A stretch of DNA of 32,000 bases from the NCBI GenBank assembly GCA_030614005.1, contig JAUWKS010000006.1:1-32000 (forward strand), in the 5' to 3' direction. The notes beneath the pieces were generated by a model. The model ran no database searches, was not told where the DNA came from, and was given only the letters and a program-made list of their open reading frames with translations. Source of the stretch: Candidatus Heimdallarchaeota archaeon (GTDB lineage Archaea > Asgardarchaeota > Heimdallarchaeia > JABLTI01). The position numbers and the translations under genes were made by a program. Positions 1 to 32,000 of this stretch are shown here, in pieces; positions within the stretch are counted from its first letter, which is position 1; the number at the start of each line of letters is the position of its first letter.

Positions 1-43
1 CATACACATTCCAAATGCCATCATTAATTTCATTAAATGTCAT
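1..43 (-). CDS. 5' end of a gene running off the left edge (MTFNEINDGIWNVY...), product unknown
   Basis: ATG at 43-41 preceded by SD-like AGGTG (60-56); frame open to the edge; only 14 codons visible. Confidence 0.45.
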   Translation of the reverse strand, partial: MTFNEINDGIWNVY

Positions 44-350
44 TACTAATTACAACACCTATGATTAATTATTCTTTTAGAAACTATTTGTTCTTGAAAT
101 AATTGGAATCTTCTCAAATAATAACGTTTAGTTATTAAATTTAAATAAATTCAATATCTTCAAACGAAAAACAAGTTACCAACTAAATGAATTCAATTTA
201 TAAAGAGAAATCTTACCGACGTATTTTACTGTAAAATTGTAAGTGTTTAAAGATAATATTATATCATTGCTATTCTAATTGGGATAATTTATTTCTTCAT
301 GAAATTGAAGCAAAAAATACCCAATTTTAAGAAAAATACAAGGGATAAAA

Positions 351-989
351 ATGAACAAAAAAATATTAGCAGCAGCTATTGCTAGTTTAGTAGTGCTAAC
401 AACTTGTGTTGGTATAATTCAAATTAGGCAAGTAACTGCTTCACCCACTGTGCTATACAGAGTCGAAGTTAAAGTGACCAAAATGAATCTCTATAATGAT
501 GGAGATACTATTGGGAAAGGTGAAATATATATGAATGATCCTGGTGCTGATTGGCCTAGTAAAGATTCTACAAAGTACGCAGGAGGATTTGAAGCTGTAT
601 ATATGGGCAATATTCTACTTGATTATTACGTTCTTAGCTACGATATTACCAGTGAAGGAGTATCTCATTCAATAACTTCAACAACTTCAAGACAAACATT
701 GTCCTATTCTCTTATGGATAAAGATTGGCCAAGTAAAGACGATCAGCTTTGGAATGGATATATTCAAACTTCTGGAACAACAAATGGTTGGGTATCAGGA
801 TGGAGTGGTGCAAAAGGCAGTACAAAATCTTTAGCTGGCGGAAATGTCAAAATTTGTACTTCAAATACAATTTCTGATACGTATAAATTTACAAAAAGTA
901 CTAATTTTGGTACAGTGTATACTTGGTATCGGACATTTACTAATGCACTCTACTTTGAAATACGTGTTACTCTAATAAGTAATATCTAA
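351..989 (+). CDS. Secreted protein with C2-domain-like acidic loops
   Basis: Signal peptide (MNKK + hydrophobic stretch + VTA/S); beta-rich; NDGDTIGKGE and LMDKDWPSKDDQLW resemble the Ca2+-binding loops of C2 domains. Confidence 0.6.
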   Translation: MNKKILAAAIASLVVLTTCVGIIQIRQVTASPTVLYRVEVKVTKMNLYNDGDTIGKGEIYMNDPGADWPSKDSTKYAGGFEAVYMGNILLDYYVLSYDITSEGVSHSITSTTSRQTLSYSLMDKDWPSKDDQLWNGYIQTSGTTNGWVSGWSGAKGSTKSLAGGNVKICTSNTISDTYKFTKSTNFGTVYTWYRTFTNALYFEIRVTLISNI

Positions 990-1186
990 ATTTTTTGAAA
1001 ACTCAAAGGAAAGATATTTTCTTTCTTTTTTTTAATTCTTAAATATTGTTGACAAAGAGCTACACTTAAAATAAGAGCATTCATTTTTCAATTTAATTAA
1101 ACTCGATATCTAATTATTAATAAATCTTAATATTTTAGTTTCTTATAAAATCACCAAAAAAGGGAAAAGATCTGGTGTAGAAACCT

Positions 1187-2734
1187 TTGTCACAATCTTC
1201 TCGAGATGTAAAAAAAAGGCTCTTTGAATTTGCTAAAAAAGAATTTTCAACTAAATCACCATTATACGTTGAAGTTCGAAAAGCTAAAGGGGCAAAAACA
1301 TTCTATAAAGGACCTGTTCCACAACTCATTCTAACAAAACATAAAGCTATTCTTTTTACTGTTTTCGCAGATTATGGCTCTCTTTCACGCCTCTATTATT
1401 TCAATAGAGATGGATATTGTATCCAGGATACAAGCTATTCGACTAATAATATCCACAAGATAAAGAACCATCTCAAGAAAACAACTACTCGAATATTAAG
1501 ATATCCAAAACAAGAAACAGTAGCTTCCAAAAGCGAAATCTCTGTTGAGTTAGATAAGAAATTTGCTAGTATAATTGAGAAAATAGAAAAGATTACAAAA
1601 AGGAAGCTTGAGAGTAGACCTATTATTACCATAAGTGGTAACCTTGAATCCACGACTTTTGGGAAGACTTTTGAAGTTTTGACAATGAGAGACAGTTTCT
1701 TAGAACTACCATTTGGTGCAGAAAAAGAACCAAATATAGATATTATTCTAATCTATGAAGCGTTTAGAACAACTTTTGACAGTAAGCTCCAATACCCACT
1801 TTTATCTGAGGAATTGGCTAAAATTGGCACACTGTTATTATTAGAAAAAGAAGAATTGTTAGAAAGAGCAATTTCAATGAGTGCAATCAATTCATTAAAA
1901 GTAGAATCCTTTTCAAAGAATCTCTCAGATAAATTCTTAGAACTAGCTATTCTATTTGATCTTGTTGATCTAGTAAAAGATTTCACAGATTATAAAATAC
2001 TTATTCATTCAAAAGATGCTGCTGTAAGGTTCATTGAGAGCATAGTAATCGATCTATTCTCTAATTATGATAGTAAATATCGCTTGGCAACATACATCCA
2101 CCGCTCGATAAAAGAAAATACTATTTCAAAATCTAATGAACAATTTTTCGATTTGCTTCTTGTAACTAGTTGTTTAGAGAATTTATCTGAAACGCAAGAG
2201 AAGATGACATCTCTAAGGATAGCTCTTGATAAGAAACTTGTAACTAAAACAAGAGGCAAAATATTTGAAGAATTATTAGATTCAATATACAGGAATAAAG
2301 TTAGGAATGTTGCTGAAAAATGGCTGGATGTTTATGATTTATTTTCAACAAAAACGGATGATTTAATGGATTTAGTTATTGAGAATATGTTCAAGAAAGC
2401 AATTTCCATTGTTACAGTATATACAACTGAGCAATTAGAAAAACATGGTGATATTATTTTAACGTTCAAAAATAATTCAGATACGAATCTTGGTTCTTTC
2501 ACTGTAAGTGAACTTCATTGGACACCACGAGACTCTATGGAAATTATAGGCGTAAAAAGACGATTAAAACGTGCAATTCTAGAAATTGGCGAGGAAGCAG
2601 AACTACGGATTCCTATAATTCCTAAGAAAAGTGGTACAATAAATTTTGCTAATTTAGATGTTAGATTCAATGATCACTCAAGTATGAAGCATTATGTTCG
2701 TATATCTCTGCCGTCATTAAAAATAAGAAAATGA
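1187..2734 (+). CDS. Hypothetical multidomain protein: helical middle, C-terminal Ig-like beta-sandwich
   Basis: 515-codon ORF; TTG start 9 nt after GGTG; C-terminal ~110 aa show alternating beta pattern (IILTFKNNS...AELRIPIIPKKSG...LDVRFND). Confidence 0.75.
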   Translation: MSQSSRDVKKRLFEFAKKEFSTKSPLYVEVRKAKGAKTFYKGPVPQLILTKHKAILFTVFADYGSLSRLYYFNRDGYCIQDTSYSTNNIHKIKNHLKKTTTRILRYPKQETVASKSEISVELDKKFASIIEKIEKITKRKLESRPIITISGNLESTTFGKTFEVLTMRDSFLELPFGAEKEPNIDIILIYEAFRTTFDSKLQYPLLSEELAKIGTLLLLEKEELLERAISMSAINSLKVESFSKNLSDKFLELAILFDLVDLVKDFTDYKILIHSKDAAVRFIESIVIDLFSNYDSKYRLATYIHRSIKENTISKSNEQFFDLLLVTSCLENLSETQEKMTSLRIALDKKLVTKTRGKIFEELLDSIYRNKVRNVAEKWLDVYDLFSTKTDDLMDLVIENMFKKAISIVTVYTTEQLEKHGDIILTFKNNSDTNLGSFTVSELHWTPRDSMEIIGVKRRLKRAILEIGEEAELRIPIIPKKSGTINFANLDVRFNDHSSMKHYVRISLPSLKIRK

Positions 2735-2758
2735 AGCTAATTTTGTTAATTAGCTTGC

Positions 2759-3961
2759 TTAATAGAGCTCATAAGATCTATTCAAGAACCCTTTCCAAAT
2801 AGTTGGCATTTTATTTAGCTGTTCTTGAACAATTTCTTCTATTCTTCGTTTAGTTTTGCTTTCGGTTTTTTTCCCTACGATAGCAAGCTCTATGATTTGT
2901 GGTTCAGTAATTTTTGTACCAATTTTGCTAACAAGATAACAGTCCACATTTTCAACACCTATTTCATGAACAACTTGTTCAGCAATGTTTCTCGCTGCAA
3001 TATTATACGTTTTACCAACATGACTTACTGGATTCTTACCTGCAGCTGCTTCTAAAGTCATTGGTCGATAAGGAGTAATCAATCCATTTGTTCTATTACC
3101 ACGACCAACCTGACCATCGTCTCCTTGCTCAGCAGAGGTACCAGTAACTGTCAAGTACAAACAATCTTCATTGTTAGCAACATCTGCTACATTGACATCA
3201 ACAGAAACATCACCACCCCAAACTTTGGAAGAGAGATCGAGAATCATATCCTTGACATCATCTTTTGTTTGCCAATAATGATCAGTATCTACAAGCTCAG
3301 TACAAATCATTGCACAAGCAATAGTTAAATCAATCTTCTTACCATGTCTAACACCCATTACTTTGATATCTTCACCAATTGCCGGGAATTTTTTCTTGGT
3401 ATCAGGGTTATTAAGCAATATTTCAGACTTGTAAGTTAATTCTTCCACTTGAGTAAATGGAGCAAATCCTATACCAATCGAAGTATCATTTGCTCGTGGT
3501 ATTTCAGAATCTTCATCAAAATTGCCGACTAAATCTGTACTTCCTGATCTAATTTTGTAATCAATAATAATATCATGTTCAATATTGAGGTGAGGTAAAT
3601 CTTTACCGAGCCAATTCTTTGTTGTTTCAATAACAAGTTTACCAATTGGTAAATATTTATCATTTATTCTAGTATTAGCACCCACAGCTCTACCAACAAG
3701 AAGAAGATAAATGGGTTCTAATATTTCACCATGACCAATTCTTGCTTCAGATTGTCCTCCACATAATATTGCTTTGTCCACATTATGGTGTTGGATACCA
3801 CCTAAATTTTCAACATACCATTTGCTTAAAGCAATACTTAATTCCTCAGAGGCTTTATCACACAGAAAATCTGGATGTCCTTTCCCTTTGCGCTCAACTA
3901 TCTCAACAGGTAATTTTGATGGGACAACATCACGATTATAACTAACAACTAAATTCTTCAT
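2759..3961 (-). CDS. mat: Archaeal-type S-adenosylmethionine synthetase
   Basis: VEIVERKGKGHPD, NDTSIGIGFAP, GEDIKVMG, TGTSAEQGDDGQVGRGNR, EAAAGKNPVSHVGK. Confidence 0.97.
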   Translation of the reverse strand: MKNLVVSYNRDVVPSKLPVEIVERKGKGHPDFLCDKASEELSIALSKWYVENLGGIQHHNVDKAILCGGQSEARIGHGEILEPIYLLLVGRAVGANTRINDKYLPIGKLVIETTKNWLGKDLPHLNIEHDIIIDYKIRSGSTDLVGNFDEDSEIPRANDTSIGIGFAPFTQVEELTYKSEILLNNPDTKKKFPAIGEDIKVMGVRHGKKIDLTIACAMICTELVDTDHYWQTKDDVKDMILDLSSKVWGGDVSVDVNVADVANNEDCLYLTVTGTSAEQGDDGQVGRGNRTNGLITPYRPMTLEAAAGKNPVSHVGKTYNIAARNIAEQVVHEIGVENVDCYLVSKIGTKITEPQIIELAIVGKKTESKTKRRIEEIVQEQLNKMPTIWKGFLNRSYELY

Positions 3962-4113
3962 CTTATTTTCAGCTTCCTTTTTGCGTGGATTATAAAGTGA
4001 AGCTTACAGTTTAAAATCTTTGCTCAAATCAAAGAGAAACAAAAGATATTTGTAAGATCACATCTGTTATCTGACAAAATTCCGACAGATTTTTATTCCT
4101 TTAACTTAATACT

Positions 4114-4926
4114 GTGCTAGATTTAAATCAAACAATTGAGGGATTTATATTGGTGAGAAATGAAACAATCTATGCAAGATGCCCCAAATGTAATGCTAAT
4201 CTAGTTATTATGGATGGAATTTATGTTATCAATTGTAATGAATGCAACATTAATCTAGAATATGATCTCGAAATGAGAAAATTAGAAATTCTAGGGCGGA
4301 AAGTCGAATTTGTTTCTGGGAAAGTAATCAAAAGCACAGAAATAAATTCAACATTGGGTTCATCAAGAAGGTATTTTCCTTATCTTTTACTTGGAATAGT
4401 TACACTCGGAGTTGGATTAATATTCTATATGATGAAAAATTTGCGCGATCTAGAAGAGCATGAGACACACAGTAAGGAAGAAAAAGGTGCACAGCCACTT
4501 TTGCAGTCTGGTGAGACTTTTCTAAATTTTCATCAAATCCTACAGAATAGAATTTTTTATAGTGTTCGGTATATGGCAATGCTATGTGTTATAACAATTA
4601 GTTATGATTTAATCACTGCTGCTGAAAGTAAATATTCCAGTCTCTATCACCATTTGAAAGGACAAAGCAAAGAAACAGCGCCAATAAAATCTCCTCATTC
4701 AGCAATATTTCTAATATCATTTATTCTGTATATTGTTTCAATTGCAATAGTTTTGCCTACTGCAATAACTGATATTGTTTATTCAATACCATTAGTTGGT
4801 TTAACATTCTATATAGCAGCCGGTGTTGCAGGAGCTTCATTTCTTGTTGTACTTTTATGTGGAGCTATTTGGCAGAAAGCGTTTAATGAACATGTAAAAG
4901 CAATGAGGAAACTAGGATATCAATAA
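4114..4926 (+). CDS. Membrane protein with N-terminal Zn ribbon and DUF4234-like segments
   Basis: CPKC-x15-CNEC; LLLGIVTLGVGLIFY and WQKAFNEH resemble DUF4234; about 4 hydrophobic helices; GTG start. Confidence 0.65.
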   Translation: MLDLNQTIEGFILVRNETIYARCPKCNANLVIMDGIYVINCNECNINLEYDLEMRKLEILGRKVEFVSGKVIKSTEINSTLGSSRRYFPYLLLGIVTLGVGLIFYMMKNLRDLEEHETHSKEEKGAQPLLQSGETFLNFHQILQNRIFYSVRYMAMLCVITISYDLITAAESKYSSLYHHLKGQSKETAPIKSPHSAIFLISFILYIVSIAIVLPTAITDIVYSIPLVGLTFYIAAGVAGASFLVVLLCGAIWQKAFNEHVKAMRKLGYQ

Positions 4927-4940
4927 ATCTGGGCTCAATT

Positions 4941-6056
4941 TTAGCTAGATTTACTTTTCTTTTTTCCTTTTTTATTCTTCCAAAGTTCTTTCATTTCAGT
5001 GAACATCTCCTTTTCACGTGAGGAAAGTTTGGTTGGAGTAACAACTCGCATTATGATGTGCATATCTCCTTTACCAAAACCTTGGAGGTTTGGAAATCCT
5101 TTCCCTTTAAGACGATATATTGCTCCATTTTGTGTGCCAGCTTTTATACCAACTTTAGCTTTTTGACCTTTAACCAATGTGGGAACAAAAATAGTATCAC
5201 CTAAAACTGCTTGTGCGATGTTAATCTTCTTTTCGAGTATTAGTTCGTTATCCTCTCTTTGGAAGTATTTGTGCTCTTTTAGAGTAATATTTACAAGTAA
5301 ATCCCCTGGAGGAGCACCTCGTGGGCCGGGTTCACCTTCACCAGAAACTCGTAACGTATAACCGCCATCTATACCTGCTGGAATTGAAACTTTGACTTTT
5401 CTAGGGCGTTTTACCATACCAGATCCTCTACATTGGTTGCAAGGTGAATCAATAATTACTCCAGCGCCCCGGCATTGCCTACAAGTTGTTTCATTAACCA
5501 TCATTCCGAAAGGTGTTCTCTGTTGCACTCTTTCTCTTCCTGAACCACCACAAGTGCTACATCTTCTAGGAGCTGTACCAGCGGCAGCACCAGAACCATT
5601 GCAAACATTGCAAGTAATATTCTTTTTTATTTCAATTTCCTTTTCTATTCCAGCTGCAGCTTCTTCAAAAGTAATTGGCAAAGTGATTCTAAGATCTCTA
5701 CCTCTTACAGGTCTGTGCGTTCTACTTGAGCGTCCACCACCAAATAAATCGCTAAAGATACTTCCGAAAATATCCCCAACACCTGCGCCTCCAAATGGAT
5801 CTCCACCAGTTCCTCCTGCGGTGTGCCCCAAACCACCCCATCCTAATCGATCGTAAGCGGCTCTTTGATCGGGATCACTCAAAACAGAATAAGATTCTGA
5901 CACTTCTTTAAAGCGTTTCTCTGCACCTTCATCACCAGGATTTGCGTCAGGGTGATTTACTCGAGCAAGTTTTCTGTAGGCTTTTTTAATCTCATCTTGA
6001 TTTGCGTTTCTTTGGACGCCTAAAACTTCATATGGGTCTCTTTTGGAACTGCTCAT
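4941..6056 (-). CDS. dnaJ: Class A J-domain chaperone DnaJ
   Basis: J-domain with HPD, G/F-rich linker, four CxxCxGxG repeats, C-terminal substrate-binding domain; SD GGTGA upstream. Confidence 0.98.
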
Positions 6057-6336
6057 TTATTAATCACCATAACTGTCAGATTTACTTCCCTATTCTCAGT
6101 ACTCTTGACTTCTAACTAATTTTCAATCCAGATGGTTTCACTATTTAATCTAGTGATTTTTCTTACATTTATACCTACTTAAATTCTATAATTAGTGAAT
6201 TAAAATGACTAGGTTCTATTTTTAATTATTGTGAAACAATACCTTTCCATTTTTAAAAAATTACTCTCTCCAGTAGAAATTATTGATGGATATCATGAAA
6301 ATCTATAAATAACAATTGACGTAGTTGAAAGCAGAT

Positions 6337-6355
6337 TCCGGAATTTAATTCCAGA
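6337..6355. promoter_or_regulatory. Imperfect palindrome upstream of the leuC-like gene
   Basis: TC(C)GGAATT-T-AATTCC(A)GA, one mismatch, ~27 nt before the probable ATG at 6382. Confidence 0.3.
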
Positions 6356-6381
6356 AAATGTTTCGGAGAAGTCGACATACA

Positions 6382-7638
6382 ATGGGTCAAACAGTAATTG
6401 AAAAAATTTTTTCCGCTCATTCAAAAGATGAGGTAAAACCAGGCAATATCATTTGGTTAGACCTCGATGTTCGGAGTGCTCGTGATTTTGCAGGAGCTAA
6501 TGTTGTAGGAAATCTACGGAAAAATTACCCTGAAAAGTCCAAGTTTGAGAATAAAGAGAAGACTGTCTTCACTTTCGATTGTGTTATTCCTGCCAATAAT
6601 CTTGGATACGCAGAAAATCAACAAACTATTCGAGTCTTTGCAGAAGAAGAAGGAATAAAACTTTATGATTCTGAATGGGGAATTGGTTCTCACGTTCTAA
6701 TCGAGGATGGGTATAGTTTACCAGGAACAACGACTGTTGGTACAGATAGCCATTTGAATATTATGGGTTGTATCGGTGCTTTTGGTCAGGGCATGGGCGA
6801 TCAAGATATTGCTTTTGGCATGAAAGCCGGCAAAACTTGGTTTGAAGTTCCACCTACAATGAAAATTATTATTGAGGGTGAATTAAAAGCTCCTTGTTCA
6901 GCTAAGGATATTACTTTAGCAGTAATTCGAAAATTGACTTCCAAAGGTTCCTTAGGAAAAGCAATCGAATTTGAAGGGAAAGCTATTGATAATCTCTCTT
7001 TACCAGGCAGAATAACTCTCTCTTCAATGGTTACTGAAATGGGTGGCATTGTTGGTTTTATTCCACCAAGTGATGAAGTTCTAAAGTATTGCAAAGAACG
7101 TGCGAAAACTGATTTCACTCCTCAATACGCTGATGAAGACGCTAAATATGTTGAAGAAGTTGTTGTGGATATTTCAGATTTACGTCCTTTAATTGCTAAA
7201 CCATTTAAACCTGATAATGTGGTAGAGGTTGAATCTCTAGAAAAAGACAATATTCACGTTCATTCTGGATTCATTGGTTCTTGTACAAATGGTCGCTACG
7301 CTGATATGAAAGTAGCAGTAGATATGCTTAGAGACAAAGAAGTAGCACCAAAAACAGTACTAAAAATCGTTCCTGCAACACGACGAGTGCTTGGTGATAT
7401 GATTGCCAATAACGATCTTCAAGTTCTGTTTGACGCTCGAACAGTTGTAAGCAATCCTGGTTGTGCAGGTTGTGCATCTGGTCAAATCGGTATGACTGGC
7501 AAAGGAGAAATTCAAGTATCTACTGGAAATCGAAACTTCAAAGGAAAACAAGGTTCTGGTATGACCTATCTCTGCAGTCCAGAAACTGTGACTGCTTCAT
7601 CAATTGCTGGGAAGATAATCAGCCCAGATAATCTTTAG
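6382..7638 (+). CDS. Aconitase-family hydratase large subunit (LeuC/HacA/LysT-like), substrate uncertain
   Basis: GTDSH, GFIGSCTNGR, PGCAGC (three Fe-S Cys), STGNRNFKG; start moved from 6358 to ATG 6382 (GGAG upstream; MGQTVIEKIF is the typical family N-terminus). Confidence 0.92.
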   Translation: MGQTVIEKIFSAHSKDEVKPGNIIWLDLDVRSARDFAGANVVGNLRKNYPEKSKFENKEKTVFTFDCVIPANNLGYAENQQTIRVFAEEEGIKLYDSEWGIGSHVLIEDGYSLPGTTTVGTDSHLNIMGCIGAFGQGMGDQDIAFGMKAGKTWFEVPPTMKIIIEGELKAPCSAKDITLAVIRKLTSKGSLGKAIEFEGKAIDNLSLPGRITLSSMVTEMGGIVGFIPPSDEVLKYCKERAKTDFTPQYADEDAKYVEEVVVDISDLRPLIAKPFKPDNVVEVESLEKDNIHVHSGFIGSCTNGRYADMKVAVDMLRDKEVAPKTVLKIVPATRRVLGDMIANNDLQVLFDARTVVSNPGCAGCASGQIGMTGKGEIQVSTGNRNFKGKQGSGMTYLCSPETVTASSIAGKIISPDNL

Positions 7639-7651
7639 GAGGAAAAAATAA

Positions 7652-8182
7652 ATGGAAAAACCAATTACACTTAAAGGAAGGGCAGTAGTAATACGTGATT
7701 CTAGTGGGAAACCCATTGATGATGTTGATACGGATATGATTTTTCACAACAGGTATCTTCATATCATTGATATAAATGAAATGGGTCAATATGCTCTTGA
7801 CAATCTTGACGATTGGAAGGATTTTGCTAAAACAACTAAAAAAGGTGATATTGTATTCTTTGGCGCTAATTTTGGTTCAGGTTCTTCTCGTCAACAAGCT
7901 GTTGATTGCTTCACTGCTCTTGGTGTTCAAGCACTAGTTGCGAAATCTTATGGTGCAATCTATAAAAGAAATGCTATTAATGCTGGTATGCCTATAATTC
8001 AATCAGCTATCATTGACGATAAGTCATTAATTGAAACTGGCGATGAAGTTGAAGTAAATCTCAAAACTGGAATGATTAAAAATCTATCAAAGAAGAAAGA
8101 GCATTCCAATAGAGGCATGTCTAAAGTACAAATGGATATCTACAAAGCAGGCGATCTCTTTGCATATGCAAAGAATCTATAG
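7652..8182 (+). CDS. Aconitase-family hydratase small subunit (LeuD/HacB/LysU-like)
   Basis: DDVDTDMI, GANFGSGSSRQQA, AIYKRNAINAG; SD GGAGG; 13 nt after the large subunit. Confidence 0.92.
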   Translation: MEKPITLKGRAVVIRDSSGKPIDDVDTDMIFHNRYLHIIDINEMGQYALDNLDDWKDFAKTTKKGDIVFFGANFGSGSSRQQAVDCFTALGVQALVAKSYGAIYKRNAINAGMPIIQSAIIDDKSLIETGDEVEVNLKTGMIKNLSKKKEHSNRGMSKVQMDIYKAGDLFAYAKNL

Positions 8183-8275
8183 CCTGTTCTTTTTTTCCTC
8201 TTTCATTCAACTTATAATTAGTAAGCACAATTCTTATAGTACGAACAACTAACTGTTTCTAAAGGTGTTTAGTGA

Positions 8276-8605
8276 ATGTCCGAGTTAGATAAAAAATTAC
8301 AAATAATAGAAGAGAGAATGAAAGATCAACTTTCTTCTCCAAAAGATGCAAAATTGATACGAACTTTGATGGAAACGCTTATTGATATTCGCGAAGCATT
8401 TGAGGAGTTCAACCGCTTCTTTAAAATTGATATTAACTTAGAGGAATTAGAGAACTTTAAACCAAGAGAAGTTGAATATTCCGGAGAATGGACAGACTCT
8501 CTAATTAAAATTTGCGAAGTATTAATTGATCTATATGAGAAAATTGACAAAGATGATCTTGCTAAAAAATGGAAGAAACGATTAGAGGAACTAAAAGATA
8601 TCTAA
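8276..8605 (+). CDS. Hypothetical alpha-helical acidic protein
   Basis: 109 aa ORF, SD AGGTG, amphipathic helices; no family recognised. Confidence 0.75.
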   Translation: MSELDKKLQIIEERMKDQLSSPKDAKLIRTLMETLIDIREAFEEFNRFFKIDINLEELENFKPREVEYSGEWTDSLIKICEVLIDLYEKIDKDDLAKKWKKRLEELKDI

Positions 8606-8627
8606 TAGTGAAAAGGGTCTTTTCCTT

Positions 8628-9074
8628 TCACTCTTCTTTCTCTTCTTCTGTAGTTTCGTTTGTTTCTACATCGCTAAAGACAACTTCTTCTTGTTGTGCT
8701 TCTTTCTCTTTTTCTTCAGGTGCTGTCTGTTTTTGTCCGACATCCTCTGTGGGGGTTCTCATCCATCCAAAATATATTCCTAAACCAAGTAGGAGCAAAT
8801 CAACAACTAACATCATTGTGAACACTAACGTATTTTTAACATGAACCTCGTTCCCTAAAATGTCTGATTTCTCATAAGGAAAAATACCGATAAAACCACT
8901 AATGATAATGTATGCTAATAATCCAGCAAATAGGAACATAAATGCGAATCCCCATTTGTTTATGTTAATTGAAAGATCGATATCTTCTTCTGCTTTTTTT
9001 ACATGAGTTGATTTATTTGTGGTTGTTGTTTGTTCTTTATTGCTTTTCTGACTTGTCTCGCCTGACTCTGGAAT
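8628..9074 (-). CDS. Two-TM membrane protein with polar termini; probable ATT start at 9074 (ORF track start 8939)
   Basis: Two hydrophobic helices; frame open upstream to 9092 with no ATG/GTG/TTG; GGAGG lies 9 nt before an in-frame ATT. Confidence 0.65.
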   Translation of the reverse strand: MPESGETSQKSNKEQTTTTNKSTHVKKAEEDIDLSININKWGFAFMFLFAGLLAYIIISGFIGIFPYEKSDILGNEVHVKNTLVFTMMLVVDLLLLGLGIYFGWMRTPTEDVGQKQTAPEEKEKEAQQEEVVFSDVETNETTEEEKEE

Positions 9075-9209
9075 GGTGATTCGCCTCCATAGCTAATTTG
9101 ATAGCTATCACATATGAGTTAATAATTTAAAATTGTGCATTGTTTAACTATATTTTTAACTTCAAAATTAGATTATATTTAAGGAAAATTGTTATTTGAG
9201 GTTAAAACT

Positions 9210-9899
9210 ATGTTACATAATTTTGTTTTTCGAAATAAAATAATTCGTGTTCTCGAAGACAGACTCACTAACTGGGAGCAAAAAGGATTTCTAATTTCGA
9301 CATTAATTGAGAGAGAAAGCAACGGATTAGCCGTTTTTACGCGTCTAGTAGAGAAACACTGGAAAGTAAAAATAAGAAAAGGTGCTGCATCAGTTGCTGC
9401 TTATATGAAATATAAACAAGTTACACCGGTATTTATTGGAAGAATTTTTCTGGAAAAAGATTGGAGCGTCAGGTATGCTCTCTCTTCTACAACTGCTCGT
9501 TTGATCGGTAGTGAAGCGATTGAAAAATTACAGAACAAGTATAATGAACTTCTATTACAACAAACTGATAATAATAAGAAATATTTCTTGACAGTGCACT
9601 ATGCGGAGAGTTTAAGCTCTATGGGTTTGGAAGCAACTATTCCTATTTTAATTGAGATGCTTGAGCAAGCAATCAGTCATCAAAGGAAACAATCGAATTC
9701 TCTTATTGTACAGATCCTTTATGGCTTGGGAGAAGTTGGCAATGAAGAGGTAATCGATGTTTTACTCGCAAAAAGAAATGCAAACGCTTTCTTTGCAGAG
9801 AGCGTTAAAAATAGTGCTCATCATGCATTAGATAAACTTGCGAAGAAATATGGTGCCAGTTCAATTTTCCGTTATTTAGAGAAAAGAGGTGAAAATTAG
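9210..9899 (+). CDS. HEAT/PBS-lyase-like repeat protein
   Basis: VRYALSSTTARLIG, IVQILYGLGEVGNEEVIDVL, VKNSAHHALDKL; ATG 9210 has GAGG 8 nt upstream (alternative TTG 9189). Confidence 0.7.
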   Translation: MLHNFVFRNKIIRVLEDRLTNWEQKGFLISTLIERESNGLAVFTRLVEKHWKVKIRKGAASVAAYMKYKQVTPVFIGRIFLEKDWSVRYALSSTTARLIGSEAIEKLQNKYNELLLQQTDNNKKYFLTVHYAESLSSMGLEATIPILIEMLEQAISHQRKQSNSLIVQILYGLGEVGNEEVIDVLLAKRNANAFFAESVKNSAHHALDKLAKKYGASSIFRYLEKRGEN

Positions 9900-10013
9900 C
9901 GAAAGATATTTGTTCGTGCACATCCAAACGTATTAAAGGAGCTGAAAAAAACATCGTTTAGTGAACAATAATATATCATCTTTTTCCAAATATTACTAAG
10001 AAGAGGGTACTTC

Positions 10014-11432
10014 TTGCTTACCAACAGAGTATATATTCAAACACAGTTGAAAATGCACATTTCAAACATCTTATTCTTTGCTATTAACATATTTCATATT
10101 GTTCTTGCTTCAACATCAAATATTGTTACCCAAACTGATACGTTTCTAAAATTCAGAATTCTCTTTTTTAGTGATTTTAACTTAATTAGATTTCTTTTAG
10201 CTTTAGGAATTGTATTAGCTCAAATATTTTTATCATATTTAGTTTTAAATAGAAAATTCCGAAAAGCTGAGCTGGTGCTAATAACCGAAAGTGGTTTAGC
10301 AGGAGAAAATAATGACAAAATTCTCCAAGATTTACGACTTAACCCAAAACAAATCTATGAATGGGTTCATTCGATGGCAGATGAACAAAATATTAAATCT
10401 ATCAGAAGAATTTATCTTACTGATACAAGCATACCAAATGCTTTAACCATTGATGTTTTGCCGTTACCTCTTATCAGGAGATCTTGGATAGTTTTAGATG
10501 CTAATATTCTAGAAGTACTTGAAGAACGAGAGATAAAAGCAGTTATTTCGCATGAATTAGGTCACGTAAAAAGATTTGATGGCATTGTGAATTTATTTAG
10601 ATTTGGTGTTAATTATCTTGTATTTTTAGCATATGCTTTTTTGATAGTATCAATAATTTATCATATAATTGCAGATAAACCAGTCGTAGCACTAGATATT
10701 GCCTTGAAAATTGTTTACCTATTAGTTGTTTTATTCATCATTTATATTTTTACAATAATTAACAATCTTTTGATTAATTTTTCAAGAAGACAATCTGAAT
10801 TAGTTGCAGACTATTATTCAGCAAGAACGATTGGACGAAATCACATAATAAATGCCTTAGTTTTATTAGGACAGAGAATGGATGTAATTTCCGCTTTTGG
10901 GGCTGAATTTAAATGGTTGGGCAGTTTAGAAGGAAAAGAAAATCTAACAAGAGAATTCATTCAAGGTTTGAAGACTCTTCCACCTAAGGAAATAACTAAG
11001 AAAATTTCTCGAGAAAAAGCGGTATCAATTTACGTTAGTCAACGATTGAAAAATATCCGTGATGATTTATTCGTTCCTCTAACAAATGATCAAATCAATA
11101 AATTAACAGAGGTTTCAAGTAAAAAACTCCTGAAAGTTAGGGAAAATTCAGTAGAAAATGGATTTGCGATACATAGGCAACTAAAAGCTGATATTCATAA
11201 ATTAACAATTGATTGGTTATCAATAGACAAAGATAAAGACCTGTACTTGCAAGATGAAGAAATTGATAATCTAATTAAGATAATCAAAAGAAACCCAGAA
11301 AAGGAATTATTCGAGGAAGAAATACAAAAGCGAAGAACAATCATCGGTTACGATCATCCTTCTATAAAACAACGAATACTCTTTTTATATGAAGCATTAG
11401 AGAATAAATCCCGCTCTGAAGATACTAGTTGA
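10014..11432 (+). CDS. M48 (HtpX/Ste24-like) membrane zinc metalloprotease with long C-terminal insertion
   Basis: PNAL, EIKAVISHELGH (HExxH), ELVADYYSA, HPSIKQRI; two TM hairpins; TTG start after GAGGG. Confidence 0.9.
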   Translation: MLTNRVYIQTQLKMHISNILFFAINIFHIVLASTSNIVTQTDTFLKFRILFFSDFNLIRFLLALGIVLAQIFLSYLVLNRKFRKAELVLITESGLAGENNDKILQDLRLNPKQIYEWVHSMADEQNIKSIRRIYLTDTSIPNALTIDVLPLPLIRRSWIVLDANILEVLEEREIKAVISHELGHVKRFDGIVNLFRFGVNYLVFLAYAFLIVSIIYHIIADKPVVALDIALKIVYLLVVLFIIYIFTIINNLLINFSRRQSELVADYYSARTIGRNHIINALVLLGQRMDVISAFGAEFKWLGSLEGKENLTREFIQGLKTLPPKEITKKISREKAVSIYVSQRLKNIRDDLFVPLTNDQINKLTEVSSKKLLKVRENSVENGFAIHRQLKADIHKLTIDWLSIDKDKDLYLQDEEIDNLIKIIKRNPEKELFEEEIQKRRTIIGYDHPSIKQRILFLYEALENKSRSEDTS

Positions 11433-11531
11433 ATACTTTCTGTTTACTCTTCAGAAAACCTTCCTAAATAAGAAAAGCTTATTCTAAACCGAAATGTGAA
11501 TAACTTTAATCGCTCTTTTGGAAGGTTAGAA

Positions 11532-11795
11532 ATGGTAGCCAAAGATATTGTTCGGAAAAAAATTAATTCGGATTCATCTGATGATGAATATGTAGAAACA
11601 AATGATTTTTGTAATGATTGTTTATACAGTTGGTGTTCTAAAAGAGATATGGTTTCATATTGTACTATGAAATCAAAAGGATTATTCGAGTGTAGAAGTT
11701 GCATGATAAAATTAATGAGTGCCTATGAAAAGGAGCTTTTAATTAGTGATGAAACAAAAACCACTGAAAACAAGAAAATTCCTTTAACAATTTAA
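11532..11795 (+). CDS. Small six-cysteine putative metal-binding protein
   Basis: C-x2-C-x4-C-x8-C-x9-C-x2-C; ATG 11532 preceded by GGAAGG (ORF track start GTG 11496). Confidence 0.65.
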   Translation: MVAKDIVRKKINSDSSDDEYVETNDFCNDCLYSWCSKRDMVSYCTMKSKGLFECRSCMIKLMSAYEKELLISDETKTTENKKIPLTI

Positions 11796-11924
11796 TTAAA
11801 TGAATTAAAACACTCGTCCCAATCGAAAAAATTTGTTGACTAAATTTTTTATCCTTATGCACATTTCAAAAGTATTTTATTTAAGGTTGAACGTTTACAT
11901 CTAAATTGATGTGTGGAATAACCT

Positions 11925-12347
11925 TTGGTATTTAATTTACATTTCTTCTACTGGCATGAAGTGATGGGTCCTTTATCTTACTCTTCACACGGGAAATTTG
12001 AGATAAGTCAAGAAGATATTTTCATGCTCTTAAGTTCAGTAGAACCTTATACAGCATCAAGTGAATCAACAATCTCTGGACCATATTATATTGAAAAAGA
12101 AGTTATTATGGTCTATAACAGAAGTATAAATTATCCTGAAGCAAATGATGAACGGTTGCGAATTATGGGTACTGATTCTTGGGTAATGATTTCTTGCGAA
12201 GAGAAAAATGAATTAGTTCTTCTTTCTAAAATAGAGATTGCTAAAATGGTTTTAGATATAGAGTTTGGTACCATTGAAGAAATATGTCAATTAACTACCG
12301 AAATGGCTGAACAAGCTACCAGAGCGATTCTAGATATCTATAGTTAA
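11925..12347 (+). CDS. Stand-alone uDENN/longin-like domain protein
   Basis: LHFFYWHEVMGP matches the strand-F/W-x-x-x-x-GP start of uDENN domains; NDERLRIMG...WVMI resembles the D-x-R-x-G loop; about 140 aa; TTG start. Confidence 0.55.
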   Translation: MVFNLHFFYWHEVMGPLSYSSHGKFEISQEDIFMLLSSVEPYTASSESTISGPYYIEKEVIMVYNRSINYPEANDERLRIMGTDSWVMISCEEKNELVLLSKIEIAKMVLDIEFGTIEEICQLTTEMAEQATRAILDIYS

Positions 12348-12416
12348 TCTTTTTTTAACATTCAAAATCATCGAAATAGTTATTATAATATTAATAATCT
12401 ATTGCAAAGAGAAAGC

Positions 12417-12485
12417 ACCCCGATTTAATTTACTGGTCACTTTAATCCATAGAAGTCAAAAATGGTGACCAGCGATAGTTAGGGT
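12417..12485 (+). promoter_or_regulatory. Putative stem-loop in the region upstream of tldD
   Basis: Perfect 8-bp inverted repeat CTGGTCAC (12433-12440)/GTGACCAG (12465-12472), plus outer ACCC (12417-12420)/GGGT (12482-12485). Confidence 0.4.
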
Positions 12486-12527
12486 AAGTTAGAAGTTAAT
12501 ATTAACAGAATAATTGGTGAATGTTAT

Positions 12528-13952
12528 TTGTTCGATTTACTAAGATATGGTATCTCTACTGGAGAAAAGTTAGGTGCAGATTACGTTGAAGCGCGATTCG
12601 ATGACCTACAACTTCGAACTCTAGTAAAAGAGAACCAAAAAATTAAGGAAACAAATCTCAATAGACGTAGAGGACTGGGAATAGTAACCTATTATCAAGG
12701 TGTCCCAGGATACTCCTATACTGCGAGTTTGGAACGAAAGGCAGTAAAAGGATGTGCAAAAAATGCCTTTGGAATTGCAAAAGCTTCAGCTAGCATTGCT
12801 AGTATTAAACTCAATTTTGAACGCAGAGAAAAAACAACGAAAGTACATGATCTAAAATTATCAATCGAAAAACATCCAAAAGATTTTGATTTGGAATATA
12901 AAATTGATTTAATGAATCGCATTGAAACAAGCGCACTTGCTGATGTTGACTGGGTTAAATCATCAAGAGCTTTATATGGCGAATTTTATGGAAATAAATT
13001 TTTTATGAATAGCGATGGAGATGAAATCTCTTGGGAACCATTAGTTATTGATTTAAGAGTAAGTTTAACAGCTGCTGGTTCTGGAGACAATCTCGTAAGT
13101 GGGGGAAATGGAAAAGGAGGTTCAAAGGGATTAGAGCTCTTTGACATTAAGAAAAATACTCCAGAATACTTAGGACAAGAAGTTCATAAATGGACTAATG
13201 AGCAAAGAGAAGCAAAAGCTGCTCCCGCAGGAAAATATAGAGCATTATGTGACAATAACTTAAGTGGAGTATTAGCTCACGAATCCTTTGGTCATTGTAC
13301 AGAGGCAGATTTTATTTTGACAAATAGCTCTGCATTAAAGGACAAAATCGGTGTTCAAATAGGAACAGATATTGTGAATATTTATGATGAAGGAACACCC
13401 GAAGGAGACTACAATAGTTTCTGGTTACCTTATGATGATGAAGGAACTAAAACAACAAAAACTGTCCTTGTAGAAAATGGTTTACTTAAAGGATACCTAC
13501 ACAATAGATCTACAGCAAAAATGCTTGGAGAAGAACCCTCAGGAAATGCCAGAGCAATAAGCTATCGTTTCAATCCAATTCAACGAATGAAAAATACCTA
13601 TTTTGCCCCTGGAGACTTAACAGAGGAAGAAGCTATTGAACAACTTAAAGAAGGCATTTATGCAATCCAAACTTCGGGAGGACAAGTTAACCCAAGTGAT
13701 GGAACATTCCTATTCAAAGCAAGAAGAGGATATTGGGTAGAGAATGGTGAAATAAAATACCCAATTAAAGATGTTACAATCAAAGGAGATATCCTTTCAC
13801 TATTAATGAATGTTGAAGGATTGACAAAAGACTTAGAGATATCTAGTGGGTACTTTGGTGGATGCGGAAAAGGTGGACAATTTCCACTGCCAGTTGGCCT
13901 TGGCTCATCAAAAATCCTTTTCTCTGAGGCTACTTTTGGAGGCGAACAATAA
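12528..13952 (+). CDS. tldD: TldD metalloprotease subunit
   Basis: GADYVEAR, LAHESFGHCTEAD (HExxxH), YDDEG, RMKNTYFAPG, C-terminal CGKGGQ Zn-ligand Cys. Confidence 0.95.
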   Translation: MFDLLRYGISTGEKLGADYVEARFDDLQLRTLVKENQKIKETNLNRRRGLGIVTYYQGVPGYSYTASLERKAVKGCAKNAFGIAKASASIASIKLNFERREKTTKVHDLKLSIEKHPKDFDLEYKIDLMNRIETSALADVDWVKSSRALYGEFYGNKFFMNSDGDEISWEPLVIDLRVSLTAAGSGDNLVSGGNGKGGSKGLELFDIKKNTPEYLGQEVHKWTNEQREAKAAPAGKYRALCDNNLSGVLAHESFGHCTEADFILTNSSALKDKIGVQIGTDIVNIYDEGTPEGDYNSFWLPYDDEGTKTTKTVLVENGLLKGYLHNRSTAKMLGEEPSGNARAISYRFNPIQRMKNTYFAPGDLTEEEAIEQLKEGIYAIQTSGGQVNPSDGTFLFKARRGYWVENGEIKYPIKDVTIKGDILSLLMNVEGLTKDLEISSGYFGGCGKGGQFPLPVGLGSSKILFSEATFGGEQ

Positions 13953-15313
13953 TGAAATTTGATACTTTAAAAGATGATCTTTTAGCCCTTGCTGATACAG
14001 GTCTTAAATATGCTAAAAATCAAGGTGCAGATCAAGCTGAAATCTATGTCAGTAGTATGCACAATATCAATATTAACAACCAATCTGGAATGATTGAAGC
14101 TAAAGATGGCTTAAATGAAGGTATTGGTGTACGTGTTGCTATTGGTAAATGCCTTGGTTTTGCTGCTATGAGCGGTTTAACCGATGATGCGTTAAAACAT
14201 GCTGTCTCTGAAGCATTGTCAGTAGCCAAATCCGTGAAACAAGATAACGAAGGTTTTGACTCATTTGTTTCAAAAGGGAAAGTAGGCAAAGATGGCATTC
14301 TTGATTCCAAAATTGTTGAAATGTCTACTGAAGAGTTAGTTCAAAGTGCTAATTCGATTTATCTAGAAGCTAAGAATTTTGATAAGAGAGTTATCTCTCC
14401 ATCTGCTCAAGTTCAATCATTCTATGGTGGGCATGCGGTAGTAAATTCCGAAGGAGTTGCTGGTGCATCTAAAGCAACAGTATTCGTTATTGTAACTTTT
14501 ACCACTGCTGCAGAAGGCGAGAAGCGCAAGAGTGCTTTTGATTTTAAAGTAACTCGTGAAGTTCCTGAATTTGAAAATATTGGTGCTAAAGCTGCTGAGA
14601 AAGCAGTAAAGCTTCTTGATTCCAAACCTATGGAACATACAGGAGTACTTCCCACTTTGTGGAATCCAAATGTAATGTCTAGTTTCTGGCAAATGTCTCT
14701 TGCCCAATCCATCAATGGTAGACAAGTAGTTGAGAAGAACAGTTATTTCATGGACAAGCTTGGTGACCAAGTTGGCATTGGTAAATTATCAGTAACCGAC
14801 GATGGCCAATTACCTGAAGGTTTGAATACCACAGCCATTGATCATGAAGGTGCTACTCGACAAACTACTCCTATTATTGAGAAAGGAGTTTTGCGTTCCT
14901 TCTTGTACGATAGCTATTATGGAAGATTAGGTAAGGTAAAAAGTACTGGAAATGCTGACAGACGTCAAGGGTATGAAAGTACACCAACCATTTCTTCTTC
15001 AACAGTAGTTATCACTCCTGGAACAAAAAGCTTCGATAAGATGGTCTCTAGCATTGACAAAGGTGTTTATGTTATGGATAATGTTATGGGCATGGGTCAT
15101 TCCAACCTTATTTCTGGTGATTTCTCAGTTGTAGCGACATCCGCTTATCTGATAGAAAAAGGAGAAATTTCTCATCCATTAGAGCCTATAACTATCGCAG
15201 GAAACCTCTACAAGAGCTTTAAAGATATCCAAACAATTGGTTCGGATTCAAAACTCTTACAAGCAGTTAAGACTCCTTCAATGTTATTTGATGGTTTTAC
15301 TGTTGTAGGATAA
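13952..15313 (+). CDS. pmbA: PmbA/TldE non-catalytic subunit
   Basis: GADQAE, GIGVRV, DHEG, GVLRSFLYD, SGDFS, TIAGN; no HExxH; start overlaps the tldD stop (TAATG). Confidence 0.93.
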   Translation: MKFDTLKDDLLALADTGLKYAKNQGADQAEIYVSSMHNININNQSGMIEAKDGLNEGIGVRVAIGKCLGFAAMSGLTDDALKHAVSEALSVAKSVKQDNEGFDSFVSKGKVGKDGILDSKIVEMSTEELVQSANSIYLEAKNFDKRVISPSAQVQSFYGGHAVVNSEGVAGASKATVFVIVTFTTAAEGEKRKSAFDFKVTREVPEFENIGAKAAEKAVKLLDSKPMEHTGVLPTLWNPNVMSSFWQMSLAQSINGRQVVEKNSYFMDKLGDQVGIGKLSVTDDGQLPEGLNTTAIDHEGATRQTTPIIEKGVLRSFLYDSYYGRLGKVKSTGNADRRQGYESTPTISSSTVVITPGTKSFDKMVSSIDKGVYVMDNVMGMGHSNLISGDFSVVATSAYLIEKGEISHPLEPITIAGNLYKSFKDIQTIGSDSKLLQAVKTPSMLFDGFTVVG

Positions 15314-15320
15314 AATGAAA

Positions 15321-15360
15321 CACCTCTGGAAAATTCCGAGGTGAAACCTTATTTTTTTTA
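15321..15360 (+). terminator. Hairpin plus T-tract between convergent genes
   Basis: CACCTC-T-GGAAATTCC-GAGGTG (15321-15342) followed by a T run, 7 nt after the pmbA stop. Confidence 0.55.
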
Positions 15361-16380
15361 TCTTTTGCCGCCACATTTAGAGCATATATGTTCGTATTTT
15401 TCAAATTTCTCATTGCAGAATGGACATTCATAAATGAAGTTGTAGTCTTCCGGTAAATCTTGAGCTGGAGGAATTATTTTACCATTCTCGTCACTAATGG
15501 TGTTTTCATCATTTTCTTCGTCTTTCTCAATAGTGCTATAATCTATTTTACTATATCTTCTTCTAACATAGATAATACTAATTAAGATTAGACTGTAAAT
15601 CCATTGAAAACCAAACGATGCACCAAAACCTACCAAAAAATTCTGAAAGAATGAATAACCAATGGCCATATTTGACTCTTTTAAGGTTGCTGTAAATGCC
15701 ATCACACTTGAAGATGAAACTGATTCTAAAGTTACATTATACTCAATCATAAATCCATGTTTAGCCGAATAAACAAGATAAAAATGTCCATTGAAACTTT
15801 CACCAAAATGTGACTGAGCTACCTTTCCCTGGAAAATATAAACATCTACCCAAGCGCCTTGGAATGGATATTTCGTGTGATGTGTAGAATTTCTTTGTGG
15901 TATTGTTGTGATAGTAGGACTATGAAGATAGAATTCTTGTTGTTCTTTCCAATTGACATTAATCATAGATATTGGAGCAATAATGTCTGCAACTGTTAAA
16001 GTAGCTGCAGTTGAATGACTTCCTGAAGTTCCAAGAGGCAACATTTTCATAGCATCATTTGGATTAATGATTGGTGTTCTAATTCTATGACTACTATCTG
16101 AATAATTTAAAATGAAATTACCATCATTTTGAACTTGATAAACATCAAGATCAAACTCTCTAATATTCCTAAAAGCCACTACTTCGAAACCAACGTAATC
16201 GGTTCCAGTATAGTTAAAATCCCATTTAAAAGCGCTGCCTGCTTTTATGCCCCCTACTACCCTTGCTCCTTGAGTATCTGTTACAAAGGAAATTGTTGTA
16301 CCTACTCCTAAACAAATCAAAATTACCCATGCTGTTCTTATTATCGCTTTATGTCGTTTCATTTCTCCCAAATTCCACAA
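15358..16380 (-). CDS. Membrane-anchored surface protein with C-terminal cytoplasmic Zn ribbon
   Basis: N-terminal hydrophobic helix, beta-rich ectodomain, TM (FLVGFG...IIYV) then RRR, acidic linker, CPFC-x10-CSKC; start could be ATG 16362. Confidence 0.75.
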   Translation of the reverse strand: MWNLGEMKRHKAIIRTAWVILICLGVGTTISFVTDTQGARVVGGIKAGSAFKWDFNYTGTDYVGFEVVAFRNIREFDLDVYQVQNDGNFILNYSDSSHRIRTPIINPNDAMKMLPLGTSGSHSTAATLTVADIIAPISMINVNWKEQQEFYLHSPTITTIPQRNSTHHTKYPFQGAWVDVYIFQGKVAQSHFGESFNGHFYLVYSAKHGFMIEYNVTLESVSSSSVMAFTATLKESNMAIGYSFFQNFLVGFGASFGFQWIYSLILISIIYVRRRYSKIDYSTIEKDEENDENTISDENGKIIPPAQDLPEDYNFIYECPFCNEKFEKYEHICSKCGGKR

Positions 16381-16474
16381 TTTACTAGTTACCTAATAAC
16401 TGATAGAACATTATATATTTTTTTCCTTAACTAAGGGATTTCTTTCTTTACCAAAAAAAAGCTAAGAATTGGAT

Positions 16475-17308
16475 TTATTCTTTCAAATCCATTTCTTTTA
16501 TTAGTTTGTTCATTCCATGAAGATATTTTAAAAGATTGTTTTTAATAGAATGAATATCGCTTTGAATTTCTATAATTTCTGCTTTAATATTTTTAATTTC
16601 CAAATCAATGATCTGTATTTTTTTCTGCAAACCAATTGTACTTATTTCATTTAACTTCTCCACTTCATTCGGAGCCTGGTAAGCTTTCCTAATTTCAGTG
16701 CTTTTCTTTTCTTTTCGTATGTGGAGATCTGCTGCTAATTTCTTAATTTGAGGTGAGTTTTTACCTGCCTCTAAAAGTAACTTTCCGGTTATTTTATTGA
16801 ATAATAGGTCTATATTTTCTCCAGTCAATGCACTGGTGCTAATATGTAAGATGTCATGACCCATCTCCTTTGACAAATTTTTTAGAAAATTTTTGAGATA
16901 ATCATCATCTGTTTTCTTTCTGTCTACCAAATCGTTTTTATTGCCAACAACAACAAATGTTTCAATTGAGCCATTACTATTCCTTTTGACTTCTTTAACC
17001 CACTTTGGCAAGTTTAAAAGTGTTTTATTATCTGTAATATCATAGACCAACATTGCTGCTTGAGATCCTGAGTAAAAGCTTGCACGAACTTTATCGAATT
17101 TTTGCTGCCCAGCGAGATCGAAAATTTGGTATTGAACTGTTAAATTGTCTGACAGTTTTATTCGCTTGGTTGCGAAATCTGCTCCGATAGTATAAATGTA
17201 TTCCTTTATTGTAGTTTCCCCTAAATATTTTCTTCTTATACTTGTCTTACCAACAGCAGGGTCACCAATAATTACAATTTTCCAAACTAATTTTGCCAAC
17301 TTTATCAT
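16475..17308 (-). CDS. Rab-like small GTPase with C-terminal coiled-coil extension
   Basis: G1 GDPAVGKT, G2 T(IGADF), G3 DLAGQ, G4 NKND, G5 SAL; about 95 aa tail with heptad repeat. Confidence 0.93.
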   Translation of the reverse strand: MIKLAKLVWKIVIIGDPAVGKTSIRRKYLGETTIKEYIYTIGADFATKRIKLSDNLTVQYQIFDLAGQQKFDKVRASFYSGSQAAMLVYDITDNKTLLNLPKWVKEVKRNSNGSIETFVVVGNKNDLVDRKKTDDDYLKNFLKNLSKEMGHDILHISTSALTGENIDLLFNKITGKLLLEAGKNSPQIKKLAADLHIRKEKKSTEIRKAYQAPNEVEKLNEISTIGLQKKIQIIDLEIKNIKAEIIEIQSDIHSIKNNLLKYLHGMNKLIKEMDLKE

Positions 17309-17331
17309 TTCCGTTTATTTTTACTATTAAT

Positions 17332-18069
17332 CTATAATTTTAACAATCCTTTGATTTCTTTTAGCTTTTCATTTTTAACTCTAATCTCATTTTTTAATTT
17401 ACTAATTAATTCATTTTGTTCATTTATTGTTGTATTTAAATGGTCTACTTTTTCGCTTAAGTTCTGCAGTCTAGAAATCTTTTCTTCTAAAATACTACTT
17501 AACTGTTCTAGATTAGAATCTGTAGCATTAGAATTTGCACCTGCATTTTGTTCACCTTTTTCAATAAGAGCAATTCTTGCTTCTAAATCTCTAATCATAT
17601 CGTTCTTCTCCTCAAGTTCTTCTTGCTTTTGAACGATTTTATCTTGAAAACTTCTTCCTAATTGATGTTGAACTTCAATGTTTTCTTTATCTTTCTTTCC
17701 AGTCATGCTTCGTAAACGTCTAAAATCTCTATCTCTGATATGTAGTTCTTGTTCAAGGTTGGTTCGTTCTAAACCAAAAGAATGAAGTTTTTCATCAAGT
17801 ACCCCTAATCGGTTTACCAACGCTTCTGTAGATTTTGGATCAAGCTCTTCTTTGTTGTTTTTTGTTTTGGATAATCCATGATACCACTCATAGAATACAT
17901 CTTGTGCTAGTGGATGAAGATTCGACCAATTTGTTACCAGAATTACCCAGAAATGAGCTCCTGGAATGTCTGGGTCTATTCTTTCTGAAGGGGGTTTTAC
18001 ACTTTTAGGATTTCTTCGTTTATAGTTAGGAAGTGAATCCCACAAAGTGGGATTGTTAGATGAATTCAC
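17332..18069 (-). CDS. Coiled-coil protein with aromatic N-terminal head
   Basis: About 165 aa E/K/Q/L-rich heptad region split by EQNAGANSNATDSN; GTG start; ends 23 nt before the GTPase start. Confidence 0.8.
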   Translation of the reverse strand: MNSSNNPTLWDSLPNYKRRNPKSVKPPSERIDPDIPGAHFWVILVTNWSNLHPLAQDVFYEWYHGLSKTKNNKEELDPKSTEALVNRLGVLDEKLHSFGLERTNLEQELHIRDRDFRRLRSMTGKKDKENIEVQHQLGRSFQDKIVQKQEELEEKNDMIRDLEARIALIEKGEQNAGANSNATDSNLEQLSSILEEKISRLQNLSEKVDHLNTTINEQNELISKLKNEIRVKNEKLKEIKGLLKL

Positions 18070-18156
18070 GGTATACTCACTCTTTTTTTCGATATAATTA
18101 GTATTAAGAAGGGATGCTCTTTAAATATTGTTTTGTGTGTAATTCTGAGCACAATT

Positions 18157-18924
18157 TTAATTTAAAATATTAAAAGTTTTTTTTGCATTGTCAAGAGTAA
18201 CCTTTGCTACTTCTTCTTCATCAATTTCTTTTAATTTTGCGATTTCTTTCACCGCGTAGATAACGTATCCCGGTTCATTTCTTTTAAGTTCTGGGAACGG
18301 TGATAAATAAGGTGAATCTGTTTCAGTTAGTATATGTTCTAATGGTACACTCTTAGCTAGTTTGCGATATTTTTTTCTATTAGTAACCGCTGTTGGAATA
18401 GAAATAAAGTATCCTCTATCAATACACTCTTGTGCTGTTTCAACTGTCCCTGAAAAACTATGCATAATAACAGGTACTTCCGCTGTTTTAAGATCCTCAA
18501 CAGCTTTAGCTTCTGCATCTCTACTGTGGATTACTAAAGGTAACTGTATTTCATTTGCAAGGTCAATAAACCTTTGAAAGGTTTTGCTCTGTTTCTCTCG
18601 GAGATCTTGGTCTTTAACCCAATAATAATCTAATCCTACCTCTCCTATAGCAACAATTTCCTTCTTTTCGCTGTAATACTTCATCTGTTCAATTATTTGG
18701 TTGATGTTTAATTCATGATATTGCGCTGGAGGTACTCCTAGAGTAACAAAAATATTTGGAAATTGTCTGTGATATTTAATGGACTGGAGGTAATTTTCCA
18801 CATCAACAGGTGAATCAATGAAGGCAATAACTCCTTTTTCATCTGCATATTTCAAAATATTGCTTAGTTTTGCACCACGTTTTATTATGTGGTGTATGTG
18901 GCAGTGAATATCTATTGCTTTCAT
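18157..18924 (-). CDS. tatD: TatD-family nuclease
   Basis: DIHCH, AIGEVGLDYYW, IHSRDA, MHSFSG, ETDSPYL. Confidence 0.95.
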   Translation of the reverse strand: MKAIDIHCHIHHIIKRGAKLSNILKYADEKGVIAFIDSPVDVENYLQSIKYHRQFPNIFVTLGVPPAQYHELNINQIIEQMKYYSEKKEIVAIGEVGLDYYWVKDQDLREKQSKTFQRFIDLANEIQLPLVIHSRDAEAKAVEDLKTAEVPVIMHSFSGTVETAQECIDRGYFISIPTAVTNRKKYRKLAKSVPLEHILTETDSPYLSPFPELKRNEPGYVIYAVKEIAKLKEIDEEEVAKVTLDNAKKTFNILN

Positions 18925-19940
18925 ACTGAACTCTTCTCGTAATCATTATTTAATCCTAACTTTGTTTTGTCAACTAAAAGCATTAAATGACCAAACCATG
19001 TACGCTGAAAACCCAATTTTTCATAAAGTTTGATAGCAGGAGCATTATTCTCATCTACTCCTAAAACAACTTCGCTAATTCTTTGCTTCTTCATCTTTGA
19101 AATATATTGATTTATCATATGCCAAGCTATTCGTTTACCACGATATTCAGGTAAAACACCGATTTCTAAAATCATTCCTTTGTTTTTTGTTGTTGCGGTT
19201 AATAATCCTGCACATAAATTATCTTTATATTTAGCAATTAAGCAGTTTACTTCAAACCCTAATGATTCAAAAATTTCTTTTGTACGATTCAGAAAGGATT
19301 CTGTAACTGCAGGATCTCCAAGGTTTTCAATTTCGTGAAGTAAATCTTTTGAATTGCTATATGCTTGACTAATAATATTGATCATTTCAGTACTAATTTC
19401 ATTTGAAGAAAATATTTCTATGTCATTTCTAACCTCATTTTTCTCTGCAGAAAAAAGAGATGTAGAACAATTCATTTCCAATCGATATGATTTACTTTCA
19501 AAACCTATTTTTTCAAAAAATGAACGATAGCTATTGATTTCTTTTTTATTAAGAGCCCAGGATTCTGCCCAGATTTCCTTAATACCATTTTCATAAGCAA
19601 TTATAATTCCCTTTTTCACTAACTCTTTTCCTATTCCTTTTCTCTGATATCTTGGATGAAGTAGAGGGAAATGACTTATGATTTTGTTTGCTCCTGAAAT
19701 GAAGTAACTATCAAAACGTATTATACCTGCAGGGAAACCATCAACATAGGCGATAAGAAGCTGTTCATCTAAAGTTTTTGTTTTCAAATCTTCCAAAAAA
19801 GACATTTTTACATCATATTCAGTGATATTTAGTCTGTTGAGATATTTCTTCATCCATCTACAACTTTTCATTCCTTTAAGGAAAATTTCTGTCCAATCAT
19901 CTGCGTGATCTTCAGTAGCAGAGAAAATTTGTACATTCAT
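18921..19940 (-). CDS. Tandem GNAT acetyltransferase
   Basis: Two acetyl-CoA motifs (YQRKGIG; YRGKRIA) and VDENNAPAIKLYEKLGF; ATGA overlap with tatD. Confidence 0.88.
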   Translation of the reverse strand: MNVQIFSATEDHADDWTEIFLKGMKSCRWMKKYLNRLNITEYDVKMSFLEDLKTKTLDEQLLIAYVDGFPAGIIRFDSYFISGANKIISHFPLLHPRYQRKGIGKELVKKGIIIAYENGIKEIWAESWALNKKEINSYRSFFEKIGFESKSYRLEMNCSTSLFSAEKNEVRNDIEIFSSNEISTEMINIISQAYSNSKDLLHEIENLGDPAVTESFLNRTKEIFESLGFEVNCLIAKYKDNLCAGLLTATTKNKGMILEIGVLPEYRGKRIAWHMINQYISKMKKQRISEVVLGVDENNAPAIKLYEKLGFQRTWFGHLMLLVDKTKLGLNNDYEKSSV

Positions 19941-20127
19941 TTATTTTCAGCCTAAATGGTTCTTTCCGAAACTTTGCTTAATTTATTTAATGTTCTTTTT
20001 AATAAAACTTCTTGAATTATCCCCAAAATTTAGGTGATTAGTAGCTAACCAACCACTCATTTTTTAAAGAGATTATATTCAAAGATTGTGAGATAGTTAA
20101 ATTTCATTCCTAAAAATGAGGTAAGCT

Positions 20128-21270
20128 ATGATGATCAAATTTGTTGATCCACAAGTTGGAGAAGAAGAAAAAAAAGCAGTTAATGCTGTTATTGATTCTA
20201 AATATCTGGCAGAAGGACCTGTTGCCAGAGAGTTTGAGAAAATGTACTTAGATTATACTGGAGCAAAATATGCTATTGTTACATCAAATGGCACAACCGC
20301 TCTTCATCTTGCTATAGAAGCATCTGGAATAAAACCGGGAGACGAAGTAATAACCACTCCTTTTACTTTCATTGCATCGAGTAATAGTATTCTATTCAAT
20401 GGAGCAATACCTATTTTTGCGGATATTGACCCAGAGACATATAATTTAGATCCCGAAAAGGTCAAAGAAAAAATAACAAAGAAAACAAAGGCCATTATGC
20501 CTGTACATATCTTCGGAAATCCATGTGATATGAAAGCATTAAAGGAAATTGCTGATGAACATAATCTAATTCTACTTGAAGATGCTTGCCAAGCACATGG
20601 CGCTAAAGTTGATGGAAAACATGCCGGAACTTTAGGAGATGTAGGTTGCTTCTCATTTTATGCATCTAAGAATTTGACATTTGGTGAAGGTGGTTTAATT
20701 CTAACAGATAATGAAGAATTAAAAGACAATATAATGTGTCTGCGAAATCATGGAAGAACACCAAAAGGTGGATATCATCACATTCGTATTGGTTACAATT
20801 ATCGTTCAAATAACCTTGTAGCAGCAGTTGGTGTTGAACAATTAAAGAAACTGCCAAAAATGCTAGAAGTACGAAAAAGAAATGCTGAAATTTTACAAAA
20901 AGAACTAGCTGATGTAGATGGATTTGCTTTGCAGAAGGTCCAAAAAGGGCATGAACATGCTTGGTATATCGCTGCTGGAAGAACGGATAGAGATGATTTA
21001 CCTGCAACTAAAATTGTTGAAGAATTAAAAGCGAAGGATATTGGTTCAAGACAAATTTATTCTATACCATCTTACAAACAACCTGCATACACAGAAATAA
21101 ATGAGTACTATTATTGGGCAAAATATGTTAAATTCCCAGATTATAGTAAAGTCCATTGTCCAATTACCGAACGAATTGGTAGAGATCATTTCCAAATACC
21201 AATTAACCCAGGTGTAACTGTAGAAAACATGTATCATATTGTGGATACAATACGAAAAATCTTTGGTTAA
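20128..21270 (+). CDS. DegT/DnrJ/EryC1/StrS PLP-dependent aminotransferase
   Basis: SNGTTALH, PFTFIAS, PVHIFG, EDACQAHGA, FSFYASKN (PLP Lys), GEGG, GYNYR. Confidence 0.95.
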   Translation: MMIKFVDPQVGEEEKKAVNAVIDSKYLAEGPVAREFEKMYLDYTGAKYAIVTSNGTTALHLAIEASGIKPGDEVITTPFTFIASSNSILFNGAIPIFADIDPETYNLDPEKVKEKITKKTKAIMPVHIFGNPCDMKALKEIADEHNLILLEDACQAHGAKVDGKHAGTLGDVGCFSFYASKNLTFGEGGLILTDNEELKDNIMCLRNHGRTPKGGYHHIRIGYNYRSNNLVAAVGVEQLKKLPKMLEVRKRNAEILQKELADVDGFALQKVQKGHEHAWYIAAGRTDRDDLPATKIVEELKAKDIGSRQIYSIPSYKQPAYTEINEYYYWAKYVKFPDYSKVHCPITERIGRDHFQIPINPGVTVENMYHIVDTIRKIFG

Positions 21271-21326
21271 TAAATGACGAGTAAAGAGTTAGTTAGTTTG
21301 TTTGCTATTATTTGTATAGCAACAAT

Positions 21327-21704
21327 CTACTTTTCATTTTTCTTCTTTTGATAATCTTCAATTGCCTTATGTAATGCATCAACAGCTAAATTGCTACAGT
21401 GCATCTTGTGTGATGGTAATCCTTGTAGTTCGTTAGCAACATCATCACGAGTCATTGCTAAACCTTCTACCAATGTTTTTCCTTTTGCCATAACTGTTGT
21501 CATACTGCTAGTAGCTATTGCAGAGGCACAACCAAAGGTTCTGAATTTAATATCTTCAATTTTATCGTCCTTGACTTTAATAGTGATTTCCATAGTGTCT
21601 CCACAAACAGGATTACCTACGATGCCTCTTCCATCAGCATCTTCGATTAGTCCTACATTCTGTGGTTTGGAAAAATGTTCCATAACTTTTTTACTGTATA
21701 ACAT
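21327..21704 (-). CDS. iscU: IscU/NifU-N Fe-S scaffold protein
   Basis: HFSKPQNVG, GNPVCGD, TFGCASAIA, LPSHKMHCS (3 Cys + Asp + His). Confidence 0.96.
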   Translation of the reverse strand: MLYSKKVMEHFSKPQNVGLIEDADGRGIVGNPVCGDTMEITIKVKDDKIEDIKFRTFGCASAIATSSMTTVMAKGKTLVEGLAMTRDDVANELQGLPSHKMHCSNLAVDALHKAIEDYQKKKNEK

Positions 21705-21784
21705 TCTTTTTACCTGCTATGTCTTTTCTGTTTTCGAGTTTTGATTTATTAATTCTCTTCTTAAAGATCTCAATAGTATGTCTC

Positions 21785-23002
21785 TTAATGATCATCATGA
21801 CCTTCATCTTTTAGGCTCATAACAAATTCCTCAGTGTCCTTCCGATAGGCGGACATTTCTCTTAAATCTTTCACTACTTCTGGGACTACTTTTAACGTAT
21901 AATCAATATCATCATCTGTGGTCCATCTGCCAAGAGTTAAACGTAATGAACCATGTGCAATTTCTGGTCTCAGACCAATTGCTAATAATACATGAGATGC
22001 ACTTAGTTTCTTTGTTGAACATGCAGAACCAGTTGATGCGTAAATTCCTTGAGCATCTAACCGTAATATCATTGCTTCTCCCTCAACGTATTTGAAGGAA
22101 ATATTGGCATTATGAGGTAAGCGTTTTGTTCTGTGTCCATTGAGTCTAGTATCTTTAACTTTCAGAAATTGGTCAATGAGTTTATCTCTCATTTTGGTTA
22201 ACTTCGCTTGCTCTTGTGGTAAATGTTTTTCAGCTAATTCTGCTGCTTTGCCCAAACCAACAATTCCTGATATATTTTCAGTCCCTGATCTGAAACCTTT
22301 TTCGTGGCCACCACCATGCATTAAAGGTTCTAAACGTGTTCCTTGTTTTTTGTATAGGACTCCTACACCTTTTGGTCCATACAATTTATGTGAACTTATG
22401 GAGAGTAAATCAACACCTAATTCCTCTACATCAACAGGTATCTTTCCAACAGTTTGGACTGCATCTGTATGAAAGACTGCACCAGCATCATGAGTGATTT
22501 CAGCCATTTCTTTTATTGGTTCAATAGTACCAATTTCATTATTGGCGTGCATTATTGAAACTAAAGCTGTTTCTTTTGTAATAGCGTTTTTCAAATCTTC
22601 TAAAGAAACTAAACCGAACTCATCAACTGGTAAATATGTAACTTTTATGCCTGATTTTTCAAGGTATTTGCTTGTATTAAGAATTGCAGGATGTTCAATT
22701 TCAGAAGTAATCAAATGCTTCTTTTCGTTTTTTCTATTTAACACTATACCTTTGAGTGCAGTATTATCCCCTTCGGTACCGCCTGAATTAAATATAATCT
22801 CATTGGTTGATTTTGCACCAATCAAACTTGCAACTCGTTCTCTTGCAAGAATCAAGGCAACATTTGCATTTTGACCCAAAGAATACATTTGTGAAGCATT
22901 TCCATATTCCTCTGAAAAAAACCTCATCATTTCTTCTTTAACTTCTGGGTCAACCGGTGTTGTTGCACTATTATCCATATAGACTCTTCTTACTTCTGAC
23001 AC
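21785..23002 (-). CDS. iscS: Group I cysteine desulfurase (IscS/NifS)
   Basis: YMDNSATT, HTDAVQ, SSHKLYGPKGVG, RSGTEN, STGSACS; GTG start. Confidence 0.96.
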   Translation of the reverse strand: MSEVRRVYMDNSATTPVDPEVKEEMMRFFSEEYGNASQMYSLGQNANVALILARERVASLIGAKSTNEIIFNSGGTEGDNTALKGIVLNRKNEKKHLITSEIEHPAILNTSKYLEKSGIKVTYLPVDEFGLVSLEDLKNAITKETALVSIMHANNEIGTIEPIKEMAEITHDAGAVFHTDAVQTVGKIPVDVEELGVDLLSISSHKLYGPKGVGVLYKKQGTRLEPLMHGGGHEKGFRSGTENISGIVGLGKAAELAEKHLPQEQAKLTKMRDKLIDQFLKVKDTRLNGHRTKRLPHNANISFKYVEGEAMILRLDAQGIYASTGSACSTKKLSASHVLLAIGLRPEIAHGSLRLTLGRWTTDDDIDYTLKVVPEVVKDLREMSAYRKDTEEFVMSLKDEGHDDH

Positions 23003-23170
23003 ATTACCACTCAGCGTTTTGTTTTATATATTCGAAGTTCTTTACTAAATATGAAAAGATGTTGATTCAATTTCTTAAGTTTTTGAACCCTCTCACTTTC
23101 CAAACGAAAGGTTTCTATTTGCTTGTCAAAAACAGAAAGGTATTTCATTAAAAATATTTTCAGCTCTTTT

Positions 23171-23211
23171 AAGAAATATTTAAACATCTCTTAGATAAGA
23201 TAAACATCTAG
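23171..23211 (+). promoter_or_regulatory. Probable BRE/TATA promoter of the HMG-CoA reductase gene with overlapping direct repeats
   Basis: AAGAAA-TA-TTTAAA (TATA-like 23179-23184); TAAACATCT at 23181 and 23201. Confidence 0.4.
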
Positions 23212-23229
23212 AAGGAATGGTAGTAGAAA

Positions 23230-24528
23230 ATGACTAAATTAACAGATAAAATGATTCAGAAATTGAAACTATTTTCAGGTTTCTATAAATTATCTAGTAT
23301 AGAAAGATTGCAGAAAATACAGAAAATAATACCCGAACTTGATGACAATGATATTTCTCTGTTATTGAAAACGGGTTCATTAGAACTAGATACTATTAAT
23401 AGAATGGTTGAAAATGCTGTTGGATCGATTTCCATTCCTTTCGGTCTTGGAGTTAATTTTGTAATAAATAATAAAATATACGCTGTTCCTATGGCTGTTG
23501 AAGAACCTTCGGTAATTGCTGCTGCAAGTAGCGCTGCAAAGCTTACTCTAGAAACAGGTGGTTTTATTGCTTCAGCTACTGAACAAATAATGATGAGTCA
23601 AATTCAGTTATTAGAAATCAAAAATCCAGAATCCGTTATATCCCTTATTTCTTCAAATAAAGAACAAATAATCGACATTGCAAATTCTAATCATCCCTCT
23701 CTTGTGCGCCACGGTGGTGGTGTAAGAGATGTTAAAGCTAAAGTACTCGATACTAGAGTTGGAAAAATGGTTATTTGTGAACTTTTTGTTGATTGTTGTG
23801 ATGCTATGGGTGCGAATGCTGTAAGTGCAATGGCAGAAGAAGTTGCACCATTTTTAGAAGATCTAACTGGCGGAAGAGCTTTATTACGAATACTTTCAAA
23901 TTTATCAGATCTCAGATTAGCTCGCGCATCATGTCTAATTCCAAAGGAAAAATTGGGTGGAGAAGCAACAGTAGATAATATTGTTGCTGCCTGTGCTTTC
24001 GCAGAAGCAGATCCATATAGAGCTGCTACTCATAATAAAGGGATAATGAATGGCATCTCCTCTGTTATCTTAGCAACAGCAAATGATACTCGTGCAATTG
24101 AAGCCGGTGCTCATGCATATGCAAGTTTAACGGGTCAATATAGTTCTCTAACAAAATGGATTAAAAATGAAAACGGCGACCTTGAAGGTTCAATAGAAGT
24201 ACCCTTAGCTGTTGGAATTGTAGGAGGTGCCACTAAAACTAATCCAATTGCTCAGATAGCACTAAAAATTTTGACGATAAAAAGTGCAAAGGAATTAGCG
24301 CAAGTTGCAGCAACAGTAGGGCTTGCACAAAACTTAGGTGCATTACGTGCATTATCTACATCAGGTATAATTAAAGGACATATGCGTTTACATTCGAAAA
24401 ATGTTGCTATTTCTGCTGGTGCGAAAGGGACGTTAATTGAAATAGTTGCTCAAAAAATGATAGAAGAAGAAAATGTCAAATTCTCTCGAGCAAGAGAACT
24501 ACTAGATGCATTGACTCGTGAGAAATAA
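23230..24528 (+). CDS. mvaA: Class II (bacterial-type) HMG-CoA reductase
   Basis: ENAVG, PMAVEEPSVIAA, DAMGAN, DPYRAATHNKGIMNG, NDTRAIEAG, GHMRLH. Confidence 0.95.
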   Translation: MTKLTDKMIQKLKLFSGFYKLSSIERLQKIQKIIPELDDNDISLLLKTGSLELDTINRMVENAVGSISIPFGLGVNFVINNKIYAVPMAVEEPSVIAAASSAAKLTLETGGFIASATEQIMMSQIQLLEIKNPESVISLISSNKEQIIDIANSNHPSLVRHGGGVRDVKAKVLDTRVGKMVICELFVDCCDAMGANAVSAMAEEVAPFLEDLTGGRALLRILSNLSDLRLARASCLIPKEKLGGEATVDNIVAACAFAEADPYRAATHNKGIMNGISSVILATANDTRAIEAGAHAYASLTGQYSSLTKWIKNENGDLEGSIEVPLAVGIVGGATKTNPIAQIALKILTIKSAKELAQVAATVGLAQNLGALRALSTSGIIKGHMRLHSKNVAISAGAKGTLIEIVAQKMIEEENVKFSRARELLDALTREK

Positions 24529-24665
24529 TTCCTAGAAAATAATTACAAAAAAGTGCTGGTTAACTGGTAGGTTTCCGACTTTAGTTTTTTTAAATAAGGA
24601 ATAGCTTAAGTTATGTATAGCTTAGGTAAGATACATTAACACTAAGCGTTTGGTGTGAAAAACAA

Positions 24666-26840
24666 ATGAAAAAATGGAGTAGAATATTTTTAACATTTAG
24701 TATGATGGTTCTAGTTTGTATATCATTAGCTCCTTCTTCTGTTTTCAGTTGGAAACAAGAAACAAGTGCTTCTTCAAGCAGACCATACTTTACTACTCAT
24801 CAATGGTTAGCTAATGAATCACTTAACCTTTCACCATCAAGTTCCAGAGTACAGTGGATTACAAATAATCTCTTGGCTTTCTGGCATGGTGTGGAAGCTC
24901 CTTATAATTCTGCAGTTGCAGCGGCATATGCTGTTACAGCTGAAGATTATGGTGATATAGGTGATTTAGTTCTCTATCTTGATGCTCCCGGTACTTCAGT
25001 AACAAACAGTTCACTTGCTGATAGAGCACAAGATGAATATGATAGTCTCGTAGCCGAACTTGCAAAAGATGAAATGGATGAATCATTAGCTGCATTTTAT
25101 GCCGGTGCTATGACTCATTACGTTTCTCAAGCAGGTGTTTGGGGTGCAATTTGGGATGAATCCTTATGGGGTACTTTACCCGCTGCTAAGTGGACTTCTT
25201 TTGAGAACCAAATAGAAGCAAGTTTAGATGCAAATTATTTTGATGACGATCAAGACGAGTGGATTAATACTCTCTTTACTCTCGTTCCAACAATAATAAC
25301 TCCAGTAGATGCATATGATGCAACTGTTGATTTAGCTATGAATATCCACCCTGTAGCTCAAAGCTTAGGTGACGATTTCGAAAATGATTGGACAGAAGTA
25401 GCCAATTGGACAACAGTTTACAAAGATGATGTCACTGATTGTTTAACAGATTCTGTTGAAGCAATTTATGCTGCTTTAGATTATGCAATGATTTCTGTTA
25501 ATTGGAATGCAATCACTACGGACGACCCTGTATATACTTATGATAACCTAACTGGTTTTCTGGAAATACCTGATTTTTCAGTTACTTTTACAAATAATAC
25601 TGGGACTTATAATTTAGCAGCAGCAGATGCTGAACTAGCAGAATTCAGAGTTATTATTTATCCAGAAAATGCTTGGGAAGATCCAATCCTATCTTCAGAA
25701 CATGAGGATTTGCAATTTAATGTTGGAACACAAAAATGGTATCATGATGAACATTTGGTGAAAGGAACATCCGCTCAATCCGATCATACAATTCTGTACA
25801 CATTTAAGATGAATCAATCGTCTTTAACATGGAGTAATGCTTCAATTGATTTCTCAGTTGACTTCTTTAAAATTAATTTGACTAGCATAATTACTTTTTA
25901 CGATCCAGCTGACAGAACAGTAGACATAACACATGTAATTATGGACATCTATGAGATACCTGAAGTTAGAGAATTAGATCCAACTGAGGTTCTAAGCGCT
26001 AAGTGGACTCTCTACACAAAAGGTGAAGGTGCACAAGTTAGTGAAGCTATTGGTCTTCCTGCTTATGACACAGAAGGAACCCAACCACATGGAAATCTAA
26101 CGTATGATGCTGTCAATCAAAGCTGGTATGCAGTTGATATTGATATTGGATTGGTATTTACTGCAATTAGGCAACAGTATTATGTTGTCGTTCAATTTGA
26201 AGTGATAGGCATCCCTGTAGGTTATTATAAGAATAGTTCTTATGGACAAGCAGAATTTATTGCCGCATGTATTGGTCAAGATAATGAATACTGGTTTGCA
26301 ACCCGGGATCACCAAATAACAATTTCTGTGCCAGAAATTATCTTTGATGTAGTGGATTTCACGGTTAGTGTTTACAATATCACAGCCTTTTCTGATTATA
26401 AGAACACGTTACTTGATTACTATGAATTAGAACAAAAACCAATATATGAATTTGCTGAAGATGTTAGAGCACATGATTGTAAAGTATTCTTATATGATGG
26501 TATTAAATCAAGTATAACTGAAGAGCTTCTATGGGATTTCGCTGAAGAATATTGGTTTGTAGAGGATATTGACGTCTCTGCCTTACCAGACAATGACTAT
26601 TACATATCTGCTAGAATAGTTAACATGAATATTAACGTAACTACCCCCCAATGGGGTCCAGCATCGATTATTTTCACTATTAATCGACCAATGCCTGTTA
26701 TCTTTTGGATCCTACCTGAATTCTTTGTTGCAGGATTCGTAGTATTATTTGGTTGGTTAGCCTGGTGGCGACCAAGACAAAAGAGACTACAAATAGAAAA
26801 AGAACGTGAAGCAAAAATCGACAAAGGTTTCATGGATTAG
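24666..26840 (+). CDS. Large acidic surface protein: signal peptide, degenerate Zn-PLC/P1-nuclease-like domain, beta-rich domains, C-terminal TM anchor
   Basis: VFS/W cleavage site; THQWLANESLNL and AAFYAGAMTHY match the PLC fold; terminal TM followed by RPRQKR. Confidence 0.8.
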   Translation: MKKWSRIFLTFSMMVLVCISLAPSSVFSWKQETSASSSRPYFTTHQWLANESLNLSPSSSRVQWITNNLLAFWHGVEAPYNSAVAAAYAVTAEDYGDIGDLVLYLDAPGTSVTNSSLADRAQDEYDSLVAELAKDEMDESLAAFYAGAMTHYVSQAGVWGAIWDESLWGTLPAAKWTSFENQIEASLDANYFDDDQDEWINTLFTLVPTIITPVDAYDATVDLAMNIHPVAQSLGDDFENDWTEVANWTTVYKDDVTDCLTDSVEAIYAALDYAMISVNWNAITTDDPVYTYDNLTGFLEIPDFSVTFTNNTGTYNLAAADAELAEFRVIIYPENAWEDPILSSEHEDLQFNVGTQKWYHDEHLVKGTSAQSDHTILYTFKMNQSSLTWSNASIDFSVDFFKINLTSIITFYDPADRTVDITHVIMDIYEIPEVRELDPTEVLSAKWTLYTKGEGAQVSEAIGLPAYDTEGTQPHGNLTYDAVNQSWYAVDIDIGLVFTAIRQQYYVVVQFEVIGIPVGYYKNSSYGQAEFIAACIGQDNEYWFATRDHQITISVPEIIFDVVDFTVSVYNITAFSDYKNTLLDYYELEQKPIYEFAEDVRAHDCKVFLYDGIKSSITEELLWDFAEEYWFVEDIDVSALPDNDYYISARIVNMNINVTTPQWGPASIIFTINRPMPVIFWILPEFFVAGFVVLFGWLAWWRPRQKRLQIEKEREAKIDKGFMD

Positions 26841-26995
26841 AAGCCTTTTCTTTTTCCTTTTTTTTCATTCATTTTATAACGATTAAATTTTTCTCTTTAT
26901 TATAAAGATACTAGAACTAATACAAAGGATTATTTTACTAAACGTATTTTATAACATTAATTGTAATGTTTAGAGGAAAAAAATAAGGTGATACT

Positions 26996-28804
26996 TTGCT
27001 TAAATGGAAAAGAAGAACTGGAAGTACAAGTTTAGTTTATTTCATGCTTATTCTTATAACTTTAACCACAGTAGCATCCGCTACTACTGTTCAAGCAGCT
27101 ACGTATCAATATTTCTTTCGAGTTGATATATTAAGTCAAAGTGATATACCTACTAAACATATCGCTAATCTTATAGCTCAAGAATTAAATAGGATAAGAA
27201 TTGACTCAATAATAAGTTCACAAACTACAGGTGTTTTTGCAGCTGAACTTGTTTCACGAAATTTTGATATTGTATTTAGTGAATTTAAATGGCCAAATTT
27301 AGATGTTGATCCCTCTATCTATTTCTCTGAAAGTAGCTCTGGTAATTATTGGGGTTTGGATGATGAAATGGCTGGTGGGGCACTAAACGAAGAGTTAATT
27401 AGAGAAGGATTAATTGAAACTAATTTGGCTGAGCGAGTAAATATTTACCATCAATGGCAAGAGAATTTAGTCAATGAACTATTGCCTGTAATTCCTTGTT
27501 ATTCCACGGTAGAAACATATGTTTCTTGGGATACATTAGCTGGTTGGGATCACGAGGATGGAATCATTGCATCGTTACCGTATATGGAATGGTCTGCTAA
27601 ACATTCCAGTCATCAAAATGACAGTGCTTTTGTTGATTATTTAGAAGAATGGGATATTCTTAATCCTTTATTCGTAGAGGATAATTTTGTTATTTCTTTA
27701 ATTGCAGAGCCCTTATTTAGAGTTGATTATAATAATAATCCAGTTCCAGTTCTTGCTACGGGTTGGGAATACTCGGAAAATGATACTGTCTTAACAATTT
27801 ATCTACGAGAAAATGTTTTATGGCAACCTGATAAAGATAATATTTTTACTTCTGAATATTTTGGTGCTGATGATGTTCTATTTTCTATTTTAGCATACCA
27901 AGAGCTTTCAACAATGGGTACCTATTTTGATTGGATAGAATCAGTTGAAAAAATAAATGATACTGCTGTGAAGATAACTATAGATGGAGATAAAGATACT
28001 GCCGATAATCAGCCATATGCTTCTGCATTAATCTCTCTAAATAACCTTATTCTACCTGAGCATTATTTGAATGCTAGTGTTGTAAATGGTTTGCCTGATA
28101 CTTCTAAACCTGAATGGACAGACTATAGTCTTCTTGGGATGGGAACAGGTATGTACTATTTTGTTCCAGGGCAATTTCTGGAGGGTGTTCAAGCGATTTT
28201 ATATAGTAATGATGACTGGTGGGGTTCAACGCCAAGTGGCTATAATGAAGATTTAGATATGAAACAATACACTTTCAGAATCCAAAGTTCATTAAACACT
28301 ATTCAGTTATTATTTCAAGGTGGTACTTTAGATATATACAAAGATTACCGGGAAACTGACACTGATTTTGATGTTTCTCCATATCTAAAGAAGACTCGAA
28401 ACAGTTTTGATATGACTTATATCGGTTTCAATTTGAAGTCAACTTCATGCCCCGAGTTAGGCGATCAAACATTAACCGAAGATGGAACAATGTCAAAAGG
28501 ACTTGCTGTAAGGAAAGCAATTGCTCATTTACTCAACAAGAATGATTTAGATGATAAACTTGAAATTGAAATAGAAATAACTGAATCACCACTATCAACT
28601 AGATTTGGTTCTTACATTAAATCTGATTTAACTATCTATGAAACCGATATAGACAAAGCAAAGTATTATATGTTAAAGGCAGGCTTTGATCCAGAAACTA
28701 TACCGGCTCCTGGTTTTACATCAATTTCCACGATTATGTCAATTTTTATTTTAACTGTAATAGTAAGTATCTATTCCAATAAAAAAATCAAAAAGCAGAG
28801 TTAA
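26996..28804 (+). CDS. Family 5 (Opp/Dpp-type) solute-binding protein, circularly permuted, with PGF-TM C-terminal anchor
   Basis: PVLATGWEYS..LTIYLREN, ADDVLFS, GTG, YIGFN, VRKAIA, DKAKYYMLKAG; signal peptide; PGF + TM + KKIKK; TTG start after AGGTGA. Confidence 0.88.
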   Translation: MLKWKRRTGSTSLVYFMLILITLTTVASATTVQAATYQYFFRVDILSQSDIPTKHIANLIAQELNRIRIDSIISSQTTGVFAAELVSRNFDIVFSEFKWPNLDVDPSIYFSESSSGNYWGLDDEMAGGALNEELIREGLIETNLAERVNIYHQWQENLVNELLPVIPCYSTVETYVSWDTLAGWDHEDGIIASLPYMEWSAKHSSHQNDSAFVDYLEEWDILNPLFVEDNFVISLIAEPLFRVDYNNNPVPVLATGWEYSENDTVLTIYLRENVLWQPDKDNIFTSEYFGADDVLFSILAYQELSTMGTYFDWIESVEKINDTAVKITIDGDKDTADNQPYASALISLNNLILPEHYLNASVVNGLPDTSKPEWTDYSLLGMGTGMYYFVPGQFLEGVQAILYSNDDWWGSTPSGYNEDLDMKQYTFRIQSSLNTIQLLFQGGTLDIYKDYRETDTDFDVSPYLKKTRNSFDMTYIGFNLKSTSCPELGDQTLTEDGTMSKGLAVRKAIAHLLNKNDLDDKLEIEIEITESPLSTRFGSYIKSDLTIYETDIDKAKYYMLKAGFDPETIPAPGFTSISTIMSIFILTVIVSIYSNKKIKKQS

Positions 28805-28840
28805 TAAAAAAAAATTAGCTCGCTAACTACTTTTTTTACA
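28805..28840 (+). terminator. Possible terminator after the SBP gene
   Basis: A-run, short TTAG-CTCG-CTAA stem, then T8; the stem is weak. Confidence 0.3.
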
Positions 28841-28972
28841 AATTTTCGTTGAAGCTACTTTCAAGTAACCTTTTAATCTAAAACGGAGTATCTCTACTAG
28901 AAAGTAAAAAGATTGATATATCTGCACTCTCTCAATAGAAAAGATAACTAATCAAATGGAGTCAATTGAATT

Positions 28973-29344
28973 TTGTCTGCGAAGTTTTTAACAAATGAAG
29001 AAATAGAAGAGAAAATAAGATTATTTTTATCTGACCATGATTACCAATTTAACGAAAAAGTTGTTGTTCAAAAGAGATTAAAAGCAGTAGATTTCGAAGT
29101 AATAACATCTGATTCAAAAGTAGCAATTCTTTTATTTCTTTGGAATCGCTCAGTTCCATATGATAAAGTATACTACGCTGAAGAATATATGAATAAATAT
29201 GAATACAGTAAAGTGATTTTAGTAAGTAGGCAAATGAGTCCAAGAGCAAAGGAAATTATTAAAAAAGAGAAATTACCCATTGAGATAATTTTCGAATCAG
29301 ATTTCAGAACTATGAAAAGTAGTCCACTATTAGGAAAATTATGA
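28973..29344 (+). CDS. Mrr-like PD-(D/E)xK-fold protein, probably inactive
   Basis: IRLFLSDHDY, AVDFEV, KVILVS..MSPRAKEI follow the Mrr_cat pattern; the E-x-K position reads LFL. Confidence 0.6.
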   Translation: MSAKFLTNEEIEEKIRLFLSDHDYQFNEKVVVQKRLKAVDFEVITSDSKVAILLFLWNRSVPYDKVYYAEEYMNKYEYSKVILVSRQMSPRAKEIIKKEKLPIEIIFESDFRTMKSSPLLGKL

Positions 29345-29392
29345 TGAACAAAGTAATGAAATAAGATTCCTTACTTTCTTTCTTTTTCTTAG

Positions 29393-29683
29393 TTATTGCT
29401 CTAAAGCTAGAAGCTCTTTCGCTAATTTATTTGGTATTCTAGGCCAAATCAATTCTAATAATGCTCCATCACATTTGTTGCATTTCACTTTCTTTTCAAT
29501 AAAACCATCGTCATAATATTCATATGAACTAGAAATCAATTTTTCACATAAAATATCGATATTACATTTTTCACATCGAAAATATTTTTTTGGTTTTGCT
29601 ACTTTTGGCGGCCAAGTGTATATTGAGCAAGACACACATTGTGAACGGCCATCACATTGTAAATGATTTCCTCTAACAGTCAT
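29393..29683 (-). CDS. Small Cys-rich Zn-finger protein
   Basis: 8 Cys: C-x5-C-x2-C ... C-x2-C-x5-C ... C-x2-C, plus His; ATG 29683 preceded by AGGA (ORF track TTG 29701). Confidence 0.7.
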   Translation of the reverse strand: MTVRGNHLQCDGRSQCVSCSIYTWPPKVAKPKKYFRCEKCNIDILCEKLISSSYEYYDDGFIEKKVKCNKCDGALLELIWPRIPNKLAKELLALEQ

Positions 29684-29859
29684 GAAATCAAATCCTTTCA
29701 AATTCTTGAGTATTTAATTATAATAACCTTCAAACATCTTTTCGGTTTACGCAAAAATCAAGCATCTAATATGGAGTTTCATACAGAAAATTCACCTACT
29801 ATTCTCTGCTGAAGATTATTCATAGCATTTTCTTAAAGCTTATTTGGTAGTTAATATTA

Positions 29860-30093
29860 TTAATCCTCATCAACATTTTCTTTATCAGAGGAAAGATACC
29901 AATCTAAATAGTCTTTATTCTTCTTCTTTTGCTCGTACTCTGGATCGTCATTACCTCGTTTTGAACCAGCAAAATGTTGGCGCTTCGTTTGATCAAACTG
30001 ATAGCGATTAATGACTAAACCGCAGGAAGTACAAACATAATGAGGTGGATCCGTTTCCATTTTACCTTTACAACTTGGGCATCTAGGGGCCAT
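29860..30093 (-). CDS. Small TFIIB-type Zn-ribbon protein
   Basis: CPSC-x11-CTSCG at the N-terminus; charged tail with DYLDWYL; SD GGAG. Confidence 0.7.
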   Translation of the reverse strand: MAPRCPSCKGKMETDPPHYVCTSCGLVINRYQFDQTKRQHFAGSKRGNDDPEYEQKKKNKDYLDWYLSSDKENVDED

Positions 30094-30233
30094 TTTTGTT
30101 ACTCCATACTTATGTTGATTCTTCTAATATAAAATGCTTTTTTAAATGGTTACTTCATTATTATTAATACTGACAATCAACAAGAAAAGAGTTTTGATAT
30201 ATCACATTGACTTGAAATTAACACTAAATTATT

Positions 30234-30659
30234 TCATTTCTTAGCTATCTGGTTTTGATTCAATTTTATTTTCGGTTTTACAACATTAAGTAGGACAGTA
30301 ATTTTCTCTTTTAGCTTCCAACAGATTTTATAGAACTCTTCAATATTCTCAATTCCTTCCAACTTATTGAACATATCAAGCGTTTCAAGAAAAGCTTGGC
30401 GTATTTTCCGTTCAGCTCTAACTTGTTTGAGTGTTTCCTTAAACTCCTCTTTCCATTTCTGACCAAGTGTTTTATCCTCCAAATTATTTAGTAACTTTAG
30501 AGTTGCGACAATGAATTCCACATCTGATCTTGCTTTCCAAATTATATCATAGAATTTAGTATAATCTTCAGGATCGAGTTTATCGTAAACATTCTGAATA
30601 CCTTTTCGAGCTTTGTCTAATTTTTGAACAATTTCTTCACTTAATGCCATGGTATTCAC
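30234..30659 (-). CDS. Hypothetical alpha-helical protein downstream of gatD
   Basis: 141 aa ORF of amphipathic helices; start may be ATG 30650. Confidence 0.75.
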   Translation of the reverse strand: MNTMALSEEIVQKLDKARKGIQNVYDKLDPEDYTKFYDIIWKARSDVEFIVATLKLLNNLEDKTLGQKWKEEFKETLKQVRAERKIRQAFLETLDMFNKLEGIENIEEFYKICWKLKEKITVLLNVVKPKIKLNQNQIAKK

Positions 30660-30705
30660 AATCCGAGAGAAAATTATTCCGAATTATAAATAAATTATTC
30701 TGAAG

Positions 30706-32000
30706 CTATTTTTCTTTTTTAAGTAGTTTATCAATTCGCTTGTCAACTTTTCCTTGGAAAATTAAATAATCGCCAAAGTTTTCTCTCTCTGTAATTTCCC
30801 CAGCAAGATTTTTCTGCATTAATTCTTTTACAAAAGGAATTTCTTTTGTGTGACCAAGAACCCACATTGCTTTTACTAGAGCTACTTCTGGCAGCATATT
30901 TGCTAGAGGAATTACACCTGCTTCTAATAATAGTCTACCTGTTTCATACACATTCATTCCTACAAATCCCCACAAGCATTGTGAGGTCATAAAAACAGGT
31001 ATATTTTCATCTTTTGCTCTCTGAATAGAATTTATTTTATTCTGATTTACATGACCTAAACCAGTTCCTGCAATAACAAGTCCATGGTAGCCATTATCAA
31101 TATAGTAATCAATAATTTCTGGATCTACTCCAGGATAGCTATAGAGCAAACCAACTTTTCCATCGATTTTTATATCAACTTCAAAATCATTACGCTTTTG
31201 ATTTCGTTTATTGTAATCTACACCTGTTGGTATGATTTTACCTTGTTCTACTTTGGCTAAAGGTGCTTCACCAATTGTCCGGAAGGCATCTCTTCTACTG
31301 GAATGCATTTTTCTAACTCTGGTGCCGCGATGAAGTATATTATACGTATCACCAGACTGCCCATGCATGCAAACCATTACTTCGGCAATGTCTGAATGAA
31401 CCGCAGCTTGCACACTACTAATCAAATTTAATGCAGCATCACTTGAAGGTCTATCGCTACTTCTTTGGGACCCAACTAAAATAATAGGTCTGTCAACATT
31501 TTTGAGCATAAAAGAAAGTGCTGCAGCAGTGTAATGGAGCGTATCTGTACCATGAGTAATAATGATGCCCTCTGGATCCATACTATCAACATAGTTAGCA
31601 ATTTCATTTGCTATTGTAGACCAATTTGATGGTACAATATTTTCACTGAGAACTTGAAATAAAGAATGAGTTTCAAGATTAGCAATAGCTTTCAATTCTG
31701 GAATGGCATTAAATAATTCTTGAGGCGTAAAGGCAGGGATAACTGCTCCTGTTGAATAATCAAGCTTTGATGCAACAGTACCTCCTGTGCCCAATAAAAC
31801 TACTGTTGGTTTTTTCGTGTCTTTTTCGTAAAATTTAGTTGAAGTTTTGTAATCAGGTTTTACTTCCCCAATAACCTTGATTTCTTCAATATTATCTATT
31901 TTTATACCAATATTATAACCACTTTCTAATTTGATAATTAAATGTTGGTCATTACCGTGTTCCCCTCTAGGGATAATTACCCCTTTTAGAATGCCTTTTG
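30706..32000 (-). CDS. gatD: Glu-tRNA(Gln) amidotransferase subunit D, 5' end beyond the window
   Basis: Frame stays open from 31794 to the edge and reads GVIIPRG...LIIKLESGYNIGI (GatD N-domain); TGGTVAS, HGTDT, SQRSSDRPSSDA, KMHSSRRDAF. Confidence 0.96.
   Translation of the reverse strand, partial: KGILKGVIIPRGEHGNDQHLIIKLESGYNIGIKIDNIEEIKVIGEVKPDYKTSTKFYEKDTKKPTVVLLGTGGTVASKLDYSTGAVIPAFTPQELFNAIPELKAIANLETHSLFQVLSENIVPSNWSTIANEIANYVDSMDPEGIIITHGTDTLHYTAAALSFMLKNVDRPIILVGSQRSSDRPSSDAALNLISSVQAAVHSDIAEVMVCMHGQSGDTYNILHRGTRVRKMHSSRRDAFRTIGEAPLAKVEQGKIIPTGVDYNKRNQKRNDFEVDIKIDGKVGLLYSYPGVDPEIIDYYIDNGYHGLVIAGTGLGHVNQNKINSIQRAKDENIPVFMTSQCLWGFVGMNVYETGRLLLEAGVIPLANMLPEVALVKAMWVLGHTKEIPFVKELMQKNLAGEITERENFGDYLIFQGKVDKRIDKLLKKEK

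Follow-up and report, generated by a model that had tools for sequence, protein, structure and literature searches.

A conserved two-gene unit of Heimdallarchaeia, probably encoding a coiled-coil protein and its cognate Rab-like GTPase

The closest described prokaryotic analogue of the gene pairing reported here comes from bacteria, where the Ras/Rab-like GTPase of Group 1 Rup is co-encoded with a predicted cytoplasmic coiled-coil protein (Wuichet & Sogaard-Andersen 2014, PMC4316618). The Rup1 GTPases are without the G3 glutamine, and their four-gene neighbourhood includes an OmpA-anchored membrane protein and a kinase or diguanylate cyclase (PMC4316618). The Rab proteins of Asgard archaea have no C-terminal prenylation cysteines (Tran et al. 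2024, PMC10933270), and the GTPase genes of MK-D1 are generally not found in operons with regulators, so that partners are hard to assign (PMC10933270).

The locus described here was found in a Candidatus Heimdallarchaeota genome, within a window of 32,000 nucleotides (the whole stretch of DNA that was analysed, contig JAUWKS010000006.1), and consists of a gene for a coiled-coil protein, P0001, followed on the same strand by a gene for a Rab-like small GTPase, P0002. It differs from Group 1 Rup in that P0002 has a glutamine at this position (Gln68), the unit is made up of two genes, the partner carries a distinct head, and the neighbouring genes encode TatD, GNAT and TM/Zn-ribbon proteins. P0002 is similar to the Asgard Rab-like (RasL) GTPases, such as 7EZB, in its intact G motifs and its lack of prenylation cysteines, but it is set apart from the Asgard Rab 7EZB by a coiled-coil-containing extension of 95 aa and by the dedicated partner gene that precedes its own.

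The MglA/MglB system, a Ras-like GTPase with a Roadblock GAP, likewise combines, in prokaryotes, a small GTPase and a dedicated partner that is co-encoded with it, but P0001 has no Robl_LC7 match at E<=1 in Pfam, and P0002 is Rab-like with a canonical G3 DxxGQ. In eukaryotes, Rab11-FIP, RILP, golgins, EEA1 and Sec2/Rabin8 recognise the Rab-type switch by means of a dimeric coiled coil, a general logic that P0001 may share; it is much shorter, however, and no sequence or fold similarity to the eukaryotic coiled-coil Rab partners was detected. Tethers of the golgin/EEA1 type have coiled coils of hundreds to thousands of residues and a membrane-anchoring element (TM, GRIP, FYVE or ALPS), whereas P0001 has 245 residues, of which about 165 are helical in three segments, and no anchoring element.

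The features of the locus are listed in Table 1. Both open reading frames of the preliminary description are real, as are the short gap that it placed between the coiled-coil gene and the same-strand GTPase gene and the TTTAAA box that it noted upstream of the first gene. The GTG of P0001 is the first start codon of the open frame and matches, in the alignment, the ATG of its closest relative and the MN(S/P) N-termini of 23 orthologues. An element of the (A/T)ATTTAAAGA type is located at an equal distance 5' of the start in the other orthologous loci examined, and the Shine-Dalgarno position of orthologous loci is occupied by GGTGA or GAGTGAG. T-runs occur 3' of the GTPase stop codon in most orthologous loci, which is weak evidence in an AT-rich genome, and the gene next after P0002 has a ATATATAA box of its own. 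This layout fits co-transcription of P0001 and P0002 as a bicistronic unit, which is plausible. An internal promoter could also yield a leaderless GTPase mRNA, because an AT-rich TATA-like sequence overlaps the P0001 stop codon.

Table 1 Positions of the genes, protein regions and candidate expression signals of the P0001-P0002 locus in the window
Feature	Position	Strand	Description
TATA-box-like TTTAAA	18120..18125	-	About 50 nt 5' of the P0001 start; putative promoter
Shine-Dalgarno-like AGAGTGAG	18076..18083	-	6 nt 5' of the P0001 GTG
Coiled-coil protein gene P0001	17332..18069	-	245 aa, GTG start; Heimdallarchaeia-only family, no Pfam model
P0001 head, aa 1-75	17845..18069	-	Small helical domain, signature (S/T)LW..P.Y ... 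W-x3-H-P-L
P0001 CC1, helices aa 81-123 and 127-174	17548..17829	-	Most conserved part; invariant LER.NLE.EL.IRDRDF..LR and VQ..LG.SFQ.KI motifs
P0001 flexible hinge EQNAGANSNATDSN, aa 173-186	17512..17553	-	Varies in length and sequence among orthologues; pLDDT <50
P0001 CC2, C-terminal coiled coil, aa 187-245	17335..17511	-	Clean heptads; absent from f2 homologues
P0001/P0002 intergenic spacer	17309..17331	-	23 nt; 15-35 nt in orthologous loci
Rab-like small GTPase gene P0002	16475..17308	-	277 aa, ATG start
P0002 G domain, aa 8-180	16769..17287	-	G1-G5 intact: GDPAVGKT, T40, DLAGQ, NKND, SAL
P0002 variable basic linker, aa 181-217	16658..16768	-	Between the G domain and the coiled-coil tail
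P0002 coiled-coil tail, aa 218-277	16478..16657	-	Ile/Leu heptads; no Cys, no prenylation site
T8 run, candidate archaeal terminator	16453..16460	-	15 nt 3' of the P0002 stop codon

The assignment of P0002 as a Rab-like GTPase in the preliminary description was correct. The protein matches Pfam Ras over residues 10-176 (1.9e-36; 125.5 bits against a cut-off of 21.6), and its best solved relative in the PDB is the Thorarchaeota Rab 7EZB (5e-30), followed by Rab11, Rab1B and Ypt7. Its orthologues are labelled 'Rab family GTPase' or 'GTP-binding protein' by NCBI. GDPAVGKT, T40, the switch I sequence YIYTIGADFATK, DLAGQ68, NKxD (NKND in P0002) and SAL are invariant in 26 orthologues, and because these G motifs are invariant P0002 should bind and hydrolyse GTP. 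The switch regions of the orthologues are invariant or nearly so, and the tails keep the heptad pattern alone. Among the RabF motifs, which were compared by eye only, IGADF and LVYDIT fit RabF1 and RabF5, while QYQIF, KFDKVR and FYSGS diverge. P0002 is without any cysteine, ends in ...EMDLKE and has no prenylation motif (CC, CXC or CAAX); judged by its predicted protein sequence, it is Rab-like but outside the eukaryotic Rab family proper on the prenylation criterion.

The N-terminal head of P0001, which had been described as a Trp/Tyr/Pro-rich region of about 75 residues, is borne out by residue counts, with 4 Trp, 3 Tyr and 8 Pro (20% of the 75 residues) against 0, 0 and 1 in the other 170 residues. 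The AlphaFold2 model (mean pLDDT 77, with low confidence at the hinge) places helices at residues 81-123, 127-174 and 182-244. A run of about 165 residues of heptads had also been proposed; about 165 residues are helical in this model, but clean heptads extend over only about 96, as a strict heptad test accepted residues 142-172 and 181-245 (96 residues, a total reached by 0 of 200 shuffled sequences). The flexible hinge between the helices is a real linker, as judged by its variability among orthologues and its low pLDDT; no other stretch of P0001 changes so freely between orthologues, whose hinges differ in sequence and range from 0 to >20 residues in length. Residues 9-65 of the head and 77-165 of CC1 are highly conserved, with 56 invariant columns, and the last coil is moderately so; the mean column identity of the head and CC1 is 74%, far above that of the coils and linkers.

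P0001 matches no Pfam or NCBIfam family above the cut-off and has no transmembrane segment (maximum 19-residue hydropathy 0.63), no cysteine and no lipid-binding Pfam domain. A fold search with the full-length model against the PDB gave no match (best E 1.9). When the head was modelled alone with AlphaFold2 from a cross-family alignment, a compact four-helix piece was obtained (pLDDT 80.5, pTM 0.67), which had no structural relative among PDB representatives (best Z 3.3) and matched its own orthologue only among the AFDB clusters. An unrelated DUF1289 cluster of the ESM Atlas aligned with the head at TM 0.54 over 62 residues, a value that is meaningless for a short helical piece. HOOK, GOLGA2 and HMMR, returned as look-alikes of P0001 by a language model (scores <=0.85), were set aside as composition matches of generic coiled coils, and NCBIfam SMC/Rad50 matches (25 bits, cut-offs >500) as noise from the coiled coil only. 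The 55 close homologues (>=46% identity) come from Heimdallarchaeota, Gerdarchaeota or 'Asgard group' bins and are labelled 'hypothetical' or, mistakenly, 'chromosome segregation ATPase', probably because of the coiled coil.

Gene order was compared across Heimdallarchaeial families, designated f1 (the family of the window) to f7. The coiled-coil gene was detected in 10 of the 11 other f1 genomes, with the GTPase gene directly downstream on the same strand in 10/10; the contig of the remaining genome ends at the GTPase. Wherever it could be assessed within the family, the pair has retained its adjacency, order and strand. Adjacency within f1 carries little weight by itself, because synteny within the genus extends further upstream (TatD, GNAT, DegT), with the TatD-type hydrolase gene always directly upstream of the coiled-coil gene. 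The downstream side varies, and holds a TM/Zn-ribbon gene, PmbA genes or a longin-like gene.

In family f2, which by source name includes Ca. Heimdallarchaeum aukensis, the pair occurs in its Heimdallarchaeaceae version. The best P0002 match in f2 is a Rab-like GTPase of 242-272 aa with a coiled-coil tail. Of 17 genomes, 16 encode a coiled-coil protein of 226-241 aa at 6-19 nt upstream of this tailed GTPase, and in the other one the distance is 2.1 kb. The f2 flanks are unlike those of f1, with a small ORF upstream and a convergent gene for a membrane protein with zinc ribbons downstream; the match between the downstream membrane/Zn-ribbon proteins of f1 and f2 is confined to the zinc ribbon. 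In both of the f6 genomes examined for this arrangement (2/2), the gene for a 351-357-aa homologue overlaps that for a 297-302-aa tailed GTPase by 4 nt. The genome of the window itself contains a second pair on contig C30, where a 281-aa paralogue of P0001 is divergently oriented from a Rab-like GTPase of 412 aa, which has both a coiled-coil tail and a zinc ribbon at its C terminus, and divergent pairs of this type also occur in three other genomes (G003, G004 and G008) and one further record.

Linkage is looser elsewhere. The f4 homologue is unlinked: no GTPase gene was present inside roughly 4 kb of it in L064 and L066, and in three genomes the gene after it is HhH_5/L35Ae-like. Distances of 1.5-2.6 kb separate the coiled-coil gene from its nearest GTPase gene in f5 and at one of the f6 loci. 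There are 40 Pfam Ras matches in the 3.6 Mb genome of the window, from which a random gene would have a Ras-family neighbour roughly 2-3% of the time (a rough estimate). Adjacency was found in four arrangements: co-directional in f1, divergent for the f1 paralogue, co-directional in f2 and overlapping in f6. The gene-neighbourhood comparison suggested in the preliminary description therefore came out in favour of the pairing, which is kept throughout f1 and recurs in further Heimdallarchaeial families with other flanks, and the view that the coiled-coil and GTPase genes behave as a unit is supported by gene order.

The f2 partner is about 15-20% identical to P0001, and the link between the partner families was visible by hhalign only and not by HMMER. 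The P0001-family alignment (A1) matched the f4/f5/f6 homologues (A5) at 95.7% (E 9e-9) over the head, and the f2 partner alignment (A2) matched the same homologues at 99.9%; direct comparison of the P0001 family with the f2 partner gave 78%, aligning the head and the VQ..LG.SFQ.KI motif. In the cross-family alignment the head signature (S/T)L(W/Y)..P.Y ... W-x3-H-P-(L/M) is present in P0001, and W48 and P53 are invariant, with Y16 and H52 nearly so, across f1, the f1 paralogue, f2, f4, f5 and f6. The helical motif Q..(L/V)(G/S).(S/T)F(Q/M).K occurs as VQHQLGRSFQDKI in P0001, TQAEVGETFQKKL in f2, IQAELSQSFMEKI in f4-f6 and VQTGISKNFQQQI in the f1 paralogue. On these profile comparisons the f1 and f2 coiled-coil partners are homologous and belong to one superfamily, referred to here as the HPL-head proteins. 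The f2 homologues are without the hinge and the second coil; because they stop shortly past the helical motif, the hinge and CC2 are f1-specific additions.

The partner family was present in 33/33 sampled genomes of f1, f2, f4, f5 and f6, and was not detected in f3 (0/22 and 0/10), in f7 (0/2) or in some 156 genomes from other families of Asgard archaea. A HMMER search with a head and CC1 profile (A4) against 1.84 billion representatives returned 3 matches, all of the same family and none from a eukaryote. Because the HPL-head family was not found outside the class in these searches, it appears to be a Heimdallarchaeial invention with no detectable eukaryotic counterpart. A description of the family was not found in the literature, coverage of which was incomplete and is hence no proof of novelty. 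In a G-domain tree the clade of f1 paired GTPases sits on a long branch (1.11), with weak support of 39-93 at deep nodes. Orthology of the f1 and f2 paired GTPases by tree is unsupported, given the long branches and weak deep nodes. The pairs of separate families may share a history of co-divergence or may have arisen more than once, and functional coupling is favoured in either case.

The locus is probably best explained as a conserved two-gene unit, likely read as one transcript, that encodes a cognate coiled-coil/GTPase pair. The preliminary description had proposed a cognate GTPase-effector module, possibly acting on membranes; gene order makes the GTPase-partner module the probable reading, and the membrane action is not supported. 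In the mechanism proposed here, P0001 would oligomerise through its heptad helices and so present the invariant surface of its head and CC1, on which P0002 would dock in a nucleotide-dependent manner. We infer a contact between the G domain and the head/CC1 surface, with the coils used for oligomerisation, because the head and the Q..LG.SFQ.K helix are kept superfamily-wide, and the GTPase switches are invariant while the tails keep heptads only. The coiled-coil tail of P0002 would stand in for a lipid anchor and give multivalency, and a soluble coiled-coil scaffold at some site in the cell would be assembled or disassembled under the control of GTP binding and hydrolysis. A 1:1 complex prediction for full-length P0002 with GTP and Mg and full-length P0001 scored 0.02 (mark 0.32), which speaks neither for nor against binding.

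The two proteins might instead not interact directly, the coiled-coil protein being cytoskeletal, chromosome-associated or otherwise independent and the adjacency a product of inherited synteny or co-regulation. The constant TatD-type gene upstream in f1, the unlinked f4 homologue with its different neighbour and the 'chromosome segregation ATPase' label given by some sources would all agree with this, but the SMC/Rad50 matches fall far under the cut-off and reflect the coiled coil only. Adjacency also recurs in the four arrangements, with differing flanks and with between-family protein identity down to about 20%, and such recurrence despite divergence is hard to explain without selection for linkage, so that independence of the two proteins is judged unlikely. 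The gene-pairing evidence would serve equally well if P0001 were a regulator of the GTPase, either a coiled-coil GEF gripping the switch regions in the manner of Sec2/Rabin8 or a GAP supplying a residue in trans. Coiled-coil GEFs do exist in eukaryotes (Sec2p), where Sec2/Rabin8-type exchange involves a parallel coiled-coil dimer that grips the switch regions, and the most conserved helical segment of P0001 has invariant Arg, Asp, Asn and Gln residues (IRDRDF..LR, LG.SFQ.K) beyond the need of a structural coil. P0001 nevertheless resembles neither Sec2 nor any family of GEFs or GAPs in sequence, and P0002, which retains a catalytic glutamine of its own (Gln68), has no need of a catalytic residue supplied in trans. 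A regulatory role of either kind is rated as unlikely.

Taken to its full extent, the candidate Rab/tether pair of the preliminary description would be an archaeal forerunner of the eukaryotic one, golgin- or EEA1-like and working on membranes. The GTPase is indeed Rab-like, a true flexible hinge separates the helical segments of its partner, and membrane proteins with cytosolic zinc ribbons are encoded beside the f1 and f2 pairs. The partner, however, does not approach golgins in length; TM segments, amphipathic lipid-binding elements, cysteines and known membrane-targeting domains are lacking in both proteins, and the f2 homologues dispense with the hinge and second coil altogether. The partner family was also not found in the roughly 156 Asgard genomes outside the class or in f3, no eukaryotic homologue of it occurs among the 1.84 billion representatives, and its head is without a structural match. 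The golgin/EEA1 analogy, together with the membrane action attached to it, is not supported on these grounds, and this reading as a whole is regarded as very improbable.

If P0001 and P0002 do form a cognate pair, a broader and distinctly tentative reading may be put forward, in which the HPL-head proteins would be dedicated, class-specific partners of tail-bearing Rab-like GTPases. The paralogous pairs, at least two of which are present in this genome, would form a switch system independent of lipid anchors, with coiled-coil assemblies replacing prenyl anchors and long tethers, as a Heimdallarchaeial invention parallel, and not ancestral, to Rab/effector specificity.

To our knowledge, Asgard archaea encode dozens of Ras-superfamily GTPases, almost none of which has an assigned partner. 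Gene order does help here to match a GTPase to its partner across several Heimdallarchaeial families, and the pairs consist of small, soluble, defined proteins, which makes them a directly testable GTPase-partner system. Since the partner lacks a homologue in eukaryotes, the system is informative about the cell biology of Heimdallarchaeia rather more than about the direct ancestry of eukaryotic tethers. The presence of at least two paralogous pairs in one genome allows it to be asked whether partner specificity among paralogous GTPases was already established in the closest archaeal relatives of eukaryotes.

The closest gene spacing among the versions of the pairing is found in Heimdallarchaeia family f6, in which the gene for the HPL-head coiled-coil protein (351-357 aa, a longer form) and that for the Rab-like GTPase with a C-terminal coiled-coil tail (297-302 aa) overlap by 4 nt at both loci, L083 and L084. 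Among the f2 genomes only G044 has the two genes separated, by a 452-aa minus-strand ORF that may be an insertion. The position equivalent to Gly12 of Ras is occupied by proline in the GTPase of every orthologue from f1, the family of the window (GDPAVGKT), but in f2, f4 and f6 the P-loop of the paired GTPase is GDGAVGKT. The coordinates of the features are listed below.

Location of the coiled-coil and GTPase genes, their variants and their neighbours
Feature	Location	Strand	Genome or contig
GTPase P-loop, GDPAVGKT	window 17250-17290
340-aa protein gene downstream of pair	window 15358-16380	-
Tandem PmbA/TldD-type metallopeptidase genes	window 12528-15313	+
Longin/uDENN-like gene, 140 aa	window 11925-12347	+
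Rab-like GTPase, 412 aa	L071:21-1259	-	G000 contig C30
Paralogue of window coiled-coil protein, 281 aa	L071:1495-2340	+	G000 contig C30
Split f2 pair	L038 / L055 (7365-10896)		G044:C21
f6 coiled-coil/GTPase pair	L083:1792-3755		G036:C265
f6 coiled-coil/GTPase pair	L084:1304-3264		G201:C95
f4 loci with HhH_5/L35Ae-like gene after coiled-coil gene, no adjoining GTPase	L064:2843-3925, L066:2661-3848, L089:2880-3998
f4 protein genes ahead of tailed Rab-like GTPase	L032:728-1345, L033:372-998, L035:762-1418, L036:790-1407

The 340-aa protein is anchored at its N-terminus and continues with an extracytoplasmic domain and another transmembrane helix; its acidic tail is cytosolic and terminates in a zinc ribbon (CPFC...CSKC). 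The gene for this protein follows the pair in one or two copies in relatives G010 and G009, and is absent from G005, G006 and G007. Next to the f2 pairs lies the gene for a different, unrelated membrane protein, which is multi-pass and has a zinc ribbon at each end. A second coiled-coil/GTPase pair of the window's genome, on contig C30, is divergently oriented and adjoined by a radical-SAM gene, and its GTPase consists of a G domain, a coiled coil, an acidic stretch and a C-terminal CPKC...CYRC zinc ribbon. This layout also occurs in G003, G004, G008 and NCBI record JBQSAS010000173. The longin/uDENN-like gene, whose product had no Pfam match at E<=0.01, is never more than about 5 kb away from the pair in the five genus-level relatives examined, and is directly convergent to the GTPase gene in G007. 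The PmbA/TldD-type genes, the stop of one overlapping the start of the other, adjoin the pair in most genus relatives and are missing from G007.

In f4, no GTPase gene adjoins the coiled-coil gene at L064, L066 or L089, and the gene following it each time encodes a protein of 360-395 aa that carries an HhH_5 domain at its N-terminus and an L35Ae-like domain at its C-terminus. The f4 tailed GTPase gene is preceded by one for a conserved 205-218-aa protein without a Pfam family, which may be a different partner. From its HhH_5/L35Ae-like neighbour, the coiled-coil family could have a nucleic-acid-related role in the f4 lineage.

Follow-up and report, generated by a model that had tools for sequence, protein, structure and literature searches.

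The window, the whole 32,000-nucleotide stretch of Heimdallarchaeota DNA that we analysed, carries a gene (16475..17308, minus strand; P0001) for a Rab-like (RasL) small GTPase of 277 aa with a C-terminal coiled coil, as identified from the ORF list and Pfam. We report here for the first time that coiled-coil-tailed GTPases of this type constitute one G-domain clade in five Heimdallarchaeia families, and that they probably belong to a two-gene module whose other member is the coiled-coil protein encoded next door. The isoleucine zipper singled out in the first-pass annotation of this DNA is not the conserved feature. With moderate confidence, we favour a reading in which the tail is parallel and most likely three-stranded, and makes the GTPase a multivalent switch that would bind its co-encoded coiled-coil partner, most likely through the switch regions. 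A literature search of incomplete coverage returned no description of the tailed GTPase architecture, the clade or the gene pair.

The G domain (aa 8–177; 16778..17287, minus strand) was intact by Pfam and alignment, with all five Ras-type motifs (G1–G5) found and the catalytic Gln68 present. Pfam Ras matched aa 10–176 (E=1.9e-36, 125.5 bits); the same scan listed Roc and Arf, did not list the septin family, and contained no EF-hand, the G domain beginning at aa 8. The best solved relative was the Thorarchaeota Rab 7EZB (E=5e-30, aa 7–184), and a fold search placed Rab1, Rab8 and Rab11 at the top, with all of the top 50 hits being Rab-family chains. Aligned with a Rab11 chain, F1 and F5 were close or identical and F2–F4 divergent, Phe63 replacing the conserved Trp. 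Orthologues were found as one match per genome in 11/11 genomes of the query's own family. The homologues carry the label Heimdallarchaeota, and one related locus is record JABLTI01, a lineage that stands for Gerdarchaeota (PMC9723677). The genome thus belongs to Heimdallarchaeia (Gerdarchaeales/JABLTI01).

Conservation among the orthologues reached 95% in switch I and 93% in switch II, with 79% in the remaining G domain and 61% in the tail; such high conservation of the switches is as would be expected of a partner-binding surface. The orthologue alignment places Thr33 (17210..17212, minus strand), seven residues before the switch I Thr, at the position of the guanine-stacking Phe (Ras F28). 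Thr33 is invariant in 51 orthologues, and Phe occupies the position in sister clades. Loss of the F28-type Phe leads to fast cycling in Rac1 (PMC9029563), and Thr33 may likewise give the query fast intrinsic nucleotide exchange. Beyond the G domain, the AlphaFold2 model and the consensus define an extra helix (aa 186–201; 16706..16753, minus strand), followed by a variable disordered linker (approximately aa 202–224; 16637..16705, minus strand) recognized by pLDDT and column conservation. Column conservation over aa 178–226 was 48%, and AlphaFold2 gave residues 197–224 a pLDDT <50 in a monomer model with a pTM of 0.60.

The coiled coil spans aa 227–276 (16481..16630, minus strand) in seven heptads, according to its register, AlphaFold2 and a three-copy model described below. 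The zipper noted previously corresponds to its first 33 residues (aa 227–259; nt 16630–16532, minus strand), and inspection bore out that positions 1, 5, 8, 12, 15, 19, 22, 26, 29 and 33 are L, I, I, I, I, I, I, I, I and L. The register runs 227 d, 231 a, 234 d and onward to 259 a, and the heptads continue past this point with Y262 (d), M266 (a), L269 (d) and M273 (a); the zipper is two heptads longer than first reported. AlphaFold2 predicted a single helix from 227 to 276, with pLDDT 76–88 over residues 231–270.

Eight consecutive a/d positions of the query tail are Ile. Runs of at least eight Ile at 4-3 spacing were present in two of the 2,941 ORFs of the genome, including the query, where composition would give approximately 0.013; the other ORF resembles a hydrophobic membrane helix, and the query is the only one among soluble ORFs. 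The Ile zipper is real, and not a product of chance. We considered a general Ile bias as its cause and rejected this, as there was no protein-wide drift and the G-domain Ile share of the query is the same as that of its orthologues. All eight Ile were found in 1/51 aligned orthologues, namely the query. Ile fills 22/24 d cells of the six closest proteins, and among the 45 more distant orthologues Leu is found in 120/180 d cells and Ile in 108/180 a cells. The heptads themselves are kept in all 51 full-length orthologues. We propose that the tail was already of the trimer type before the all-Ile core arose in it, recently and in one lineage.

A tail-only profile searched against 1.84 billion proteins yielded one full-length match, apparently an orthologue fragment, and the other matches were generic heptad repeats, indicating that there is no separate tail family. 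Comparison of the tail with solved sequences gave nothing below E=0.17, and an Atlas feature search gave no usable tail match. We also noted a 153-aa ORF (G000:C9:82032-82493) with an Ile- and Leu-rich heptad run of 11 positions at its N-terminus, styled like the GTPase tail.

The tail had been interpreted as standing in place of a prenylation motif, and this interpretation does not hold. The protein does end in DLKE without a Cys, as had been stated, and there is no Cys within the last 10 residues of any of the 51 orthologues. None of the 34 Ras-family matches in the genome has a CC, CXC or CAAX end, and most of them end <20 residues past the G domain with no tail. Asgard Rab-like GTPases lack the terminal Cys and the prenylation enzymes altogether (PMC10933270; PMC4917890): Thor-Rab has no Cys and neither an escort protein nor a geranylgeranyl transferase was found (PMC10933270), and among 109 Loki small GTPases none has a CAAX box and two have putative GGTase II sites (PMC4917890). 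Prenylation is not known for any Asgard Rab-like protein, and the tail therefore extends a protein that had no lipid anchor to replace.

Rab-like proteins were gathered from seven more genomes of the class, and trees were built on the G domain alone. In a quick tree of 169 rows which, like our other trees, had no outgroup and no eukaryotic rows and contained many rows chosen by likeness to the query, the tailed GTPases grouped together (SH-aLRT 95) in a clade that also included two exceptions, a partial protein and a short-tailed one encoded on a 912-base contig. A further G-domain tree placed 33 tailed and 44 short rows on separate sides of a branch supported at 92/92, and the difference between tailed and short proteins amounted to one change in 94% of bootstrap trees. 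Among the families of the tailed clade are Kariarchaeaceae and Heimdallarchaeaceae, the latter with a row that matches a Heimdallarchaeum aukensis protein exactly. Judged by frame lengths and fetched loci, the best matches from six genomes of a further family included no tailed GTPase; this family is probably Hodarchaeales, and the partner gene was found in none of its 22 genomes searched.

The query genome encodes three members of the clade, the query and two with longer tails, one of which ends in a zinc ribbon. Tailed paralogues at L165:1120-2361 (G000:C30) and L179:1669-3339 (G000:C63) combine a coiled coil with a long acidic region; the zinc ribbon of the G000:C30 paralogue has four Cys, and its gene and a second partner gene copy are arranged head to head. 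Other extensions of Rab-like proteins were also observed. Two Rab-like G domains (G000:C73:30967-31461 and G000:C9:570-1052) are joined to C-terminal domains of thioredoxin-like appearance, the latter with a C-x-x-C motif. Rab-like GTPases of another Asgard class (L125:1297-2145, L126:1260-2072, L127:1316-2095 and L128:1349-2107), with two paralogues per genome, have a different conserved helical tail containing Cys and Trp.

The partner gene (17332..18069, minus strand) lies upstream of the GTPase gene and stops 23 nt before its start. Its 245-aa product comprises a conserved head and three long helices. The head (aa 8–70; 17860..18048, minus strand), with the motif W-x-x-L-H-P-L, marks the family in five Heimdallarchaeia families. 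A second motif, Q-x-x-L-G-x-x-F-Q-x-K (aa 129–149; 17623..17685, minus strand), is located in the coiled coil of the partner, where it is recognizable by eye in distant homologues across families, and represents a candidate binding surface.

The earlier suggestion of a link between the GTPase and the neighbouring coiled-coil gene is supported by gene order and by shared range. The partner is directly upstream of the GTPase in 10/10 loci of the query's own family that reach it. A search with the single partner protein reached only this family, reflecting the limited sensitivity of such a search; weak matches (E=1e-4 and 2e-5) at the equivalent place in two other families were used to build a head profile, which reached further. 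The head profile detected the partner family in 57/82 genomes, the same range as that of the tailed GTPases: 11/11, 29/30, 12/12, 1/1 and 3/3 genomes in the five families with tailed GTPases, 0/22 and 0/2 genomes in the other two, and no other Asgard family among the 250 genomes searched. One partner homologue is labelled Gerdarchaeota. The same arrangement, with the partner directly upstream of a tailed GTPase, recurs in 16/17 loci from Heimdallarchaeaceae and twice in a third family, and in the query genome a second paralogous pair consists of a partner copy head to head with a second tailed GTPase. Being linked, found over the same range and duplicated together, the two genes probably encode a working pair. 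No GTPase neighbour of the partner was seen in the fetched loci of Kariarchaeaceae and one further family.

The partner gave no sequence or fold match to Rabaptin-5, FIPs or Sec2/Rabin8. A fold search with its model, in which the head was barely probed, returned only long helices with Z ≤7, and an Atlas feature search returned generic coiled coils.

The surroundings of the pair vary. In Kariarchaeaceae-type genomes (L167-L176), the partner often adjoins a protein with a helix-hairpin-helix-looking start, and not a GTPase. Downstream of the GTPase gene in the window is a gene for a 340-aa protein (15358-16380, minus strand) that has a hydrophobic N-terminal stretch, a probable membrane helix and a zinc ribbon at the C-terminus; it follows the GTPase in six related loci, is missing in others and has no family match. 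Upstream on the same strand lie genes for a TatD nuclease and a tandem GNAT acetyltransferase (18157-19940, minus strand), and TatD is found beside the pair in all own-family loci reaching it. One relative (L003:2363-2809) has, after the GTPase, a small convergent gene whose start is longin/uDENN-like; in three genomes of a single family (L066:2313-3095, L177:3185-3973 and L178:2040-2837), the gene after the tailed GTPase is convergent and encodes approximately 260 aa. A scan for sigma-70 promoters, a model unsuited to archaea, was at chance level.

The first-pass annotation had derived a trimer from the presence of Ile at both a and d. A trimer is plausible, but the reason given for it does not carry over to the family, in which the eight-Ile core is confined to the query and most d positions are Leu. 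Ile at both a and d favours trimers, and Ile(a)/Leu(d) favours dimers (PMC3653964); with Leu in most d cells of the family, the GCN4 rule alone therefore points to a dimer. A second determinant, the hexapeptide R-h-x-x-h-E, has been described as specifying parallel trimers and is also found in some dimers (PMC3653964), and septin Cdc12, which carries it, is a dimer–trimer mixture (PMC13060782). In the orthologue alignment, the corresponding g-a-x-x-d-e hexapeptide occupies aa 230–235 (16604..16621, minus strand). Arg is found at position 230 (g) in 44/51 orthologues and Glu at 235 (e) in 44/51, with hydrophobic residues at a and d, and R-h-x-x-h-E stands in register in 39/50. The query has the non-canonical pair K230/D235, and its lack of the canonical Arg and Glu counts against a trimer.

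Many orthologues have Phe at the d position of R-h-x-x-h-E, which is outside the strict definition: the motif is present in 41/52 orthologue tails if Phe or Met is allowed at d, and in 20/52 if d is Leu, Ile or Val. It also occurs in 40/54 tails of more distant GTPases, with approximately two expected from shuffles. Because shuffling destroys the heptads, two harder controls were added, namely the reversed motif and other coiled-coil-like segments. Within 40 tail clusters, R..E was found in 71% and the reversed E..R in 5%, and each occurred in approximately 10% of 62 further coiled-coil-like segments from this genome; the tails share ancestry in one clade, so that these motif counts are not independent and reflect conservation, not repeated origin. 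At least two Ile at d were present in 8/11 proteins without R..E and in 1/39 with it. We considered whether Ile at d compensates for the lost pair and do not claim this, as there were approximately four events and an independent-pairs test was non-significant.

The complementary g–e' pairs R230–E235, E237–K242 and D251–K256 suit a parallel homo-oligomer. A three-copy model of aa 222–277 scored 0.74, with 0.01 for the best of three controls; the mark applied was reached by 20/30 proteins solved as pairs and 1/23 solved as single chains, a benchmark that is only rough for a three-copy job with its own alignment. Individual runs shared at least 94% of contacts, with pLDDT of at least 82. The modelled contacts were like-to-like at a and d (234–234, 241–241 and 248–248) and joined 237 to 242 and 230 to 235 across chains, giving a predicted bundle that is parallel, in register and in agreement with the derived register. 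The model supports self-association without choosing three strands over two, as three copies were the sole stoichiometry modelled, and its passing score may reflect solved Ile zippers that the predictor had learned. The a position at 266 is a polar layer (His, Asn or Gln) in most orthologues, which counts against a trimer. A polar a-layer is a dimer-type feature, established for GCN4.

These observations led us to favour a mechanism in which the tail acts as a parallel, in-register homo-oligomerization coiled coil, most likely three-stranded, that would hold three Rab-like G domains on flexible linkers of approximately 25 residues. The GTPase would thereby become a multivalent switch, a single G domain binding the partner weakly and three together binding it well. 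The partner encoded next door would be an effector, scaffold or regulator; binding would most likely occur via the switches, whose surfaces are highly conserved, and avidity would supply the local concentration. More tentatively, we speculate that the pair is an ancient Heimdallarchaeia two-protein module, in which a constitutively trimeric, GEF-independent GTPase is localized by avidity to its co-encoded effector without lipid anchors.

The most serious competing explanation is that the tail forms a parallel homodimer, or a dimer–trimer mixture, with the all-Ile core being tolerated drift. The Ile(a)/Leu(d) consensus of the 45 more distant orthologues and the polar layer at 266 are as a dimer would have them, and the mixture has its precedent in septin Cdc12. 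We nevertheless judge this explanation to be rather unlikely, given the strong preference for R..E over E..R and the Ile-filled d cells of the six closest proteins, which by the GCN4 rule would pack badly in dimers. Trimeric stalks such as reovirus sigma-1 (E=3e-4; a compositional lead only) are also among the closest solved look-alikes of the Kariarchaeaceae-type tail. Less probable again is a tail whose main job is to enter a mixed bundle with helices of the coiled-coil neighbour, which would thereby recruit the GTPase. Gene linkage and shared range would fit such a bundle, and the partner carries R-h-x-x-h-D/E in 41/53 sequences, with R87, L91 and D92 invariant; outward or flanking tail positions (L236, L260, L263 and L/I270) are conserved and hydrophobic, resembling a docking face. 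However, the g/e charges of the tail are self-complementary and the homo-oligomer model passes, the tail is less conserved than the switches, and tailed paralogues exist without an adjacent partner.

Two further alternatives were considered. The last two heptads could constitute an amphipathic membrane-binding helix that gains avidity from oligomerization and serves as a functional stand-in for a lipid anchor, in the manner of Asgard ArfR proteins, which bind membranes via an N-terminal amphipathic helix (10.1101/2024.02.28.582541). Residues 256–273 are indeed amphipathic (mean moment 0.47), their hydrophobic face is wider and their net charge is +3 in the query, yet the net charge of this segment is 0 in 26/51 orthologues, its hydrophobic face extends the same heptad and is buried in the three-copy model, and some clade members run on into long acidic regions; we regard a membrane helix as improbable. 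The tail of Ran folds back on the G domain in the GDP state, and a monomeric GTPase with a similarly folded tail would be the least probable of the arrangements considered here. The conserved helix 186–201 after the G domain could pack back, but the tail proper is a helix of 50 residues that has a narrow stripe of seven heptads and follows a disordered linker to which the monomer model gives low confidence, and it is the homo-oligomer model that passes.

The multivalent switch that we favour bears on how unprenylated Asgard Rab-like GTPases find their site of action and on what they bind. The proposed partners of these GTPases include roadblock, longin and DENN proteins; to these the present pair adds a coiled-coil protein, a different type of candidate, whose assignment as the cognate partner comes from gene order and co-duplication. 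Since GTPase and partner are both small and soluble, their oligomer state and nucleotide-dependent binding are directly measurable. If the mechanism is correct, the pair would represent a native Rab-like switch and coiled-coil partner working without lipid anchors. GTPases that self-associate by coiled coils already exist (Rab45 and septins), and to our knowledge no constitutively trimeric Ras-superfamily GTPase has been described. Given that the partner family and the tailed GTPases were both unseen in the probable Hodarchaeales family, the pair seems to lie on a side branch and not on the direct line to eukaryotic Rab–tether pairs.

We assign the GTPase to the Asgard Rab-like (RasL) group rather than to the eukaryotic Rabs: it has no Cys motif, and a published tree recovered no Asgard sequences as sister to Rabs (10.1101/2024.02.28.582541). 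In our trees the query groups with other Heimdallarchaeia Rab-likes, and it shares G1–G5, partly Rab-like signature stretches and the absence of a prenylation Cys with Asgard RasL proteins and Thor-Rab (7EZB; PMC10933270; 10.1101/2024.02.28.582541). Thor-Rab stops right after the G domain, whereas the tailed clade adds a linker and a coiled coil, and the Gerdarchaeales orthologues differ from Thor-Rab in having Thr for the F28-equivalent Phe.

The large Rabs Rab44, Rab45/RASEF and Rab46/CRACR2A also join a Rab-type G domain to a coiled coil, which in Rab45 drives self-association and localization (PMC8303950). Their order is EF-hand, coiled coil and C-terminal Rab with a prenylation site; in contrast, the G domain of the query is N-terminal and there is neither an EF-hand nor a Cys. 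The likeness appears to be an analogy, with no sign of common origin. The C-terminal domain of septin Cdc12, which forms parallel homodimers and homotrimers, provides another parallel, its coiled coil with R-h-x-x-h-E lying C-terminal to a GTPase domain (PMC13060782), although septins have their own G domain and filament interfaces and the query scores as Ras family. The tail itself recalls the parallel trimers of GCN4-pII and coronin-1 (PMC3653964), through Ile at a and d in the query and R-h-x-x-h-E in the family. Compared with these, the query has the first determinant without the canonical second, and most orthologues have the second without the first. Finally, Rabaptin-5, FIPs and Sec2/Rabin8 are eukaryotic Rab-binding coiled-coil effectors and GEFs, and the partner shows a resemblance, and only a resemblance, to such proteins in its long coiled coil, its conserved patches and its genetic tie to a Rab-like GTPase.
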